This document shows, piece by piece, positions 1 through 64,000 of a stretch of DNA of 64,000 nt. The stretch spans positions 969,033-1,033,032 of the forward strand of contig CBDBPI010000001.1 in assembly GCA_965208725.1 (NCBI GenBank), given 5' to 3'. Every line of letters begins with the position of its first letter. Within the stretch, counting starts at the first letter, position 1. The notes under the pieces were generated by a model. That model made no database searches. It had not been told where the DNA came from and saw only the letters and a list, made by a program, of their open reading frames with translations. The stretch comes from Dehalococcoidia bacterium. GTDB taxonomy: Bacteria > Chloroflexota > Dehalococcoidia > Lucifugimonadales > GCA-2712585. The translations under genes were made by a program, and so were the position numbers.

Positions 1-1
1 C

Positions 2-1135
2 GAACGAGACCTCGACTTCGACGGCGACTTCCACAACAAGGAAGGCCCCCTGCCCGTCCGGCGCGTTCCCCAAACCGAGTGGGAGCCCAATCTCCGCGCC
101 TTCCATCAGGCCTGCGTAGACCGCGGTTTCCCCGCAAGCCCGGATATGAACCTCCCCGACGCTGCCGGCGTCGGCGCCTATCCCGTCAGCAACGTCGGCG
201 GACTCCGCGTCAACACCTCAATGGCCTACCTGGACCCGGCCAGGCACCGCCTCAACCTCACCATCCGGGGCAACACCCTCGTCCACAGGATTCTTCTGGA
301 AGGGAATCGCGCCGTCGGCGTGGAAGTCATCAGCGACGGACAGATCTTCAGCGTCTACGGCCATGAAATCGTCTGCAGCGCCGGTGCTTTCGGTTCTCCC
401 ATGCTGCTCATGCGCTCCGGCATCGGCCCCGAAGACCACCTGACCGACATGGGCATCGAAACGAAGCACAACCTCCCCGGCGTTGGCCGCAACCTCAGAA
501 ATCATCCCGTATCTGGCGTAATCTACCGGGACGTTTCTATGGAACCGAAGGACTCCGTCCTCAGCCTCGTCTTCCTCCGCTACACCGCCTCCGGCTCAGA
601 CACCCCACACGACATGTCCATCAGCGTGGACAACCGTTGGGTCTTCGACGGCGTCCCCCACACCCGCCTCAGCGCCTGCCTTGAGTACGCCCGCGGTGCC
701 GGTCGTCTGACCCTGACCTCCGCCGACCCGTCAGCGCCGCCCCACCTCGAATACAACTACCTCCAGGACCCCTGGGACCTTGCCCGCGTGCGGGAAGGCG
801 TCCACCTCGCCATCGAACTGGCCGAAAGCCCCGCCCTGAAAGGTCTGCTGGCCCGTCGAGTCGCCCCCAACGACGAAGAAATGGCCTCGGAGGAGTCTCT
901 GAATCAGTGGATTTTGGAGAACGTCACCACGGGCCACCACTCCTCCGGCACCTGCAAAATGGGCCCCGCTTCCGACCCCATGGCCGTCGTCGACCAGTAC
1001 GGCCGCGTTCACGGCCTCGACGGTCTCCGCGTCGCCGATGCGTCCATCATGCCCGACGTAGTCCGGGTAAACCCCAACGCCACCTGCATCATGATCGGCG
1101 AGAAAGTCTCAGATTTCATCCGCCACCACCCCTAA
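2..1135 (+). CDS. GMC family oxidoreductase (choline dehydrogenase/MftG-like), 5'-truncated by window edge
   Basis: Frame open from base 2 (ERDLDFDGDFHNKEGPLPV...); CSAGAFGSPMLLMRSGIGP, GVGRNLRNH, HSSGTCKMG, GLRVADASIMP motifs. Confidence 0.93.
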   Translation, partial: ERDLDFDGDFHNKEGPLPVRRVPQTEWEPNLRAFHQACVDRGFPASPDMNLPDAAGVGAYPVSNVGGLRVNTSMAYLDPARHRLNLTIRGNTLVHRILLEGNRAVGVEVISDGQIFSVYGHEIVCSAGAFGSPMLLMRSGIGPEDHLTDMGIETKHNLPGVGRNLRNHPVSGVIYRDVSMEPKDSVLSLVFLRYTASGSDTPHDMSISVDNRWVFDGVPHTRLSACLEYARGAGRLTLTSADPSAPPHLEYNYLQDPWDLARVREGVHLAIELAESPALKGLLARRVAPNDEEMASEESLNQWILENVTTGHHSSGTCKMGPASDPMAVVDQYGRVHGLDGLRVADASIMPDVVRVNPNATCIMIGEKVSDFIRHHP

Positions 1136-1223
1136 CCGTCGCAAATCAGACCCCAACTTGGAGATGGCTGGGTCAATTAGTTGACCAGGTTTGTGGAATG
1201 GGGTGACGGTGTCCCACAAAACC

Positions 1224-1289
1224 AAAAAACCGCCCTAGCCATTGCCGCGCCTCTTATCGAGGCTTAACCGGCAACCGCCAAAGCGGTCT
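1224..1289 (-). terminator. Long rod hairpin ending in U-tract; likely intrinsic terminator of the minus-strand lipoprotein genes
   Basis: Minus strand ACCGCTTTGGC...TTGCCG...GCCTC-GATAA-GAGGC...CGGCAA...GCTAGGGCGGT followed by TTTTT. Confidence 0.6.
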
Positions 1290-1316
1290 ATGTTGTCAGT
1301 GTCCCGCCCTGAACCC

Positions 1317-1883
1317 CTAGGGGTTGATCGTATACTCCAATGTCACTGCCTGGAGATTTCGGACCACAGGGTTGAAGAAGGTGAACTCGTAGGTTCCGTT
1401 CAACTCCGCCGTGAACTCCGTGCCTCCGTCCGCCACCTGCTCTCCTTGGTAAATCGAATCGCCGATGGGATCGTTGACGTTGAATATGAGCCCTGGCCTG
1501 CCCAGCGCGCCTGACTCGGCGAATCCTCCCACCGCCTGGGGCTTGGAGGTGTAGGTCGCCCTCACAAAATCTCCCACAACCAGGTCTACTTCGAAGGACT
1601 CCCAGCTCTCGGGGAGGATCAGCTCATCCTCTGTGAAGGTGCCTGTGGGAGTAAGTTCGCCGCTGGCCGGTGCCGGTGTCGCAGGAGCCGCCTCACCGCT
1701 CCCTCCGGACGGCGTTGCTTCCTGCCCGGAAGGCTCTGATGTGTCTCCGCCCCCGCCGCCACACGCGGCCAGGGCTAGAGTGCCCATAAGGAGCAATGCG
1801 GCAATAAGGGCCGGGAGGGCCCAGCGCCCACGTCCAAGAGCTGTAAAGAGCGGGGACAGGGGGGTTCCGCTATTGCGTCCCAT
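1317..1883 (-). CDS. Lipoprotein with emp24/p24 GOLD-like domain
   Basis: AAGGAGG RBS before ATG 1883; LALAACGG lipobox; C-terminal FNVNDPIGDSIY...FTAELNGTYEFTFFN resembles GOLD domain. Confidence 0.7.
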   Translation of the reverse strand: MGRNSGTPLSPLFTALGRGRWALPALIAALLLMGTLALAACGGGGGDTSEPSGQEATPSGGSGEAAPATPAPASGELTPTGTFTEDELILPESWESFEVDLVVGDFVRATYTSKPQAVGGFAESGALGRPGLIFNVNDPIGDSIYQGEQVADGGTEFTAELNGTYEFTFFNPVVRNLQAVTLEYTINP

Positions 1884-1994
1884 GACGTTGCCTCCTTCGA
1901 CAACGGGGTCGGGTGGTGCTTCCGTGCCCCGACCCCCACTCATGGGAGGGCCGGGGCACGGCATTCTCTATGTGCCTACCGTCTCGCGACGGTC

Positions 1995-3821
1995 TTACTT
2001 GTAGATCGGTACCGTGTACTCGTGGTAGCGGACCGGTCCAAAGTGTACGTGGCTAACCTCGTAGCCTTCCAGCACTGCCGGGTTGAAGACGGCCTTGCCG
2101 AATACCCACAGCAACGGAATGCTCAGGTAGTTGTCATACCAGAAGTCGCCGAGCTTGATGAACTCTTGTACCCGAATCTCGGGGTCGGCGATGGTGTCCA
2201 CGTTTCTCTTCCAGTCGGTGATGAACTGGTACTCGTAGTAGGGCCTCGTGGCCTCGTACCACAGCCAGCCCATGCCCGCCGACGGTGGGTTCAGCGACCA
2301 GCGAATCATGCCGATCTTTCCGTTCATGGCCCGGTCGCTGTACATGGCCTGAACGGGGGCGTACTCGGAAACCGTCAGGTTGACTGTGATCCCGATCTCT
2401 TCCCACATGGCCGCTATGGCTTCGCCAACGTCCGGAATCTCCGGCAGGCCGCCCAGGTTGGTGGGGGCGAAGAAGTCAAGCTCAAAGCCGTCGGGATAGC
2501 CGGCCTCAACCAGCAGCTCCTTGGCTCTTTCGGGGTCATAGGGATACGGCCAGCCGCCCGCCGCTCCCGTGTTGCCATCGGGGCCGGGTATGGGCGCCCA
2601 GCGGTCCTGGAAGAAGTCCCACCACTCAGCCATGTGAGACACGGCGCTGGGAATTGCGTCTCCCTTGAAGAAGGAGTCGTTAATCTTCGCCCGGTCAATG
2701 GCTATGTTGAGAGCTTGCCTTACGAGCTTGTTCCGTGTCGGAACCGTCTCGTCATAGTTGGGGGTGGGCTCGCCCTTGAATGACTCAGGCTGGTAGTAGG
2801 GTATGGTTCCCCACATGTGGAAGCTGGGCAGCGTGCTCTTCGCTATCTTCAAGCCGCGAGCGGTTACCTCGTCATGCTGGTCGCTGGGCAGCACTCCAAT
2901 GTGTACCTCGTCGGTCAAAAGCTGGGCCGCAATAGTCGCCGGCTCCTTGTTCCACAGGAACTGGAGCTCGTCGAAATAGGGCTCGTGGCGGTAGTGGTCC
3001 ACATTCTTTTCAAGCAGGAAATGCTCGTTGTCAATGTACTCCACGAAGCTGAAGGCGCCCGCGCCAATCGGATGGTCGATGTATCCATCCTCGCCGCCTA
3101 CGGCGTCCCAGTAGGACTTGCTTATGATGCCGAAGGTCCAGTCCTCGGACACGTATACGTTCATGTCCGGGTGCACTATGTCCAGGTTCCAGGTCAAGGT
3201 ATTTCCGTCAATCACGATGTGATCGGAATTCTTGTCCGCGAGCCAGGGACCGTAGGTGCCGGAGTTGTTGGACCGTTCGGAGTCCAGGCCGGCCTGCAGC
3301 CGCCATGTGTGCCGCACGTCTTCGGGGTCGAACATGTAGGTGTCGCTGGCCTGCCCATTCATGTAGTAGGGAATGCCTTCCTTCAGTTCGAAGGTCCAGA
3401 TCTTGGCGGAGTCATCCACTTCCCAGGACTCCGCGATGTGGTTGTTTATCACCGCAGCAGTCTTGCGGTCCTTGCCAACCAGGTAGTCGTACAGGTTGTG
3501 CAGAGGTCCGCTGGAGCTCTGGAACGTCATGTACGGCAGCCTCACCTGGTGGGTGGGTGGCGCCATGGAAACGATGAGCCTGGGGCTCACCAGCTCCGGC
3601 TCCATTTCCGCGGTCGGTGTCGGCGCCGGGGTGGGTGCTGCTGTTGGTGCTGGCGCTGCTGTGGCCGGCGCCGCCGTGGGCGCCATCGTCGCCGCGGGAG
3701 CAGGCGCCTCGTCCTCATCGTCGTCAGTTCCGCAGGCCGCTATTACTAGCGCCAGCGATGCCGCGACAATCAAGGCCAAAAGCACGCTCTTTCTCAGTAA
3801 TTTGCTGGGTAAAGTCAACAT
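1995..3821 (-). CDS. ABC transporter substrate-binding lipoprotein, family 5 (peptide/nickel type)
   Basis: IAACG lipobox, Ala/Pro/Thr linker, IAESWEV..WTFELKEG, PIGAGAF, YDPERAKELLVEAGYPDGF; AGGAGG RBS. Confidence 0.92.
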   Translation of the reverse strand: MLTLPSKLLRKSVLLALIVAASLALVIAACGTDDDEDEAPAPAATMAPTAAPATAAPAPTAAPTPAPTPTAEMEPELVSPRLIVSMAPPTHQVRLPYMTFQSSSGPLHNLYDYLVGKDRKTAAVINNHIAESWEVDDSAKIWTFELKEGIPYYMNGQASDTYMFDPEDVRHTWRLQAGLDSERSNNSGTYGPWLADKNSDHIVIDGNTLTWNLDIVHPDMNVYVSEDWTFGIISKSYWDAVGGEDGYIDHPIGAGAFSFVEYIDNEHFLLEKNVDHYRHEPYFDELQFLWNKEPATIAAQLLTDEVHIGVLPSDQHDEVTARGLKIAKSTLPSFHMWGTIPYYQPESFKGEPTPNYDETVPTRNKLVRQALNIAIDRAKINDSFFKGDAIPSAVSHMAEWWDFFQDRWAPIPGPDGNTGAAGGWPYPYDPERAKELLVEAGYPDGFELDFFAPTNLGGLPEIPDVGEAIAAMWEEIGITVNLTVSEYAPVQAMYSDRAMNGKIGMIRWSLNPPSAGMGWLWYEATRPYYEYQFITDWKRNVDTIADPEIRVQEFIKLGDFWYDNYLSIPLLWVFGKAVFNPAVLEGYEVSHVHFGPVRYHEYTVPIYK

Positions 3822-4079
3822 ATTTCCTCCTGGTAGTAGAAGTTTTTGGCTTACCCCTGGTAGTCAAACCCGCATAAACGGGTCGTACCTCCTCAAAATT
3901 CAGAGGTACGCTTGAATCAGCGGTAAAGGTAGCATCGAGAAATTATGCTGTCAAGCCTTGGTACCCGATGGTGCGACTGTAGCCATACCGTGGCAACAGC
4001 TTCTTTCAAACACATCTCTTCCGTAATACAGACTATGAGCCGGCGTACAATTCTGCATCGGGATAATCGTCGTCCGCCC

Positions 4080-4109
4080 TTGCCCCATTCACCCCCTGAA
4101 GGCTACAAT
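4080..4109 (+). promoter_or_regulatory. Sigma70-type promoter of tRNA-Pro
   Basis: TTGCCC-18bp-TACAAT about 20 bp upstream of the tRNA. Confidence 0.55.
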
Positions 4110-4129
4110 TGTCCGGCTGTTTAAATCAT

Positions 4130-4203
4130 CGGGGAGTGGCGCAGTTTGGCAGCGCGCTACGTTCGGGACGTAGAGGCCCCGGGTTCAAATCCCGGCTCCC
4201 CGA
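4130..4203 (+). tRNA. tRNA-Pro(CGG), CCA not encoded
   Basis: CGGGGAG/CTCCCCG acceptor stem, CTACG-TTCGGGA-CGTAG anticodon arm, GGTTCAAATCC T-arm. Confidence 0.96.
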
Positions 4204-4232
4204 TTTCTCACTCCATCGACCTTCTTTTCCCT

Positions 4233-4802
4233 ATGCAAGACCCTCAGTCTAACGACAACGCCCCCAACGAAATCGAAAACCTTCACCGCTCCGTGAGCGA
4301 GCTGACTGCTGCGATCGAAGCCAACTCCACCGACGCCGACGCCTACTATCGACGTGGCGTCGTCTACGGTCAGCTGGTCGAACCCATCCTCGCCATCCGC
4401 GACTTCGACCAGGTCGTCCGCTTGGACCCCGACAACGCGGAAGCCTACTACAACCGCGGCCTCGCCTACGTCCACCTCAAGGAGCAGATGCCCGCGGTGG
4501 AAGACTTTACCCACGCCATCCGCCTGAACCCTGACCACCTCGACGCCTACAACAACCGGGCCGCGGCCCTTTGCGACTTGGGCCAGCCCAGGCGTGCCCT
4601 GGAAGACGTGAGCAAGGCCTTGGAGTTGAATAACCAGTGGCCCTCCGCATACGCCATTGCAGCCATCGCCCACTCTTACCTGGGCGAAGAAGACGCCGCC
4701 GAAGAAGCAGCGCAAAACGCATCGGCCCTCGGCTTCGACGGCTCAATGCTCCGCCACTTCATGCGCCAGGCCAGCCGCCAGCGCCGCTCCTTCAACGCTT
4801 GA
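4233..4802 (+). CDS. Tetratricopeptide repeat protein
   Basis: Repeated AYYxRG / AYNNR ...AI.L.P TPR units; ATG 4233 is the first start downstream of the tRNA. Confidence 0.88.
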   Translation: MQDPQSNDNAPNEIENLHRSVSELTAAIEANSTDADAYYRRGVVYGQLVEPILAIRDFDQVVRLDPDNAEAYYNRGLAYVHLKEQMPAVEDFTHAIRLNPDHLDAYNNRAAALCDLGQPRRALEDVSKALELNNQWPSAYAIAAIAHSYLGEEDAAEEAAQNASALGFDGSMLRHFMRQASRQRRSFNA

Positions 4803-4827
4803 CTGTATGTATCCCATAGGCTACAAT
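4799..4827 (+). promoter_or_regulatory. TA operon promoter with overlapping palindromic operator
   Basis: TTGACT-17bp-TACAAT; inverted repeat TGTATCC-CATA-GGCTACA at 4808-4825. Confidence 0.7.
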
Positions 4828-4833
4828 GGCTCA

Positions 4834-5124
4834 GTTGTCGAGATACGGCAGACAGAGGTTTACTCCAAATGGTTTCGGCGACTTAGGGATAGGGAAGCTA
4901 GGGCGCGGATTGTCAAACGCATTCGCAGGCTAGCCCAAGGAAATACAGGGGATGCCAGGCCGGTAGGAGAAGGCGTTTCCGAAATCCGAATCCCTTACGG
5001 CCCAGGATACCGGGTATACTTCCTTCAAAGAGGCAAATCACTGGTAATTCTCTTGGCGGGAGGCGACAAAGACAGCCAGAGACGCGATATCCCGAGGGCG
5101 CTGCAACTGGCAAGGGAATTTTAG
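4834..5124 (+). CDS. Type II TA toxin, RelE/ParE (HigB-like addiction module killer protein); start codon uncertain
   Basis: EIRQTEVYSKWFRRLRD..ARI..GNTGDARPVGEGVSEIRIPYGPGYRVYF..LLAGGDKDSQ; toxin precedes antitoxin. Confidence 0.88.
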   Translation, partial: VVEIRQTEVYSKWFRRLRDREARARIVKRIRRLAQGNTGDARPVGEGVSEIRIPYGPGYRVYFLQRGKSLVILLAGGDKDSQRRDIPRALQLAREF

Positions 5125-5133
5125 GAGAAAGAA

Positions 5134-5445
5134 ATGGCCAAAACCAAGACCTTTCCGTGGGACCCTGCTGATCACCTGCGTGACGAAGAAGACATGGCAA
5201 TATATCTGACTGTGGTTCTGGAGGACGGTGACTTGCCCCTGATAATGGCTGCTTTAGGGGATGTTGCCCGCGCCAAGAAAATGGCATCCGTGGCCCAGAC
5301 AAGCGGTTTGGGTAGAGAGAGTCTATACAAGTCCCTGTCCCCAAATGGCAACCCAGAATTTGCTACTGTGCTTAAGGTGATTCGGGCATTGGGACTCCGC
5401 CTCCAAGTTGTTCCCGCATCGGTGCCTGCTCAGGAAAAGGAATAG
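5134..5445 (+). CDS. Addiction module antidote protein (HigA-like HTH antitoxin)
   Basis: WDPADHL..ALGDVARAK..GLGRESLYKSLSPNGNPEFATVLKVIRALG; AGGAG RBS. Confidence 0.92.
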   Translation: MAKTKTFPWDPADHLRDEEDMAIYLTVVLEDGDLPLIMAALGDVARAKKMASVAQTSGLGRESLYKSLSPNGNPEFATVLKVIRALGLRLQVVPASVPAQEKE

Positions 5446-5557
5446 TCAACCGATTCCCATCCTGCCGCTGCAGCACCATTAAGTTAGCTCGTTAAACTGA
5501 TCCAACTTGTAGGGGCTGGTTTCAAACCAGCCCCCTTTTCTACTGCACTCCCCCTCC

Positions 5558-5622
5558 TTGACAACTCCTCAAATAGTGATAATATAAGCAGCCGCAAACG
5601 TTTGCAGGAAAGCAGATTTGCA
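5558..5622 (+). promoter_or_regulatory. Promoter and candidate operator for the Fur-family/metal ABC operon
   Basis: TTGACA at 5558, AT-rich -10 region, perfect palindrome GCAAACGTTTGC 5594-5605 and related GCAGATTTGC 5612-5621. Confidence 0.5.
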
Positions 5623-5624
5623 AC

Positions 5625-6068
5625 ATGACCCTGCCAGACATCCTTGACCAGCTGCGCGGCAGAGGCGTCCGCCTCACCCCCCAGCGCCTCCTCATCCTCA
5701 ACGCCGTCTCCCAGGGCGGCGGCCACATGGGCGTCGACGAAGTCTTCCGCAAGGCCAGGGAGTCCTACCCCTACATGGACATCGCCACCGTCTATCGTAC
5801 CCTCCACCTCTTCAGACGCATGGGCGTCGTCACCGAGGTGGCCATCGGCGACCGCCTCCACTTTGAAATCACGAACCCCGACGCCCCCCACCACCACATG
5901 GTCTGCCGGCCCTGCGGCGGCGCCTACGACCTCGCCCCAGACTATCTTGACCAGTTCCGAAACACCCTGACCCAGGAGTTCGACTTCGAGCCGGACCTCG
6001 ACAATTTCACCGTCACCGGCATCTGTTCAACATGCAAGAACTCCGGCGCAGATGCCCTCTCTGCATAA
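5625..6068 (+). CDS. Fur family transcriptional regulator (Zur-like)
   Basis: RLTPQRLLIL, ATVYRTL, HHHMVCRPCG and CSTC motifs; heads a metal ABC operon. Confidence 0.92.
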   Translation: MTLPDILDQLRGRGVRLTPQRLLILNAVSQGGGHMGVDEVFRKARESYPYMDIATVYRTLHLFRRMGVVTEVAIGDRLHFEITNPDAPHHHMVCRPCGGAYDLAPDYLDQFRNTLTQEFDFEPDLDNFTVTGICSTCKNSGADALSA

Positions 6069-6081
6069 ACCCACCCGCCCC

Positions 6082-7089
6082 ATGAAATTCCACCCCCAAT
6101 CTCTGATAGTCGCCATTCTCCTGACCTTGACCGCGGTAGCAATCCAAGCCTGCGGCGGCGATGACGAATCAGACGACCGCCTCCGTGTGGTCACTTCCGT
6201 AGCCCCCATCACCAGCCTCGTGGAAAACGTGGGCGGCAATCGCATCTCCCTGGAGGGCGTCGTTCCGGAAGGCGTCAACTCCCACACCTTCGAGCCCGCC
6301 CCCTCCGTCGCCCGTACCCTCGCTAACGCCGACCTCATCATCCTCAACGGTCTGTTTCTCGAAGAACCCTTCCTGGAACTGGCCCGGGCCAGCAAACAGG
6401 ACAACGCGGAAATCCTAACCCTTGCCGACAAGGCCATCACCAGGGACCAGTGGGTCTTCGACTTCTCCTTCCCGGAAGAGGGCGGTCATCCCAACCCCCA
6501 CCTCTGGACCGCCCCCCTCCTCGCCCTCCGCTATGCTGAAATCGTCAAGGAGCGTCTGTCCGTCCTCGACCCTGGCAACGCAACCGACTACCAGAAAAAC
6601 TACGACAGGCTTAAATCTAAAATCGTTGACTTGGATAAACGAATAGAAGCCGCCGTCGAAACCGTCCCGCCCGCCAACCGAAAGCTGTTGACCTACCACG
6701 ACTCCTTCCCCTTCTTCGCGCCCCGCTATGGCATGGAGATAATCGGCGCCATTCAGCCCTCCGACTTCAGCCAGCCCTCCGCCCGCGAGATGGCCGGACT
6801 CATCAACCAGGTGCAGGATAGCGGCGTTCCCGCCATCTTCGGCTCGGCCGTGTTCCCCAGCGACGTTATGGAGCAGATAGCGAAGGAGAGCGGGGCGGAG
6901 TTCGTTGACCAGTTACGAGACGACGACCTCCCCGGCGCTCCCGGAGATCCCCTCCACAGCTATCTTGGCATGATGCTCACCAACTCCCGCGTCATCGTCG
7001 AATCCCTCGGCGGCGACCCGACCGCCCTCGAAGGCTTCGACCCCGGCCCCGTATTCCAGGGCGAAAGCACAGCCGTATATCCCCAGTAA
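6082..7089 (+). CDS. znuA: Zn/Mn ABC transporter substrate-binding lipoprotein (ZnuA/TroA family)
   Basis: IQACG lipobox, NSHTFEP, NPHLWT, TYHDSF metal-ligand motifs. Confidence 0.9.
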   Translation: MKFHPQSLIVAILLTLTAVAIQACGGDDESDDRLRVVTSVAPITSLVENVGGNRISLEGVVPEGVNSHTFEPAPSVARTLANADLIILNGLFLEEPFLELARASKQDNAEILTLADKAITRDQWVFDFSFPEEGGHPNPHLWTAPLLALRYAEIVKERLSVLDPGNATDYQKNYDRLKSKIVDLDKRIEAAVETVPPANRKLLTYHDSFPFFAPRYGMEIIGAIQPSDFSQPSAREMAGLINQVQDSGVPAIFGSAVFPSDVMEQIAKESGAEFVDQLRDDDLPGAPGDPLHSYLGMMLTNSRVIVESLGGDPTALEGFDPGPVFQGESTAVYPQ

Positions 7090-7099
7090 GGTACGAACC

Positions 7100-7954
7100 A
7101 TGCTTCACCCTATGCCCCACAAGCCACCCTCCGGAGATCCCGCCGTCGAGCTCCGCGGCGTTACCTGCGGCTACAACGGTCACCCCGTCCTCCACGACGT
7201 TGACCTGAAGCTCATGCCCGGCGCTTTCGTCGGCCTGCTGGGTCCCAGCGGCTCCGGCAAGACCACCCTTCTCCGCGCCATCCTAGGCGCCGTCGACCTC
7301 TACGGCGGCCAGGTGCTCGTGCAGGGCCTCGCAACCGCCAACGGCAGGTCCCGCATCGGCTACGTGCCCCAGCTCAAGACCATCGACTGGAACTTCCCCG
7401 TCACTGTCGAAGAAACGGTGATGATGGGCCTCACCATGTCCAACCCCTTCTTCCCCTGGAACAGGGCCAAAGACCGGAAGCTGGTCCACCGTATGCTCGA
7501 ACGCCTGGGCATCGAGGACCTGAAGAAGCGTCATATCCGCCAGCTGTCCGGCGGACAGCAGCAGCGCGTCTTCCTCGCGCGGGCCCTGGTCAGCAACCCC
7601 AACCTTCTGCTTCTCGACGAACCTACCGTGGGAATCGACATCAAGACCCGGGACGAGTTTCTCCACCTCCTCCACGAGCTCAACCACCAGGGCGTCACCA
7701 TCGTCATGACCACCCACGAAATCAACGCCGTCGCCGCCCATCTCCCCTGGGTCGTCTGCCTCAACGGTCGAATCCTGGCCAGCGGCCCCCCGGCGGAAGT
7801 CTTCACGCCGGAGACCTTCAAGCTCACCTACAACGCAGAAATGCCCGTCATCAAGTACATGGATATGACCCTCGTGGCGGAAAGTCCCCACCGCTTCAAC
7901 GGCGCAAACGCCGAAGGCTCCCCCGACGCCGCCCACGCAAAGAAACACCACTAA
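7100..7954 (+). CDS. znuC: Zn/Mn ABC transporter ATP-binding protein
   Basis: GPSGSGKTT, IGYVPQ, LSGGQQQRV, LLLLDEP. Confidence 0.92.
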   Translation: MLHPMPHKPPSGDPAVELRGVTCGYNGHPVLHDVDLKLMPGAFVGLLGPSGSGKTTLLRAILGAVDLYGGQVLVQGLATANGRSRIGYVPQLKTIDWNFPVTVEETVMMGLTMSNPFFPWNRAKDRKLVHRMLERLGIEDLKKRHIRQLSGGQQQRVFLARALVSNPNLLLLDEPTVGIDIKTRDEFLHLLHELNHQGVTIVMTTHEINAVAAHLPWVVCLNGRILASGPPAEVFTPETFKLTYNAEMPVIKYMDMTLVAESPHRFNGANAEGSPDAAHAKKHH

Positions 7955-8330
7955 TGCCTCCTCCCCAATCCCCACCCCCGCGAAGGCGGGGCCCACTCGC
8001 CAACGGGAATCGCCAATCCCCGTGACACGCTCCCTCTTATCCCTTCTCCCGTCCTGGGAGAAGGTTAGAGCCCGCCCCGTACTTGATACGGGGATGAGGG
8101 TCCTCCTCCTTCTTACCCCTTCCCCCTCGACGGGGGAAGGCTGGGATGGGGGTGCTCCCCTTGTCCTCGCGAAGGCGGGTACTAATCCCCCAACATGTCA
8201 TTCTCAGGAGGCTCTGCGACGAAGAATCTCGTTGCCTCCAGTGCCCTCCCTCTTACCCCTTCCCCCAGCCTTTTCGTCATTCCGGCGCAAGCCGGAATCC
8301 AGTTCCCCTGTTCAGCGCGACACTCTAAGT
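7955..8330. repeat. Cluster of REP-like palindromes inside the metal ABC operon
   Basis: CCCCGCGAAGGCGGGG, TTCTCCCGTCCTGGGAGAA, CCCCGTACTTGATACGGGG, TTCCCCCTCGACGGGGGAA, TTCCGGCGCAAGCCGGAA. Confidence 0.85.
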
Positions 8331-8371
8331 CCATTAAAAACTCGGTGTTATCTCCCCAAGGGTAAGTAAAA

Positions 8372-9235
8372 ATGCTCGAACCCTTCTCCTACGACTTCTT
8401 CGTCAAGGGCCTCATAGCGACAACCCTTGTCGGCGCCCTCTGCGGCCTCATCGGCGTCTACATCGTCCTCCGTCGCATGGCCTACGTGGGCCACGGACTC
8501 TCCCACGCCGTCTTCGGCGGCGCCGTGGTCAGCTTCGTCATGGGAATCAACTTCTTCATCGGCGCCACCGTCTGGGGCTTTCTCTCCTCAATCCTCATCA
8601 TCCTTACCACCCGCAAGCGGCAGATCGCCACCGACTCCGCCATCGGCATCGTCACCACCGCCTCCTTCGCCCTCGGTGTGGCCATCATCAGCCGGTACAA
8701 CACCTTCACCCGCGACTTCGAAGCCGCCCTCATCGGCAACATGCTCGGCGTCTCCGATGGAGACCTGGCCGCCATTGCCGTCGTTACCGCCCTGGCCGTC
8801 CTCTTCTTCTTCGTCGGATACAAGCTGCTCCTCTTTGCCACCTTTGACCCCGACGCAGCCCCCTTCTATAACGTGCCCACCGGCTGGGTCGACGCCTTCT
8901 TCTCCCTCGTCCTGGCTGCCACCATAGTCGTTTCCATGCAGGTGGTCGGCGTCACCCTCATCGCCGCCGCCATCGTCATCCCCCCCGTCATCGCCCGCCT
9001 CCTGACCCACTCTTTCCGAAAAATGCTCATCCTCTCAACCGCCCTTGGCGCCTTCTGCGGCTTGGCGGGCATCTACGTAAGCTGGTACGTCGACGTTTCC
9101 TCAGGTGCCAGCGTCGTCCTCTTCGCCGCCCTCATCTTCCTGGTAATCATGGCCTACACAAGCCTCCGCGACAGGAGAAGAGCTAAAGTCTCGGCCAGCG
9201 AACCCCCTCAAAACTCCGAACCCCTCCACCCCTAA
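8372..9235 (+). CDS. znuB: Zn/Mn ABC transporter permease
   Basis: Hydrophobic; IVLRRMAYVGHGLSHAVFGG, VVGVTLIAAAIVIPP ABC-3 signature. Confidence 0.92.
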   Translation: MLEPFSYDFFVKGLIATTLVGALCGLIGVYIVLRRMAYVGHGLSHAVFGGAVVSFVMGINFFIGATVWGFLSSILIILTTRKRQIATDSAIGIVTTASFALGVAIISRYNTFTRDFEAALIGNMLGVSDGDLAAIAVVTALAVLFFFVGYKLLLFATFDPDAAPFYNVPTGWVDAFFSLVLAATIVVSMQVVGVTLIAAAIVIPPVIARLLTHSFRKMLILSTALGAFCGLAGIYVSWYVDVSSGASVVLFAALIFLVIMAYTSLRDRRRAKVSASEPPQNSEPLHP

Positions 9236-9254
9236 CCCCCCCTGCAAGAACGCC

Positions 9255-9912
9255 GATTGACCTCTTCCCCCTTCACGGGGGAAGATTGAGATGGGGGTGT
9301 CTCCTTTCCACAAAATCCCCATGTCCCCCGTAGGGGCTGGTTTCAAACCAGCCCTCTTCCTCTATGTCACCCTGTGCGCAGCCGAGGAATCTCGCAACCG
9401 GGAATCGCCAAACTCCATCCTGCTCCCCTTCCCTCTTCATCACTCCCCCGCTGTCACCAAACCCCTCAACTCAACCCCAACTCTCCCATACTTGCCGTCA
9501 TGCAATGACCCGCAACGCAGTTGCCCCCACCCCCGCTCCCCTTTTCCCCACCCCCGCGAAAGCGGGGGCCCACTCTTCCCCCCTCTCCCGTCCTGGAGAC
9601 CTTTGAACAACCGTCATTCCGGCGAAAGCCGGAATCCAGAAATGCGCGATTTAGCTATGACTAGGGCGGGACAACGCCACAATCTGAACCTGTTTCGGCA
9701 GTTACGCAAAGGTCTCCGTCCTGGGAGAGGGTTGGAGCCTGCCCCGTACTTGATACGGGGGTGAGGGTCCTCCTCCCACACGTCATACCGTCACTGAGGC
9801 CTCCCGTAGGGGCAGCTCGCCAGCCACACCCCATCCCCCACCAAACCCCTCAACCCAATCCCAACCCTCCCATACTCGCCGTCATGCAATGACCCGTCAC
9901 GCAGTGAACCCC
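9255..9912. repeat. REP-like palindrome cluster
   Basis: Same motif families as other intergenic clusters, including GTAGGGGCTGGTTTCAAACCAGCCC. Confidence 0.85.
9596..9716. mobile_element. 121-bp MITE copy 1
   Basis: Terminal inverted repeats GAGACCTTTG...CAAAGGTCTC; flanked by direct repeat CGTCCTG; near-identical copies at 11688 and 15220. Confidence 0.8.
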
Positions 9913-10377
9913 CTACCCCCTCCTCGGCCGCAGCCGGTCCCCGCTGTCCAGCATAATCGTAACCGGGCCGTGATTCTCGATGCTCACCGTCATCAACGCC
10001 CCGAACCGCCCCGTCGCCACCCTCAGCCCAGACTCCCGAAAAAGCTCCACCGCCCGCTCATACAATCCTTCCGCCTCTCCCGGCGGCGCAGCGGCTGTGA
10101 AGTCCGGCCGTCTCCCCTTCCGCGTCCCGGCGTACAGCGTAAACTGACTCACCACCAGCAACTCCGCCCCCACGTCCAACGCCGATAGATTGAAGTGGCC
10201 CGATTCGTCGGCAAAAATCCGCAGGTTCACCGTCTTGCCCACCAGGTATTCCGCGTCCGCCTCAACGTCCCCCCGGGCCACGCCCAGAAGCACAACAAGG
10301 CCACGGCCTATGCTGGCGGTGATTTCGCCGTCAATGGAAACGGATGCTGCCGCTGCCCGCTGGAGCAGGGCCCTCAA
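9913..10377 (-). CDS. dtd: D-aminoacyl-tRNA deacylase
   Basis: MRALLQR, LRIF, LLVVSQFTL, GRRPDF, NHGPVT motifs. Confidence 0.96.
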   Translation of the reverse strand: MRALLQRAAAASVSIDGEITASIGRGLVVLLGVARGDVEADAEYLVGKTVNLRIFADESGHFNLSALDVGAELLVVSQFTLYAGTRKGRRPDFTAAAPPGEAEGLYERAVELFRESGLRVATGRFGALMTVSIENHGPVTIMLDSGDRLRPRRG

Positions 10378-10383
10378 TGGACG

Positions 10384-10728
10384 CTAGTCCCCCGAGCGGG
10401 AACTGCTGGAAACCGCGCTGTCGGAGCCTTTCTTGCTGTCCGAAGCGCTCGACTTGGAAGCGTCCTTCTTCTCCGACTTGGAGGACGCCTTTTCCTTCTT
10501 CTCGGACTCCTCATAAGAGTTGGAACCCGTTCCGTTGGCCCGAAGGCTGGAACGGGCGTAGTCCGTGGTGTAAAAGCCGGAACCCTTGTAGATGATGGGT
10601 ACGGCGTGGAACTTGCGCCGGGAGCGGCTGCCGCACTCCGGGCAGTCGGCCACGGGCTCGTCGCTGAAGCTCTGCTTCATCTCGAACACGTTGCTGCAAC
10701 TGAGGCATTCGTAATCGTAGCGGGGCAC
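10384..10728 (-). CDS. FmdB family zinc-ribbon protein
   Basis: MPRYDYECLSC..CPECG..IIYKGSGFYTTDY with Ser/Lys-rich tail. Confidence 0.92.
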   Translation of the reverse strand: MPRYDYECLSCSNVFEMKQSFSDEPVADCPECGSRSRRKFHAVPIIYKGSGFYTTDYARSSLRANGTGSNSYEESEKKEKASSKSEKKDASKSSASDSKKGSDSAVSSSSRSGD

Positions 10729-10877
10729 CGTTATTCTCTCCGTTTGTTACGTTTTAGCAGTCTCTTGGGCAGATTGCCAACCAGTTTCGCAGTCTAACAA
10801 AGCGCCCACAAACTGTCAATGCCGACAGCGCCCTGCAATGGCTAGACTTGCCACCACCCCAATGGTAACGTTGATTC

Positions 10878-11237
10878 ATGGACCAACCCCAACCCCGATA
10901 CATCGACGTCGAAGTGGAGGAAAACGACAACTGCTGGCCCCTCCATAGAATCTTCCAGACCCTGGGGCCTGTCCAGCCCGTGAAGACCATAGCCGCCCCC
11001 GACCCCATGGGCGTCGACGCCATGTGTAGCGTCACCGGTTGGGCCGACGACGGCCCCTGCCCCGCCTACGCCGTCCCGGTGGCAGATTCCGGCGAGGGTG
11101 TCGTCACCCTCATATTCGGCGGCGACGAGGGCATCCGCCTCAAATCCGTCGACAACGAGGAGCCGTGGGACCTCGAAAGCCCCAACCAGTGGGGAGAACC
11201 CTGCCTCCTCCTCGACCCCGACGTCGAACGGGCCTGA
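10878..11237 (+). CDS. Hypothetical acidic protein, probably leaderless
   Basis: Coding-like codon usage; TAGACT-17bp-TAACGT ends 6 nt before ATG. Confidence 0.7.
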   Translation: MDQPQPRYIDVEVEENDNCWPLHRIFQTLGPVQPVKTIAAPDPMGVDAMCSVTGWADDGPCPAYAVPVADSGEGVVTLIFGGDEGIRLKSVDNEEPWDLESPNQWGEPCLLLDPDVERA

Positions 11238-11329
11238 CGAATCACCGGCCCCACCCCTTCCCGTAGGGGCGACCCTTGTGGTCGCCCTCTGGCATAAATT
11301 CGTAGACTCATGAAAGGAGAAAAACAAAA

Positions 11330-11650
11330 ATGTACGTGAGAATCTTCTGGGGAAAAATCAAACCCGGCCGGTGGGACGAATACGAGGCCCACTACAACGA
11401 AAATATCCAGGCCCTCGGCGAGAAAATGCCCGGCTTCAGCGGCCGGCAGCTTCTACGCAGCACCGAAAACCCCGACGAAGGTATCTCCATCACCTTTTGG
11501 GATACCAAGGATGAGGTGGACGCGTACGATAAGAGTCCCCAGCGACACGCCAACGCCCGCGCCGCCGACCACCTCTACGCCGGTGAGTACTGGGTCAAAC
11601 ACTTCGAAGTCCGCTCCACCGACATCGCCACCTACCGCTGGTCCCCCTAA
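11330..11650 (+). CDS. Antibiotic biosynthesis monooxygenase (ABM) family protein
   Basis: KIKPGRWDEYE..MPGFSGRQLLRSTENPDEGISITFW; AAAGGAG RBS. Confidence 0.85.
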   Translation: MYVRIFWGKIKPGRWDEYEAHYNENIQALGEKMPGFSGRQLLRSTENPDEGISITFWDTKDEVDAYDKSPQRHANARAADHLYAGEYWVKHFEVRSTDIATYRWSP

Positions 11651-12432
11651 TAACCTCCCTCCCCCATCTTCCCCCTCTCCCGTCCTGGAGACCTTTGAAC
11701 AACCGTCATTCCGGCGAAAGCCGGAATCCAGAATTGCGCGATTTAGCTATGACTCTAGCAGGACAACGCAACAATCTGAACCTGTTTCGGCAGTTACACA
11801 AAGCTCTCCCGTCCTGGGAGAAGGTTGGCGTGAGGGTCAATCCCCTCCTCCCCCTAGATGGAGACCTGTGCATTACCCTCTCCGAAGCCTTCCAAAACCT
11901 CTTCCCCCTTGACGGGGGAAGATTGAGATGGGGGTGATTCGGACGGGATGGGTGACGCACTAGGCAGTTACACAAAGCTCTCCGTCCTGGAAGTCGGCTG
12001 GGGTGAGGACGACTCCTCCTCCCCATCTTCCCCCTTCTCCCTCTATGGAGAGGGCGCGGTGAGGGTGAATCCCCCACTATCTACATGTCATCCGTGGTGG
12101 CGTCCCCGTAGCCGCCCGCACCCCTCTTCGTCATTGCAAACTTACCGTGATGCAATGACCCCACGGCGGGGTTGCGGTGGGCGGTATACCCCCCATCTTC
12201 CCCCCTCTCCCTCTTCAGCCTTCCCCCTTGACGGGGGAAGGTTTGGATGGGGGTGATTCTCCCCCTCCTTTCCCCCACCCCCGCGAAAGCGGGGGCCAAC
12301 TCTTAAACTTCTACCTACTCCAACCTCTCCCGTAGGATCGGGTTTGAAACCCGCACTCAGAGATATTCCCCCACGGTTGCCCCACACCCCATCACCCACG
12401 CCCAACCCCAAACTTGCCGTCACGCAGTGACC
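11651..12432. repeat. REP-like palindrome cluster with MITE copy 2 (11688-11808) and a solo MITE right end (about 11963-11982)
   Basis: Recurrent hairpin motifs; GAGACCTTTG...CAAAGCTCTC. Confidence 0.85.
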
Positions 12433-13377
12433 CTAAACCATAAACACCGGATTCTCGTCCGTCACCACCCGCGTCTCCTCGGCTATCCCCTCCCGCAGGT
12501 AGCTCGGCAGCGAGAACATGTGCCGGTGCGTCTCCCCGTCGTAGAAGCGTAACTTCCGTCCGAACCGCTCCCGGATCAACCCGTCCACCTCCGCAGGCTC
12601 CGTCGGAACCCTCGCACCCCCGTCCGCCAGCGCCATCGTGAACGTCCACGGTGTCACGAACGACGCCACGTAGGTCGAATAAGGAAGCACCTTCGCCGCA
12701 AGCCCAGACAGCGTATGCACAATCGCCGTGAAGCACTCCTTGTGGTTCAGCGGGCTCCCCGGCCCCGACTGCGTCACCAGCACCCCGCCCGGATTCAACC
12801 GCCCCAGCGCCGTCTGATAAAACTCCCGCGTATATAAGGTGTAAGCCGTCCCCTCCTCCAGCGGGTCCACCAGGTCCAGAATCATCACGTCGTACCTGTC
12901 AGACGTATTCTCCAGAAACCCCCGCGCGTCCTCGTGCAGCAACTGCGTCTTGGAATCGTCGAATGCCCCCCTGCTGTGCGTCGGCAGATGCATCCGCGAC
13001 AGCTCCACCACCTGCGCGTCCAGGTCCACCATCGTCACCCGCTCTACGCTGGGATGAATCAAAGCCTCCCGCAGCGTCGCCCCCTCTCCGCCGCCGCCGA
13101 TGAACACCGACCTCGGCTCGGGATGAGCCAGCATCGCCGGATGCACCAGCGCTTCGTGGTAGATGTGCTCGTCGAAGGTCGCCGACTGGGTCTTCCCGTC
13201 CAGCACCAGCGAACGCCCAAGGCTCTCAGTCTCCAGGATCTCCACCGACTGGTATGGCGTCTTCCCGGAGTAGACGTAGCTCTTCACCCGGTACATCATC
13301 ACCAGGTCGGGGGTGATGAGCTCGAAGAACCACTTCCCTTCCGGGCCCGCGGTCGGCCCGGATTCAGGAGCGGGCAA
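12433..13377 (-). CDS. speE: Polyamine aminopropyltransferase (spermidine synthase)
   Basis: LVLDGKTQS..DEHIYHEALVHP, IGGGGEGATLRE, YDVMILDLVDP. Confidence 0.95.
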   Translation of the reverse strand: MPAPESGPTAGPEGKWFFELITPDLVMMYRVKSYVYSGKTPYQSVEILETESLGRSLVLDGKTQSATFDEHIYHEALVHPAMLAHPEPRSVFIGGGGEGATLREALIHPSVERVTMVDLDAQVVELSRMHLPTHSRGAFDDSKTQLLHEDARGFLENTSDRYDVMILDLVDPLEEGTAYTLYTREFYQTALGRLNPGGVLVTQSGPGSPLNHKECFTAIVHTLSGLAAKVLPYSTYVASFVTPWTFTMALADGGARVPTEPAEVDGLIRERFGRKLRFYDGETHRHMFSLPSYLREGIAEETRVVTDENPVFMV

Positions 13378-13735
13378 CGCTTGCCGGAGCCTCTATGCCC
13401 CGCTCTATTGTCTGTATCGATGGGTCCTTCGACTCCAACCTCTCGATTAGGACCCGCGCCGCCGCCTGTGGATTTTGCTCTAACCCGCAGGTGAAGATGT
13501 CCGCCGCCGCGTAGTCAAGCTCCGGCCAGGTGTGAATGCTCAGGTGGGATTCGGCGATGGCCAGCACGCCCGTTATCCCCTGGGGGTTGAACCGGTGAAA
13601 CGACTCCCCGATTATCTGGGCGTCCATGAACTTGGCTGCCTCTACCATCGTCTCCTTGACGTACTCCAGGTCGTCCAACAGACTCGGATTGCACTGCCTT
13701 AGTTCAAGCAGCAAATGTATCCCTAACGCATTCAA
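13364..13735 (-). CDS. speD: S-adenosylmethionine decarboxylase proenzyme
   Basis: GIHLLLEL, FNPQGITG, AESHLSIHTWPE, DIFTCG; adjacent to speE. Confidence 0.96.
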   Translation of the reverse strand: MNALGIHLLLELRQCNPSLLDDLEYVKETMVEAAKFMDAQIIGESFHRFNPQGITGVLAIAESHLSIHTWPELDYAAADIFTCGLEQNPQAAARVLIERLESKDPSIQTIERGIEAPASVARS

Positions 13736-13809
13736 TCACCTGCCCCCTCATAGAACTCAAACACAGACCAAAATTCTAGACCCTACGCCCATATCACACA
13801 AGACCTTTG

Positions 13810-14089
13810 GCTGGAAAACGAAGCCCCCTCTTCACCTCTTCCCCCTCTGTCATTCTGAGCAAAGCGCAGCGAAGTCGAGGAATCTCGTTCCCAGCCACCA
13901 AACCCCTCCCCCAAACTTGCCGCAACGCAGTTGCCCCCACCCCCGCGCAAGCGGGGGCCCACTCTTCAACCGAAATCGCCAAACCCCGTCACCCCAAATT
14001 GCTCATCCTGAGCCTGTCGAGCGGACGAAGCGTAGCCATTTAACCCCATTCCCAGCCACCAAGCCCCTCCCCCACGCCCAACCCCGAAC
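13810..14089. repeat. REP-like palindrome cluster
   Basis: GTCATTCTGAGC..GAATCT, CCCCCGCGCAAGCGGGGG, CTGAGCCTGTCGA motifs. Confidence 0.8.
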
Positions 14090-15088
14090 TTACCGCAACG
14101 AAGTTGCCTCCAAAACCGCGTCAATATCGCAATGTTCGCGCAGAAGCTCCAAAAACCGCGACACCTTCTGCGGATGGTACGGATTCGCCTCCTCCAGCGC
14201 CCCGCCCAACGCCGCAACCGCTTCCGCCGTCCGATGAGGTGTCACCATCAACGGCACGTCCAGCTGCTCCACCTCGTGAAGCAGGTACTCCACCGGCTGG
14301 TGCCCTCCCGTGTTGATCATCCCCACCACCGGCCCCGTCAGCGCCGAAAGCTGAATATCCGGCCGGTCCCCCCGCACAATAACCGCCTTGTTGTCCATCC
14401 GGTTGAAATAGTGGTCCCCCGAGTCCATGAAGTTGCCGCCGATGAGATACTGCTCCACCAGGCTGTCCCCCTGTTCCTCTCCCCACACCCAGCTCCCCTC
14501 CAGCGCCGCCGCTACCTGGTTCAGACTCACCGAAAGCATCAGCCGGTCTTCCGGCACCACCCCTAGCGCCTGCGACCCCAGCATCCCCTCGACCTCGTGC
14601 GCCCGGTGTCTGATGGCCCGGTTGACGAACACCCCCAGCAGGTCCTCCCCGAAGGCCTCGCCCATGCGCTCCAATTCGTCCTCATAGCCCCCCGACTCGT
14701 AGTCCAGCACCGCCAGCGTCTTCGCATTCAGCCCCCGCGCCACGTGATAGGAGATGTCCTTCAGGTCCTGGTCTTCGACGGCGAGGCTCGCCCCCTCCAC
14801 CACCAGCACGTCGCAGTCCTGCGCCGTAGCCACCCCTGCCTCCACCTGCTCCACCACCACCGCCGGCGTGGGATGCGCCAGCGCCGCCACCCGCAGGTCC
14901 ACCGGCCCCAGCGCCTTGACGCCCATTTCCGCCGCGAAATCCACGTCCGCGTCGCTGTGCGGGTCGACGCAGAAGGGCTTGAAATACCCCGCCTTCATCC
15001 CCTTATTTCGCAGCGCAAGCACAAGGGCCATGGCGGTCACCGTCTTGCCCGCACCGGGCCTGTCGGAAGCTACGTATAACACCTTCAT
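14090..15088 (-). CDS. Phosphotransacetylase N-terminal-like (BioD-like AAA plus DRTGG) protein
   Basis: MKVLYVAS..GAGKT, GYFKP, VLVVEG, VIVRGDRPDIQ, INTGG; start at ATG 15088, upstream extension is repeat DNA. Confidence 0.85.
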   Translation of the reverse strand: MKVLYVASDRPGAGKTVTAMALVLALRNKGMKAGYFKPFCVDPHSDADVDFAAEMGVKALGPVDLRVAALAHPTPAVVVEQVEAGVATAQDCDVLVVEGASLAVEDQDLKDISYHVARGLNAKTLAVLDYESGGYEDELERMGEAFGEDLLGVFVNRAIRHRAHEVEGMLGSQALGVVPEDRLMLSVSLNQVAAALEGSWVWGEEQGDSLVEQYLIGGNFMDSGDHYFNRMDNKAVIVRGDRPDIQLSALTGPVVGMINTGGHQPVEYLLHEVEQLDVPLMVTPHRTAEAVAALGGALEEANPYHPQKVSRFLELLREHCDIDAVLEATSLR

Positions 15089-15139
15089 TTCGCTTCGCCT
15101 GACACCTCCGCAAACTCGCCGATATTCTATCACAGCCTT

Positions 15140-15425
15140 CCCCCAGCCGCTCATCCTGAGCTCATCCTGAGCTTGCCGAAGGACGAAGGGCGCCCCCCTC
15201 TTCCCCCTCTCCCGTCCTGGAGACCTTTGAACAACCGTCATTCCGGCGGAAGCCGGAATCCAGAAATGCGCGATTTAACTATGACTAGGGCGGGACAACG
15301 CCACAATCTGAACCTGTTTCGGCAGTTACGCAAAGGTTTCCGTCCTGGAAGAGGGTTGGGGTGAGGGTACTCCCCTCTTCATCCTTCCCCCTTGACGGGG
15401 GAAGGTTTGGATGGGGGTGATTCCC
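15140..15425. repeat. REP-like cluster containing MITE copy 3 (15220-15340)
   Basis: CGTCCTG-GAGACCTTTG...CAAAGGTTTC-CGTCCTG. Confidence 0.85.
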
Positions 15426-15502
15426 TCTCACCCCCCTTTTGACTACCCGCCCCCTCTCAACTACACTTCCCCCGTCGACACAAACTGCATTGGGGGTGCA
15501 AA

Positions 15503-16480
15503 ATGGCCGTCGTCAACTCCGTCTTGGGACCTCTCGACACCTCGGACCTTGGGTTCACTCTGACCCACGAGCACATAACCACCGGCTCCGCCGGATTCCG
15601 ATTCACCTACCCGGAAATGGCCGACCGACAGCGCATTGAGGAAGTCGCTGTAGATCTCCTCACCCAGGCCTGCCAGGAGGGCGTCGACACCATCGTCGAC
15701 TGCACCCCCATGGACCTCGACCGCGACGTCTCCCTCATCCAGGCCGTCTCCAAGGCCAGCGGCGTCAACATCATCTGCGCCACCGGCAGTCATCTATACG
15801 TCCCCCACGATTTCTACCAGACCATGTTTGAGTGGATGGACCCCATCCCCGCCGACCGTGTCGCCGACCTCTGGACCCGCGAAATCGAAGAGGGCATCGA
15901 AGATACGGACATCAAGGCTGGCATCATCAAGGTCGCCACCAATGACCCCATCCGCCCGCCCGAGGAGCTGATGCTCCGCGCCGCCGCCCGCACACACCTC
16001 CGCACCGGCGTCCTCATCACCACCCACACCCCCCACACCTCCCGCGTCGGCCTCGACCAGATCCGCATCCTCCGCGAGGAGGGCGTCGACATGAGCAAGG
16101 TCTACATAGGCCACGTCAACAGCACCCTCGACCACGACTACCATAAGCGCATGATGGAAGAAGGCGTCTGGCTCGGCATGGACCACTTCAGCCCCAGCGG
16201 CCCGCCCACAACCCCCGACTGGCGCGCTCGTTCCGCCTTCATCCGAGACCTCATCGACGACGGCTACGGAGACCGCATCATGCTCTCCCACGACTGGAAC
16301 GTGAAGGGCGTCGCCTGCTGCAACCCACTCTCCTCCACCGGCGAAACCATGCCCGACGGCTACCTCTGGATTACCCGCGGCGTCCTTCCCTACATGCGCG
16401 AACTCGGCGTCGCCGACACCGCCATCGACAGCCTCATGGTCCAAAACCCCCGCCGCTTCTTCGAAGAAACCGGCCAATAA
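15503..16480 (+). CDS. Phosphotriesterase-related amidohydrolase
   Basis: NSVLGP..LGFTLTHEH, TIVDCT, AGIIKVA, ITTHT, IGH, MLSHD, NPRRFF. Confidence 0.93.
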   Translation: MAVVNSVLGPLDTSDLGFTLTHEHITTGSAGFRFTYPEMADRQRIEEVAVDLLTQACQEGVDTIVDCTPMDLDRDVSLIQAVSKASGVNIICATGSHLYVPHDFYQTMFEWMDPIPADRVADLWTREIEEGIEDTDIKAGIIKVATNDPIRPPEELMLRAAARTHLRTGVLITTHTPHTSRVGLDQIRILREEGVDMSKVYIGHVNSTLDHDYHKRMMEEGVWLGMDHFSPSGPPTTPDWRARSAFIRDLIDDGYGDRIMLSHDWNVKGVACCNPLSSTGETMPDGYLWITRGVLPYMRELGVADTAIDSLMVQNPRRFFEETGQ

Positions 16481-16499
16481 CTTTCTATGAAGCCAACTC

Positions 16500-16912
16500 G
16501 CACTCGCGTGAAACTCCCTTCCCCCTCGACGGGGGAAGATTAGGATGGGGGTGACTCTCCCTCAACCACATGTCATTCGTAGGGGCGGCTTCCCATCTTC
16601 CCCTTCTCCCGTCCTGGGAGAGGGTTGGGGTGAGGGTAATTTCCCCGCTCCCCCTTCCCCACCCCCGCGAAAGCGGGGGCCCACTCGCAACCCACGCCAA
16701 ACCCTAACCCATTATCGCCCAACCCTTCCCCTTCTCCGTAGGGGCGTGTTTCAAACCCGCCCTCTTCCTTCTCTACCCACTTGCAATCCGTAGGGTCGGT
16801 TCGCGAACCGACCGCTTCCTCTGTCCTCGCGCCTCCGTAGCCGCGTTCCCTTCCCCCACCCCCGCGAACGCGGGGGCCCACTCTTCCTTCTCCCTTCGTC
16901 GCCACGCAGTCA
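16500..16912. repeat. REP-like palindrome cluster
   Basis: Several GTAGGG-type and CCCCCGCGAAAGCGGGGG hairpins. Confidence 0.85.
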
Positions 16913-16914
16913 CC

Positions 16915-16943
16915 TTGAAGCATGACTGCATTAATGCTATCAT
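16915..16943 (+). promoter_or_regulatory. hicAB promoter/operator, leaderless transcript
   Basis: TTGAAG-17bp-TATCAT 6 nt before GTG; imperfect palindrome ATGACTGCATTAATGCTATCAT. Confidence 0.65.
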
Positions 16944-16949
16944 CATTGG

Positions 16950-17189
16950 GTGGACAAGGACTTAGAAAAGGTCAGGCGCAACCCCCGTAACGTCCGCTTC
17001 AATGACCTTCGTAAGCTCTGTGACCGCTACTTTGGAAATCCGAGGCAGCGTGGGAGCCACCTCTTCTATAAAGTCCCGTGGCAAGGCCCGCCCCTGGTGA
17101 ATATCCAACCCATGAGAGGCATGGCCAAGGACTACCAGGTACGACAAGTGCTTCAGGCAATCGTGAAATTGGAGGAGTTAAATGACTGA
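16950..17189 (+). CDS. hicA: HicA family toxin
   Basis: NPRNVRFNDL..RQRGSH..VNIQ..AKDYQVRQV. Confidence 0.9.
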   Translation: MDKDLEKVRRNPRNVRFNDLRKLCDRYFGNPRQRGSHLFYKVPWQGPPLVNIQPMRGMAKDYQVRQVLQAIVKLEELND

Positions 17190-17520
17190 TTTCGAGGACA
17201 AATATACCTATCGAGTCATCTGGTGGGAGCCGGATGGTATGTATGTGGGGCTCTGCGCCGAATTCCCGTTGCTCAGTCACCTGGACGATACCCCCGAAAA
17301 GGCATTTGCAGGCATTCGAGATGTTGTAGCCTTTGCTGTGGAAATCCTTCAAGAGGATGGCGACCCTATCCCGGAACCCCTGTCCACCAAACACTTCAGC
17401 GGCACCATCACGGTGCGCGTGCCGCCGGATACCCATCGCGCTCTGGCAATGGACGCCGCCGAGGCGGGCGTCAGCATGAACCGCTTAGCCAGCGAACGAC
17501 TCGCCAATCGCTTTAGATAG
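17182..17520 (+). CDS. hicB: HicB family antitoxin
   Basis: YTYRVIW..YVGLCAEFP..PIPEPLS..FSGTITVRVPPDTHRALA..GVSMN. Confidence 0.92.
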   Translation: MTDFEDKYTYRVIWWEPDGMYVGLCAEFPLLSHLDDTPEKAFAGIRDVVAFAVEILQEDGDPIPEPLSTKHFSGTITVRVPPDTHRALAMDAAEAGVSMNRLASERLANRFR

Positions 17521-17652
17521 CCAATAACCCCTTCCACAAATCCCTTCTCCCTTGACGGGGGAAGGTTAGAGCCTGCCCCGTACTTGATACGGGGATCGGG
17601 GTGAAGTCCTCATCCCTTCTCCATTCCCCAACTCCAACAAAAGGTGGTCCAA

Positions 17653-18564
17653 ATGGAACGCAAACTCCCAACCCGCGACGATGTCCTCTCCTATCTCCGC
17701 GACCGCAGCAACTGGGGCCGTTGGCCAGACAACGGCAGCGCCGGCGCCCTCAACCTCATCGACGACGCTAAACGCCTCGCCGCTGCAAAGCTCGTCCGGA
17801 AAGGACGCGCCGTCTCCCTCAGCCGCCCCTTCCCAACCGAACCCTCCATCGAAAACCCCCGTCCCGCCCTCCAGTACCTCTTCACCAACGAACGCGAAGG
17901 CGGCTGGGGGTCCTCCATGGACTTCTACGGCATCACCTACCACGGCACCGCCACCACCCACATCGACGCCCTATGCCACATTTGGACCCCCGACGGCATG
18001 TGGGACGGACGCGACCCCAAGGAGGAATTGACCTTCACCGGCGCCAAGTACGGCTCCGTCGACGCCTGGAGCGAGGGAATCCTCACCCGCGGCGTCCTCC
18101 TCGACGTCCCCAAGCACCGCGGCAAGCCCTACGTCACCCTGGACGAACCCGTCCACGGCTGGGAGCTCGAGGACATCCTCGAAGCCGAAGGCATCCAGTT
18201 GGAACCCGGCGACGCCGTGGCCGTCTACAGCGGACGCGAAGCCTACACCCGCGAATTCGGAAGCTGGGGTGGCGGCGAGTCCCGCGCCGGTCTCCACGCC
18301 TCCTGCCTACCCTTCATCCGCGACAACGACATCGCCATCCTCATCTGGGACATGATGGACGCCGCCCCCAACGACTACGGCTTCTCCCACACCGTCCACG
18401 GTGTCATCCCCGCCTACGGCGTCGCCCTCCTCGACAACGCCCTCCTCGAACCTTTGGCGAAGGTCTGCGCCGAAGAGGGACGCTACACCTTCATGATGAG
18501 CATCAACCCCCTCGTCGTCATCGGCGGCACCGGCTCCCCCGTAAACCCCATCGCCACCTTCTAA
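17653..18564 (+). CDS. Cyclase family protein (kynurenine formamidase-like metal hydrolase)
   Basis: SNWGRW, HGTATTHIDALCH, TRGVLLDVP, GGTGSPVNPIA. Confidence 0.92.
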   Translation: MERKLPTRDDVLSYLRDRSNWGRWPDNGSAGALNLIDDAKRLAAAKLVRKGRAVSLSRPFPTEPSIENPRPALQYLFTNEREGGWGSSMDFYGITYHGTATTHIDALCHIWTPDGMWDGRDPKEELTFTGAKYGSVDAWSEGILTRGVLLDVPKHRGKPYVTLDEPVHGWELEDILEAEGIQLEPGDAVAVYSGREAYTREFGSWGGGESRAGLHASCLPFIRDNDIAILIWDMMDAAPNDYGFSHTVHGVIPAYGVALLDNALLEPLAKVCAEEGRYTFMMSINPLVVIGGTGSPVNPIATF

Positions 18565-18970
18565 CTTTATCCCCGCGGAGGCGGGAACCCCCTCTTTCCC
18601 CCCTCCTGTCCTGGGAGAGGGTTGGGGTGAGGGTCCCCTCTTACCTCCTCCCCCTTGACGGGGGAAGATTGAGATGGGGGTGACTCCCCCACCCCAGCCG
18701 CTCATCCTGAGCTTGTCGAAGGACCACTCCCCCTTCCCCATCCCCGCGAAGGCGGGGACCCACTCTCAATCCAAGCGAGACTCACCACCATAACCCCCGA
18801 ACTCCCTTGCCCTTCTTCCCCCTCTCCCGTCCTGGGAGAGGGTTGGGGTGAGGGTACTCTTCCCTCCCCACCGTCATTCCCGCCTAGGCACCAAACCCCT
18901 CAACCCACCCCCAACTCTGCTAAACTTGCCGCAACGAAGTTGCCTAGACTTGTCGCAACGCAGTGGCCCC
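18565..18970. repeat. REP-like palindrome cluster
   Basis: Two CCCTC(T)CCGTCCTGGGAGAGGGTTGGGGTGAGGG units plus other families. Confidence 0.85.
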
Positions 18971-19014
18971 CTGTTACGCTCCTGCCATCAACCACAACAA
19001 CCGCCAACAAAATA

Positions 19015-19587
19015 ATGAAACAGTCCCCCCAAGCCCGTTGCAAACACCAACCCCCCCAACCCAAAACCCGCCGCCGTAAAACCCTGTTCCCGCGAAGGCG
19101 GGAATCCATCCCTTTCCTCCCCAACGAAGTTGCCCCAACCCTCGGCGGCCGCCTATTCGCATCTCTTGACCAACGCCTCATTGCAGGTCTCCTAGACCTG
19201 ATAGCCATGATTCTCCTGTACTTGGCCCTCGGCCTCCTCCTGGCCGTTACCGCCCGCCTGGGAGGATTCCTCGACCCACTGCCCCTATGGGCCCTATCGC
19301 TGATTCAACTCTACCTGCCCGCCCTGGCCTACGGCATCCTCACCCTCCGACTCTACAGCGCCTCCGCGGGCAAGCGACTCCTCGGAATCCAGGTGCTGCG
19401 CTCCGACGAGTCAAGAATCGGCTGGGCCCGCGCCGTCGTGCGAGAACTCGTAAAACTTTCCCCGCTGCTCCCCGTTGTCCTGCTCATGATGGCTCTCAGA
19501 AACGACAACCGCGGCCTCCACGACATCCTCGCCGATACCTTCGTGGTCCACGCCACCCCCGGCATCCCCGCCTCCCGCATCGAATAA
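19015..19587 (+). CDS. RDD family membrane protein; start uncertain
   Basis: ASLDQRLIAGLLD, SAGKRLLGIQV, RAVVRE, RGLHDILADTFVV. Confidence 0.78.
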   Translation: MKQSPQARCKHQPPQPKTRRRKTLFPRRRESIPFLPNEVAPTLGGRLFASLDQRLIAGLLDLIAMILLYLALGLLLAVTARLGGFLDPLPLWALSLIQLYLPALAYGILTLRLYSASAGKRLLGIQVLRSDESRIGWARAVVRELVKLSPLLPVVLLMMALRNDNRGLHDILADTFVVHATPGIPASRIE

Positions 19588-20017
19588 CCCCGCCCCTTCT
19601 TCCCCTCCCCCCTCGATGGGGGAAGGTTAGGATGGGGGAGATTTCCCCCCGCTCACCCTGAGCTTGTCGAAGGGTCGAGCGGGCGCAACGGGGTTATGGA
19701 TTTCGTCACCCCTGCGAAAGCAGGGGCCTATGGCTGGGTTGGGATGGGCCAGGCACCCTCCTCTCTCTTCCCCCTCTCCCGTCCTGGGAGAGGGTTGGGG
19801 TGAGGGGCCTCCCCCTTTTCACCCACCAACTCCCCTCTCCCTCTTCCCCCCACCCGCTCATCCTGAGCCTGTCGAAGGGCGTAGGGGCGACCGGCTGGTC
19901 GCCCGCCCTCGCCTCAAGCCGCCCCTCTCGTTGTTTGGGGGAAAAACAACCGCTAAAATACCGTCGCAGGGAATGTATCTAAGTCCTCCTTCAGTATTGG
20001 CATCCAGGAATATTCAA

Positions 20018-21346
20018 ATGAAGACTCTTCTGCTTATTGGGACCCTCTTGATATCCATGCTGTTGGCATCCTGCTCTGGTGGAGCGACGGAGACCGCCCC
20101 CACTCCATCAGACGCAATCGGCTCCACGTCGGTCCCCGTCCCAACCTCCACCCCGTCGGCTGCGGTCTCCCCCTTGCCGACGTCGGTCCCAGCCCCAGCG
20201 ACCCCTCCCACGCAAACCCCGCAACCGGTGCCAGTCGCCCCGTCGACCCCGACTCCGACTCCCGCCCTTCCGTCATCCCCCGAACCCACACCAATGCCGC
20301 CGCCGCCAATCGGCACCATTGCGCCTGAACTTGTGGGCACCCAGGAATGGGTCAATTCAGACCCCCTCAAGATCGGCGACCTGCGTGGCAAAGTGGTGCT
20401 TGTCGACTTCTGGACCTACACCTGCATTAACTGCATCCGCACCCTCCCCTACATGAAGGTTTGGCACTCCAAGTATGCAGACGACGGCCTCGTCATCATC
20501 GGAGTCCACACCCCCGAGTTCAGATTCGAGCACGAAATTGATAATGTCAGAGATGCCGTTGCCGACTACAGCCTCACCTGGCCCGTGGTGCAGGACAACA
20601 ACTTCGCAACCTGGCGTGCCTTCAACAACCGCTACTGGCCCGCCAAGTACCTCATCGACCAGAACGGTGTAATCCGCTACAGGCACTACGGCGAAGGCGC
20701 CTACTACGAAACCGAAGCCATGATTCTGGAGCTCCTGGAAGAGAGGGGCGTTAACGTTGCTCCTGTCGCCCCTTCCCATGCTCCCAATAAGGATCTGGAC
20801 CCCAACTTCAAGAACAACAGGGGCTCGGCTATAACGGCGGAACTCTACGGAGGCTATGGCTGGAGCTGCAGTATTCACAATCTCTATTCCAATAGCGCAG
20901 TCGCCAACCCGGAATACTGTACCTCCAGGGACCAGGTCGTCGAATACACCGACTCCGGCGAACGAGAAAACCATGCTCTCTACCTGCATGGTTCTTGGAT
21001 CGCGGAAAGGGATATCTTGCGGCATGCTCGAGAGACCGAAAATCACGAGGACTACATGCTCCTTCGCTTCTCCGCCAGGAGCGTCAACGTAATCCTGACC
21101 CCCAGAAACGACGAGACCTTCAAGGTCCTCGTAAAGCTCGATGGCGAATACCTCAACGAGTCAAACAAGGGCAAAAACGTGGTCATCGAAAACGATGGCA
21201 AAAGCTATCTCGTTGTCGACAACCCTGGCTTCTTCTCCGTCGTAGAAGCCCCTGAATATGGCGTCTACAACCTCGAGTTGAGCTCCAACTCCTCAGACTT
21301 CGCTCTCTTTGCCTTCACCTTCGACGTCTACGCAGAAGACGCCTGA
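20018..21346 (+). CDS. Redoxin-domain lipoprotein (DipZ C-terminal-like thioredoxin)
   Basis: LLASC lipobox, Pro/Thr linker, VVLVDFWTYTCINCIRTLP, GVHTPEF, NRYWPAKYLID, AFTF end. Confidence 0.9.
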   Translation: MKTLLLIGTLLISMLLASCSGGATETAPTPSDAIGSTSVPVPTSTPSAAVSPLPTSVPAPATPPTQTPQPVPVAPSTPTPTPALPSSPEPTPMPPPPIGTIAPELVGTQEWVNSDPLKIGDLRGKVVLVDFWTYTCINCIRTLPYMKVWHSKYADDGLVIIGVHTPEFRFEHEIDNVRDAVADYSLTWPVVQDNNFATWRAFNNRYWPAKYLIDQNGVIRYRHYGEGAYYETEAMILELLEERGVNVAPVAPSHAPNKDLDPNFKNNRGSAITAELYGGYGWSCSIHNLYSNSAVANPEYCTSRDQVVEYTDSGERENHALYLHGSWIAERDILRHARETENHEDYMLLRFSARSVNVILTPRNDETFKVLVKLDGEYLNESNKGKNVVIENDGKSYLVVDNPGFFSVVEAPEYGVYNLELSSNSSDFALFAFTFDVYAEDA

Positions 21347-21476
21347 CAGCCCCCTCCCCCCTTGGCCCAAGTGTCATTCCGAGCGTAGCGAAGCGAAGCC
21401 GAGGAATCTTGTTGCCAGAGAGCCCCAACTCCCTCCGCGTCCCCTTCCCAAATCCCCACCCCCGCGAAAGCGGGGG

Positions 21477-22510
21477 GCTAAGTTCACAAACGAAGTGCAA
21501 CACCTTGTTAAGGTGTTGTCATGGGAAAACATTATAGACATGTCACCATTGAAGAGAGATGTGAAATTGCCCGATTACGAGCCGAGGGAGTCTCAATCCG
21601 GCAGATCGCTGCAGCTCTGGATCGCTCGCCGTCGACGGTTGGACGGGAGTTGAAGCGGAATGGATCGGGGACTGAGGGGTACAAGCCGGTGTACGCGGAG
21701 GAGCAGGCGCGGGCGCGTCGGTGGCGGGGGTCACGGCTGGAGAGAGAGGAGGGATTGCGAGAGATGGTAATGAGCTGTCTGAAGCAGGGGTGGTCGCCGG
21801 AGGAGGTGAGTGGACGACTTGAGAGGATGTTTGGGAGGAAAGTCATCTCATACGAGAGCATCTACCGGTTCGTATATGGGGAGATTGCACGGAAGAAAGA
21901 CTATAGGTGGAGACATTATCTGCCGAGGGGGAAGTCGAAGCGTGGGTGGCGAGGGAGGAAGGGAGGGAGTTCTGCTTCCTTCATCGCCCTTAGGCGTCCT
22001 ATCACAGATCGACCTGGGAGTGCTTTGGACCGGCGTACGCCGGGTCACTGGGAGGTGGACCTGATGATGTTCAGTCGATTGGGCCAGGGGGTGCTGATGA
22101 TGCATGAGCGGCACTCCAGGATTCTCATAGGAGTGAGGCTTAGTGGGAAGAAAGCCGAACCCATCGCCGATATGATGGTCCAGGTGTTGGGGCAGCTGCC
22201 GCCCCGGTTGAGGAGGACGGCTACCTTCGACAATGGTACTGAGTTCGCCCGCCACTATCGTCTCCACGAGTTGGGAGTGGAGACCTTTTTCTGCGATACT
22301 CACTCGCCGTGGCAGAAGGGTGGCGTGGAGAACGCCATCGGTCGACTCAGACGTACGCTGCCGCGGAAGACCGATCTGTCGACCGTGTCAGACGAGGAGT
22401 TTATCCGGTTGATACAGGCTTATAACAATACTCCTCGCAAATGCCTGGGCTACAGAACCCCGGCAGAGATATTCTTGAATCAGGTGTTGCACTTGAAATG
22501 TGAATTCACC
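21477..22510 (+). mobile_element. IS30 family insertion sequence (1034 bp) inserted in a REP
   Basis: 28-bp imperfect IRs (..GAAGTGCAACACC / GGTGTTGCACTTG..); apparent GGG target duplication; G-rich strand bias opposite to flanks. Confidence 0.92.
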
Positions 22511-22555
22511 GGGCCCACTCTTCACCCACGCCCGCCCCCTAACCGCTCATCCTGA
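21521..22555 (+). CDS. IS30 family transposase
   Basis: HTH (IAAALDRSPSTVGRELKRN), GHWEVD, TFDNGTEF, SPWQKGGVEN, TPRKCLGYRTP. Confidence 0.95.
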   Translation: MGKHYRHVTIEERCEIARLRAEGVSIRQIAAALDRSPSTVGRELKRNGSGTEGYKPVYAEEQARARRWRGSRLEREEGLREMVMSCLKQGWSPEEVSGRLERMFGRKVISYESIYRFVYGEIARKKDYRWRHYLPRGKSKRGWRGRKGGSSASFIALRRPITDRPGSALDRRTPGHWEVDLMMFSRLGQGVLMMHERHSRILIGVRLSGKKAEPIADMMVQVLGQLPPRLRRTATFDNGTEFARHYRLHELGVETFFCDTHSPWQKGGVENAIGRLRRTLPRKTDLSTVSDEEFIRLIQAYNNTPRKCLGYRTPAEIFLNQVLHLKCEFTGPTLHPRPPPNRSS

Positions 22556-22615
22556 GCCTGTCGAAGGACCTTTTTGCCCCTTGTCACCAACGCAACCCCC
22601 TGCTACCATCCCCAC

Positions 22616-22999
22616 ATGAAAGAAATAGAACGCCTGTATAACCAGATGGAGAAACTCATGGATGCCCTCGGCATCCCCAAGGAAATCCCCAAAGGCTCCT
22701 TCTATGACATCACCGACGAGGAGAAAGAAATGAACAGCAAAAAGTCAGGAGGCCAGCCCGGCAACGGGAACGCCCGTAAGCACGGCCTCTACTCCAAACA
22801 GATCTCCGCTGAACAACATGACATACAAAGCAGCATCAAGTCCGTCCGGGACCTATCCCCGGAAATAGCCCTCCTACGCCTCAAGATCATGCAACTCCTT
22901 GAAGATCCCGACACCCCCAATGCCGACCTCATGAAGGCCCTTAACACCCTTGCCAGGCTCACCGACATCCAGGAGCGCCACCTGTACCTGCTGAAATAA
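22616..22999 (+). CDS. Hypothetical protein with GGQPGNxNAxKHGxYS motif, leaderless
   Basis: TTGTCA-17bp-TACCAT 6 nt before ATG; motif resembles that of some phage terminase small subunits. Confidence 0.7.
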   Translation: MKEIERLYNQMEKLMDALGIPKEIPKGSFYDITDEEKEMNSKKSGGQPGNGNARKHGLYSKQISAEQHDIQSSIKSVRDLSPEIALLRLKIMQLLEDPDTPNADLMKALNTLARLTDIQERHLYLLK

Positions 23000-23213
23000 C
23001 GAGTATCAAAATGGTCCGCCAAAACCCCCCAAAAACGCAGAAAACAAGAAACGAGTCCAAAATCGGCCAAATTCGTGCCTGGAGCGGCCAAAATTACCCG
23101 ATACTCGATCTGCAAATCGAGTCAAGCTCAAACCTGAGAATCCTGAAACGAAGCATTCGTTTCCAAATTCGTTCCCAACACCCAGTATCAATTTGTGGAT
23201 TAGCCCCTGCCCC

Positions 23214-23254
23214 TTGACAAACGTTCTAAGCATGATAGAATTGCCGTTCTATCA
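23214..23254 (+). promoter_or_regulatory. Promoter with LexA-like operator
   Basis: TTGACA..TAGAAT; palindrome TGATAGAA-TTGCCG-TTCTATCA containing AGAAT-N4-GTTCT, one mismatch from AGAAC-N4-GTTCT. Confidence 0.65.
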
Positions 23255-23275
23255 CAAATGTCAAGGGGAACAATC

Positions 23276-24655
23276 ATGTTAATTAAGCGCAAACCCGACA
23301 CCTACGAAAAGCTCCATATCCTCGGAGGAATGGCCACCGACGATATCCTCTCCGACTCCCACTCCCGTCGACGCGGGACCTACCGCGGCCCCTACTCCTC
23401 CCGCAAGAAAAACCCCATCCCCGGCGTCTACCGCGCCTCAATGCCCAACGGCAAACACATCAACCTCTTCCGCGTCATGTTCACGGACTTCTGCAAGATG
23501 GATTGCCACTTCTGCCCCAACAGCCATTGGGTCCCCCGAAAACGCCACGCCTTCAAGATTGACGAGCTGGCCAAGGCCTTCATGGAGCTCCACCAACGAC
23601 ACACCGTCGACGGCCTATTCCTCAGTTCCGGCGTCGCCGGCACCGGCTCCAAGACCACCGAACGCCTCGTCCGCGTCGTCGAAATCATCCGCAAGAAGTA
23701 CAACTTCAAGGGCTACGTCCACCTCAAGGTCATGCCCGGAACCGAGCGCCAGTACGTGGAAGCCGCCCATGAGCTCGGCACCCGCCTCTCCATCAACATG
23801 GAGACCCCCACCCTCGATCACATGAAGAAGCTCAGCAAGATGAAGGACCTCCAGCGCGACATCCTGTCTCCCATGGAATGGATCAACGACCTGACCCGAA
23901 GCAGCACCGGCGGAGCCGTCGGTCAGGCCACCCAGCTAGTCGTCGGAGCCGCCGACGAGTCCGACGTGGACATCCTCGACCGCGTCGACCAACTCTACGA
24001 CGAGTGGAACCTCAAGCGCGTCTACTACGCCCCCTTCCATCCCGTGCGCTACACACCCCTGGAGGAACACCCCGCCACGCCTCCCATGCGCAGCCACCGC
24101 CTCTACCAGATGGACTGGCTCCGACGCATATACGGCTTCCCCAAGGACGAAATCGCCCCCGCCTTCGACGCTGGCGGCTTCCTCCCTCTGGAGTTCGACC
24201 CCAAGACCACCATCGCCCTCGAAAACGTCGAAGCCTTCCCCGTCGACGTCAACGCCGCCAGCCGCGACAGGCTGCTACGGGTCCCCGGCATCGGCCCCAT
24301 CTCCGCCAAACGCATCCTCCAGAACCGGCGACGCCACACCATCGACACATGGCGAGACCTTCAGACCATGGGCGTCGTCAAGTCCTGGGCCTGGCCCTTC
24401 CTAGCCTTCCCCGGCCACCGCCCTCCCCGCGCCAGACAGACCCGCCTCGACTTCTCAGAAACCCGCGAAATAATCAAAGAATCCGCCTCCAACCCGCTCA
24501 CCCAAAGCCCGTCGAAGGGCCGAGCGCCTTCCCCATCTTTTTCCCCCGAATTCGGCAACCCATCCCCCGCCCTTACGATGGCAGCCGCCCCCTGCGGCCT
24601 CCCCACCTCCTGCTCAGGCTGCTCCCTCCGCGGAACCCCCGGCCACCCCAGCTAG
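23276..24655 (+). CDS. Putative DNA modification/repair radical SAM protein with helix-hairpin-helix
   Basis: CKMDCHFC, GLFLSSG, GYVHLKVMPG, RLYQMDWLRRIYGF, LLRVPGIGPISAKRI. Confidence 0.9.
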   Translation: MLIKRKPDTYEKLHILGGMATDDILSDSHSRRRGTYRGPYSSRKKNPIPGVYRASMPNGKHINLFRVMFTDFCKMDCHFCPNSHWVPRKRHAFKIDELAKAFMELHQRHTVDGLFLSSGVAGTGSKTTERLVRVVEIIRKKYNFKGYVHLKVMPGTERQYVEAAHELGTRLSINMETPTLDHMKKLSKMKDLQRDILSPMEWINDLTRSSTGGAVGQATQLVVGAADESDVDILDRVDQLYDEWNLKRVYYAPFHPVRYTPLEEHPATPPMRSHRLYQMDWLRRIYGFPKDEIAPAFDAGGFLPLEFDPKTTIALENVEAFPVDVNAASRDRLLRVPGIGPISAKRILQNRRRHTIDTWRDLQTMGVVKSWAWPFLAFPGHRPPRARQTRLDFSETREIIKESASNPLTQSPSKGRAPSPSFSPEFGNPSPALTMAAAPCGLPTSCSGCSLRGTPGHPS

Positions 24656-24689
24656 CTAATGATTTGGCGACTCGTCACAATTATGAGCA

Positions 24690-25040
24690 CAGCGCTCCTT
24701 AATTCGTCACCCCTGCGGAAGCAGGGGCCCATGGCGGGGCGGTGTTGGGTGGTCCCCCTTCCCCCTTGATGGGGGAAGATTGAGATGGGGGTGAACTCCA
24801 TCCGCACATCATCGTATTATCACTAAATGCCAAATCTACAAATTGACAACATCCGAGAAGACCTTCCCCGGCCGACGACCGCCCCTTGCCCCCACCCCGC
24901 AAATTCGTCATTCCTGCGAAAGCAGGAACCCACGGCAGGGAGGTTCATGGGTGGTGTCCCCCTCCCCATCGCTCACCCTGAGCTTGTCGAAGGGCGAGCA
25001 CTCCCCCTCACCCATCCCCGCGAAGGCGGAGGTCCATCCT
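24690..25040. repeat. REP-like palindrome cluster
   Basis: CCCTGCGGAAGCAGGG, TTCCCCCTTGATGGGGGAA, TTCCTGCGAAAGCAGGAA, CTGAGCTTGTCGAAGG. Confidence 0.8.
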
Positions 25041-25113
25041 TACAAGCAGTGTAACTTGACCGAAGTGAGTATGATTGAAGCAATTGCCCTACAAACCACG
25101 GATTAGGAGAGAA

Positions 25114-26070
25114 ATGCAGGAAATAAGAGCACTGAAGGCTTTGGATTTGCGTCAAGTATGGCCTAATGAGACTCAAGACTTTACGCCGTGGCTGGCTGAC
25201 CATCTGAATTTATTGGGCGATAAGCTGAATCTCGCCTTTGAATCGGTGGAAAGGGAGGTAACTTTGCCGGGAGCCGGGCGCGTCGACATCTTCGCGCAGC
25301 AAGTGAGTACAAAGGCAAATGTGGTTATTGAGAATCAGTTGTTGGGTCTGTCCGATGACTCTCACTGCCTACGTCTCTTGGGATATGCTGCGAATGCAGA
25401 TGCAAATATCCTGGTGTGGGTGGCACAAGACTTCACGGACTACCATCGGAGTATCCTCTCGTGGCTGAACGAGAGTGACAACATTGCAATCTACGCCGTG
25501 GCGGTGCGAGCCTATCTAGTAGGGAACCAGAAAGCTGCTGACTTTGAGTTGGTTGTCGAACCGCCGCAATCCGAATCAGGACCTTCCGCCCCAACCCCCA
25601 ACGTGACAATGAGCACCCATTACGCGAATTTCTACAGACCCGTTGTAGAGCGCCTTCGCCGCTCAGGATTGCCTCCGGTAGGTCGTGGTGGATGGCGTGG
25701 AAGGTGGCGCTCATTCCAATCTGGATATCCGCAAGTAATTTATGCAGTAGGTTTGAGTGAAGGCAAGGCGTTGGCATTCTTGGATGTTCGCGGCGCAGAA
25801 AATCAACATATCTACCATGCATTGACCCAACGTCGAGCCGAGATCGACGCAAGTTTTTCCGACGGAGTCGAGTGGAATGAGGGAACTCTAGATTCCTGGT
25901 TTGGACCAATCACAGAAGCAGACATCAATGATCCGATGGCAGACCTTGAATCTATAGGAGAATGGGTATATAGAAATATGCTACGGCTTCGAGAGGTTGT
26001 ACAACCTTACCTGGATAAGGTCATGGCCGACATCGGCACTCCTGGCGTCGGCGAAGAGGAAACCTTGTGA
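25114..26070 (+). CDS. DUF4268-type protein with N-terminal PD-(D/E)xK-like domain
   Basis: LRQVWPNETQDFTPWL, RVDI..VVIENQL, ILVWVAQDF..LSWLNE; AGGAG RBS; lower GC than neighbours. Confidence 0.75.
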   Translation: MQEIRALKALDLRQVWPNETQDFTPWLADHLNLLGDKLNLAFESVEREVTLPGAGRVDIFAQQVSTKANVVIENQLLGLSDDSHCLRLLGYAANADANILVWVAQDFTDYHRSILSWLNESDNIAIYAVAVRAYLVGNQKAADFELVVEPPQSESGPSAPTPNVTMSTHYANFYRPVVERLRRSGLPPVGRGGWRGRWRSFQSGYPQVIYAVGLSEGKALAFLDVRGAENQHIYHALTQRRAEIDASFSDGVEWNEGTLDSWFGPITEADINDPMADLESIGEWVYRNMLRLREVVQPYLDKVMADIGTPGVGEEETL

Positions 26071-26085
26071 CATTCAAGTAGTTGC

Positions 26086-28374
26086 CTACTCCCCACCCCT
26101 CGCCTCAAAGATCGCATTCGGGCTCATCGGCAGCGTCTCCATCCTGACCCCCGTCGACGCGTAAATCGCATTCGCCAAAGCCGCCGGCGGCGGAATGATG
26201 GAAGCCTCCCCGACCCCTCGCACCCCGTAGGGATGTCCGGGGTTGTGTACCTCCACTATCACCGTGTCGATCATCGGCAGGTCAAGCGACGTCGGCATCC
26301 GGTAGTCCAGGAACGTCCCGTTCGCCATCTGCCCGTCGTCCGTGTAGAAGTACTCCTCGTTCAGACCCCAGCCGATGCCCTGCACCGTGCCCCCCTGCAT
26401 CTGCCCCTCCACGTAGCTCGGATGCACCGCCTTGCCCGCGTCCTGGAAGGCCGTCACCCTCACAATGTCAACCTTGTGCGTCTCCGGGTCCACCTCTACG
26501 TCCACGATGCAGCCCGACGCCGATCCACCCACCCCCTTGGGGTCGATGGTCGCCGAGCCCATGATCGGCCCGCCCGTGCTGTTCAGCCGACCCGCCAGGT
26601 CCTTGAAGCTCATCTGAAGTTCGGGGTCCACAATGGACGAGAACGTACCGTCCTTCAACTCCACCGAATCGGCGTCAACCTCCCATATCGAGGCGGCCCG
26701 CGCTATCATCTGCCGCTTCACCTCATGGGCGGCCTGGTATGCGGCCCAGCCCGTCGCGAACGTCGTCCGGCTCCCCGCCGTAAGTGCCGTGTACCCGATC
26801 AGGTCCGTGTCCACCACTGTCGGGTTCACGTCCTCCGCCCGAAGACCCAGCACCTCCGCCGCCTGCATGGCGATGGACGCCCTCGTGCCCCCGATGTCCG
26901 GGTTCCCCTCCACCAGGTTCACCTTCCCGTCGGCGCTCACGCTGATAGAACAGCTGGAAGCCATCCCGATGTTGAACCAGAAGCCCACGGCGGCTCCCCG
27001 GCCCCTGTTCGGCCCGCCCAGCGGCGCCTTCCAGTGGGGATGGTCCCGCATGGCTTCCATCAACTCCGGCATTCCCATGCTGACGTGCGTCGGCCCGTCC
27101 GCCCGCCTCGTTCCAATCTTCGACGTGTTCTTCAGACGGAACTCCATGGCGTCCATGCCAAGGGTCTCCGCTATCTCGTCCACGATGGTCTCGGCGGCAA
27201 ACGCTGCGTTGGTGGCCCCAGGCGCGCGATAGGCCGCCGTCTTCGGCTTGTTCACCACCACGTCCAGACCCTCAATCTCCACGTTCGGAATGTCGTAACA
27301 GGCGAACAGACACGCAGCGCCCGCGTCCACGGGCGAGCCGGGGTACGCGCCCGCTTCGTACGCCAGGTAGGCATCGGCGGCCACGATGCGCCCGTCCTTC
27401 GTCGCCCCCATCTTCAGCTTCATGTAGGATCCCGGCGTCGGCCCCGTACCCTCAAACACCTCCTGGCGAGACATCACCATCTTCACCGCCGTCCCCGACT
27501 TCCTTGATAGCAGCGCCGCCACCGGCTCCAGGTATACGGGGATCTTCCCTCCGAATCCTCCCCCAATCTCCAATGGCACAACCCGAATCTGAGACACTGG
27601 AAGCTCAAGCATCTGGGCAATGGTGCTCCGCACCTCGAAGGGCGCCTGGGTGCTCAACCAGATGGTCAGCCGTCCGTCCCGGTTCCAGAAGGCAACGGTG
27701 GCGTGCGGCTCAATGTACCCCTGGTGCACCGTCTGGGTGTTGAACTCCCGCTCGATCACTATGTCCGCCTCGGCGAACCCCTTCGCAACGTCTCCCAGGG
27801 AGTGACGGAACTTCTTGGCCACGTTGCTGGCGTCATCGTGCGCCACGCCCATCTCCTGCGTCTTCAGCCCCCTGTGGAGCAGTGATGAGTCATCTTCCGC
27901 CCCATCGGGTGCCGTTAGCACCGCGGGCATCAGATCATAGTCAACCTTGATAAGGGTAAGGGCCTCTTCCGCAATGCTCGGACTCTCCGCCGCTACCCCG
28001 GCAACTGCGTGGCCCTTGTAGAGCGCCTTGTCGCTGGCCAGCACGTTGTCCCGAAGGAACTTCAGGCTGGCGACGCTTTCGCCCAGGTCAACTTTGTCGT
28101 CCGACGCGCCGGCATTGGGGTCGAAGTCCCGGTTCGTGACCACCGCCTTCACCCCCGGCAAAGCCTCTGCGGCGGAAGTGTCGATGGAGCGGATGCCGGC
28201 ATGAGCGTGAGGACTCCTCAACACCTTGCCGTATAGCACAATGGCGGGATTGAAGTCCGCGCCGTACTTGGCGGCGCCCGTCACCTTGTCGGCGCCGTCG
28301 TGCCGGATGGGCCGCGTCCCCACCACGTTGTAAGTCTTTGTTGCCAGAACCATGTTGGGCTGATATTCCGTCAC
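26086..28374 (-). CDS. Xanthine dehydrogenase/CoxL family molybdopterin-binding subunit
   Basis: DKVTGAAKY, LRSPHAHA, QGYIEP, IGGGFGGK, AYRAPG, EGQMQGG, RGVGE. Confidence 0.94.
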   Translation of the reverse strand: MTEYQPNMVLATKTYNVVGTRPIRHDGADKVTGAAKYGADFNPAIVLYGKVLRSPHAHAGIRSIDTSAAEALPGVKAVVTNRDFDPNAGASDDKVDLGESVASLKFLRDNVLASDKALYKGHAVAGVAAESPSIAEEALTLIKVDYDLMPAVLTAPDGAEDDSSLLHRGLKTQEMGVAHDDASNVAKKFRHSLGDVAKGFAEADIVIEREFNTQTVHQGYIEPHATVAFWNRDGRLTIWLSTQAPFEVRSTIAQMLELPVSQIRVVPLEIGGGFGGKIPVYLEPVAALLSRKSGTAVKMVMSRQEVFEGTGPTPGSYMKLKMGATKDGRIVAADAYLAYEAGAYPGSPVDAGAACLFACYDIPNVEIEGLDVVVNKPKTAAYRAPGATNAAFAAETIVDEIAETLGMDAMEFRLKNTSKIGTRRADGPTHVSMGMPELMEAMRDHPHWKAPLGGPNRGRGAAVGFWFNIGMASSCSISVSADGKVNLVEGNPDIGGTRASIAMQAAEVLGLRAEDVNPTVVDTDLIGYTALTAGSRTTFATGWAAYQAAHEVKRQMIARAASIWEVDADSVELKDGTFSSIVDPELQMSFKDLAGRLNSTGGPIMGSATIDPKGVGGSASGCIVDVEVDPETHKVDIVRVTAFQDAGKAVHPSYVEGQMQGGTVQGIGWGLNEEYFYTDDGQMANGTFLDYRMPTSLDLPMIDTVIVEVHNPGHPYGVRGVGEASIIPPPAALANAIYASTGVRMETLPMSPNAIFEARGGE

Positions 28375-28639
28375 TGCATCACCTCTCGAGTTGCGCTATG
28401 CGAATGGGGCTTCGACGCCCATTATAGCGCATTTCTCAATGCCCTCGACGGTCCTCTGCTGGAGGAGTCCTTTGCACAACCCTTTCTCCCTGGAGTGCAT
28501 CTTTGAATAACCCCTGAAAAGCGCCGAAAAACCTCTTCCCCCTTGACGGGGGAAGATTGAGATGGGGGTGATTCAGGTGGGATGGATGATACATTTGGCA
28601 GTAACGTAAAGGTTTCAGGGAGCGTGTAGCTGGTAACCG

Positions 28640-29152
28640 CTAAAGCGGCTCCGTACCCACCAGCACCGCCGCCATCACGCACGGCTCAGACCCTCGATTC
28701 CGCCAAGTGTGCACCGTCCCACGCTGCACCAGCGTGTCCCCCGACTTGAGCAGCGTCTCGTCTCCGTTGCCCATCACTGCCCATACCTCGCCCGACAGGA
28801 TGATTATCAGGTCCACCGTGTCGCTGCGGTGCATTCCGTAGTCGTCCGAGTCCAGGTCGATCGGTCCACCCATGTAGCTCTCAGTCTCCTCGGGGTTCGC
28901 CCGAAGGACCGATTCAGCGGGCATCTTCACCATCCTGAAGACCAGGCTGCCCTCCTTTGGAAATCCTCCCCCCGTGGTCAGGACCCCATCGTCGGAAAGC
29001 CCCGGCGGAATCGACGCCATCTCCCAGATATCCACCGCCCAACCGCCGAGCAGGTCGCTTGCCTTTGTAAACGGCGCTGGCCCATCGCTGGTAAAGATTG
29101 CCTGCCCGTCCTGATCGATTCCTGTTACAACGCGTCGTATGCCCGTCATCAT
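28640..29152 (-). CDS. Cupin domain protein
   Basis: IRRVVTG, MHRSDTVD, LKSGDTLVQRGTVHTWRN; AAGGGAG RBS. Confidence 0.88.
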   Translation of the reverse strand: MMTGIRRVVTGIDQDGQAIFTSDGPAPFTKASDLLGGWAVDIWEMASIPPGLSDDGVLTTGGGFPKEGSLVFRMVKMPAESVLRANPEETESYMGGPIDLDSDDYGMHRSDTVDLIIILSGEVWAVMGNGDETLLKSGDTLVQRGTVHTWRNRGSEPCVMAAVLVGTEPL

Positions 29153-29260
29153 CTGTACTCCCTTTATGATATTGAGAAGCACCCTGGATTCTAGCCCTAT
29201 GGCCCAAAAAGTAGAAGGCCCCTCTCGAGAGGGGCCTTCCAAAATTGTCCTGTGTTGCAA

Positions 29261-29539
29261 TTAGGAGGCGGCGGCTACCTCCAGGGAATCCACCTTCGCC
29301 TGAATAACGTCGCGAAGCTGCTTCACCCTGGTAAGATCGGGGTACTTGCCGTCCTCTTCCGAGCGGTCGAAGATCTTCTCTCCGTCCAGGTAGACCTCAA
29401 GGCGGCCGTTGGCCCCGGGGGTCAAAGAGATTCCGATGTCGGCTCCAAAGTACCGGTAGAACTCATTCGCCATCCACGTGGCGGTCGCGTGGTACTGTCA
29501 AGGTACGCAATAGACGATGTCAACATTAACTTTCCACAT
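29261..29539 (-). CDS. Rdx (SelT/SelW/SelH) family selenoprotein, in-frame UGA at 29498-29500
   Basis: MWKVNVDIVYCVP-TGA-QYHATATWMANE..LTPGANGRLEVYLDGEKIFDR..YPD; CxxU in canonical position; GAGGGG RBS. Confidence 0.88.
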
Positions 29540-29716
29540 AGCAAGTCCCCTCAAATAGGTTTCCGGGCCGGTCCGGCGCCGGTTCTCTACAGTTTAGCGT
29601 GTCATACGTCCGTGTCAAGGGAGTGTCGACGCCAGATTAGACAATCTCCGCTTGACACCCCCTTGCCTTGGGGGTAGCATCGGCCACGCCCCCAACCACA
29701 GCATTGAGCAGGAAGA

Positions 29717-30256
29717 ATGACTACAACTGGCAAGCAGAAGACCAACTGGCCGGACAGGCTTCGCGAGATTAGCAAGTACGTGAATCTGACCGAGGAGGAC
29801 CGTAAGCTGATACGCTCCACGGGCCCCATAGTGCGCCGGTATTCGGACCAGTTGACCACGGAAGTCTACGACCTCATCTTCGAATTCCCCAATGCAGGCC
29901 GGTTCTTCTCCTATGAAGACGGCACGCCGGACCCCAGGCGCGTCAAGGACAACAAGGACTCCATGATGCAGTGGCTGAACTATCTGGCCCAGGCTCCTTC
30001 AAACGATGCCTTCGCCCGCTACCTGATAGCGGTAAGCGCCATGCATCGGGACATCCCCATCCACCGACCCGGACTGCCCCCCGTCCCCACCCAGTTCGTC
30101 ATCGGCACTATCTCCTGGTATCAGACCCGCCTGATCCAGATCTTCGAGGATGAACTCGGCGACCTGCGCAAAGCCGCGGAAGCCAGCGTAGCCTGGAACA
30201 AGATGCTCATGGTCTCCCTCGACATCCTCCTCGGCGCCTACCTCCTCGACTCCTAG
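29717..30256 (+). CDS. Protoglobin/sensor-globin domain protein
   Basis: YVNLTEEDRKLI..VYD..YLIAVSAMH..AWNKML globin-sensor pattern. Confidence 0.8.
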   Translation: MTTTGKQKTNWPDRLREISKYVNLTEEDRKLIRSTGPIVRRYSDQLTTEVYDLIFEFPNAGRFFSYEDGTPDPRRVKDNKDSMMQWLNYLAQAPSNDAFARYLIAVSAMHRDIPIHRPGLPPVPTQFVIGTISWYQTRLIQIFEDELGDLRKAAEASVAWNKMLMVSLDILLGAYLLDS

Positions 30257-30506
30257 CTACCCAGCGTCCCCAGCTGGAAGCCCTTTGAATAACTCTGCCA
30301 CGAGCGGCCAATAACCTCTTCCCCCTCTCCCGTCCTGGGAGAGGGTTGGGGTGAGGGTGTTTCCCCCTATCCGCTCACCCTGAGCCTGTCGAAGGGCCTT
30401 CTTTCCTCTTCCCCCTTGATGGGGGAAGATTGAGATGGGGGTGATTCCGGTGAGAAGCCGTGGATGGGTATGTCCCCCGTAGGGGCAACCCTTGTGGTTG
30501 CCCTCT

Positions 30507-30798
30507 TCCGCTTTGCCGCCAAAAAGTATCAAGTGATCTGCCAAAAAGAAACTCCAGTAACATTCCCCGATACTATGTGATACTTTTCGCCCCAAAAGTA
30601 TCATTTGAGTGCCCAAAAGGATACTCCAGTATCCTTCAATCGTTAAATTGGCCTTCTAAAGATACTTTTAGCCCAAAAAGTTCCCCAATCTCACCAAAGG
30701 GATACTGGAGTATCCTTCCACTAATCTATTATCCTGTGAAAGATACTTTTGGGGCGAAAAGTATCCCAATCCCGCCGAAAGGATACTGGAGTTTCCTT
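30507..30798. repeat. Array of alternating palindromes, period about 81 bp
   Basis: GATACTTTT-N6-AAAAGTATC at 30579, 30661, 30742; AAGGATACT-N2-AGTATCCTT at 30617, 30698, 30779; degenerate fourth unit 30507-30564. Confidence 0.88.
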
Positions 30799-31943
30799 TG
30801 CTGAAAAGGCTTGGTCATAATCCACACGGAACCCTGGTTCCCACTGTAAAGAATCAGATGGCCTTCGTCCCTGCGGCCCTTCCACGTCTGTTGAATCTGA
30901 GCCCGCATCTCGTGTGGTCGCTTGATAATGCGTCCAGAGCTGTAGCGTCGCTGTCAGCCATAGGCGAAAACATGCAGAATCCACACTTGCTCATTGCTCC
31001 AATGATGCGGAGAGAGGCCTTGTTGTCCTCTCGCATCGAAGGGACCATTGCGTCCTTATCCGACGTGCTATCCCACGAGGCGATTCGCATAAGGCGTCCC
31101 AACGACGACGTAGAGGAAGTCATCAACTATGTGGATGCCCTTGACCTGGGAATTTCGCTGCTGGCAGACATGCCTATTTCCTACAGGCTGGTAAATGAGG
31201 TTCATAGAGTTCTCTTGTCCGGGGTGCGCGGGCAGGAAAAGCGGCCTGGGGAATTTCGCACCCTTCAGGTTTGGATTGGCGCGCCAGGGTCTTCAATCAG
31301 TAACGCAAGGTTCGTCCCGCCACCGCCGGACATCCTGCGAGACCTGTTCCAGGACTGGGAAGAGTTTGCCAACGCGGACTTGAAGATGCCGCCCCTTGTG
31401 AAGTGCGCGCTGATGCACTATCAGTTTGAGGCAATCCATCCGTATCGTGACGGTAACGGAAGAATCGGACGTCTGCTCATTACCCTCTTTCTGAAGGCAA
31501 GTGGCGTCTTGTCTAACCCGTTGCTGTATCTGAGCGCCTACTTCGAGAGAGAACGGCAACGGTACTATGACGAGCTTTTCAACGTCAGCGCTACGGGCGA
31601 CTGGGAGCGGTGGCTGGAGTATTTTCTGAACGGCGTGTTTAAGGAGTCCCAGGACGTAGTCGAGCGAATTAGGCGGCTGCGTGACCTGCAGGAAAAGCAT
31701 CGAGCGCAACTTCTGGGAAGAAGGGCATCGGCCAGTGAATCACTTCTGTTGGACGAACTGTTCGCGAATCCCTTTATGACGGCTCCGAGGGCCAGCGAGA
31801 TTCTGGGGATGACGCCGGCCGGTGCGCGCAGGGCTTTGGGCAGGCTGGCTTCGGCGGGAATAGTACGGGTTGTTTCCGACCACCGGCCCCAACTATACGT
31901 GGCAGATGAGATTCTGGAGATTCTGGACGCGCCGGAAGCTTAG
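30798..31943 (+). CDS. Fic family protein (Fic_N, Fic, C-terminal HTH-like)
   Basis: AFVPAALP, REALLSSRIEGT, HYQFEAIHPYRDGNGRIGR Fic motif. Confidence 0.94.
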   Translation: MLKRLGHNPHGTLVPTVKNQMAFVPAALPRLLNLSPHLVWSLDNASRAVASLSAIGENMQNPHLLIAPMMRREALLSSRIEGTIASLSDVLSHEAIRIRRPNDDVEEVINYVDALDLGISLLADMPISYRLVNEVHRVLLSGVRGQEKRPGEFRTLQVWIGAPGSSISNARFVPPPPDILRDLFQDWEEFANADLKMPPLVKCALMHYQFEAIHPYRDGNGRIGRLLITLFLKASGVLSNPLLYLSAYFERERQRYYDELFNVSATGDWERWLEYFLNGVFKESQDVVERIRRLRDLQEKHRAQLLGRRASASESLLLDELFANPFMTAPRASEILGMTPAGARRALGRLASAGIVRVVSDHRPQLYVADEILEILDAPEA

Positions 31944-31957
31944 GGCGATTGGGGAAC

Positions 31958-32032
31958 TGGAGCGGGCGATGGGATTCGAACCCACGACGTCTTGCTTGGG
32001 AAGCAAGCACTCTGCCACTGAGTTACGCCCGC
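31958..32032 (-). tRNA. tRNA-Gly(CCC) with encoded CCA
   Basis: GCGGGCG/CGCCCGC-T-CCA; CTTGC-TTCCCAA-GCAAG anticodon arm; GGTTCGAATCC. Confidence 0.96.
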
Positions 32033-32175
32033 TGCATTCAGGCTAGGCCGTGCCTGGATGTCGATGGTAATACGCCCCTCCAAACAATGTCAATCAGCCA
32101 CCGTTGCCCTACTCTGCCTTGACACCCGCTCTCCCCTCCCCTTTAATCTAGCCAATCCCTCCCGAAAGGCCGCCC

Positions 32176-32391
32176 ATGCCGCAACAAACGCCCCCCTTCC
32201 CGTCCCTGCCCACCTCCAAGGAAGCGCTCCTGGACCAACTGAAGCAGGACGCTATCGGCCTTTGGGGCGAAGAACGCGCCGCCACCCTCCAGAAAATCCT
32301 CGAGGAGCACGCCCAGCGGCTGGTGGGCCTCTCCTCAGTCATGCCTCCCAGTGTGGAAACGCCCACAATGGGCTGGCAAAACCACCCTTAG
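32176..32391 (+). CDS. Small hypothetical protein preceding amidase (possible GatC/AtzG-like partner)
   Basis: GAAAGG RBS; helical 71 aa ORF ending 9 bp before the amidase ATG. Confidence 0.65.
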   Translation: MPQQTPPFPSLPTSKEALLDQLKQDAIGLWGEERAATLQKILEEHAQRLVGLSSVMPPSVETPTMGWQNHP

Positions 32392-32400
32392 GTGCCCGCC

Positions 32401-33759
32401 ATGACCGAACCCCACGAACTCACCATCGCCCAAGCCTCTACCGAGATAGCCGCCGGCCGCCTCACGTCCCAAGCCTCGGTCGAAGCTCTCCTCCGTCGCA
32501 TCTACAAGCTCGACTCGCGCCTCAAATCCTGGGTAACCGTAGACTCCGACGGCGCACTGGAGACGGCCCGGGCCCTCGACCGCGAACTCGCACAATCCGG
32601 CCCCCGCTCCCCTCTCCACGGCATCCCCCTGGGCATGAAGGACATCTATTACACCGCTGGCCTGAAGACCACCGCCTGCTCCAAAATCCTCGCCGACTTC
32701 GTCCCCGACTACGATGCAGCCTCCGTAGCCCGCCTCCGCGAGGCTGGCGCCGTAGTCCTCGGCAAGACCGTCACCACCGAGTTCGCCTCCGGCGACCCGC
32801 CGCCCACCCTCAATCCGTGGCGGCCCGCCCACACCCCCGGCGGCTCCAGCAGCGGCTCTGCCGTCGCAGTCGCTGCCCGCATGATTCCCGGCGCCATGGG
32901 ATCCCAGACCGGCGGCTCCATCCTCCGTCCCGCCGCCTACAACGGCATCGTCGGCTTCAAGCCCACCTTCGGACGCATCAGCGTCTTCGGCGTCCTCCCC
33001 CTGGCCTGGTCTCTGGACACCATTGGCCCCATGGTCAACTCCGTGGAAGACGCCGCCATCATGCTTCAGCACCTTGCGGGCTACGACCCCCGCGACTCCG
33101 GCAGCGCCGACGTCCCCACCTCCGACTACCTTCAGGCCCTGAATGAACTCGCCCGCCCGCCCCGCATCGGCTTCATCGGCGGCTTCTTCAAGGAGCGCGC
33201 CGAAACCGAAGTCTGGGCCCACACGGAAGGCGTGGCTCAGAATCTGGCCGCAGCCGGCGCAACCGTGGAAATGGTAATGCCGCCTCCCAGCTTTGCCAGC
33301 GCCCACACCGTTCAGTGGGTGGTCAACAACGCGGAAACAGCCGCCTACCATGAGGAAAACTTCCGCACCCGCGCCCATGATTACAGCGAAATCCTCCGTC
33401 AGCGCATCGAGGTTGGCATCCTTACCCCCGCCGTCAGCTACATACAGGCCCAGCGGCTACGACGAGTCTTCCGGCGGGAGATGGAGGAACTCGCTAACGG
33501 CTGGGACCTCCTCCTAACCCCCACAACTCCCACCCCCGCCCCTCGCGACCTGACCACCACCGGCGATCCCGTCTTCCAGAGTCCCTGGACCTCCTGTGGC
33601 CTCCCCACCATCACCATCCCCTCCGGCATCAGCCCCTCCACCGGCCTGCCCTTGGGCACACAGCTCGCCGCGCCCCCCTTCGAAGAGGCGCGCCTGCTCG
33701 CCGGTGCCAAGTGGTGCGAAGGCGTTCTGGACCTGAGCCTGTTCCCGCCCGTGGACTGA
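32401..33759 (+). CDS. Amidase signature family enzyme
   Basis: PLHGIPLGMKD, GGSSSGSA, GSQTGGSILRPA. Confidence 0.94.
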   Translation: MTEPHELTIAQASTEIAAGRLTSQASVEALLRRIYKLDSRLKSWVTVDSDGALETARALDRELAQSGPRSPLHGIPLGMKDIYYTAGLKTTACSKILADFVPDYDAASVARLREAGAVVLGKTVTTEFASGDPPPTLNPWRPAHTPGGSSSGSAVAVAARMIPGAMGSQTGGSILRPAAYNGIVGFKPTFGRISVFGVLPLAWSLDTIGPMVNSVEDAAIMLQHLAGYDPRDSGSADVPTSDYLQALNELARPPRIGFIGGFFKERAETEVWAHTEGVAQNLAAAGATVEMVMPPPSFASAHTVQWVVNNAETAAYHEENFRTRAHDYSEILRQRIEVGILTPAVSYIQAQRLRRVFRREMEELANGWDLLLTPTTPTPAPRDLTTTGDPVFQSPWTSCGLPTITIPSGISPSTGLPLGTQLAAPPFEEARLLAGAKWCEGVLDLSLFPPVD

Positions 33760-33763
33760 AGGC

Positions 33764-34654
33764 CTAAGCCAGAAACTCCAGCAGCGCCCGATTGAACACC
33801 TGGCTCACCTCCAGATGAGGCCAGTGTCCGCACTGCTCAAACACCCTCAGCCGTCCCTCCGGTATAAGCTGCGCCGCCCGCCGGCCGTGGGCCAGTGGAA
33901 AGATGCGGTCGTCCCTGCCCCAGAACACAATCGTCGGCACTCGTAGCTCCTCCAGCCTGGAAGTCAGGTTGATCGAAGATCTGACGCCCAACAGCGACAC
34001 TCCCACCCGCAGCATCTTCAGCATCGCGGCGCTGTTGCCCGGACGGCTCCGCTCCTCATGTATCAGGCTCACCAGCCGTTCCGTCACGTGGGCCTTATTG
34101 TGGAAAACCTGCCGCAGCACCCATTCTGTGGCGTTCGGCCTGTTGCTTATCAACAGTTCTCCCAACACCGGCATCGACATGAAACGCAGGAATCCCGCAA
34201 TCTCCCGTCCCAGCCCCGCTGCGTCTTCCAGCACCAGCCGCCGCACCCGTTGGGGGCGTTCCAGCGCCAGAGCCAGCGCCACAAGCCCGCCCATGGAGTT
34301 CCCCACAAGAGAAGTGCGTTCCAGGCCCAGGGCATCCATGAACGCCTCGAGGAAGTGAATGGAGTTCGCAAGCGAATACTCCCACGGCGGTTCTTCCGAC
34401 GCCCCGTGGCCGGGTAGGTCCGGCACGTACACCGTATGCCCCCGGGCCAGCGGTTCAATGTTGGCATACCAGATGACCGCGGCCTCCCCCAGTCCGTGCA
34501 GCAAGATCAGCGGCGGCCCCGACCCGGCCTGGTAATATCGCACCCGCGTGTCGGCCGCAGTGATCCACTTCTCCACTCCGGGCATCTTCAGTGGCGGTCC
34601 GTATTCCTTAGCGGCCATAATCAATAGAGTGTACCCCCACTTATCCCTCTCCAC
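33764..34654 (-). CDS. Alpha/beta fold hydrolase
   Basis: LLHG, DLPGHG, GNSMGG nucleophile elbow, WGRDD, CGHWPHLE. Confidence 0.93.
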   Translation of the reverse strand: MERDKWGYTLLIMAAKEYGPPLKMPGVEKWITAADTRVRYYQAGSGPPLILLHGLGEAAVIWYANIEPLARGHTVYVPDLPGHGASEEPPWEYSLANSIHFLEAFMDALGLERTSLVGNSMGGLVALALALERPQRVRRLVLEDAAGLGREIAGFLRFMSMPVLGELLISNRPNATEWVLRQVFHNKAHVTERLVSLIHEERSRPGNSAAMLKMLRVGVSLLGVRSSINLTSRLEELRVPTIVFWGRDDRIFPLAHGRRAAQLIPEGRLRVFEQCGHWPHLEVSQVFNRALLEFLA

Positions 34655-34746
34655 AACGGTTCTCTATATTCCTATAAGAGGGCGTCGGCGAGGACAGATT
34701 CCGGTTGACTCCCAATCCGTCGGAAGCCTAAGCTGGCACAAGCCCT

Positions 34747-35526
34747 ATGGACGCTAACCCCAAAACCCTGTGGCTCTCCCAACGAAGGCTGGAGTCCCTG
34801 CTCGACGTGCTCGACCAGGCCCCGCCCATGGACGCCATAACCCTGCTCCTGCCCCCCGGCGCATCCCTGGACGCCATAACTCCCACCAACGAAGAGCAAG
34901 CTCAGTGGCTGAAGCAGATGCGCGAAACTGCCCCCGACCGCCTGTGGCAGTCCGAGACGGGTGCCGTCCTCTTCTGGAGCGAATATCTCAGACTTGCCAT
35001 TGAACCCCCCTTCCCCCTGGAGTCGACGTCCCTGCGAAACGGCATCAGCGTCGGCCCTCTCCAAACCCTGCTGCGCCGGGAGCCCCTTATCGCCGTTGCC
35101 CTCCTCAGGCTGGGAAGCTACTCCGTCGGCGTCTTTCGAGGGCGTCGTCTCCTCGACGCCAAGACCGGCACCCGCTACGTCAAAGGCCGCCACAGCGCGG
35201 GTGGGACCTCCCAGCGTCGCTTCGCCCGGGTGAGGGAGAAGCAGATCCACTATCTCTACGCGAAGGTTTGCGAGGTAACTCTAGATAAGCTGGGTCCCTA
35301 CGAAAAGCAGCTGGAGCGCGTATTCCTCGGCGGCGAACGGCATACCCTCTCAGGCTTCGTCAAGGAATGCCCCTTCCTTCAACGCTTTGAGCCAATAACA
35401 TCAACTCGCATCCTGCCCGTGCGCGAACCCCGCAGACGTGAACTGGAGCGAATGCCCAACGAAATCTGGAAGAGCCGCGTTACCGTCTTCCGCCTCCCTG
35501 AAGATTTCCCCTTCGACGGTCTCTAA
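34747..35526 (+). CDS. acVLRF1 (Vms1/ANKZF1-like) release factor family protein
   Basis: LLRLGSYSVGVF..KTGTRYVKGRHSAGGTSQRRFARVRE..VFLGG. Confidence 0.85.
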   Translation: MDANPKTLWLSQRRLESLLDVLDQAPPMDAITLLLPPGASLDAITPTNEEQAQWLKQMRETAPDRLWQSETGAVLFWSEYLRLAIEPPFPLESTSLRNGISVGPLQTLLRREPLIAVALLRLGSYSVGVFRGRRLLDAKTGTRYVKGRHSAGGTSQRRFARVREKQIHYLYAKVCEVTLDKLGPYEKQLERVFLGGERHTLSGFVKECPFLQRFEPITSTRILPVREPRRRELERMPNEIWKSRVTVFRLPEDFPFDGL

Positions 35527-35655
35527 CTGTCACCCCGATTGGCTGCTTTGCGCAGTGCAAAGTGACAAAATGCCCATTGATGCGCCTGCGCTGTGGCTGA
35601 TAACATTTCCCTTCATCCCATTTAAATCGGAACATTACCCTCATTAACGTCTTCC

Positions 35656-38061
35656 ATGTCTACCCAGCCAGCAACGATAAATTCACACCCCTCCACAGTT
35701 CGGGAAACCGACCGGGAAACCCTGGAACTGCTGGAGTTCCACCTCATCCGGCAGCAGCTTGCCCGGTACACGACACTGACGCCTGCGCGGGAGTCCGCTC
35801 TGGCTTTGTCACCCTCCTCGGACCTCGACCGGATACGTCGCCGTCAGCAGGGCACCCTCGAAGCCCGCAGCTTCCTCGACGAGCAGGGTTCTCTGGACTT
35901 GACGGGAGTGGAGGACATTCGCGAGCTTGTGCAACGGGCCGTCCTAACCGGCGTCCTCCGGGCCGAGCATCTGCGAGAAATTCACGACACCCTTCGCGCC
36001 TGCCGCCGCGCCCGCTCCGTTCTTGCCCATCGCAGGGACCTCCCCCTCATATCCGGTTGGGCCCGGTTAATTCCCTCCCTGCGAGAGCTGGAAGGCCGCA
36101 TAGCCGGCGCCATCGACGCCAACGGCCTCGTCATGGACAATGCCACACCCGCCTTGCGGCAGCTCCGTCAGCAGGCGGAACAGGCTCGCTCCCGCCTGTC
36201 CGTCTCAATGGAACGAGAGATGCGACGCCTCCGACGCAGCAACCTGCTCCAGGAACAGCTCATCACTGAGCGAAACGGAAGGCTGGTGCTTCTGGTCAAA
36301 AGCTCACTGCGCCAGCAGGTCCCCGGTATCGTCCACGATGTTTCCGATAGTGGCGCAACCGCCTTCATTGAACCTCTGGGCGCGGTGCCCCTCGGCAACC
36401 GATGGCGCGAAGCGTCCCTGTCAGCCCGACGTGAAGAAGAACGAATACTACGCTCCCTGTCTTCACAGGTCGGACTCCAGGGAGAGCAGGTTCTGGCCTC
36501 CCTGGACCTGCTGGCCCAGATTGATTTCACCATCGCCAAGGGCCGGCTCTCCATGGCCCATGGTAGTACCCCTCCAACTTTCATTGACGCGGAAGAGTCC
36601 CGTCTGAAGCTGGAAGCTGCCCGCCACCCCCTCCTTGGAGAATCTGCCGTCCCCATCAATCTGACTCTGGGCAGCGAGGGCAGAATCCTGCTTATCACCG
36701 GCCCCAATGCCGGTGGAAAGACCGTCGCCCTCAAAACGGCGGGCCTGCTGACCGCCATGGCCCAGGCGGGCTTGCACGTTCCCGCCGGACGCTGCCAGAT
36801 GACGGTCTTCGACGCCGTCTACGCCGATATCGGCGACCAGCAGAGCATTGAGCAGTCCCTTTCTTCCTTCAGTTCCCACCTCCAGAACCTGCGTGGGATA
36901 ATGGAAGGCGCAACCTCCCGTTCCCTGGTCCTGCTGGACGAACTGGGGGCCAGCACAGATCCGGAGGAAGCCGCAGCCCTCGCCAAAGCCACCATCAGCT
37001 ATTTCGCCCGTGGCGGAGTGGCCTGCATCGTCACCACCCATCATCGAGACGTGGCCGCTTTTGCCCAGGACCAGCCCGGCATGGTCAACGCCAGCGTGGA
37101 GCTACACCCTTCCGACCTCACCCCCACCTATCGACTGGCCATCGGTCTCCCCGGAAGAAGCTACGCCCTAACAATCGCCCAGCGCATGGGCATAGATGAA
37201 ACAACCGTAGACCACGCCCGTTCCCTGCTCTCCGAGGACCACCGCCGCGCCGAAGAGCTTTTGCGTAAGCTGGAAGAAGAACGCTCCCTTGCCGAAAAGC
37301 ATCGCCGCGATGCCCAGAAGGAGGCAAGCCATGCCCGCGCCGAGCGGCGTGAATTGGAGAAACGATTGAATGCCTTGGAAAACGAAAAGGCGGTCATTCT
37401 GGAAGAGGCGCGCCAGGAGATTCAGGCCAGGGCCGACGATCTATGGAAACGCCTCCGTCGCGCTGAACGCTCCCTCTCTCGGCCCGACTGGAAGCGCGAT
37501 CTGAAGGACGAACGTATCGACGTTGCCCAGGTCCGCAGCCAGATACGTTCCTCCCTCGCTCCCCCGAAGTCCGAATCCAGACCGGAGGTCAACCCTAGGC
37601 GCTGGGTCGACGAACTGGAGCGGGGCGACTTTGTCTACGTCAGGGGTCTGCCCAGTCCTGCGGAGGTGCTTGAGCCGTCGAGGAACGGCGGCAGCCTGGA
37701 GGTTCAACTGGGATCGGTGCGGGCAAGCATCCCGTCCCACCAGATTGAGAGTAAGGCCGAGAAACCCAAGCCCCTGAAAATGCCGGAGGGCGTGTCCCTC
37801 TCGCGTGCGCCCACGGGCCCCGCGAAAACGGAGTTGGACCTTCGCGGTATGCGCGTGGAAGAGGCTGACGCGCAGATTGATTCGTTTCTTGACCAGGCAT
37901 TGATGAAGGGTCTCTCTTCTGTGAGAATCGTCCACGGTGGCGGCACCGGCGCCCTCCGCTCCCTGGTTCGCGAGCGCCTGAAAGGCCATCCCGTGGTCAA
38001 AGCCCTCCGTCCCGAGTCCGTCGGCCTTACCGACGGCGCAACCCTGGTGGAGCTGGTCTAG
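35656..38061 (+). CDS. mutS2: Endonuclease MutS2 (collided-ribosome splitting factor RqcU)
   Basis: GIVHDVSDSGATAFIEP, ITGPNAGGKT, DIGDQQSIEQSLSSFS, LLDELG, C-terminal Smr LDLRG..IVHGGGTG. Confidence 0.95.
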   Translation: MSTQPATINSHPSTVRETDRETLELLEFHLIRQQLARYTTLTPARESALALSPSSDLDRIRRRQQGTLEARSFLDEQGSLDLTGVEDIRELVQRAVLTGVLRAEHLREIHDTLRACRRARSVLAHRRDLPLISGWARLIPSLRELEGRIAGAIDANGLVMDNATPALRQLRQQAEQARSRLSVSMEREMRRLRRSNLLQEQLITERNGRLVLLVKSSLRQQVPGIVHDVSDSGATAFIEPLGAVPLGNRWREASLSARREEERILRSLSSQVGLQGEQVLASLDLLAQIDFTIAKGRLSMAHGSTPPTFIDAEESRLKLEAARHPLLGESAVPINLTLGSEGRILLITGPNAGGKTVALKTAGLLTAMAQAGLHVPAGRCQMTVFDAVYADIGDQQSIEQSLSSFSSHLQNLRGIMEGATSRSLVLLDELGASTDPEEAAALAKATISYFARGGVACIVTTHHRDVAAFAQDQPGMVNASVELHPSDLTPTYRLAIGLPGRSYALTIAQRMGIDETTVDHARSLLSEDHRRAEELLRKLEEERSLAEKHRRDAQKEASHARAERRELEKRLNALENEKAVILEEARQEIQARADDLWKRLRRAERSLSRPDWKRDLKDERIDVAQVRSQIRSSLAPPKSESRPEVNPRRWVDELERGDFVYVRGLPSPAEVLEPSRNGGSLEVQLGSVRASIPSHQIESKAEKPKPLKMPEGVSLSRAPTGPAKTELDLRGMRVEEADAQIDSFLDQALMKGLSSVRIVHGGGTGALRSLVRERLKGHPVVKALRPESVGLTDGATLVELV

Positions 38062-38064
38062 GCC

Positions 38065-39306
38065 GTGACGAGAAAGACCACATTTATCATGCGGATGGTT
38101 TGCATTCTTGGAATGGTCGCTGCGACTGCTTTGCTGGGAGTGATCCTTGGCTGCGCCAGGCCGGCAGCGACGGAAACGACTCCCCAACCTTCAACGCCGG
38201 TCACGCAGCCCACGACACAGGCAACGCCGGCACCCACTGCGCCACCCGAAGGAGAAGGCGTACAGGCGGTGGCGGAACTGGTCGCAGAGGAACTCAAAGC
38301 CCCCTGGGCCTTGGACTTTACCCCCGACGGCCGTATCTTCATCACCGAAAAGGAAGGAAACATCCGCGTGTTCGCCAACGGCGAACTGCAGGATGCCCCA
38401 TATCTGGTCATAGAGGAAGTCGCGCCGGAGGGCGAGGGAGGCCTGCTGGGGCTGGCCGTCGACCCTAATTTCGCCTCCAACGGCCACTTCTACGTCTACT
38501 ACACCTACAAGCTCGCCAGCGGCGCTCCGGCGAATCGCGTGGTGCGTTGGCGCGACGTCGGTCAAACGGCAGAGGACCCCACCATTATCCTGGACCGCAT
38601 CCCCGGCAATCGTATCCATAACGGCGGCCGCCTGAAGTTCGGTCCCGACGAAAAGCTGTACGTGACCATTGGAGACGCCGCCTCCAGAATCCTGGCTCAG
38701 GACGTTGAGTCCTTAGCGGGAAAGATACTGCGTCTCAATAACGACGGCACTGTTCCCGCTGACAATCCCTTCCCCGGCTCACCCGTTTACTCCTACGGAC
38801 ACCGCAATCCCCAGGGCCTTGATTGGCACCCCGAAACCGGGGATCTCTTCGCCACGGAGCACGGGCCCGTGGGCCACGACGAGGTGAATCTCATCGTGCC
38901 CGGCGGCAATTACGGCTGGCCCGAAGTCGGCGGCGACGAGACCGGCGTGGGGTTCATACCCCCCGTCCTGCACAGCGGCATCGAGACGTGGGCGCCCTCG
39001 GGCGCAGCTTTCTACGACGGCGAAGTTATGCCGGACCACTGGCAGGGAAGACTGTTTTTCGGAGCTTTGAGAGATCGGCGCATCCTTTGGGTGGAATTCC
39101 AGGGGCCGGACTATCAGCATGTACTTCAGCAGGACTCCATCTTCGTCCGTCAGCACGGCCGAATCCGCGATGTGGTCCTGGGACCGGACAAGCACCTCTA
39201 TTTCATTACCAGCAACCTGGACGGTCGGGGCCGCCCCCGCGAGGGCGACGACCTCCTCCTGCGCATCTCCCCCGTAGCCGGAGTGCTCAGCCGTCACATC
39301 CCTTAA
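38065..39306 (+). CDS. PQQ-dependent soluble sugar dehydrogenase lipoprotein (GSDH family)
   Basis: PWALDF, GEGGLLGLA, HNGGRLKFGPD, YSYGHRNPQG, GRIRDV. Confidence 0.92.
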   Translation: MTRKTTFIMRMVCILGMVAATALLGVILGCARPAATETTPQPSTPVTQPTTQATPAPTAPPEGEGVQAVAELVAEELKAPWALDFTPDGRIFITEKEGNIRVFANGELQDAPYLVIEEVAPEGEGGLLGLAVDPNFASNGHFYVYYTYKLASGAPANRVVRWRDVGQTAEDPTIILDRIPGNRIHNGGRLKFGPDEKLYVTIGDAASRILAQDVESLAGKILRLNNDGTVPADNPFPGSPVYSYGHRNPQGLDWHPETGDLFATEHGPVGHDEVNLIVPGGNYGWPEVGGDETGVGFIPPVLHSGIETWAPSGAAFYDGEVMPDHWQGRLFFGALRDRRILWVEFQGPDYQHVLQQDSIFVRQHGRIRDVVLGPDKHLYFITSNLDGRGRPREGDDLLLRISPVAGVLSRHIP

Positions 39307-39336
39307 TATGGAATCACTGCGCCCAGGGGTAAGAAA

Positions 39337-41157
39337 ATGAAGATTGCCGTTTGCGTCAAGCAGGTGCCGGTCCTCGCCCGCATCGAGTTTGACTACGAGA
39401 AGAAGACCATCCAGAGGGAGGGTGTCCCCCTGGAGATGAACGTCTTTGACCTCATCGCCTTGGGTCGTGCCATCGAGCTGAAAGATGAGGTCGGCGGCGA
39501 GGTCACAGCCATCACTATGGGTCCGCCCCAGGCCAAAGAAGTCCTCGCTCATGCCCTCGCCGTCGGTGCGGATCACGGCGTCATCATCTCGGACCGGGTC
39601 ATGGCCGGCTCAGACACCCTGGCAACCTCCCGCACTCTGGCCTTGGCGCTTAAGGATAAAGGCTTCGACCTGATCCTCTGTGGCAGAAACAGCACCGACG
39701 CCGAGACGGGGCAGGTGGGGCCGGAGCTTGCGGAAATTCTCGGTATCCCCCACGTAAGCCGCGCCCGCAAGCTGGAGTACAAGCCCGACTCCAACAGCGT
39801 CGTGGTAGAGAGGGAAACTGAAGAAGGCTATGAGGTCCTGGAGGTGGGACTGCCCGCCCTGGTGACTGCCACCGAGGGCTTGAGCGAAGAGCGCTACGCC
39901 CGCCGCCGCGTATTGATGGAGGCGCGAGAGCGTCCCGTGGAGGAGATAAAGGCATCACAGCTATCCGACGACTCTTCACTCTTCGGCGCGGAGGGCTCAC
40001 CCACCTGGGTTGAAGACATCCGCCTCCTCGAACCACAGAGACTGGGCGTTGTCATTGAAGACGTCAAACCGAAAGATGCAGCCCAAGAGATTGCTGATAG
40101 CATCTATAATCAGCCTGTATCCGTCGAAACTAAACTATTATCAGAATTCATATGGCAGAGATACGACGACGGACAGGGCCCAATCATCTGGGTCGTCGCG
40201 GAAAACTCCGCCAGCGGCCTCCGACGCTCCACTCTGGAAAACCTCGGCAAGGCCAGAATGCTCGCTGCAGACCTCCACGCACAGGTCCACGCCGTCTTGG
40301 TGGAGGACTTCTCAAACGAGGATATCGTAGCCCTTGCCCGCTACGGCGCCGACTTTATCTTGAACCTAGCCCCCGCCGTCTATCGTCACCCCACCGGCCC
40401 GGCCACGGCAGCATTGTTCGCCCGTGCCTTGACGGACTATGATCCTTACGCGGTGCTCTTCTCCTCCACCGCCAACGGACGCGACCTGGCCTCCCGGGTC
40501 GCCGCCCGTCTCTCCCTGGGCCTGACCGGCGACTGCATTGACCTTGAACTGGATGACGAAGGCAGGCTCGTTCAACTGAAGCCCGCCCTGGGGGGCAACG
40601 TCGTCGCCCCCATCCTCTCGAAGACCAAACCCTACCTCGTCACCCTCCGACCGGGCCTGCTGTCCCCCGTCACTCCTGAGGACGCCCCGCCTTTTGAGTC
40701 AGGCTTCCCTGAGTACGACTACCATAGCCCGGACCCCATACGCTTAATCGAGACTCACGTCGAAGAAGACGCCGGGGGGCTGGAGTTGGAGCAGGCCGAG
40801 GTCGTCATCGGCGTGGGCATGGGCATCGGCGGCCCGGAGTCCCTCCCCAGGATCAGGCAGCTGGCAGGTAGACTGGGCGCCTCCATCGCGGCCACCCGCA
40901 GCGTCACCGACATGGGCTGGCTCCCCAAACAGCTTCAGGTGGGTCTCACGGGACGGGCCATTGCTCCCAAACTCTACATCGCTGTCGGCATTCGCGGCGA
41001 CTTCAACCATGTCGTAGGCATTCAGAAGGCGGGTACGGTAATCGGCATCAACACCACCCGGCGTCATCCCATCTTCCAGGCCTCCGACTTCTGCATCCTC
41101 GGCTCGTGGGAGGAGTACCTGCCTCCCCTCGTGGAGGCGCTGGCGAAGAAGGACTAA
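39337..41157 (+). CDS. Electron transfer flavoprotein beta-alpha fusion
   Basis: N-half MKIAVCVKQVP, GSDTLATS, DAETGQVG (EtfB); C-half GLTGDC, QVGLTG..PKLYIAVGIRG..HVVG (EtfA). Confidence 0.92.
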   Translation: MKIAVCVKQVPVLARIEFDYEKKTIQREGVPLEMNVFDLIALGRAIELKDEVGGEVTAITMGPPQAKEVLAHALAVGADHGVIISDRVMAGSDTLATSRTLALALKDKGFDLILCGRNSTDAETGQVGPELAEILGIPHVSRARKLEYKPDSNSVVVERETEEGYEVLEVGLPALVTATEGLSEERYARRRVLMEARERPVEEIKASQLSDDSSLFGAEGSPTWVEDIRLLEPQRLGVVIEDVKPKDAAQEIADSIYNQPVSVETKLLSEFIWQRYDDGQGPIIWVVAENSASGLRRSTLENLGKARMLAADLHAQVHAVLVEDFSNEDIVALARYGADFILNLAPAVYRHPTGPATAALFARALTDYDPYAVLFSSTANGRDLASRVAARLSLGLTGDCIDLELDDEGRLVQLKPALGGNVVAPILSKTKPYLVTLRPGLLSPVTPEDAPPFESGFPEYDYHSPDPIRLIETHVEEDAGGLELEQAEVVIGVGMGIGGPESLPRIRQLAGRLGASIAATRSVTDMGWLPKQLQVGLTGRAIAPKLYIAVGIRGDFNHVVGIQKAGTVIGINTTRRHPIFQASDFCILGSWEEYLPPLVEALAKKD

Positions 41158-42044
41158 CGGGCCAGCCGACGCATGAACATGGTGGTCAGGTCTACGAACA
41201 CAACCAGAATCAGGTACCAGACCAGCAGCAGTGCCACGTCCGTATATCTGAATAGGCTCATGTCCAGCAGAAACTCCCGTCCCAGCCCACCGGCGCTGAC
41301 CAGCCCTACCACCACCGTCGTGCGGATGACCACCTCCCACCGGTAAAGCAGGTAGGTGAGAAACTGGGGCAGCGCCTGGGGCAGAATGCCGTAGGCAAGC
41401 ATCTGGAAGACACTGGAGCCGGACGTACGCAACGCACGGGCCGACCTGGGGTCCAGGTCTTCCACCACCTCGGCGGACAGCTTCCCCAGAATCCCGTAGT
41501 TGTGGATGCCCAGGGCAATCGCCCCCGCCAGTATCCCCGGACTGAAGGCGAAGACCACAATCATGGCGATTATCAGCTCCGGTATGCCCCGGCTGAAGAT
41601 GAACAGTCCCCGCAGCAGGTAGTAGAGTGCCCGCGACGGCAGAGAGGCGGAGGAAGCAAGCTCGCCCATTGCCACGTTGCGGGCCGCCGGCAGGAAGGTC
41701 AGCAGCGCCCCGACGCCCGCTATGCCCATAGCCAGTACGCTCATCGCGAGGGTATCGTAGGCAAGCATTCCCGCGTCCATCCACTTGTCCCACTGGAGAA
41801 AGGCGGGTGTTCCTTCGGTGCCCAAACCCGCAAGCTGCCCCAGAAAATCCCCTGCCTGCCGCCACGTTTCCCCTCTGAACAACTCCCGGAAGCCGCCGTC
41901 GGCCACGAAAAGCAGGTACCCCCAGGAAGCACAGCCCAACACCAGAAAAATTGCCACCGATACCCACAACGGATTCGGTCTGATGCCCCGGTTGGAGGTC
42001 ACAGTCTTGAAGAGCGTCACGAGGTGAGATACCTCCTGACCCAT
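41154..42044 (-). CDS. PhnE/PtxC-like ABC permease
   Basis: RGIPEL, GILGKLSAE, YGILPQALP, YRWEVVIR, GLVSAGGLG. Confidence 0.9.
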   Translation of the reverse strand: MGQEVSHLVTLFKTVTSNRGIRPNPLWVSVAIFLVLGCASWGYLLFVADGGFRELFRGETWRQAGDFLGQLAGLGTEGTPAFLQWDKWMDAGMLAYDTLAMSVLAMGIAGVGALLTFLPAARNVAMGELASSASLPSRALYYLLRGLFIFSRGIPELIIAMIVVFAFSPGILAGAIALGIHNYGILGKLSAEVVEDLDPRSARALRTSGSSVFQMLAYGILPQALPQFLTYLLYRWEVVIRTTVVVGLVSAGGLGREFLLDMSLFRYTDVALLLVWYLILVVFVDLTTMFMRRLAR

Positions 42045-42853
42045 GAGCTCCACAGGTCAACCAGCAGCACCAGCCCCACCAGTACGTAGAGCAGCGTCCA
42101 CACTTCGTTGAAGTAGAGGTCCGACAGGGAAAGCTGGATCTGCATGCCTAGCCCACCGACTCCAACGAATCCCATAATGGCGGCGGAGCGGATGGCGCAC
42201 TCGAACCGGTAGAAGGTATAGCTCAACATGTCCGGCAGGGCCATGGGCAGCCTTCCATAGATCAACACCTTGGTCTCTGATGCTCCCGATGCTCGGAGGG
42301 CACGAAGGGGTTCGGCGGGGACGTCGTTGAGGAAGTCGGCGTAGATACGCCCAAGAATGCCTGCGTAGGGGATTGCCAGGGCAAAAATCGCCGCTGCCGG
42401 TGAGAGCCCCACGGCTGCAACAAAGAACCAGGCCCATATCAACTCGTGAACTGCGCGCATGGCCCCAAGCAGAAACCGGAACGCCGCCACACCGGGCACC
42501 CTGACACGCAAGCGTCGCGCCAGCACCCCCGAGGCCAGCATGCCAAGGGGCAGCCCCATAGCGACTGCGAGGCAGATTCCCGCCACTGCGTAGGCGATAG
42601 TCTTCCAGGCGGAACTGAGGGCCAAGCCAAGGAAATCCACCGATAGCTCCGGCTGGATGGCGGCCTGGAAGAACTGTCCGATGGAGCCCAGTCCGCCCGG
42701 ATGGACTGGAGAGCTACCCCACGAAAGAGAGGTCAGGCTCCAAAGAAGGACAACGACAAGCAGCAGGGTCAGGAATCCCCGCCCGCGGAAGAAGTCGCCG
42801 CCCCGTCTACGGGTGGCTTGGGGCGAAGTTGTAGAGGCGGTTGAGGGCCTCAT
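42017..42853 (-). CDS. PhnE/PtxC-like ABC permease
   Basis: RAVHELIWA, AIPYAGILG, YRFECAIRSAAIMGFVGVGGLG. Confidence 0.9.
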   Translation of the reverse strand: MRPSTASTTSPQATRRRGGDFFRGRGFLTLLLVVVLLWSLTSLSWGSSPVHPGGLGSIGQFFQAAIQPELSVDFLGLALSSAWKTIAYAVAGICLAVAMGLPLGMLASGVLARRLRVRVPGVAAFRFLLGAMRAVHELIWAWFFVAAVGLSPAAAIFALAIPYAGILGRIYADFLNDVPAEPLRALRASGASETKVLIYGRLPMALPDMLSYTFYRFECAIRSAAIMGFVGVGGLGMQIQLSLSDLYFNEVWTLLYVLVGLVLLVDLWSSWVRRYLTS

Positions 42854-43577
42854 CCGTCAGTTGCTCTACGGGCAGGTCGAATTCCAGGGTCCCCTTGCGG
42901 AGTCCGACGGCCCGCGAAAAGTATGTGCGCGTCAGGTGGGTGGAGTGAACGCTGGCAATGAGGGTCTTGTTGGACTCAGCGACTATGGACGTCAGCAGCT
43001 GCATCAGGTCTTCGGCGCGGGCCGGGTCCAGGGAGGCGACCGGCTCGTCGGCCAGCACCACCCGCGACTCCTGAGCCAGCAGCCGGGCCATTGCTACCCG
43101 CTGCTGTTCTCCGCCGGAGAGGTGGGACGTCCTTTCGTGCAGCTTTTCCGGAATGCCCACCCGCTCCAACGCCCGCTCCACCATCTCGCGTTCCCGCAGG
43201 GATACGAGGGACACCAGCGATTTCCACAGGCTCCATCGTCCTAGCCGTCCCGCCTGCACGTTGTGTTTCACCGAGAGATGGGGCACAAGGTCAAGCTGCT
43301 GATGCATCATGCCCACCAGTTGGGCGAGGTGGGAGCCGTGGCTCATGGAAGAGAGGGGTTGTCCGGCCAGCAGCACCCGGCCCTCGCTGGGCTGCTCGAT
43401 ACCCGCAATGAGGTGGAGCAGAGTGGTCTTTCCGCTGCCGCTGGGGCCGAGGACCGCGACCCGTTCACCCTCTTGAATCTCCAGCGAGAGGGACGAAACT
43501 GCTGCATTGCCGTTGTACCGCTTGGACACCCCTTCCAAGCGGACTATGGGGGAAGGACTCAGGCCGTTGGTCGACAT
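42807..43577 (-). CDS. PhnC-like ABC ATP-binding protein
   Basis: GPSGSGKTT, NVQAGRLG, LSGGEQQRVA, LADEPVASLDP. Confidence 0.92.
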   Translation of the reverse strand: MSTNGLSPSPIVRLEGVSKRYNGNAAVSSLSLEIQEGERVAVLGPSGSGKTTLLHLIAGIEQPSEGRVLLAGQPLSSMSHGSHLAQLVGMMHQQLDLVPHLSVKHNVQAGRLGRWSLWKSLVSLVSLREREMVERALERVGIPEKLHERTSHLSGGEQQRVAMARLLAQESRVVLADEPVASLDPARAEDLMQLLTSIVAESNKTLIASVHSTHLTRTYFSRAVGLRKGTLEFDLPVEQLTDEALNRLYNFAPSHP

Positions 43578-43578
43578 G

Positions 43579-44469
43579 CTACTGGAGCATCCCCAGGGAT
43601 TTGGCCACGGACTCGATGGCGGCGTAGTTCTCATTCGTGGAGGCGACGAAGGAGTCGGTTCGGAAGGCGTCGAGGAGGTCGGCCTGGGTTTCGTCGAGGT
43701 GCATGGTCAACAGGGCTTCCTGCAGACGTTCGGTAAAGCCTTCGCCGAAGGTCTCGTCCAGGTCACCCCGGACCGACCAGTTGTAGTTGAAATAGGGAGG
43801 AGTGACGTCCACCTGTCGCGCCTTTGTCGTGTCCACACGGCCATCGGCGACGGCCTTGTCCCAAACGGTGTTGCTGAGGGCGCCGGCCTGGAAGGAGCCG
43901 GATTCCACCAGCTTCCATGTGGTGTCGTGGGAGCCGGAGAAGTTGGGCAGGCCGTTGAAGTCGGTTTCAGGGTCTACGCCCGCTTCCAGCAGGTAGTAGC
44001 GCGGCATGAGGTGGCCGGAGGTGGAGTTGATGCTGCCGAAGGTGAAGGTCAACCCGTCCAGGTCTTGCATTCCCTGAGCCGGCAGGTCGGATTGGACGAT
44101 ATAGACGGAGACGAACTCAGCGTCGATAGGGCGTTGGGCGATGGCCATAGCTCCCGGCGCCTGAGCGCGGGCCTGGGCGCCGGTGAGGGCCCCGAACCAG
44201 GCCATATGCAGGTCTGCGTTGGCAAAGGCGGTGACCACTGCGGCGTAGTCGATGCTGGGCTTGTACTCAACGGGCACTCCCAGCTTGTCGCTGAGGTAGT
44301 CGGACAGGCCGTCGAAGCGCCGCACCAGCAGGGAAGTTTCCTGGTCGGGGATGCCGCCTATGTAGAGGGTCTCTGGAGCGTCGCCGTCGTCGCTGCCGCA
44401 GGCGGCAAGCAAGGCCAATGCCAAGAGCAGCATTGGGGCAATCAGCGCGAGTTTCGTAGTTCTGTGCAA
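43579..44469 (-). CDS. PhnD-like substrate-binding lipoprotein, putative selenate ABC transporter clade
   Basis: LAACG lipobox, IPDQ, AWFGALTGAQAR, TFGSINSTSGHLMP, FSGSHD..LVESG, YNW. Confidence 0.85.
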   Translation of the reverse strand: MHRTTKLALIAPMLLLALALLAACGSDDGDAPETLYIGGIPDQETSLLVRRFDGLSDYLSDKLGVPVEYKPSIDYAAVVTAFANADLHMAWFGALTGAQARAQAPGAMAIAQRPIDAEFVSVYIVQSDLPAQGMQDLDGLTFTFGSINSTSGHLMPRYYLLEAGVDPETDFNGLPNFSGSHDTTWKLVESGSFQAGALSNTVWDKAVADGRVDTTKARQVDVTPPYFNYNWSVRGDLDETFGEGFTERLQEALLTMHLDETQADLLDAFRTDSFVASTNENYAAIESVAKSLGMLQ

Positions 44470-44471
44470 GG

Positions 44472-44720
44472 TCCTTCATCTCTTTCTTCGCTTCCGGGCG
44501 ACTGCAATGGCGGGAATGCGTAGCTAGCCTGGAGCGAAGACGAGGGAAGAACTGCTAAAGGGGGAAATGTCTAAGGGGTCAACCAGGGTGCCGGAGCTTT
44601 GCAGGACGCACCTCGCCCATCCAGGCGCGACCTCAGGTAAAGCCCTCAGTGAGAATAGGTATCAAAATCGATGCGGGCATAGGGCAAAGGAATGGTATTA
44701 CGGGCGAGGGCTTTCGTCAA
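44472..44720 (-). promoter_or_regulatory. Promoter plus about 215-nt structured leader with UGA-containing uORF
   Basis: TTGACG(44715-20)-17bp-TACCAT(44692-97); ATG 44680; TGA 44633-35 and 44579-81; hairpins 44604-44632 and 44472-44551. Confidence 0.55.
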
Positions 44721-44731
44721 TGGGGAAAATG

Positions 44732-45103
44732 TCAGTCTGTCTCTGCCAAAAGGGCTTCTGCCTTGTGAACGAAACGCTCAACCTGATTCAGATGGTATCG
44801 AACAGCCTGGGCCACGTACCCATTCTCATAGAAGTTCGCGTGCAGGGTTTCAGCGGAGCCAAATAGGGCTAACAACTCCTGGTCGTCAGCCTCGTCGGTG
44901 AGATCGGAGACTGCGCGTTGGAGGGTCCAATGGCTGAAGTGACGCCATCCGCGCTCTTCGGCGTTGGCCTTCAGTATCTGAGTCGCTGCGCCCCATGCCT
45001 TCTCTGAAGCTTGTGAAAGATCTCCCTTATCGAGTTCTTCGAAAGACTGGGTCAGGAATATGCGACTTTGATTCTGATATGTATTTATTTGCTGCAAATT
45101 CAC
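44732..45103 (-). CDS. PaREP1 family (HEPN-like) protein
   Basis: EELDKGDLSQASEKAWGAA..H.SH..LHANFYE. Confidence 0.85.
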   Translation of the reverse strand: MNLQQINTYQNQSRIFLTQSFEELDKGDLSQASEKAWGAATQILKANAEERGWRHFSHWTLQRAVSDLTDEADDQELLALFGSAETLHANFYENGYVAQAVRYHLNQVERFVHKAEALLAETD

Positions 45104-45115
45104 GCTTTTCAGTTA

Positions 45116-45487
45116 TCAGGCTGATGCTTCGAGTAGTTTCTCTGCCTTGTCTACGAAACGGACGGCACGAAGGAGACTGGCTTCAACAGCCCTGGACGAG
45201 TATGCGTTCTCGTAGAAATTCATGTGAAGAAATCCCACACTGTTAAAGAGCACGGCTAAATCTGAGTCGCCAGTTTCCTCAACCAACGTACCAACTACGA
45301 GAAAAAGATCGCGGTGGGTGCAGTGGTCTAATCCCTTTTCCTGGGCGATGGCCTTTAGCAACTGAGCCGCTGCGAGCCATGCCTTCTCAGAAGCTTGGGG
45401 TAGGTCACCCTTTTCTAGGTCTTCGAAGGCCTGGGTAAAGAATATCCGGCTTTGTTTTTGGTATGTATTCGTTTGCTGCAAGTTCAC
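45116..45487 (-). CDS. PaREP1 family (HEPN-like) protein
   Basis: GDLPQASEKAWLAA..HCTH..LHMNFYEN. Confidence 0.85.
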   Translation of the reverse strand: MNLQQTNTYQKQSRIFFTQAFEDLEKGDLPQASEKAWLAAAQLLKAIAQEKGLDHCTHRDLFLVVGTLVEETGDSDLAVLFNSVGFLHMNFYENAYSSRAVEASLLRAVRFVDKAEKLLEASA

Positions 45488-45499
45488 GCCTTTCAGTTA

Positions 45500-45871
45500 T
45501 CAGGCTGTGGCGCCAAGAAGCGCATCTGCCTTGTCAACGAAACGAACCACGCGCTTAAGGTAGCCCCTGATCGTTTGTACCGAGTGAGCATTCTCGTAGA
45601 AGTTGACGTGAAGATAGCCTGCGTAGGCAAACAGGTCCCTCAGCTCCGGATCATCGGCTTCTATGCTCAAGCTGTCTACTGTGCGCATAACGTCTCTGTG
45701 GCTGAAGTGCCGCCACCCACGATCTTCGCAGATGGCTTTAACGATTTGGGCGGCTGCGCCCCAGCCCTTTTCTGAAGCCTGGGGCAGGTCTCCCTTTTCG
45801 AGTTCTTAGAAAGCCTGGGTCAGGAAGGTCCAGCTTTGGTTTTTGTATGTTTTTGGCTGCTGCAAGTTCTA
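45500..45871 (-). pseudogene. PaREP1 family pseudogene
   Basis: TAG at the position of the paralogs' GTG start; in-frame TAA at 45806-45808; rest aligns (GDLPQASEKGWGAA..LHVNFYEN). Confidence 0.85.
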
Positions 45872-46027
45872 ACCTCATCCTGTAGATGGTCAATTGCGAT
45901 AAAGCTAGAACAAGTGTATAGAACAAACTATGCCGCTGTCAACAGGGTGGATAATTTCCCCTGTTGGCTCTAGAATACCGATGAACTTTCCCGGAGATTT
46001 GGGATGAGGAACGTTAGCCCATTTCAG

Positions 46028-46148
46028 GATACCTTTGCATAACTTCGAAAACGGACTCCAATTATGGTGTAGGCCGGTTCTGTCCATAGCTGAATTGCGG
46101 GATTCTGGATTCCGGCTTTCAACGGAATGACGATTATGCAGAGGTCCT
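46028..46148. mobile_element. 121-bp MITE copy 4, diverged and inverted
   Basis: GATACCTTTGCATAAC...CAGAGGTCCT; internal CTGGATTCCGGCTTTC..GGAATGAC is the reverse complement of copies 1-3. Confidence 0.7.
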
Positions 46149-46184
46149 ATCTTGGGGGGAAGCCACAAACTGGAGGATGAAAAA

Positions 46185-46946
46185 ATGACCGTTTTTGCAC
46201 GATACCTGGCTCACGGCGACATCAACTACGGCGTTGTCGAAGGGGATACCGTCAAGCAGATAACCACCAGTCCCTTCGAGGACTACGAGGTCACGGACCA
46301 TACCCACACTCTCGACCAGGTCAAGCTATTGGCCCCCAGCGTGCCGGGAAAGATCATTGCCGTTGGGCTGAACTATCGCAGCCACCTGGGAGACAGGGCG
46401 CCGCTGGAAGAACCGCTAATCTTCTACAAGACGACAACTTCCCTTGCAGGCCCGGGAGATACAATTGTTATCCCCAAGTCCTTCGACGGACGGGTGGACG
46501 AGGAAGGCGAAGTGGTGGCGATTATCAAGGACCGATGCAAGAACGTGCCCAAGGAAGAAGCGCTGGACCACGTGCTGGGGTACACCTGCGGCAACGACGT
46601 GAGCGCGCGCCAGTGGCAGCGGGGGGACGGTCAGTGGTGGAGGGCCAAGTCTTCGGATACCTTCAGTCCCGCCGGCCCCTTCATGGTCACGGGGCTTGAT
46701 CCCAGCGACATGATGCTTCGCGCCCGGGTGAACGGCGAGGAGGTGCAGGCGGAGACCACGGCCATGTTCCTCTTTGACCTGCCGACGGTCATCAGCCACG
46801 TCACCAAGACGATAACGCTGGAGCCGGGCGACATGATTTTCACGGGCACCCCGGGTGAGCCCGCCGAACTGAAGGACGGGGACGTTTGCGAGGTGGAAGT
46901 GGAGGGGGTTGGCGTTCTGAGCAACCCGGTCCGACGAGAGGCCTGA
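46185..46946 (+). CDS. Fumarylacetoacetate hydrolase family protein
   Basis: KIIAVGLNY, DEEGE, GYTCGNDVSAR, AKSSDTF, LEPGDMIFTGTP. Confidence 0.94.
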   Translation: MTVFARYLAHGDINYGVVEGDTVKQITTSPFEDYEVTDHTHTLDQVKLLAPSVPGKIIAVGLNYRSHLGDRAPLEEPLIFYKTTTSLAGPGDTIVIPKSFDGRVDEEGEVVAIIKDRCKNVPKEEALDHVLGYTCGNDVSARQWQRGDGQWWRAKSSDTFSPAGPFMVTGLDPSDMMLRARVNGEEVQAETTAMFLFDLPTVISHVTKTITLEPGDMIFTGTPGEPAELKDGDVCEVEVEGVGVLSNPVRREA

Positions 46947-47007
46947 AGAATTCGTCTTGGTGAGCCATCTACGGGTCCACCAAGCAAGGGAATAGGGAGG
47001 TGATCCG

Positions 47008-48420
47008 ATGAAAATGTACGTTGCCGGTCAGTGGGTTGATCGGTCATCCGTTACCCCGGTGGTCAATCCATTTGACGGCTCAGTCATAGACACGGTGCCC
47101 CGCGCCGAGGCTTCCGACGTGGAAGCGGCCCTGGCCGCCGCTACTCGCGGGGCGAAGGTCATGGCCGGTATAACCGCCTATGACCGTTACGCGCTGCTGA
47201 TGAAGGCGGCAGGCATCATCTCCGAGCGGGCAGAGGAGTTCGCCCGCATCATCACGATGGAGGAAGGCAAGGTCATCGCCGAGGGCCGGGCCGAGGTGCA
47301 GAGGGCCATCCAGACCATAACGCTGTCGGCGGAGGAAGCCAAGCGGATCCACGGCGAGACGGTGCCATTGGACGGGGTGCCCGGCGACGGGCGACAGATG
47401 GGCTTCACGCTGCGGGTACCCGTGGGCGTGGTGGTGGCCATCAGTCCGTTCAACTTTCCGCTGAACCTGGTATGCCACAAGGTGGGGCCCGCGCTGGCGG
47501 CGGGAAATTCAGTCATCATCAAACCTGCCAGCGACACTCCATTGTCGGCGTTGAAGCTGACGGAGGCGCTGCTGGAGGCGGGGATTCCCGCGGACGGGGT
47601 GCAGTGCATCACGGGTTCCGGCGCAACGGTGGGCGACGCTCTGGTCAGCGATTTGCGGGTGCGAAAGGTGACATTCACCGGAAGCCGGGACGTGGGCGAG
47701 CAGATAGTGAGGGCGGCGGGACTGAAGAAAGTCACGATGGAGCTTGGCTCCAACAGTCCTCTTATCATCATGCCTGACGCCGACCTGGAGAAGGTGGCAC
47801 AGGCCACGGTGGCCAGCGGCTACTCCAACGCGGGACAGGTCTGCATATCCACCCAGCGGGTGCTGGCTCATGGCCGGGTTTATGGGGATTTCCTGGACGT
47901 GCTCAAGCCCCAGGTGGAGGCGGTCAGCACCGGCAATCCTTTGGAGGAGTCGGTGCGGATGGGGCCGATGATCCGGGAGAGGGACGCAGTGCGTGTGGGG
48001 GATTGGATTACCGAGGCCGTTGGTCAGGGCGCGCGTCTGGTGACGGGGGGCGACAGGGAGGGTTCGATGCTGGCCCCAACGGTGGTGGCAGAGGTCAGCC
48101 CGGAAATGCGTATCTCATGTGACGAGCTATTCGGTCCGGCAGTGGCCGTCACTTCTTTTGAGTCTATCGATGAGGCTATTGCTCTTGCCAATGACTCCCG
48201 GTATGGACTCAGCGCGGGCATCTTCACCCAGAACGTGGACTGGGCCATGAAGTTCGCCAAGGAGGTGGAGTCGGGCAACCTGATGATTAACTCCGGGCCG
48301 CAGTGGCGCGCCGACCTGATGCCCTACGGCGGACTGAAGGAGAGCGGCATGGGGAAGGAAGGCCCACGCTACGCGGTGGAGGAGATGACGGAGCTTAAGA
48401 TGGTGGTGTTTCATTTGTAG
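47008..48420 (+). CDS. Aldehyde dehydrogenase family protein
   Basis: ISPFNFP, FTGS, MELGSNSP, NAGQVC, ELFGP, PYGGLKESG. Confidence 0.95.
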   Translation: MKMYVAGQWVDRSSVTPVVNPFDGSVIDTVPRAEASDVEAALAAATRGAKVMAGITAYDRYALLMKAAGIISERAEEFARIITMEEGKVIAEGRAEVQRAIQTITLSAEEAKRIHGETVPLDGVPGDGRQMGFTLRVPVGVVVAISPFNFPLNLVCHKVGPALAAGNSVIIKPASDTPLSALKLTEALLEAGIPADGVQCITGSGATVGDALVSDLRVRKVTFTGSRDVGEQIVRAAGLKKVTMELGSNSPLIIMPDADLEKVAQATVASGYSNAGQVCISTQRVLAHGRVYGDFLDVLKPQVEAVSTGNPLEESVRMGPMIRERDAVRVGDWITEAVGQGARLVTGGDREGSMLAPTVVAEVSPEMRISCDELFGPAVAVTSFESIDEAIALANDSRYGLSAGIFTQNVDWAMKFAKEVESGNLMINSGPQWRADLMPYGGLKESGMGKEGPRYAVEEMTELKMVVFHL

Positions 48421-48653
48421 GGGGAAGGGATTTGGGGATCACCTCCATCCCCCGCCTTCGCGAGGGCAGGCTCTATTCTTTCTCCGTCAAGGAAGAAAGG
48501 AAAGATGGATTCCCGCCTGCGCGGGAATGGCAGGTGATGGTGGCGGGCGATGCGCGAACCGCCCCTATGGGTAGGTTGTGGGTTAAGGTATGAAGAGTGG
48601 GCCCCCGCATTCGCGAGGGTGGGGGCAAGTATGAATGGTTCAGGAGGGAGACT

Positions 48654-48956
48654 ATGACGAGTGAACGTCAATGGGGAGAGGTGGGGACTAGGATTGTCTT
48701 TGAGAACCACCGGGTCAGGATATGGGAGCTTGCCCTTGAGCCGGGTGAGTCGAGCCATTGGCACACCCACAAGCTGGACTACGTGACGGTGGGTCTCACC
48801 GAAAGCCGTAACCGACGCCAGTTTGACGACGGGACGTCGGATGAGACCGTCGGGTACGTCGGCCGTTATTCCTACGCCGACAAGCACCAACCCCACGAGG
48901 TTACGAACATCGGGGACACTTCGCACAAAAATATTCTCATCGAGATAAAGGAGTAG
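48654..48956 (+). CDS. Small cupin-fold protein
   Basis: VGTRIVFENHRVRIWELALEPGE..HTHKLDY..HEVTNIG..IEIK. Confidence 0.82.
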   Translation: MTSERQWGEVGTRIVFENHRVRIWELALEPGESSHWHTHKLDYVTVGLTESRNRRQFDDGTSDETVGYVGRYSYADKHQPHEVTNIGDTSHKNILIEIKE

Positions 48957-48958
48957 TC

Positions 48959-49156
48959 ATGGCGGAATCAGAGGAGCTGACCATGGAGACCTTTCTTGAG
49001 ATGGCCGCCCTGCAGGGAGTGGACACCAGCGACCCGGAGCACACGGCGGAGCTTTACGCCAGCGTCAAGGACATCATGGCTACGGTGAAGGCACTGCGAG
49101 AGCTGGACCTGGGTGAAATAGAGCCGGCCAATATTTTTTCTCCGAAAGAGAGCTAA
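48959..49156 (+). CDS. Small acidic protein preceding amidase (possible GatC/AtzG-like partner)
   Basis: AAGGAG RBS; ends LDLGEIEPANIF; 3 bp before the amidase. Confidence 0.75.
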   Translation: MAESEELTMETFLEMAALQGVDTSDPEHTAELYASVKDIMATVKALRELDLGEIEPANIFSPKES

Positions 49157-49159
49157 CCG

Positions 49160-50569
49160 ATGGACGCAACCGAACTATGCTTCCTCAGCGCGGTTGAGCT
49201 TGGGAAACTCATTGAGTCCAAGCAGGTCTCGCCCGTTGAGGTTGCGCAGGCACACTTGGAGCGGATAGATGCTACGGAGGATACGCTCAACTCCTTCATC
49301 ACCCGTCCGGGTGATGAAGCCATCGAAGCGGCGCGGCAGGCGGAGGCGGAGATTGCTGCGGGAGACTATCGAGGCGTGCTTCACGGAGTGCCTGTAGGAC
49401 TGAAGGACCTGTACTACGTAAAGGGTATGCCGAACACCTCCGGCTCTCGCATCTTCGATGACTTCGTGCCCGACTACGACGGCGCATCGGCGGAGAGTCT
49501 CAAGGCAGCCGGGGCGATTCTGATGGGGAAGCTGAACCTGCACCAGTTCGCCTTCGGGCCGACAGGGCTGAACGCAGACTACGGCCACATGCACAATCCG
49601 TGGGACCCGGAGCGGGTTGCCGGGGGATCCAGCGGGGGGTCGGGGTCTGCTGCTGCGGCGGGGCAGTGCGCCATAACCTTGGGTACGGACACGGGCGGGT
49701 CGATTCGGATTCCCAGCGCCCTTTGCGGGCTGGCGGGACTGAAGCCCTCCTACGGGCGGGTGAGCCGCTTCGGTCTGGTGTCGCTTTCGTGGTCGCTGGA
49801 CCATCCCGGACCGATGGCGCGGACGGTGGAAGACTGCGCGGCCGCTCTTCAGGTGTTGGCGGGCTACGATCCTCGCGACCCGGCGTCGGCGGATGAGCCG
49901 GTGCCGGACTACATGGGTGCGCTCTCGGAAGACCTGAGCGGTCTGAGGGTTGGGGTGCCTCGGGAATACTTTGAAGTGCCTGTGGACGCGGAGGTGGAGA
50001 AGCTGGTGCGGGCCGCGCTGAAGACGCTTGAGGACCTGGGGGCCGAAGTGGTGGAGGTGGCTTGGCCGATGTACCATCGCTCCGCCGACATTTCCAAGAT
50101 TATTCTGTACGCAGAGGCTGCGGCGTACCATCGAGACCTGCTGCTGCGCAGGGGCGAGGAGTATGACCCCTCGGTGCGGTGGCGGTTCGAGTCGGGGTTG
50201 TTCATCAGCGGGCCGGACTATCTGAGGGCACTGCGGCACCGTCGGGAGTATACGGAGTCTGCGTGGGAGCTGTTGCAGCAGGTGGACCTGCTGGCGGGGC
50301 CGATGGAGCCGGTGGTGGCGCCGCCTATCGAGGCGGACTCGGTGCCGGTCAACGGCGAGTCGGTGGGGGTTATTCCCGCGCTGACGCAGTATACGCGGCC
50401 CTTCAACCTGACGGGCTACCCTGCTTTGACGGTGCCTTGCGGTTTCTCAGAGGGTATGCCCGTGGGGTTGCAGCTGGCGGCGCGTCCCTTCGAGGAGGCG
50501 ACGGCGCTGCGGGCGGGATACGCGTACCAGCAGGCGACGGACTGGCACAGGCGCAGGCCGCCGGTTTAG
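49160..50569 (+). CDS. Amidase signature family enzyme (GatA/AtzE-like)
   Basis: LHGVPVGLKD, GGSSGGSG, GTDTGGSIRIP. Confidence 0.94.
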   Translation: MDATELCFLSAVELGKLIESKQVSPVEVAQAHLERIDATEDTLNSFITRPGDEAIEAARQAEAEIAAGDYRGVLHGVPVGLKDLYYVKGMPNTSGSRIFDDFVPDYDGASAESLKAAGAILMGKLNLHQFAFGPTGLNADYGHMHNPWDPERVAGGSSGGSGSAAAAGQCAITLGTDTGGSIRIPSALCGLAGLKPSYGRVSRFGLVSLSWSLDHPGPMARTVEDCAAALQVLAGYDPRDPASADEPVPDYMGALSEDLSGLRVGVPREYFEVPVDAEVEKLVRAALKTLEDLGAEVVEVAWPMYHRSADISKIILYAEAAAYHRDLLLRRGEEYDPSVRWRFESGLFISGPDYLRALRHRREYTESAWELLQQVDLLAGPMEPVVAPPIEADSVPVNGESVGVIPALTQYTRPFNLTGYPALTVPCGFSEGMPVGLQLAARPFEEATALRAGYAYQQATDWHRRRPPV

Positions 50570-50811
50570 GACTTCTGAGGCGTTCACGAACGGTTCCTAC
50601 GGGGTGTGTTCCTTCACATCATCCTAACCCTCCAGGTGAAGGAGACCTTTGCGTGACTGCCAAATTCGGCTTTCATCCCCGCCAGAATCACCCCCATCCC
50701 TTCGACAAGCTCAGGACAGGCTCAATCTTCCCCTGTCAAGGGGGAAGAGGAAAGAGAGGAAGGTGTGGGTGAATTGTATTGGCGATGGGGGTTGGATAGA
50801 ATTGGGTTGCG

Positions 50812-51894
50812 ATGAGCTCATTTATCGACAGACTGGAGGACATTGACGCCCGATTTCAGGAGCTGGGTCGACTGCTGGCGCAGCCCGAGGTGGCGGTGGA
50901 CTATGAACAGGTGCAGAAGCTGGCCAAGGAGAGGGCGGGGCTGGAGGACACCGTCAAGGGGTATCGGGAGCTAAAGGACCTGCAGACGCAGAGGGACGAA
51001 GCCCAGTCCATCATTGACGAAGGGGGCGATCCTGAGATGGAGGCCCTTGCCGTCGAGGAACTGGAGATGGCGTCCGGTCGGATAGAAGAGTTGGAGCAGG
51101 AGCTGCGACTGGCGCTGCTGCCGAAGGACCCCAACGACGAACGGAGCGTCATTGTCGAGATACGCAAGGGGGCCGGAGGTCAGGAGGCGGGGCTGTTCGC
51201 CGCCGATCTTTACCGGATGTACACGAGGTACGCCCACAACCAGGGTTGGAAGGTGGAGGTGCTCAACTCCAATCCTTCGGACCTGGGGGGGTTCAACGAG
51301 ATAGCGTTCGGGGTGGAAGGGAAGAACGCCTTCGGGCGGCTGAAGTATGAGAGGGGGGTTCACCGGGTGCAGCGGATTCCAACGACGGAGTCGTCGGGTC
51401 GGTTGCATACCTCGACGGTGACGGTGGCGGTGCTGCCGGAGGCGGAGGAGGTGGATATAAGGATAAACATGGACGACCTTCGCATCGACGTGTTTCACGC
51501 CGGAGGGCATGGGGGGCAGAACGTGAACAAGGTGGCGACGGCCATCCGGATCGTCCACAATCCCACGGGGACGGTGGTGACCTGCCAGGACGAGCGGTCG
51601 CAGTACAAGAACAAGCAGCGGGCGTTGAACATTCTGAGGGCGCGTTTGTACGAGCAGGAGCAGCTGAAGCTGGAGAAGGAGATCATCCAGTCGAGGCGGA
51701 CGCAGGTGGGCACGGGGGACAGGGCGGAGAAGATTCGCACGTACAACTTCCCACAGGACCGGATAACGGACCATCGCATCGGCCGGAACTTCTTTGGGTG
51801 CCAGAAGTATATGGACGGGTTCATGGACGACGTTATTGACGCGTTGACGGCGCATGAGCAGGCGGGAGCGCTGGAAGCGGCGCTGGCGAGGTAA
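50812..51894 (+). CDS. prfA: Peptide chain release factor 1
   Basis: GVHRVQRIPTTE (PxT), GGQNVNK, CQDERSQ, IRTYNFPQ. Confidence 0.97.
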   Translation: MSSFIDRLEDIDARFQELGRLLAQPEVAVDYEQVQKLAKERAGLEDTVKGYRELKDLQTQRDEAQSIIDEGGDPEMEALAVEELEMASGRIEELEQELRLALLPKDPNDERSVIVEIRKGAGGQEAGLFAADLYRMYTRYAHNQGWKVEVLNSNPSDLGGFNEIAFGVEGKNAFGRLKYERGVHRVQRIPTTESSGRLHTSTVTVAVLPEAEEVDIRINMDDLRIDVFHAGGHGGQNVNKVATAIRIVHNPTGTVVTCQDERSQYKNKQRALNILRARLYEQEQLKLEKEIIQSRRTQVGTGDRAEKIRTYNFPQDRITDHRIGRNFFGCQKYMDGFMDDVIDALTAHEQAGALEAALAR

Positions 51895-51955
51895 TTTTGC
51901 CCTTGGAAAGAGAGGGCACGCTGCAAGGACTTCCCTTTCCCTCGCTATCTGCCGT

Positions 51956-52810
51956 ATGACTACGGTGAGGGAGTTTTTGCGGGAGACGCGGCGGCGGTTG
52001 GAGGAGGTGGGGGTGCCGGAGCCCGGGCTGGAACCGGAAGTTATGCTGACGGACGTGCTGGGGGTGCCGCGTCATCGGATTTACGCCTATCAGGATGACG
52101 CTATACCCGAAGAGGCGGTTACATCGCTTGAGAAGGTGGTGGAGCGTCGGGTGAGGCGGGAGCCACTGGCGTATATTCTGGGGCATCGGGAGTTTTACGG
52201 CGTCGACCTGACGGTTAGGCCGGGGGTGATGACGCCACGTCCAGAGACGGAGATGCTGGTGGAGCGGGCGCTGCTGGTGTGCCTGGAGCGGATGGACCGC
52301 CCGGGGTTGGTGGTGGCGGATGTCGGAACGGGAAGCGGGGGGATTGCCGTCAACCTGGCCATGCATCTGCCCGGGGTTTCGCTTTATGCTACGGACATCT
52401 CGGTGGAGGCGTTGGGGGTGGCGAGGGCGAATGTGGACAAGTTCAACCTGGGCGGGCGGATTACTCTGCTGGAAGGGGACTTGCTTGAACCGCTGTGGGG
52501 TCGGGTGGACGTTATCGTGGCGAATCTCCCGTACATCCCGTCGGGGCGGCTGGAGGAGCTGCAGCCGGAGCTGGCGTGGGAGCCGCGGGGGGCTTTGGAT
52601 GGGGGGGAGGACGGGATGGCGTTGCTGCGTAGACTGATGGGGCAGGCGGTGGGGAAGCTGGCTGCCGACGGGGTGATGCTGTTGGAGATTGATGAGGGGC
52701 AGGGGGAGCCGCTGCGTCGGTTGGCGTCGAGTCTGTTTCCGGGGGCGGCGACGTCGGTGGAGGAGGATTTGGCGGGGTTGGAGCGGCTGTTTGTGCTTGA
52801 GTCGGGATAG
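51956..52810 (+). CDS. prmC: Release factor glutamine methyltransferase
   Basis: EPLAYILG, PRPETE, DVGTGSG, ANLPY, ALDGGEDG; follows prfA. Confidence 0.96.
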   Translation: MTTVREFLRETRRRLEEVGVPEPGLEPEVMLTDVLGVPRHRIYAYQDDAIPEEAVTSLEKVVERRVRREPLAYILGHREFYGVDLTVRPGVMTPRPETEMLVERALLVCLERMDRPGLVVADVGTGSGGIAVNLAMHLPGVSLYATDISVEALGVARANVDKFNLGGRITLLEGDLLEPLWGRVDVIVANLPYIPSGRLEELQPELAWEPRGALDGGEDGMALLRRLMGQAVGKLAADGVMLLEIDEGQGEPLRRLASSLFPGAATSVEEDLAGLERLFVLESG

Positions 52811-52975
52811 GGGTCACTGCGTGACGGGTCATTGCATGACGGCAAGTTTGGGCAACTGCGTTGTGGCAAGTTTGGAATGACGAAGAGGAGGAGGGAGTTG
52901 GCCAGCTATGGGGGACAGTCGGACGTGGATTGGGATTGAAGAGTGGCCCCCGCTTTCGCGGGGGTGGGGAGAGGC

Positions 52976-53275
52976 GAATGGGGGTGGGGGAAGGGTGACC
53001 ACAAGGATCGTTCCTATGGAATAGTGGCGGTAGGAGTGGAAAGAGAGCGGGTTTGAAACCCGCCCCTACCGGTAGAGGTTGGCGTGGAGTGAGAGTGGGT
53101 TCCCGGCTGTGCGGGAATGGGGGGTGGGGGAAAGGTGACCACAAGGGTCGTCCCTACGGAATAGTGGTGGTAGGAGTGGAAAGAGGGCGGGTTTGAAACC
53201 CGCTCCTACCGGTAGAGGTTGGCGTGGAGTGAGAGTGGGTTCCCGGCTGTGCGGGAATGGGGAGTGGGGGAAGGG
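52976..53275. repeat. Tandem duplication of an approximately 140-bp composite REP unit
   Basis: GAATGGGG..GGTGACCACAAGG..GGGTTTGAAACCCG..TTCCCGGCTGTGCGGGAA repeats from 52976, 53115 and restarts at 53255. Confidence 0.88.
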
Positions 53276-53407
53276 CTGGGGATGCGCGTCAAGGGGGAAG
53301 ATGGGAACTGGATTCCGGCTTCTGCCGGAATGACGGATATACAAAGATCTCGAGGATGGTAGAGGGGTGAGATGGGTCCCCGCCTTCGCGGAGACACAAG
53401 GATGGGG

Positions 53408-53551
53408 TTAGTCGGAGGAGGGGAGCTGGCGGGGGGCCTGGAGGGCCATTTCTTCGTCGCAGCAGAAAACGACGCCGTCTCCCCGGCGTACGCAGAGGAT
53501 GAGGGTGCCGCACTGCTGGCAGGCGTAACGTTTTCCTAGCTGGTTGGGCAT
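53408..53551 (-). CDS. Desulforedoxin-like microprotein (47 aa)
   Basis: MPNQLGKRYACQQCGTLILCVRRGDGVVFCCDEEMALQAPRQLPSSD; CxxC..CC. Confidence 0.82.
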   Translation of the reverse strand: MPNQLGKRYACQQCGTLILCVRRGDGVVFCCDEEMALQAPRQLPSSD

Positions 53552-53612
53552 TTTGGCATCCTAGACTTTGCACTCAGTAAGGCGCTTCGGGCTGTGGACA
53601 TTCCCTTGATGT

Positions 53613-53732
53613 CTACCTCTTAAGTTGGGTGGGTTCGCTGCAACATTTCATCTGGCCTTGCCCGCCGCGAGTGACGAGGAATTCGGAGCCGCATTGGGAG
53701 CAGGTGTAGCGCTTTCCTGTCTCGTTAGCCAT
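53613..53732 (-). CDS. Desulforedoxin-like microprotein (39 aa)
   Basis: MANETGKRYTCSQCGSEFLVTRGGQGQMKCCSEPTQLKR; GAGGAG RBS; promoter TTGACC-18bp-TAGAAT at 53792-53821. Confidence 0.85.
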   Translation of the reverse strand: MANETGKRYTCSQCGSEFLVTRGGQGQMKCCSEPTQLKR

Positions 53733-54497
53733 GGGAGGGGCTCCTCTGCTGTCGATCTTCCGGAGGGTGGGAAGGCCTTGGGTCGAGGCATATTCTACCG
53801 ACGGAGGCCAATTTGGGTCAATGGGTTGGGGGGCAACTGCGTTGCGGCAAGTTTCGCAGAATTAGGCGTGGGTTAAGGGGTTTGGTGACTGCGGGGGAGC
53901 ACCCTCACCCCAACCCTCTCCCAGGACGGGAGAGGGGGCAAGATGGGAACTTCGGGAAGGTCGCCCTTCGGCAAGCTCAGGGTGACATGTGGTTGTGGGG
54001 GGCGGGCGGCTCGTACCTTGTCCTTCAATCGACAGAACAAGGTACGGTTCTCATGGACAGTCGATTTAGAGGTATCTGGCGTCGGATAAGTAGGGGGAAG
54101 TCACTGAGAATCGGCCTCCCAATCTACGCCGATAACCACCAATGGATCCCGTTTGAGTCTAGTTAGGTGGACAGCCTAATCCGTAACTGCTCGTGAGATG
54201 CCATGGTTCTCTGGTTGGTAACTCTGGCCGTCTTTGGAGCAAGCAAGGTTACTTTGCTGTCTGGTGGCTACTCTGCAGCTTGAGAAGCCACCCTCTCAAA
54301 CCCTATACTTCTAACCTGATCTCCATCTTGAGGGTTCTTGGATTTGCCCAGTCTAGTTGACTAGCGAGCCGCATCAGCGGTGGATCAATTTGCCATAGCC
54401 TCCACGGCCAGCAGGGTGAGGGCATTGTCTCCCGGTCGACGGGACACGTGAGGCAAGTCTATACTTTCGCGCAACACCTGAGATGGAGAGGAATGGA

Positions 54498-55645
54498 ATG
54501 AACCCAGGGTACGATTTCCTTGTGGAGACTGTGCGACCCTGTGGCTATGCGGTTTCTCCTCGCATGGGAGCGGATCGAGTCTGGAGTGGCGTACAATCCC
54601 CTTTCGCAGGGGCTGCGAGCAAACCCGTACCCCTTCTATGAGGAACTGCGGCGGAAAGATCCGGTCCACCGGATGCGTCTGCAAGACGGGTGGGTATGAC
54701 GGACTATGCTGACGTCGACATGATGCTGCGGGATAACCGACGGTTCGGAAATTCAGGCAGGGACTTCGGCTGCATTCCACAGGTGAGCATGCTGGACATG
54801 GACCCGTCGGAACACACCAAGATCCGGGCTCTAGTGTCCCACAGATTCACTCCACGCTCCGTTGTCGCCCTGGAACCGCGCATCCGGGAAACGGTGGACG
54901 GTCTCAGCGACAACATGGAGGTCAAGGAGCGCTTTGACCTCATCGCGGAACTCGCATTTCCCCTGCCCGTCATCGTCATCGCCGAGATGTTGGGGGTTAC
55001 ATCAGAGGACCGGGAGCAGTTCAACGAGTGGTCCATCATCGTTTCGCTCATCGCCGACGCGCTCTTGAATGAAGGCCAGGTGCTCCAGGTGCAGCGGGCC
55101 GTCGATGAAGTGTTCACCTATGTCGAAGCGGTGGCGGAGGAACTACGTCGCAATCCGCAGGACGACTTGGTCAGCGTCCTGGTGACAGCGGAGGTGGACG
55201 GTGTACGGCTGGAGCGGGACGATCTGCTGATAAACCTGTTGCTGGTGGCGGAAAACGCGACGACGCGTACCCTCATCGGTAATGGCACTCTGGCGCTGTT
55301 GCGCCATCCCAATGAGCTCCAGGGACTGCGCAAGGACCCTTCCCTACTAAACGGAGCGATTGATGAATTTCTGCGTTTCGATAGCCCGGTGCAACTGGAC
55401 AGCCGGATTGCCCGTGAGCCGGTTGAGCTGCGTAGAAAGCAAATAGTCCCCGGTCAGCGGGAGCTCTGTCTCCTGGGGCGGCCAACCGCGACCCGCAGGC
55501 CCTTCCCGACGCGGACCGGCTGGACGTGGGACGCTCTTCCGCCAGACATCTGGCCTTTGGGCGGGGCGTCCATTACTGCCTCGGCGCACCACTGGCGCGT
55601 CTTGAGGTACGTGTCGCCTTTGAGGCGCTGCTGAACATGCTAACG
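54498..55645 (+). pseudogene. Cytochrome P450 pseudogene
   Basis: [49 protein letters not shown] in different frames (shifts near 54540, 54695, 55478); I-helix motif degenerate; C-terminus lost. Confidence 0.88.
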
Positions 55646-55707
55646 ACGGGGAGGTGCGAGTTGAGGAGTTGGGAATTGGCCGACTTAGCAAGGTGGGGCG
55701 TTAGTAC

Positions 55708-57618
55708 ATGATTCTTCCTAAAGATCGGATGAACTTTAGGTACCGATTGCATTTTCTTGCCGACGTGACTGCTTTGCAAATCCTGTGTAGCCCTGAAGCT
55801 GTCGCTCTCCTGGAAAATGCGATTGAACCACTCAATTCTGGACACCGACGAAGTTTCCTTCGCGGTTATCGACTAGCCGTCGCCACACCCTTGCATGGCC
55901 TGTTTTGGTTTGTGGATGACCACCCGGAACTGCTGGGGTTTGAATACGACGACGGGCTTTACAACTGGCTGCACTATACCCGTGGGAAACGTAAGGGGTC
56001 GCTGTTGTCGGCGATTTCCGATCCAACATCCGATTTAGGACGCCTCTGCCACGTGTTCAATGGTCTTCAGGTTGCTTTACGCAGGGCTGATGGCGGCTTG
56101 GCAGATACGGTTGTTGCCATTGAAAAATGTGGAGTGGTAGCGTCGCGATTTTCCGAAGTTCTGGCAGGAACAGAGATTATTTCTTTGGATACAAGAGAAG
56201 CTCTGCATGAAGGAGAGTCCTTGCTTCGCATGTGTTTGGCAGAGCGGATACTGGATTATCTCGATTATGACCGTAGTATTGTCGCCCTAGCTCTTGAATT
56301 AGTATGGAGCGGTGGAGAAGAGTTCCGTCCTATTGACGACCGTTTCGTTTTGGATGCCGAGACCCATTTGGATGACGTCGCATTATTCCCTTTCACATCG
56401 AGGATTCCAGAAGAGTGGGGAGACGGTTTTTGGTTTGGCTGCGACCTGGTCATCCAGCTAAATAAAATTGTTCTACAGTCTCACTCCGATTCCGCTCCCC
56501 TCATCTACCAGGACTGGTTAGAAGATCTCCTCACTTTTGTGAATCCATTAGCTCAACCGAGGGAATGGCCAAGCTGGAAGTATGGATTGACTGAGTTTTC
56601 ACAACCTAGTATAGGAAGACTGCTAGACGATTTCGAGGTGAATATGGATACTGTCTCTTCGAAGCATAGACTTGCGGCGATCCTGGGTCCTGATAGAGTG
56701 CGTCTGATGACCTCTGCCGGAGCAACCGACCCCATGGAGTTGGAAATCATGCTGGGTGGAGCGGTCGCCGCCTGCGGCGATTCTGGGATCCGAGTTCTGC
56801 TCTTGAGCCACTCCGTAGCCGCGGATAACCATGAATGGGTCTCCTTAGCATTTAGACTTCCAATGTACGGCAGCGCACTTGGCTCTAATGCCTCGAAGTG
56901 GTTTTTGTTCTACAAGATGTATTACCAGGGAGAAGTGTTTGAATCTGACGTTGTCCGTGCTCATAAGGGAGTGCAGGAGTTACTCTTGCGGTTCAAAGAC
57001 AATCTGGAGATAGAAGAGCTCGACGGGCTAGATTCTACGGACTTCTTACCCTATTGTACGTTGCCGGCCTTTCGTGCAATGCAAGAATTGAGCAAAAGGG
57101 CAGTTAGCACGAATTCTGACTTGCGCTCAGTGAATTCCGAACTATTGGCTGGATTATGGCTAGCGGCCCAAGGCTATCACAACGTTAAGGTCTCATTCGA
57201 GCGTGCTTCATTGGGTAAATCTGACTACGATGCGGTCGGTGTGAAGGACGGTCAGTGCTTGGTTATTGAAGTTAAGAGCGCCAATGTCATTGATGTCAAA
57301 CTGCAGAATGAGATTGACAAGTTTGCCAATAGAATAGATCAACTGCGTGGTCGATTGCCCGTACTAGCAAAGGCTTTGGGATGTAGCTCTGACATCCATA
57401 ATGTTTCAGGGTTGTTCGTCCTTTTGGGTGACTTAGGTGGCTTCAAACCAGCTAATCCTTCGATTCCTCTGTGGGGCTACGACGATTTTCTGGACGCATT
57501 GAAAGCAATAGACTTACCTAACAGAATCGTAGGTTCATTGGACAGGTCTCATATTATCCATTCTATCCGGAATCGCGACTTTCCAGATGATCCGTCTCTT
57601 GCCGGATTGGAAGATTAG
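55708..57618 (+). CDS. Unknown 636-aa protein with C-terminal PD-(D/E)xK-type nuclease motif
   Basis: [33 protein letters not shown]; long intact ORF of lower GC. Confidence 0.7.
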
Positions 57619-57635
57619 TGCATCAGGAGAGCGAG

Positions 57636-57830
57636 ATGGAGAAAACGGATTTTCCGCCGGGATGGTCCAAAGTGCGCGCCCGGCGCCTCCTTCGGCATTA
57701 TGTGTCACTACCGGAGGAGGCGGTTGCCGAAGATGAAGACGCATTCGAGGAATCTACGCAGACAGAGATGGGAGTCGCGATGGAACTCGCGCCTAGGGTA
57801 CGCGCGCTCATTGCAGAGCGTGCCAGGTAG
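57636..57830 (+). CDS. Small hypothetical protein, possible orphan antitoxin
   Basis: FPPGW..HY..EEAVAEDEDAFE..RALIA; AGGAG RBS. Confidence 0.55.
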   Translation: MEKTDFPPGWSKVRARRLLRHYVSLPEEAVAEDEDAFEESTQTEMGVAMELAPRVRALIAERAR

Positions 57831-57990
57831 TAGGAGACGGTAATAAACTCACAGGTATCGATCACCTAGGACGCCCTTGGTGCGATTTGCCGAAAGCACG
57901 GGATCCTCACCTAAATCGACTCCAATCCTGTCCAACTAATAGGGTCCACCTCAGTAAACGTAACGGAATTCGCACCAATTTATACCTTAG

Positions 57991-59702
57991 CCCCAATCCA
58001 CCGAAGAAGTAGGCGGGAGGATGTGGAAACGGGGAAGAGAAAGTGCTCCTTTGAATCTGGGATAATGGTTTTCACGCCGAAAACCGATCCAGAACAAGGA
58101 GCACCCAATAGATGCTATCATCTGAGCGTCCCGACCGCATCTCCGTAGCCTTCGATGATCCCCGACTGGTCGCCAATGCGGGACTGATGGTGCCGCTCAC
58201 CCTGGCCCATCATCTGGGTCTGGGTGAACTGGTGGACAACCACCTTGATCTGGGAGATGCGCCGGGGAGAGCGAATGGGGGAGACAAGATGCTGACGTTG
58301 GTGGCATCGGCCCTGGCAGGGGGCGACTGCATCGACGACGCGGACGCACTGCGAGCCGGAGGTACCGAGAGGGTGCTGGGATGTAGGGTGAAGGCGCCAT
58401 CGACCCTGGGTACATTCCTACGCAGCTACAGGTGGGGCCATGTCCGTCAGTTGGACCGGGTGAGCCGGGAACTGCTGAGACGGGCATGGGACTCCGAGGC
58501 AGGACCAGGCGAGTCACCGTTGACCATCGATCTAGACTCGACTATCTGCGAGACCTACGGGCTGGCCAAGGAGGGAGCACGCCGCCACAACTACAGCGGC
58601 CAGCGGGGCTACCACCCGCTGGTGGCCGTGGCTGCGGGAACAGGCGAGGTGGTGATGGCGAGGCTGCGACAGGGTAGAGCCAACACCGGTCGGGGTGCAG
58701 CCCACTTTCTGCGTGAGACGGTGAGCCGTGTGCGTCACGCGGGGGGTGAAGGTCAACTCACCGTGCGGGCCGACAGCGGCTTCTACAGCCGGGACATCGT
58801 AGCCATGTGTCGCGACAAGGGTGTCCGCTTCTCCATCACCGTCAGACAGCACAGGCACCTGCGCGATCTCATAGAGGAGATACCCGAGGATGCCTGGACT
58901 CCCATCCCCTACTGGATGGACGGAGCCGCCGACGTGGCCGAAACCACCTACACGCCCTTTGCGAGCAAACCCGATGCCGTGCCGGTACGGCTGATAGTGC
59001 GCAGGGTGAAACCCACCCCAGGCTCCCAACTGGCCCTTATCGCCAACTACAGCTACCACGCCTTCATCACCGACCGGGAGGGAGACACCCTGGAGTTGGA
59101 GGCCGACCATCGCCGCCACGCAGAGGTGGAGAACGCCATCCGCGACCTCAAGTACGGTGTGGGACTCAACCATCTGCCCTCGGGACAATTCTCCGCCAAC
59201 GCCGCCTGGATGGCCGTGCAGGTGATAGCCCACAACCTGGCCCGTTGGACTTCCCGCATCGGTCTGGATATGCGGGTGATGAACACAAAGACCCTCAGGC
59301 GCCGTCTCTTCTCCCTGGTCGGACGGCTCACTCGCTCGGCCCGTCGGTTCACCCTGCATCTCCCGCAGCGCTGGCCTTGGGCGGACCTCTTCAGCCGTGC
59401 TCTGGAGAGACTACGCGCCCTGCCAGCACCTTCCTGACACACTCCATCAACGTCTGGACCCGTCCTCGGTCTGTCCCATCGCCTGGCCAAACCCCGTCCG
59501 GGTAAGTCCCCTGTGTCTCCTCCCACCCCTTGCCCTCCAGATCCGGGTCAAAACCAGCCTCCGGCCCTCTCAACATCCCTTCAATCCCGCCCCTGCTCTA
59601 CCCTTCCGTCCTCTACATAGTCCTCAGGACCTTATCCTCCCCTTTCCTCGTCTCCCATCGCCAGCCTGAACAGCCTAACCAAATCCCTTCGGTGGATTCG
59701 GG
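57991..59702 (+). mobile_element. IS1380 family insertion sequence (1712 bp)
   Basis: IRs CCCCAATCCACCGAAG / CTTCGGTGGATTCGGG (15 of 16 match); CTTAG direct repeat on both sides. Confidence 0.93.
58112..59437 (+). CDS. IS1380 family transposase
   Basis: APSTLGTFL, TIDLDST, GYHPL, VRADSGF, HRRHAEVENAIRDLK, FSANAAW. Confidence 0.95.
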   Translation: MLSSERPDRISVAFDDPRLVANAGLMVPLTLAHHLGLGELVDNHLDLGDAPGRANGGDKMLTLVASALAGGDCIDDADALRAGGTERVLGCRVKAPSTLGTFLRSYRWGHVRQLDRVSRELLRRAWDSEAGPGESPLTIDLDSTICETYGLAKEGARRHNYSGQRGYHPLVAVAAGTGEVVMARLRQGRANTGRGAAHFLRETVSRVRHAGGEGQLTVRADSGFYSRDIVAMCRDKGVRFSITVRQHRHLRDLIEEIPEDAWTPIPYWMDGAADVAETTYTPFASKPDAVPVRLIVRRVKPTPGSQLALIANYSYHAFITDREGDTLELEADHRRHAEVENAIRDLKYGVGLNHLPSGQFSANAAWMAVQVIAHNLARWTSRIGLDMRVMNTKTLRRRLFSLVGRLTRSARRFTLHLPQRWPWADLFSRALERLRALPAPS

Positions 59703-60435
59703 CTTAGACATCACTAGAGCATCGTCCGTCGACGTGGATGTTTTGTGTGCACTTCGCAGGAATGGCCTTGACATTGACGCAACAATGGGCTTGATTGTAG
59801 GATCATTCTACCGAGAAAGAATTGTCGATCGATTGAGGTCAGCTTGTCGGAACGCCGATGAATCATTCACAACGTGGATGATGGGAGAGATAGGTAGTGA
59901 ACTGGGCGGAGTGGTGAATGAGCAAAACTTTGCCCAAATCATAAGGGAAGCTTTGCGGGACTTCAACATGGTGAACCGTGAGAGCACGTAAGACCGAGAG
60001 GTGCAGATCCTGGCTGAGGATACAGGCAAGGTTCCAACTGTTGTCACTACCGCGCCGCCGATGTCAAGTCCACCCACAGGAGAGGGATGGACTCCATTGA
60101 CTGACATGCAACCGTATACGAAAATGCCATCACCTCCGGCTGTTAAATTGCCTGATGGTAAGGTGGTCCCCGTTGGAAAATGGAAACCGATTTTTGTTGA
60201 GGTGGCTGAATATCTGGTTAGACGTGGTGTTCTAACAGCGGATCGCTGCCCAATTACACCCCTGAAATCTTTCGGGGTACACACTTACCAATACGTTCCA
60301 TCCGCGAGGCGCAAGCTATCCAGCGGCCTACATTGGCAATGTTATGGCGGTGCGACCAATGTGAAGCGTGCGATAATGCAACTAATGGACGCCTTAGGGC
60401 AGGACCCGTCTCAGATCAAGCTGAAGAAGGAGTGA
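59703..60435 (+). pseudogene. Remnant of a restriction-endonuclease-associated-like gene, split by IS1380 and an in-frame stop
   Basis: Frame rejoins across the IS (..EFAPIYTL|DITRASS..); ORFs 59530-59991 and 60001-60435 share one frame separated by a single TAA. Confidence 0.5.
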
Positions 60436-60572
60436 CGAGGTTGACACCGGGCGGTCTGGGGCTTCCTTTCATTTTTTGCATTGCTAACGGAGGTGTAGGC
60501 ACGACTCAACTTGCAGATGACTCAGTAACAACCGCTTGACCGTCCCGCCAGTCTAATCACAGTGCACTTCTA

Positions 60573-61958
60573 ATGAAAAAAGCCCTCACAATACTAACTC
60601 TAACAATGCTCATGCTACTAGCATGCAGCACTGAAACTGAGCAACCACAAACTCAGCCCCTAACCGAAACAGCTACTCCAACAAAAGACGCTCACAAAGA
60701 AATCCTAGAAGTACTAAAAGAAAACAAGAAAACACCAACCCACGCCACTGCCACCTTAACCCCCGTCACACCAGTAACCCCTCCCAACGCACCGAAAGTT
60801 CACACCTGCATACTACCAAACGGAGGAACGAGAACTCAATCTATAGATATTCCTTGTCCTAGCCCCGAGCCAACAGCTAACCCAACACCTGAACCCACGC
60901 CTGAGCCAACACCTGAACCCACGCCTGAGCCAACACCTGAACCCACGCCTACACCCAAACCCCTACCACCTATTGACTACACAACTTTTGAAATAAAATT
61001 CAAACGCCTAAAGGACACTAACATAGACAATTGCCTAAACGTCTATCGTCCAAGCACTTACGGAGCCAAGTACCTAATTTGTGAACCCCTCAGGAATTCG
61101 CATTCCTACTATCCAGGAAGTAGCACAATAGTAGCCAGCAGTTGGAACCTAGATACAGATAACAATTCTCTCACCATAGTCGCTAATCTAACCTCCCTAC
61201 CTAACGGACGTTACGATGTAGTCATCTGGGACAATACTCCAGGAGCGGGATCTTGCTCCTTCTACTCCTCAATGTTAGAATGTGATCAAGTCCTAGGTCT
61301 TGTCGCAATCAGCATAAACAAACTCAGACCAACGCCTCAACCGACTCCTGAGCCCACACCTAAGCCACCACCTGAACCAACACCAACAACTACACCTCAA
61401 CCTGCATGGACGACACGCTGGGTCTCAGAGGAAGAACTATTCCAATGCTTGGAAACTGAAGCATGCTCAGGCATTCCTCCTACTAAACCCTTCATAATGT
61501 ATCCAAAAGGAAAACGCTCATGGAGCTACTGGGGAAATCCAGTCACAAAATCCAACACAACCCTAGAAACTATACTCAACGACTTCGCTACAGATTACGG
61601 AATCAAATTCATCAAGGAATCCTCTAGTTCAGCTACGCTAAGCTTCTATGCTGGAACTTCTGGATGCCTAGACTCATATCAAACAACAGGATGCACGACA
61701 GATTACTTCTACAATTACACAAAGTCAAAGTCTGACATCAAGGTAGGAGACGGTGCTACCGCCACAATACTACACGAGCTAATCCATGCCATTACCCCTA
61801 TAGGTCATCCTACAAGAGCGGATAGCATAATGACAGCACTGAAAGAAGCAAAAACCATGTCCTTACTCGATAAAGAGCTGGTACGCTTTTTCCTTACTCA
61901 TCCCCTTGTAACTCCAGGCCAGACTACAAAAGCAATACTGAACGAGCTGGAGCACTGA
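60573..61958 (+). CDS. Lipoprotein with PTPE repeats and C-terminal zincin (matrixin-like) metalloprotease motif
   Basis: LLAC lipobox; ILHELIHAITPIGH followed by SIM Met-turn-like motif; strongly A/C-rich foreign composition. Confidence 0.8.
   Translation: MKKALTILTLTMLMLLACSTETEQPQTQPLTETATPTKDAHKEILEVLKENKKTPTHATATLTPVTPVTPPNAPKVHTCILPNGGTRTQSIDIPCPSPEPTANPTPEPTPEPTPEPTPEPTPEPTPTPKPLPPIDYTTFEIKFKRLKDTNIDNCLNVYRPSTYGAKYLICEPLRNSHSYYPGSSTIVASSWNLDTDNNSLTIVANLTSLPNGRYDVVIWDNTPGAGSCSFYSSMLECDQVLGLVAISINKLRPTPQPTPEPTPKPPPEPTPTTTPQPAWTTRWVSEEELFQCLETEACSGIPPTKPFIMYPKGKRSWSYWGNPVTKSNTTLETILNDFATDYGIKFIKESSSSATLSFYAGTSGCLDSYQTTGCTTDYFYNYTKSKSDIKVGDGATATILHELIHAITPIGHPTRADSIMTALKEAKTMSLLDKELVRFFLTHPLVTPGQTTKAILNELEH
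60882..60950 (+). repeat. 24-bp tandem repeat (about 2.9 copies) encoding PTPEPTPE
   Basis: CCAACACCTGAACCCACGCCTGAG units. Confidence 0.9.
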
Positions 61959-62288
61959 GGTGGACCCAGTAAATCGGACAGGTGGCTAAGTGAGAGTCCT
62001 GCTCCTAGACTAGAAGCAGCAGAAGCTGTGGAGAAGGAGTGGGAGATGAGACAAGGGAGAAGGAAGCATAGCGCAGCCTTCAAAGCGAAGGTGGCGCTTG
62101 AGGCGGTGAGAGGGGAGGAGACAGTGGCGGAATTGGCGGCCCGGTACGAAGTGCACCCAGGTCAGATACAAGTCTGGAAGAAGGCGCTGAAGGAAGGAGC
62201 GGTCGGAGTATTCAGCAACGGGCCGGACAAGAAGGCCAAGAGCGACGCAGCACTGATAGCGTGGCTGTATCAACAGATAGGGCAGCTG
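61956..62288 (+). mobile_element. IS3 family left end with truncated orfA (ATG 62046)
   Basis: TGAGGTGGACCC..GGACA end; RRKHSAAFKAKVALEAVRGEETVAELAARYEVHP..LYQQIGQL. Confidence 0.85.
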
Positions 62289-63221
62289 TGTTGGTAACCA
62301 GCAAAAGTGGGACACGATGGAAGCCGAGAGATCAAGGGTGAATTGGAGGCTTGGTCAGCTCCCTCAGAGCCTGGTTGTATCTTCTCCTCCGTTGGATAGT
62401 TTCCGCCTGAATCTCCTTTCTCCGTCGTAGAATCGCATCCCGCCGTCCTCTGAGCACATCCGACGGGGTGACGTTCCCCAGGGCCTTGTGGTAGCGGCGG
62501 TAGTTGTAGTATTTGACGAAGGCTATGATGGCCGCCTCCAACTCTGAGGGCATGTCATAGGGTAGTTGGTTCACGTCCTTCTTCAGGGTCTGATGGTAGC
62601 GCTCCAGCTTTCCGTTGGTCTGGGGGTGGAAGGGGCTGGCGAAGATATGCCTGATTCCCACCAATTGTAGGTAGTCCCTGAAGGCCCTGAGCACATACCC
62701 TGGACCGTTGTCACTGAGCAGGCGTGTCCTGTTCGTGACTGGGACTCGATCCATGCCCGTCACGTCCACTGCGTCCAGCACCACCTCTATGAAAGAGTTG
62801 GAGGTCATGTCCTTCTGAAGCCTGTGAGCCAGTATGAAGCGAGAGTAGTCGTCCATGACGGTCACCATGTAGTAGAATCCCCAGGTGAGATACCCTGAAG
62901 TATGAGGCGTCGGTGGCCCACATCTGGTGGGGACCCGAGGTCTTTCGGTGATACTCCTTACCCGCCACCAGCTTCACCTCGGCCCTCTTCACCAGTCCTT
63001 CTCTTCGAAGAATGCGGTACACCGTGGACTCTGATACGGAGAAGCCGCTGTGGTCGGTGAGCCATGCCGCCAACTGACGGCTACTCAACTCCAGCATCTC
63101 CTGGGCGGCCTCAAGCACTCGCTCCACTTCATCCGGTGTGAGCCTGTTCCACGGAGGCCTTCCGCCTCCAGCCTGGTCCTCCAGGCCCTGTTCGTCCCTC
63201 CGCTTAAGCCACCGGTAGTAG
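62289..63221 (-). mobile_element. IS481/IS3-like element fragment, frameshifted DDE (rve) transposase
   Basis: TGTTGGTAACC end; VSESTVYRIL, WATDASY, then frameshift near 62885, VMDDYSR, LSDNGP, HPQTNGKLERYH. Confidence 0.85.
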
Positions 63222-63740
63222 TGTCAACGCCGGATGAGTCTTGACCCACAATCGCCGGATTGGAATTGACCCACCCCCATGTGATTATCTGGTTTTCCTG
63301 GGTTGATCTGGGCCGGCACCCAGCAGGTGCTGGGAAGTCAGAAGTCCCGACTGTCGCTTGCCCTTGAGCCTGTAGCTCTCGCCGCGGATGTTGATGACGT
63401 GGCTGTGGTGGAGGAGCCTGTCTAGGATAGCGGTGGCGATGACCGTATCTCCCAGCAGCTCTCCCCAGTCGGCGAAGCCCTTGTTGGAGGTAAGGATGAT
63501 GCTGCCCCTCTCGTACCGGGCGGAGACGAGGCTGAAGAAGGCAGTGGCCGACTCCCTGTCGTAGGGCCATATGCCGAACTCATCCACAATGAGCACCTTG
63601 GGAGCCAGGTACACCCTCATGCGCCGCTTGAGCCGGTGTTCCTCCCTGGCCTTTCTCAGGTCCTCCATCAGGTCGTAGGCTCGGACGAAGTAGGCGCCGT
63701 AGCCGTTCTCTATGGACTTCAGGGCCAGAGCCACGGCAAG
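63222..63740 (-). mobile_element. istB: IS21 family right end with 5'-truncated istB (63285 to about 63740)
   Basis: TGTCAACGCCGGAT..TTGACCCA end with internal repeat; LIVDEFG, IILTSNK, AILDRLLHH, GESYR; Walker A missing. Confidence 0.88.
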
Positions 63741-64000
63741 AGAACACCTTCACCTCCTGCGTATCCAAACCACCCAGACATTTCCCTCTGTTCTTCACAC
63801 TTGTACGTAGGATTATTTTATCGGCCAGATGCCGACGGCGTCCATCTTGCCCTGGTTCGTATCCTATTGGAGCGACTCGCAGGAGGGCCAGTTGCCAGTT
63901 AGCAGGCTTAGTGCCAAGCAGGATCTATGGTGCCAACGCGAAGGTCAAGGTGAAGGTTCTAGATTTTGTCCAAGATGGTGGGCCGAAGTTGACTGTAGAC

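Follow-up and report, generated by a model that had tools for sequence, protein, structure and literature searches.

A tandem array of alternating palindromes upstream of a SoFic-family Fic gene: a putative multiplied control module

The DNA directly upstream of a Fic gene in a Dehalococcoidia bacterium is occupied by two palindromes, A and B, which alternate with a period of 81 bp. The array is held in a fixed register, conserved among the Fic orthologues of the genus, linked to the Fic gene and unique in its genome. With a probability of roughly two in three, it represents the control module of a SoFic-family Fic gene, multiplied in tandem, through which the gene would be repressed by its own product via a putative winged helix. 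This type of circuit is already known and the locus adds no new class of system; the multiplication of the whole control unit is its new aspect. A literature search retrieved no description of tandem operator arrays upstream of Fic genes.

Architecture of the array

Positions refer to the window, i.e. the whole stretch of 64,000 nucleotides that was analysed. Between 30507 and 30799, palindromes A (GATACTTTT-N6-AAAAGTATC) and B (AAGGATACT-N2-AGTATCCTT) were found in alternation every 81 bp, as claimed in a preliminary description of this DNA and confirmed here by direct reading and by repeat searches. Both are composed of inverted GWWACT half-sites, 12 bp apart in A and 2 bp apart in B; the earlier remark that these spacings differ by one helical turn is arithmetically correct. 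This genome harbors 3.5 copies of the unit, with seven to eight sites in two geometries (N12 and N2; Table 1). The B sites are 24-mers of a single repeat family (D2), with start-to-start distances of 72, 81 and 81 bp.

Repeats were 72-88% alike overall, and two 81-nt units displayed 72% identity. Tandem Repeats Finder called no array; units 72% alike are too diverged for it, and its silence is thus no evidence against a repeat. The A pattern was matched three times in the window against 0.00 expected (100 shuffles). Sequence GATACTNNAGTATC, with at most one mismatch, was encountered four times (three times inside the array and once at 56247) against an expectation of 0.05, a count reached by none of 100 shuffles. 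The CC-core element of the degenerate site B0 was also kept at loci L005, L007-L009 and L012.

Cores were present in both orientations, as had been noticed before (CGCCCC in A1 versus GGGGCG in A3; CC in B0 and B1 versus GG in B2 and B3). A1 and A3 were 93% complementary over 30 nt, and B1 and B2 100% complementary over 18 nt. A large palindrome centred on A2 was considered and rejected, the spacings on its two sides being unmirrored (46 versus 35 bp, centre to centre). A coding origin of the 81-bp period, which would correspond to 27 codons, was rejected as well: no frame was open across the array in all seven loci checked, the open frame differing from locus to locus. ORFs 30460-30804 and 30257-30616 displayed no Pfam match.

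Table 1. Features of the array and its surroundings (positions in the window)
Feature	Position	Strand	Description
Protoglobin gene	29717-30256	+	identified by Pfam; conserved left neighbour of the slot
A0	30507-30530	none	outermost, degenerate; 5 mismatches to the A consensus; right arm AAAAAGTATC alone well kept; within the 55-nt repeat D3
B0	30541-30564	none	degenerate, GAAACT-CC-AGTAAC; core CC; 83% identity to B1
Sigma-70-like candidate	30577-30604	+	GTGATA-16-TATCAT; best match of the region, 9/12 consensus positions; on both arms of A1; consensus match only
A1	30579-30602	none	GATACTTTT-CGCCCC-AAAAGTATC; 0 mismatches
B1	30613-30636	none	CCAAAAGGATACT-CC-AGTATCCTT
A2	30661-30684	none	GATACTTTT-AGCCCA-AAAAGTTCC; 2 mismatches
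B2	30694-30717	none	GGGATACT-GG-AGTATCCTT; central 18 nt exactly reverse-complementary to B1
A3	30742-30765	none	GATACTTTT-GGGGCG-AAAAGTATC; 0 mismatches; position -56 relative to the start; reverse complement of A1 without mismatch
B3	30775-30798	none	core GG; 1 mismatch; gene-proximal, at -18; overlaps the RBS and extends by one base into the start codon
Shine-Dalgarno GGAG	30788-30791	+	includes the GG core of B3; 6 nt upstream of the TTG start
Fic gene	30798-31943	+	381 aa; Fic_N, Fic (HPYRDGNGRIGR), inhibitory motif SSRIEG, predicted C-terminal winged helix (~326-367, from sequence); Pfam, PADLOC and structure matches
tRNA-Gly(ccc)	31958-32032	-	3' end faces the Fic stop, 14 nt after it; bounds the variable slot

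The Fic gene and its product

The Fic gene starts with TTG (30798-30800) and shares one base with B3, which settles the overlap that had been proposed. Its product displayed the catalytic motif HxFx(D/E)GNGRxxR as HPYRDGNGRIGR, with Y replacing F; H214, D218, G219, N220, G221, R222 and R225 were invariant in a 13-sequence alignment, and the Pfam Fic domain scored 68.3 bits (cutoff 24). The inhibitory-helix motif (S/T)xxxE(G/N) was present as S77-S-R-I-E81-G82, of which S77, E81 and G82 were invariant in the same alignment, and Fic_N scored 82.7 bits (cutoff 26.7). For the C-terminus, the amino acid sequence points to a putative winged helix: Pfam HTH_24 scored 18.9 bits, under its cutoff of 21.9, and a search with residues 285-381 alone retrieved eS25, a winged-helix protein (E 3.2e-6), as well as a PH1932 regulator (E 0.43).

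The PADLOC SoFic model was matched over 353 of its 361 profile positions (E 1.2e-112). With the NCBIfam equivalog NF046030 it scored 176 bits, well short of the required 550, and the protein is therefore considered a member of the SoFic family, not an equivalog or orthologue. SoFic structures were matched over residues 44-373 (E ~1e-36) and chain 7xux_A of the CccR structure was matched with E 4.5e-19. A paralogue in the same genome displayed different upstream repeats and a different helix.

Genomic neighbourhood

The module had been placed at the 3' end of tRNA-Gly, and it is indeed adjoined by that gene; the same tRNA gene adjoined Fic in eight of nine loci. The slot between protoglobin and tRNA-Gly was empty in genome G001 and was occupied by DUF433 and PIN_10 genes in G006 and G010. 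The Fic gene and the array of G001 were found together at a different locus, and an A-like palindrome persisted in G006 though other genes had replaced Fic. A tRNA-targeting integrative island was rejected, since neither an integrase nor a repeat of the tRNA 3' end was found at the borders; slot occupancy is variable despite the absence of the island hallmarks (integrase, att-like repeat). The larger neighbouring ORFs scanned included neither cas nor recombinase genes, in agreement with the preliminary description.

Conservation among orthologues of the genus

The array was present upstream of all eight same-genus Fic orthologues (66-91% identity; two are broken genes), a co-occurrence that is not independent evidence, as the gene and its upstream DNA are inherited together. 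These arrays comprised two to five units, in which the A sites began at -56, -137 and -218 and the B sites at -18, -99 and -180, give or take 1 nt; the A site at -56 was kept, again within 1 nt, in nine out of nine loci. The 81-bp register was free of indels across species whose spacers, homologous from one species to the next, had diverged.

B3 was the most strongly conserved upstream block (8 species). In the proximal unit, the majority fraction was 0.78 for A arms, 0.84 for B arms and 0.60 for spacers; the corresponding values of the next unit were 0.68, 0.71 and 0.50, and the arms of the unit after that dropped to 0.53-0.56. Contigs from four sequencing runs were also compared. X1 was identical. 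X5/X6 represented a diverged strain, which had an equal number of units but differed by 43-47 substitutions and one gap of 1 nt; among the differences listed were G>C at 30751 and at 30753, both within the core of A3. Assembled contigs cannot reveal minority core orientations. None of the 23 sequencing runs listed was an RNA run.

Genome-wide and wider distribution

A search of the complete 2.88-Mb sequence (59.8% GC) for inverted GATACT-N(0-40)-AGTATC pairs gave five, every one of them inside the array. With every copy at one locus, a dispersed repeat of the REP or MITE type was rejected. The preliminary description had also named absence from close homologues together with genome-wide scatter as the contrary expectation; what was observed is presence at eight of eight orthologues and a single locus in this genome. 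Among 401 sampled genomes of the phylum, one besides the source genome displayed a single site.

Within the genus, 15 of 23 GATACT-N2..12-AGTATC sites were located at Fic loci or at a Fic-locus remnant, and the remaining eight did not exceed the 14 matches of a reversed control pattern. Linkage of the array to this Fic clade, suggested for examination beforehand, was thus recovered. Viral contigs yielded eight single matches to the A pattern, none with a Fic motif on the DNA examined or with more than six half-sites nearby; these are read as chance palindromes of AT-rich phage DNA.

The repeated unit and the 5' region of the gene

Several relatives revealed what is repeated. The units of L010 comprise GGAG, ATG and six codons, GGAG standing as far from that ATG as from the TTG of the gene described here; those of L099 comprise a start and approximately 17 codons, and those of L028 a start and two to three codons. 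At L007-L009 the long spacers agreed with the 5' end of the gene in 17-18 out of 30 positions (p<0.0005). In the present genome (G000) the match amounted to 10 of 30 positions (p ~0.23) and the resemblance is gone. Upstream copies of the unit had lost their start codons. Similarity of sequence thus identifies the 24-nt 'spacers' of relatives as decayed copies of the gene's first codons. Since B includes the RBS and relatives' units include the start and first codons, the array is understood as a promoter/operator/RBS module that was duplicated in tandem. Upstream regions multiplied in this way were encountered in 15 out of 70 family loci, belonging to several unrelated clades, and in none of 70 coding controls.

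The decrease of arm conservation with distance from the gene (from 0.78-0.84 to 0.68-0.71 and 0.53-0.56), the lost start codons and the variation from two to five units would also suit a functionless by-product, in which replication slippage provoked by the palindromes creates extra units that drift while the proximal unit alone matters. Such an origin is improbable, because the arms of unit 2 outlast its spacers, because the register persists across species with diverged spacers and because upstream multiplication recurs in the family and not in the controls.

DNA sites or RNA stems

Arms of both palindromes would fold as RNA, with mean single-site energies of about -5.5 (A) and -2.8 kcal/mol (B). 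The strongest promoter-like match was located on A1, 219 nt upstream, and not on the gene-proximal A3, where approximately 6 of 12 sigma-70 positions were matched (by eye) versus 9 of 12 at A1, so that a transcribed leader may take up much of the array. Transcription from around A1 might then place hairpins in a 5' UTR of ~200 nt, and B3, which contains GGAG and abuts the start, would hide both, limiting translation or setting mRNA stability. One true pairing-preserving double change was found (GATAC/GTATC to GATGC/GCATT, at L007-L009). The excess of G-T over A-C pairs on the plus strand (29 versus 13) is a weak hint in the same direction, most such cells being inherited copies of a few changes.

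A structured leader is nevertheless unlikely. Of 23 distinct A sites, 11 had T opposite T at position 3, without compensation, and non-pairing cells amounted to 26 of 207 in A and 32 of 168 in B. The gene-proximal B of L007-L009 and L011-L012 was not self-complementary, most of these sites keeping the fit to GWWACT in both halves. Neither strand was favoured: for A, the plus strand was more stable in 14 cases and the minus strand in nine, with one tie, and for B the figures were eight, eight and seven ties (Wilcoxon p 0.22 and 0.33, respectively). Long-range pairing of A1 with A3 and of B1 with B2, which the flipped cores would allow, was absent from L005 and L006, and Rfam returned no family match apart from the tRNA. 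Half-site degeneracy (GWWACT), frequent non-pairing and the lack of strand bias favour protein-binding DNA over RNA hairpins.

Core orientation

The preliminary description had offered three readings, of which the multi-site operator for the C-terminal HTH of the Fic protein gained support and the other two, a recombination or res-like array and a dual-repeat RNA array, did not. For the putative operator, the support comes from its presence at eight of eight orthologues, its fixed register, its uniqueness in the genome and its joint displacement with Fic in one species. The two remaining readings were suggested by cores in both orientations and by regular repeats separated by variable 'spacers', which could recall res-like recombination, a phase-variable inversion or a CRISPR-like array. 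They are highly improbable and largely refuted: no recombinase, cas gene or att-like repeat accompanies the array in the neighbouring ORFs scanned and at the slot borders, the repeats are merely 72-88% alike, and the second strain displayed an unchanged number of units. Orientation differs in cores of two or six nt only, not in segments. Spacers of different species are homologous to one another, and those of relatives resemble the 5' end of the gene; the two 24-nt spacers had no exact match in viral contigs, a comparison with phage having been suggested beforehand. The tolerance of the arms to non-pairing, the absence of strand bias and the Rfam result also speak against a dual-repeat RNA.

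In small inversions of hairpin loops, or template switching at quasipalindromes, the arms are left in place and the unpaired centre between them is exchanged for its reverse complement. Likewise, A1 and A3, and B1 and B2, differ by a flipped centre. Flips differed between species, as neutral events would. The preferred reading is neutral inversion of the palindrome's unpaired centre, arising from hairpin or template-switch events.

Other clades of the Fic family

Other Fic clades displayed upstream inverted repeats of their own, at about -40 to -100. Motif classes tracked classes of the recognition helix: at least three CGxWAAxA copies were present in 12 of 18 loci with a helix of the 'AFTTAQR' type versus one of 54 others, in groups that were defined post hoc, after inspection. 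Loci L068, L080 and L039 displayed GATAC-type palindromes despite quite different helices, and L028 and L029, with a similar helix, yet had zero and one GWWACT copies, respectively; no simple helix-to-motif code is apparent across the family loci. A 6-mer enrichment over 74 family loci was a blunt instrument (p <= 0.01 in 14 of 74) and was superseded by the inverted-repeat and tandem-repeat scans.

This imperfect correspondence of helix class and half-site, as well as the A-like palindrome remaining in G006 without Fic, could indicate that the sites are operators of another DNA-binding protein encoded elsewhere. We consider this quite unlikely, given that the sites of the genus are confined to Fic loci apart from background-level matches, that they moved with Fic to a new locus in G001, that neither neighbour (protoglobin, tRNA) is a regulator and that autogenous promoter binding is documented for relatives of this protein. 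By analogy, the palindromes of the other Fic clades and the autogenous binding of CccR and SoFic would lend further support to an operator read by Fic itself.

Comparison with known systems

Type II toxin-antitoxin operators, e.g. that of phd-doc, keep a toxic enzyme low by means of palindromes over their own promoter, and Doc itself has a Fic fold. The DNA binder of phd-doc-type systems is a separate antitoxin, unlike the present case, where a single polypeptide would act as both toxin and repressor and a partner gene is absent.

A closer likeness exists to CccR and its operator PcccR (PDB 7XUX): a class II Fic enzyme, a C-terminal HTH (predicted in the present protein) and inverted repeats in the gene's own upstream region. 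Passages of the CccR report describe that this Fic and HTH protein of Yersinia pseudotuberculosis represses its own promoter via an inverted repeat near -35/-10, for which a dimer is required (PMC9755527), and that its operator is one pair of 10-bp boxes (AGATAATCAT) situated 26 bp apart (PMC9755527). The present array differs from it by its GWWACT half-site, by its seven to eight sites and by the tandem repetition of the whole unit including the RBS. CccR is moreover a secreted T6SS effector, whereas the Fic protein of the window displayed no sign of secretion.

SoFic of Shewanella oneidensis (SO_4266/mloA), which acts against phage as a single gene, has the domain order Fic_N, Fic, winged helix that is predicted for the window's Fic, a family member by sequence. 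According to a preprint, the 100 bp immediately preceding the SoFic gene are bound by a SoFic dimer (bioRxiv 10.64898/2026.07.09.737422). Cloning of wild-type EcSofic reportedly required three lac operators in front of the gene, which was too toxic behind one (PMC12249575). Unlike EcSofic-AS1, the present locus, with 14 nt to the tRNA, has no room for an AS1-like gene.

Proposed model and implications

The ancestral unit would have consisted of A (-56 to -33, probably over the promoter boxes), B (-18 to -1, over the RBS) and the start of the gene. Head-to-tail duplication of this unit would have produced the array, of which 3.5 copies remain in this genome. Fic dimers may bind A and B via the C-terminal winged helix and so repress their own gene, the block being exerted by the promoter-proximal A and the RBS-overlapping B. 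Upstream copies would provide extra binding sites, tightening or buffering the repression of an enzyme whose overproduction would be toxic. The identity of the binder, the repression and the location of the promoter are what we infer here.

A more speculative extension, which we consider a long shot, would let two conformations of the Fic dimer read the array, a compact one on B and an extended one on A, coupling the nucleotide or activation state to Fic synthesis, with parked dimers as a reservoir. It derives from the strict alternation of one half-site in two geometries a helical turn apart, and from a Sofic homologue whose C-terminal domain reportedly moves upon ATP binding (PMC12249575). 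Should it be true, six to ten dimers on 3.5 to 5 units would represent a DNA-bound reservoir of defence toxin, released by a trigger.

Fic proteins of the SoFic type are widespread single-gene anti-phage toxins, which raises the question of how they are silenced and then switched on. The locus described here offers a conserved and testable candidate operator, composed of GWWACT half-sites in two spacings at a fixed position over the presumed promoter region and the RBS. Recurrent multiplication of the unit in the family and clade-specific half-sites may provide an entry to the rules of DNA recognition by Fic winged helices, and raise the question of how a self-repressed toxin would benefit from extra copies of its operator.

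Anatomy and uniqueness of the array

Two alternating palindromes, A and B, were located at positions 30507-30799 upstream of the Fic gene, as the preliminary description had claimed (see table). They share the degenerate half-site GWWACT (GATACT in its exact form), spaced by 12 nt in A and 2 nt in B, and are numbered toward the gene. The flipped cores were also recovered: A1 and A3 are exact reverse complements, as are B1 and B2 over 18 nt. The announced overlap of the last B site with the TTG start is exact to the base, the final base of B3 being the first of the start codon, and the GGAG located 6 nt before this start includes the GG core of B3. The tRNA-Gly(ccc) said to adjoin the module lies downstream of the Fic gene on the opposite strand.

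Coordinates of features in the window, and of further Fic genes in the source genome
Feature	Position	Details
REP-like repeat cluster	30293-30510	GC-rich; between protoglobin stop and array
Palindromes A1, A2, A3	starts 30579, 30661, 30742	GATACTTTT-N6-AAAAGTATC; 3 matches versus 0.00 in shuffles
Palindromes B0 (degenerate), B1, B2, B3	starts 30541, 30613, 30694, 30775	start-to-start 72, 81, 81 bp
Fic gene	30798-31943	plus strand
Promoter-like TTGACA-18-TACCAT (10/12)	32064-32093	minus strand; just upstream of tRNA-Gly(ccc)
Open reading frame	34747-35526	acVLRF1 / bacterial eRF1-like release-factor domain
Second SoFic-family gene	C1:959880-961031	about 8 kb before window; 44% identical; different recognition helix; own upstream repeats (TTATTAAGCGTTGCG twice, CTTAATAAG inverted)
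Third, more distant Fic match	C1:947867-948448	

The motif is real, far above chance and not a dispersed repeat, in agreement with the earlier distinction from REP elements. The source genome (2.88 Mb, 59.8% GC) contains 348 GATACT and 328 AGTATC hexamers, and all five of its inverted pairs at most 40 bp apart fall within the array. With up to one mismatch, GATACTNNAGTATC had four matches in the window, three of them inside the array (0.05 expected), and the three B sites were the sole matches of the genome search. Among 401 genomes sampled from the phylum, the motif was encountered only in the source genome and, as a single site, in one other.

Conservation within the genus

The Fic protein was present in 21 of the 41 related genomes searched. 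Orthologues with 66-91% identity were found in eight same-genus genomes, two of which carried broken genes, and all eight were preceded by the array. Its register relative to the start codon is fixed: A began at -56, -137 and -218, and B at -18, -99 and -180, all within 1 nt. Copy number varied from about two units in the two broken genes to three in G004 and G009, about 3.5 in the source genome (G000) and G003, and five in G008 and G011; G001 displayed four units of 139 bp. In an ungapped alignment of eight species the arms were better kept than the spacers, the best-kept block being CTGGAGT.TC.TTTG.

Genus-wide, 15 of 23 GATACT-N2..12-AGTATC sites were located at Fic loci or a remnant of one; the eight others were within the control level (14 hits for the reversed pattern). 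GATACTCCAAAGGTCCTAGTATC, of the form GATACT-N11-AGTATC, occurred away from Fic loci in three species (G004:C2:1329464; G008:C1:183095, one base different; G010:C1:2031282) and is probably an unrelated conserved sequence.

Origin of the repeated unit

Palindrome B contains the ribosome-binding site of the Fic gene. Each 139-bp unit of G001 repeats GGAG, ATG and six Fic codons, and units of about 126 bp (L099) and 71 bp (L028) from two more distant Dehalococcoidia relatives likewise contain the start and the initial 2-17 codons. These features identify the array as head-to-tail copies of the region that controls and begins the Fic gene itself (promoter/operator/RBS/start), the 24-nt spacers being coding-sequence remnants. 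Long spacers of G004, G008 and G011 matched the first 30 nt of the Fic gene at 17-18 positions (p<0.0005); this likeness has decayed in G000 (10/30, p ~0.23).

A conserved repeat protein encoded by the array was ruled out, since no frame was open across it in all seven loci checked. The upstream units of L099 (1214-1520) and of the G001 locus L010 (1080-1500) retain GGAG, a start codon and 6-17 initial Fic codons, from which short peptides mimicking the Fic N-terminus could be translated; the upstream units of G000 have lost these start codons.

DNA sites or RNA stems

In a rival reading the array is a structured RNA leader whose palindromes act as hairpins. In 23 distinct A sites, 160 of 207 pair cells were Watson-Crick, 14 G-T, 7 A-C and 26 other. 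One true double change in the arms weakly favours such a leader, as does the plus-strand excess of G-T over A-C (29:13, most cells being inherited copies of a few changes), but an uncompensated T:T occupied A position 3 in 11 of the 23 sites and folding energy per site showed no strand difference, making the leader improbable. Apart from tRNA, the Rfam search gave no match. The gene-proximal B lacked self-complementarity in five loci, with both halves still fitting GWWACT in most. Owing to the flipped cores, a fold of the whole leader joins A1 to A3 and B1 to B2. These flips were absent from G003 and G009, and we take them to be putative neutral inversions of the palindrome centre.

The Fic protein

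The product (381 aa) displayed Fic_N and Fic domains above Pfam cutoffs and a weak HTH_24 match; its C-terminal 97 residues, searched alone, matched winged-helix chains. Its catalytic motif, HPYRDGNGRIGR, and its inhibitory motif of class II type, SSRIEG, did not vary among 13 aligned relatives. The PADLOC SoFic model matched at E 1.2e-112 and the SoFic and CccR crystal-structure chains over almost the whole length; the score was below the NCBIfam equivalog cutoff. In G007, a free-standing 96-codon frame (C3:257933-258178) shares 68% identity with residues 300-381, the winged-helix end, and may be either a vestige or an independent DNA-binding protein; no GATACT palindromes of the array's kind were found in that genome.

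Upstream regions across the family

The family set comprised upstream DNA of 80 loci from other species, together with relatives from the 41-genome search. Nineteen of the 80 were excluded beforehand, mostly because the match started well within the protein or where a contig ended, and one of them, L077, by oversight; loci with too short upstream sequence were likewise dropped. Most loci displayed inverted repeats with arms of 7-18 nt at about -40 to -100. With groups set after seeing the data, motif classes tracked classes of the presumed recognition helix: at least three copies were found of GWWACT in 7/9 loci of the window Fic's clade, of CGxWAAxA in 12/18 'AFTTAQR' loci from many phyla (1/54 others), and of CTTTSAAAG in 3/3 'PTAR/K' loci. 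No simple code links helix to motif. A GATAC-type palindrome near -62 together with GGTATC at the ribosome site was also seen in three loci of other phyla whose helices differ, which suggests that the single A-plus-B unit is old.

Tandem repetition (at least 42/60 identical at a period of 30-170) was detected upstream of 15 of 70 family loci, ten of them outside the same-genus orthologues, versus none of 70 coding controls (maximum 36/60). Preferred periods clustered at 41, 51, 72-73 and 81-83 bp, approximately whole helical turns at ~10.2 bp per turn.

Locus history

Eight of nine loci kept the arrangement protoglobin, array, Fic, tRNA-Gly. In G001 the interval between protoglobin and tRNA is empty, since the two genes adjoin, and the Fic gene and array are located elsewhere, beside an AAA_5 gene. 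This neighbour (L010, 1-1416, minus strand) directly follows Fic in the same orientation and also gave weak STAND/NACHT-like matches, a hint of a defence-island setting. G006 (L026) and G010 (L025) displayed a DUF433 gene instead of Fic, followed in G010 by a PIN_10/DUF5615 gene in what looks like a toxin-antitoxin pair; G006 retained one A-like palindrome, GATACTTTTGCGGCGTTTAGTATC. Searches at the locus detected neither an integrase nor a repeated tRNA end. The Fic gene and array behave as one movable module, and the interval is a small variable hotspot without integrase.

Metagenome contigs piled up at the REP-like cluster in each of the four runs, where word depth ran into the thousands and joints and loose ends were many. 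G003 had no such cluster at that spot, its array beginning about 50 nt past the protoglobin stop.

Comparison with known systems and overall reading

CccR combines a Fic enzyme and a C-terminal HTH; as a dimer it binds the inverted repeat AGATAATCAT-N26-ATGATAATCT close to the -35/-10 boxes and so represses its own promoter (PMC9755527). The SoFic dimer binds the 100 bp preceding its own start (bioRxiv 10.64898/2026.07.09.737422). Cloning of wild-type EcSofic succeeded only with three lac operators in front of it, and a small antitoxin, AS1, is encoded downstream (PMC12249575). In contrast to EcSofic, only 14 nt separate the window's Fic stop from the tRNA, leaving no room for an AS1-like gene, and none is present.

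Of the three readings offered initially, a multi-site operator for the Fic HTH was the best supported, the array accompanying every same-genus orthologue in fixed register. With a probability of roughly two in three, it consists of operators through which a SoFic-family Fic gene represses itself; binding, repression and promoter position are inferred. The Fic protein would bind upstream of its own gene and repress its own expression, the whole control unit (promoter/operator/RBS/start) having been multiplied in tandem. Distinctive here are the strict alternation of two spacings of a single half-site, the presence of ribosome site and start within the repeated units, a copy number changing between species, and flipped cores.

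What the first reader, a model, noticed from the sequence alone, without database searches (positions are those of the whole stretch)
44472..44720. Candidate selenocysteine-sensing attenuator upstream of a putative selenate ABC transporter
Seen: on the minus strand a promoter (TTGACG-17-TACCAT) lies about 215 nt before the PhnD-like gene. A uORF starts near the predicted TSS (ATG 44680): MPASILIPILTEGFT-UGA-GRAWMGEVRPAKLRHPG-UGA-PLRHFPL-UAG. The first UGA is immediately followed by a hairpin (GGUCGCGCCU-GGAUGGGCG-AGGUGCGUCC, 44604-44632). A second long hairpin (44472-44551) buries the transporter's translation initiation region, and GGGCGAGG (44611-18) from the first hairpin is complementary to CCUCGUCU (44538-45) in the 5' arm of the second, so the structures are mutually exclusive. 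UGGAUGG(G)CGA also occurs downstream of the UGA in the Rdx selenoprotein of this window. Known: this PhnD clade is annotated as putative selenate-binding from selD context, and the CxxU gene implies Sec decoding. Inference: a ribosome pausing at UGA when Sec-tRNA is scarce frees the anti-sequestrator and switches on Se uptake, an attenuation mode I do not recognise as described. Caveats: short uORFs ending in UGA arise by chance and the UGA-to-loop distance (about 10 nt) is shorter than in the E. coli-type SECIS.
Basis: partly seen in the sequence, partly recalled or inferred. Interest (0 to 1): 0.85.

Follow-up and report, generated by a model that had tools for sequence, protein, structure and literature searches.

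The report
Selenocysteine-codon leader before selenium transporter
A tiny, conserved upstream reading frame that always ends in Gly-Phe-Thr plus a UGA codon followed by a selenocysteine-insertion-like RNA hairpin sits in front of a putative selenium uptake operon in many Dehalococcoidia, and probably lets the cell set selenium import by how well it can read UGA as selenocysteine.

Summary
Of 97 orthologous TIGR04553 ('putative selenate ABC transporter') loci sampled across the window's order, 45 carry it. A further 9 of 21 loci from other orders of the class carry it too.

- **Architecture:** a sigma-70-type promoter; a leaderless or nearly leaderless uORF of 9-21 codons ending Gly-Phe/Tyr-Thr/Val; always UGA, never UAA or UAG; a hairpin with a GG-containing loop 15-20 nt after the UGA; a C-rich spacer; then a stable hairpin burying the transporter's ribosome-binding site.
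- **Translation:** wobble variation (all four Gly codons are used) shows the uORF is translated. Sequence after the UGA is conserved as RNA, not as protein.
- **Selenocysteine capacity:** the genome has selA, selB, selD (itself with an in-frame UGA) and tRNA-Sec.
- **SECIS candidate:** It is an invariant minihelix inside it, GGGCG-AGGUG-CGUCC, 14-15 nt after the UGA.
- **Switch:** its 5' strand pairs alternatively with the anti-RBS strand, and this pairing is conserved.

Rfam has no match, and five literature searches found no description. The mechanism and its direction (low Sec-tRNA switches uptake on) are inferred, not shown.

The parts
44692..44720 (-). Promoter: -35 TTGACG (44720-44715), 17-nt spacer, -10 TACCAT (44697-44692).
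   Evidence: One search found this as the only promoter-like site in the region. A TTGACN-16..18-TAnnnT site is present in 44 of 45 leaders.
44636..44680 (-). Leader uORF of 15 codons, MPASILIPILTEGFT. The ATG lies 11 nt after the -10, so the 5' UTR is only a few nt long (near-leaderless).
   Evidence: The uORF start lies 6-12 nt after the -10 in 38 of 44 leaders. The uORF is 9-21 codons long.
44636..44644 (-). Conserved C-terminal codons GGC TTT ACC (Gly-Phe-Thr).
   Evidence: Codon counts: Gly GGC 18, GGT 6, GGA 7, GGG 2; Phe TTT 8, TTC 25; Thr ACC 25, ACT 7. Variation at the wobble position indicates constraint at the peptide level.
44633..44635 (-). In-frame UGA, the candidate Sec/stop decision codon.
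   Evidence: GGN-TTY-ACN is followed by TGA in 41 loci, by TAA in 0, by TAG in 0 and by other codons in 3.
44604..44632 (-). It is the local 'off' alternative.
   Evidence: -18.8 kcal/mol, z -3.34. It dominates the full-length folds in 10 of 14 same-family leaders.
44604..44618 (-). SECIS-like minihelix D: GGGCG (44618-14), loop AGGUG (44613-09), CGUCC (44608-04). It lies 14 nt after the UGA.
   Evidence: The minihelix is invariant in families f1, f8 and f130. The spacer is always 14-15 nt although its sequence differs between families. Folded alone it gives -6.5 kcal/mol, z -1.41.
44579..44632 (-). Read-through extension: 17 codons to a second in-frame stop, UGA 44581-44579 (+54).
   Evidence: In frame 0 the first stop falls at +45..+66 in 29 of 44 leaders, against 12 of 42 and 5 of 40 in the other two frames.
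44557..44603 (-). C-rich, G-poor spacer. It forms the loop of the long-range fold and is a possible Rho loading region.
   Evidence: C exceeds G in 43 of 45 leaders over +35..+125. Rho is present in the genome.
44527..44555 (-). Anti-RBS strand: GCAG 44555-52, CCUCGUCU 44545-38, UCCAGGC 44533-27. It pairs either with the region after the UGA (44626-44601) or with the RBS.
44460..44556 (-). 3' hairpin sequestering the SD and start codon of the transporter gene.
   Evidence: -36.7 kcal/mol, z -4.22. TIR accessibility averages 0.32 in 37 leaders and 0.42 in 150 control genes.
43579..44469 (-). Substrate-binding lipoprotein gene (PhnD-like, TIGR04553) with a TTG start.
41154..43634 (-). Rest of the operon: ABC ATPase (42807-43634) and two PhnE-like permeases (42017-42853, 41154-42053).

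Best explanation
This is a cis-acting leader that ties expression of a selenium-uptake ABC operon to the cell's capacity to decode UGA as selenocysteine.

**Proposed sequence of events**
- Transcription starts a few nt before, or at, the AUG of a 9-21-codon uORF that ends Gly-Phe-Thr-UGA.
- When the ribosome reaches the UGA it has melted hairpin A. The invariant minihelix GGGCG-AGGUG-CGUCC then sits at SECIS distance.
- *Sec-tRNASec plentiful (inferred).* SelB inserts Sec. The ribosome translates about 17 more codons, stripping the region after the UGA off the anti-RBS strand. Hairpin A reforms behind it and the anti-RBS strand closes the -36.7 kcal/mol hairpin over the transporter's SD and start. 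Result: OFF.
- *Sec-tRNASec scarce (inferred).* The ribosome ends, or lingers, at UGA. GGGCGAGG and CUGC stay paired with CCUCGUCU and GCAG, the RBS stays open, and the operon is ON.

**Shown:** the conserved anatomy, translation of the uORF, a Sec-competent genome, and the two alternative folds.

**Inferred:** SelB binding, Sec insertion, the direction of control, and whether Rho acting on the C-rich spacer contributes.
For: **Distribution and exclusivity**
- The element is in 45 of 97 orthologous loci in the order: f1 15/15, f8 5/5, f14 16/16, f107 7/16, f130 1/1, f132 1/1.
- It is also in 9 of 21 loci from other orders of the class and in L048.
- A gene-blind DNA pattern scan found 15 true sites. 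Fourteen are followed by the transporter gene; the 15th stretch ends before the gene could appear.

**UGA and translation**
- The stop is always TGA: 41 loci with TGA, 0 with TAA, 0 with TAG.
- Wobble-type variation in the Gly-Phe-Thr codons shows the uORF is read.
- A 1-nt indel shifts the frame after the UGA while the nucleotides stay invariant. Conservation there is therefore at the RNA level.

**SECIS-likeness**
- A hairpin with GG early in its loop, 15-23 nt after the UGA, is found in 36 of 45 leaders.
- Controls: 25 of 557 ordinary TGA stops and 74 of 800 random TGA trinucleotides.
- The same test passes 3 of 5 genuine Sec codons of this genome, and 9 of 9 leaders in family f33.
- In the f14 leaders the outer helix shows double changes: AU in 5 sequences, GC in 3.

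**Genome capacity**
- selB 329 bits, selA 542 bits, selD with an in-frame TGA, tRNA-Sec 74 bits.

**Second stop**
- A second in-frame stop of varying codon identity lies at +45..+66 in 29 of 44 leaders, against 12 of 42 and 5 of 40 in the other frames.

**Switch**
- The long-range fold is paired in 92.1% of cells, against 38-58% for slid controls.
- It dominates transcripts truncated before the RBS strand in 12 of 14, while hairpin A dominates full-length transcripts in 10 of 14.
- Enforcing the long-range fold raises RBS accessibility from 0.27 to 0.50, with a rise in 11 of 14.
Against: - There is no expression or selenium-response data. The only hint is one 164-nt contig from an RNA library of a ~92% relative covering 44526-44665, and that could be DNA carry-over.
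- Minihelix D alone is not unusually stable (z -1.41; 20 of 200 shuffles as good). Being invariant, it offers no covariation.
- I set the SECIS criterion after seeing the data, and 9 of 45 leaders fail it.
- In full-length leaders at equilibrium, a ribosome at UGA or at the second stop does not change RBS accessibility: up in 2 of 37, down in 5 of 37.
- Covariation in the long-range fold is thin: 2 pairs with double changes, and 26 of 500 shuffles reach the same value.
- For the window's own leader, 6 of 25 shuffles match the complementarity between the anti-RBS strand and the SECIS region.
- The second stop is at +6 to +15 in several lineages and is scattered in f33, where only 3 of 9 fall within +45..+66.
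- SelB is present in 5 of 5 leader-less genomes as well as 5 of 5 leader-bearing ones. Co-occurrence therefore does not discriminate.
- RF2 normally terminates at UGA when Sec-tRNA is lacking, so a 'pause' is not assured.
Confidence: 0.55

Rival explanations
1. An arrest peptide acting at a stop codon, in the manner of TnaC or SpeFL (recalled). The conserved Gly-Phe-Thr nascent end blocks RF2 release at UGA in response to a small molecule (a selenium oxyanion or another solute). The stalled ribosome then controls Rho access to the C-rich spacer or RNA refolding. Selenocysteine is not inserted.
For: - Only the last three residues of the peptide are conserved, and they are constrained at the amino-acid level.
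- UGA is read by RF2 alone (established knowledge).
- C exceeds G in 43 of 45 spacers.
- Rho is present and no intrinsic terminator was found.
- Several lineages have a second stop only 6-15 nt downstream, so long read-through is not universal.
Against: - This does not explain the hairpin with a GG loop at SECIS distance in 36 of 45 leaders, against 4.5-9% of controls.
- It does not explain the fixed 14-15-nt spacer despite different spacer sequences.
- It does not explain the frame-specific second stop at +45..+66 in 29 of 44 leaders.
Confidence: 0.2
2. A SelB operator like the SECIS-like element in the E. coli selAB 5' UTR. The SelB-GTP-Sec-tRNASec complex binds the hairpin and stabilises the 'off' fold. 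The uORF serves only to unfold or reset the RNA. No Sec is incorporated.
For: - The hairpin is SECIS-like.
- The E. coli precedent is described in passages of bioRxiv 10.64898/2026.03.03.709296.
- The minihelix shares its 5' strand with the long-range fold, so a bound protein would block the 'on' fold.
Against: - In E. coli the element lies 3 nt from the SD and has no UGA. Here it is 100 nt or more from the SD.
- Here it is always preceded, at fixed distance, by an in-frame UGA in a translated uORF.
- The second-stop pattern suggests the frame beyond the UGA is read.
Confidence: 0.12
3. A conserved regulatory uORF or RNA switch that responds to something unrelated to selenium (general translation status, temperature, or an unknown ligand). 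On this view UGA and the GG loops are lineage inheritance.
For: - The leaders are related by descent, so the counts are not independent.
- The transporter's substrate is only 'putative'.
- Leader-less relatives use a divergent LysR-family regulator instead.
Against: - TGA persists across six families with otherwise unrelated hairpin sequences, and TAA or TAG never appears.
- The element is exclusively associated with this transporter.
- No known riboswitch matches.
Confidence: 0.08
4. A small selenopeptide gene with a function of its own, merely co-transcribed with the transporter.
For: An in-frame UGA with a SECIS-like hairpin is what a selenoprotein gene looks like.
Against: - The peptide after the UGA is not conserved. 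A 1-nt indel changes its frame, and its length ranges from 1 to more than 40 residues.
- The N-terminal part of the uORF is variable.
Confidence: 0.04

Closest known systems
Bacterial SECIS element (E. coli fdhF type)
   Same: A stem-loop follows an in-frame UGA. The apical loop carries GG(U) about 15-20 nt after the codon. The lower helix can start right at the UGA. The genome has selA, selB, selC and selD.
   Different: It sits in a 9-21-codon leader whose downstream peptide is not conserved, rather than in an enzyme gene. SelB binding and Sec insertion are untested. The E. coli geometry is recalled, not computed here.
Ribosome-mediated attenuation by leader peptides (trp, his, leu operons)
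   Same: A short translated leader whose decoding of a codon for a scarce aminoacyl-tRNA selects between mutually exclusive RNA folds upstream of genes that supply that compound.
   Different: - The regulatory codon is a recoded stop, read by a dedicated elongation factor and an mRNA element.
- No intrinsic terminator is present: 0 found.
- The output appears to be RBS sequestration or Rho action.
- Scarcity leads to release-factor competition rather than a simple stall.
SECIS-like element in the E. coli selAB 5' UTR
   Same: A SECIS-type hairpin in a leader reports the SelB/Sec-tRNASec state to genes of selenium metabolism (passages seen).
   Different: The E. coli element has no uORF and no UGA. 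It lies 3 nt from the SD and acts by direct occlusion. It controls the Sec machinery, not uptake.
Selenium-dependent transcription of fdhFSec in Treponema primitia (PMC3892789)
   Same: Translation through a UGA/SECIS sets downstream expression through coupling of translation and transcription (abstract and section list seen).
   Different: There the UGA lies inside the regulated enzyme gene and selenium turns the gene on. Here a dedicated leader precedes an uptake operon, and the inferred polarity is the opposite.
TnaC / SpeFL stop-codon arrest peptides
   Same: A conserved C-terminal peptide lies next to a stop codon (UGA in tnaC). It is followed by a long C-rich spacer and then the regulated genes. 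Rho is present.
   Different: Those systems sense free metabolites inside the ribosome and have no SECIS-like hairpin. Their properties are recalled, not tested here.

Membership tests
Bacterial SECIS element | Lies directly downstream of an in-frame UGA in a translated reading frame. | tested here: met
   The uORF shows wobble-type codon variation and always ends in TGA. The hairpin follows within 1-15 nt.
Bacterial SECIS element | A stem-loop whose apical loop lies roughly 16-37 nt from the UGA with G in the first loop positions (bSECISearch-type rule, recalled). | tested here: met
   36 of 45 leaders pass, against 25 of 557 and 74 of 800 controls. In the window the loop AGGUG starts 19 nt after the UGA. 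I chose the criterion after seeing the data.
Bacterial SECIS element | The organism encodes SelA, SelB, SelD and tRNA-Sec. | tested here: met
   SelB was also found in 5 of 5 other leader-bearing genomes.
Bacterial SECIS element | Binds SelB and directs Sec insertion. | not testable with these tools
   This needs a binding assay or a translation assay.
Classical leader-peptide transcription attenuator | An intrinsic terminator hairpin with a U-tract that alternates with an antiterminator. | tested here: not met
   0 terminator-like sites in 44300-44900.
Classical leader-peptide transcription attenuator | A translated leader ORF containing regulatory codons for the sensed amino acid. | tested here: inconclusive
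   There is one UGA (two in families f8 and g18). That it is read as Sec is inferred.
Leader with mutually exclusive RBS-sequestering folds (translational attenuation) | The RBS is buried in a hairpin whose 5' strand can alternatively pair with an upstream segment that the leader ribosome affects. | tested here: met
   for family f1. Across all families the result is mixed: observed 0.48 against shuffled 0.28, and 12 of 32 clearly above shuffles.
E. coli selAB-type SECIS-like operator | A SECIS-like hairpin immediately adjacent to the SD of the regulated gene, with no UGA. | tested here: not met
   The hairpin lies 130 nt or more from the start codon and is preceded by a UGA. The E. coli layout is taken.
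TnaC-type Rho-dependent stop-codon arrest | A conserved nascent peptide, a stop codon, an adjacent rut-like C-rich region, and Rho. | tested here: inconclusive
   The GFT end is conserved. C exceeds G in 43 of 45 spacers. Rho scores 578 bits. Arrest and Rho dependence cannot be tested here.
Any Rfam family | Covariance-model match. | tested here: not met
   - No family reached its gathering score in the window apart from 2 tRNAs.
- Only sub-threshold chance hits appeared in 44200-45000.
- There were 0 hits at E<=1 in 8 other leaders.

The most novel reading that the evidence does not exclude
This is the first natural attenuator keyed to the 21st amino acid. A leaderless mini-ORF serves as a Sec-tRNASec/SelB gauge. 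The conserved Gly-Phe-Thr nascent end tunes the race between RF2 and SelB at a UGA. The outcome (release or pause versus about 17 codons of read-through) kinetically selects between two RNA folds that open or close the ribosome-binding site of a selenium importer. If so, it also gives the first regulatory evidence that TIGR04553 transporters import selenium.
Probability: 0.45. Interest if true: 0.9.

Novelty: new variant of a known kind. Interest (0 to 1): 0.82.

Why it matters
- How bacteria sense and balance selenium is largely unknown. The one well-known RNA-level example recalled here is the E. coli selAB leader.
- A dedicated leader that reads out Sec-decoding capacity would extend ribosome-mediated attenuation to a recoded stop codon.
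- It would be independent evidence for the substrate of a transporter family so far named only from gene context.
- It would supply a compact natural selenium/Sec biosensor.
- It would offer a set of short, diverse SECIS-like hairpins from an uncultured, selenoprotein-using lineage.
- The conserved Gly-Phe-Thr-UGA context is also a candidate natural modulator of RF2 termination.

Tried and rejected
- **Whole-leader fold.** The 251-nt leader gave z -0.45, which is not informative.
- **Rfam.** No match at gathering level or at E-value level.
- **Shared 10-mer.** UGGAUGG(G)CGA, shared with the Rdx SECIS, occurs at dozens of genomic sites. I dropped it as evidence.
- **SelB co-occurrence.** SelB is in 5 of 5 leader-bearing and 5 of 5 leader-less genomes, so it has no discriminating power.
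- **Equilibrium ribosome blocking.** A ribosome placed at UGA or at the second stop leaves RBS accessibility unchanged: up in 2 of 37, down in 5 of 37. I therefore rejected a purely thermodynamic switch.
- **Intrinsic terminator.** None found.
- **RNAalifold instability.** On 14 leaders it chose hairpin A plus a pairing of the uORF end GAGGG with CCCUC. My own run on 12 leaders chose the long-range fold. The consensus prediction is unstable, so I tested the long-range fold explicitly.
- **Anti-RBS analysis.**
  - In transcripts cut 6 nt after the anti-RBS strand, with no ribosome, pairing with +1..+40 is no better than shuffled: 0.24 against 0.19.
  - With the ribosome at UGA it is 0.48 against 0.28.
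- **Sequencing runs.**
  - Four runs hold the stretch fully and may be the source sample.
  - Two RNA runs hold 6% of the words. One 164-nt contig lies on the leader; other parts are uncovered. This is no evidence on transcript ends or levels.
- **Metagenome loci.** Only 5 of 60 with enough upstream sequence carry the leader; 20 were too short.
- **Phylum sample.** Only 3 other genomes of 400 have the transporter. One of them (L048) has the leader.
- **Truncated negatives.** Three of the 52 leader-negative loci had under 400 nt fetched (L165, L187, L181) and may be false negatives.
- **Literature.** Searches listed no paper describing a Sec-sensing leader. Subscription journals and supplements were not seen.
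- **Not done.** I built no covariance model. Structure prediction, complex prediction and the protein-atlas search were not used, being irrelevant to an RNA element.
Full report
**Observation.**
- A TTGACG-17-TACCAT promoter-like site lies at 44720-44692. It is the only one in 44300-44900; shuffles average 0.3.
- An ATG at 44680 opens MPASILIPILTEGFT, followed by UGA at 44635-44633. Further in-frame stops follow at +54 (UGA 44581-44579) and +78.
- The hairpin directly after the UGA folds at -18.8 kcal/mol (z -3.34).
- The 3' hairpin enclosing the SD and the TTG start (44469) folds at -36.7 kcal/mol (z -4.22).
- The whole leader is not unusually stable: z -0.45.
- The downstream genes are a PhnD-like lipoprotein, an ABC ATPase and two PhnE-like permeases. 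The binding protein matches NCBIfam TIGR04553, 'putative selenate ABC transporter substrate-binding protein', at 312.9 bits against a cut-off of 250.

**The genome decodes selenocysteine.**
- It scores selB 329.4 bits, selA 541.6 bits and tRNA-Sec 74.2 bits. Its selD carries one in-frame TGA.
- The window also holds an Rdx-like gene with the motif CVPU.
- Relatives with 78-90% identical binding proteins are titled Dehalococcoidia MAGs. I infer the window's organism is one as well.

**Conservation within the order.**
- I sampled 401 genomes of the window's order. 98 have the transporter.
- I read the upstream 650 nt of 97 loci.
- A uORF ending Gly/Glu-Phe/Tyr-Thr/Val-TGA is present in 45 of the 97. 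By family: f1 15/15, f8 5/5, f14 16/16, f107 7/16, f130 1/1, f132 1/1.
- It is absent from the other 52: the remaining 9 of 16 f107 loci, f24 0/16, f106 0/9, f131 0/5 and smaller groups. Three of these 52 stretches were shorter than 400 nt.

**Conservation elsewhere.**
- In other orders of the class, 9 of 21 loci have the uORF. All nine are in family f33. So does L048.
- Among metagenome relatives, 5 of 60 have it.
- A gene-blind scan of 185,579 species genomes, using a pattern from the RNA, gave 15 true sites among the 80 loci inspected. Fourteen are visibly followed by the transporter gene, and the 15th stretch is cut.
- In the window's own genome the element is unique.
- The leader-less f24 loci instead carry a divergently transcribed LysR-family regulator.

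**The uORF is translated and its stop is specifically UGA.**
- GGN-TTY-ACN is followed by TGA in 41 loci. It is never followed by TAA or TAG, and by another codon only 3 times.
- All four Gly codons and both Phe codons occur, along with two Thr codons. The rest of the peptide varies.
- 44 of 45 leaders have TTGACN-16..18-TAnnnT. In 38 of those 44 the uORF start lies 6-12 nt after the -10 hexamer, with modes at 7 and 11 nt. By the usual spacing (recalled), this puts the transcript start at or a few nt before the start codon. The uORF is therefore leaderless or nearly so.
- After the UGA, conservation is at the RNA level. Three genera carry a 1-nt insertion that shifts the frame, while GGGCGAGGUGCGUCCUGC stays invariant.

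**SECIS-likeness.**
- Inside it lies a minihelix, GGGCG-AGGUG-CGUCC (44618-44604). It is invariant in f1, f8 and f130 apart from A/U in the loop and a C/U change that keeps a G-U pair.
- Its spacer from the UGA is always 14-15 nt, although the spacer sequence differs between families. The loop Gs therefore sit about where E. coli fdhF has G23/U24 (recalled).
- Other families have unrelated stems, but again a GG-containing loop 15-20 nt after the UGA:
  - CAGAGG-CGGAGGGUN-CCUCUG in f14, above an 8-bp outer helix with double changes.
  - GGCC-UGGAUU-GGCU in f107.
  - CCACUC-CGGGNNN-GAGUGG in f132, f107 and f33.
- I applied a simple test: stem of at least 4 bp, loop of 3-10 nt with GG in its first three bases, loop start 15-23 nt after the UGA. 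It passes 36 of 45 leaders, against 25 of 557 ordinary TGA stops and 74 of 800 random TGA trinucleotides. It passes 3 of 5 genuine Sec codons of this genome.
- I set that test after seeing the data. The leaders are also related by descent.

**Is the frame beyond the UGA read?**
- The first in-frame stop after the UGA lies at +45..+66 in 29 of 44 leaders, and the stop codon identity varies. In the other two frames the counts are 12 of 42 and 5 of 40.
- Stops beyond +66 number 2 in frame 0, against 18 and 21 in the other frames.
- This holds across three structurally different classes and suggests ribosomes do pass the UGA.
- Against it, several lineages stop at +6 (mostly a second UGA), +12 or +15. 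In f33 only 3 of 9 fall in the +45..+66 window.

**Alternative folds (family f1).**
- Three pairings make up the long-range fold: GCCUGGA (44626-20) with UCCAGGC (44533-27), GGGCGAGG (44618-11) with CCUCGUCU (44545-38), and CUGC (44604-01) with GCAG (44555-52).
- This fold is paired in 92.1% of cells in 14 leaders, against 38-58% when the partners are slid. Two pairs show double changes, and 26 of 500 shuffles reach that value.
- The same downstream strand is the 5' arm of the RBS hairpin.
- Transcripts cut before the RBS strand adopt the long-range fold in 12 of 14, and in 13 of 14 with a ribosome placed at the UGA.
- Full-length leaders adopt hairpin A plus the RBS hairpin in 10 of 14.
- Enforcing the long-range fold raises SD/start accessibility from 0.27 to 0.50, with a rise in 11 of 14, at a cost of 4-26 kcal/mol.
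- At equilibrium in full-length RNA, a ribosome at the UGA changes nothing. A switch would therefore have to be kinetic.
- Across all families the complementarity between the anti-RBS strand and the SECIS region is only partly supported: 0.48 against 0.28 for shuffles, with 12 of 32 clearly above shuffles. The window's own leader is matched by 6 of 25 shuffles.
- RBS accessibility is lower than in control genes: 0.32 for 37 leaders against 0.42 for 150 controls.
- The spacer is C-rich, with C exceeding G in 43 of 45. Rho is present and no intrinsic terminator was found. A Rho component cannot be excluded.

**Mechanism I commit to (confidence 0.55).**
- The leader gauges Sec-decoding capacity.
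- With ample Sec-tRNASec, SelB reads the UGA and the ribosome runs on to the second stop. This melts the long-range fold, so the RBS hairpin closes and uptake is off.
- With little Sec-tRNASec, the ribosome ends or lingers at GFT-UGA. The long-range fold persists or forms, the RBS stays open, and uptake is on.
- The anatomy, uORF translation and the two folds are shown. SelB binding, Sec insertion, the role of Gly-Phe-Thr (perhaps slowing RF2) and the polarity are inferred.
- The rivals are set out with their probabilities in the Rival explanations section:
  - a TnaC-like arrest peptide that senses a solute;
  - a selAB-like SelB operator;
  - an unrelated switch;
  - a small selenopeptide gene.

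**Comparison and novelty.**
- It works like leader-peptide attenuation, but the regulatory codon is a recoded stop and there is no terminator.
- It resembles the E. coli selAB SECIS-like operator (passages). It also resembles selenium-dependent, translation-coupled transcription of fdhFSec in Treponema primitia (abstract and section list). It differs from both in having a dedicated uORF before an uptake operon.
- Rfam 15 has no match.
- The searches listed no description of such a leader.
- I rate it a new variant of a known kind, with high interest.

Noticed in passing
window 44732-45880 (-), e.g. 44732-45103 and 45116-45487: Tandem genes of the Pfam 'Archaeal PaREP1/PaREP8' family lie directly upstream of the leader, in a bacterial genome. 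One search shows three open frames in a row with similar C-terminal ends. Similar ORFs precede the leader in same-genus genomes.
   Followed up: partly
window about 29290-29539 (-); UGA near 29500: An Rdx/SelW-like selenoprotein gene (MWKVNVDIVYCVP-U-QYHATATW...). Its SECIS is CGCCA-CGUGGA-UGGCG, 14 nt after the UGA. The coordinates are approximate.
   Followed up: partly
window 44469-44479 (-): In most same-genus genomes the transporter starts at an ATG that corresponds to 44479. In this genome and its closest relative (L018) that ATG is out of frame by one base, and the gene frame begins at TTG 44469. This could be a start-codon shift or a 1-nt indel.
   Followed up: no
window 39337-41157 (+): A single 606-aa ORF carries both the beta-type and alpha-type electron-transfer-flavoprotein domains: two ETF stretches plus ETF_alpha. 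It looks like a fused EtfB-EtfA.
   Followed up: no
G000:C1:509570-510493 (outside the window): The genome's selenophosphate synthetase SelD is itself a selenoprotein, with one in-frame TGA. A hairpin ..CCUG-GUA-CAGG.. lies downstream of the UGA.
   Followed up: partly
L153, L154, L161, L176 (f8) and L006, L159, L173, L192 (f14, genus g18): In two lineages a second in-frame UGA follows two codons after the first (UGA-GCG-UGA and UGA-GGC-UGA). In L188 the second stop is UAG. Its meaning for the mechanism is unexplained.
   Followed up: no
L160-L209 (family f24), e.g. L162:235-711 (+): Transporter loci without the leader have a divergently transcribed LysR-family regulator and a short, conserved intergenic region instead. 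This looks like an alternative regulatory solution for the same operon.
   Followed up: partly
L167 (f107, AT-rich genome): This is the shortest design seen. The strand ACUCCUAAA, starting 7 nt after the UGA, pairs directly with the transporter's SD strand UUUAGGAGU. The second stop is at +12 and no GG-loop hairpin is present.
   Followed up: no
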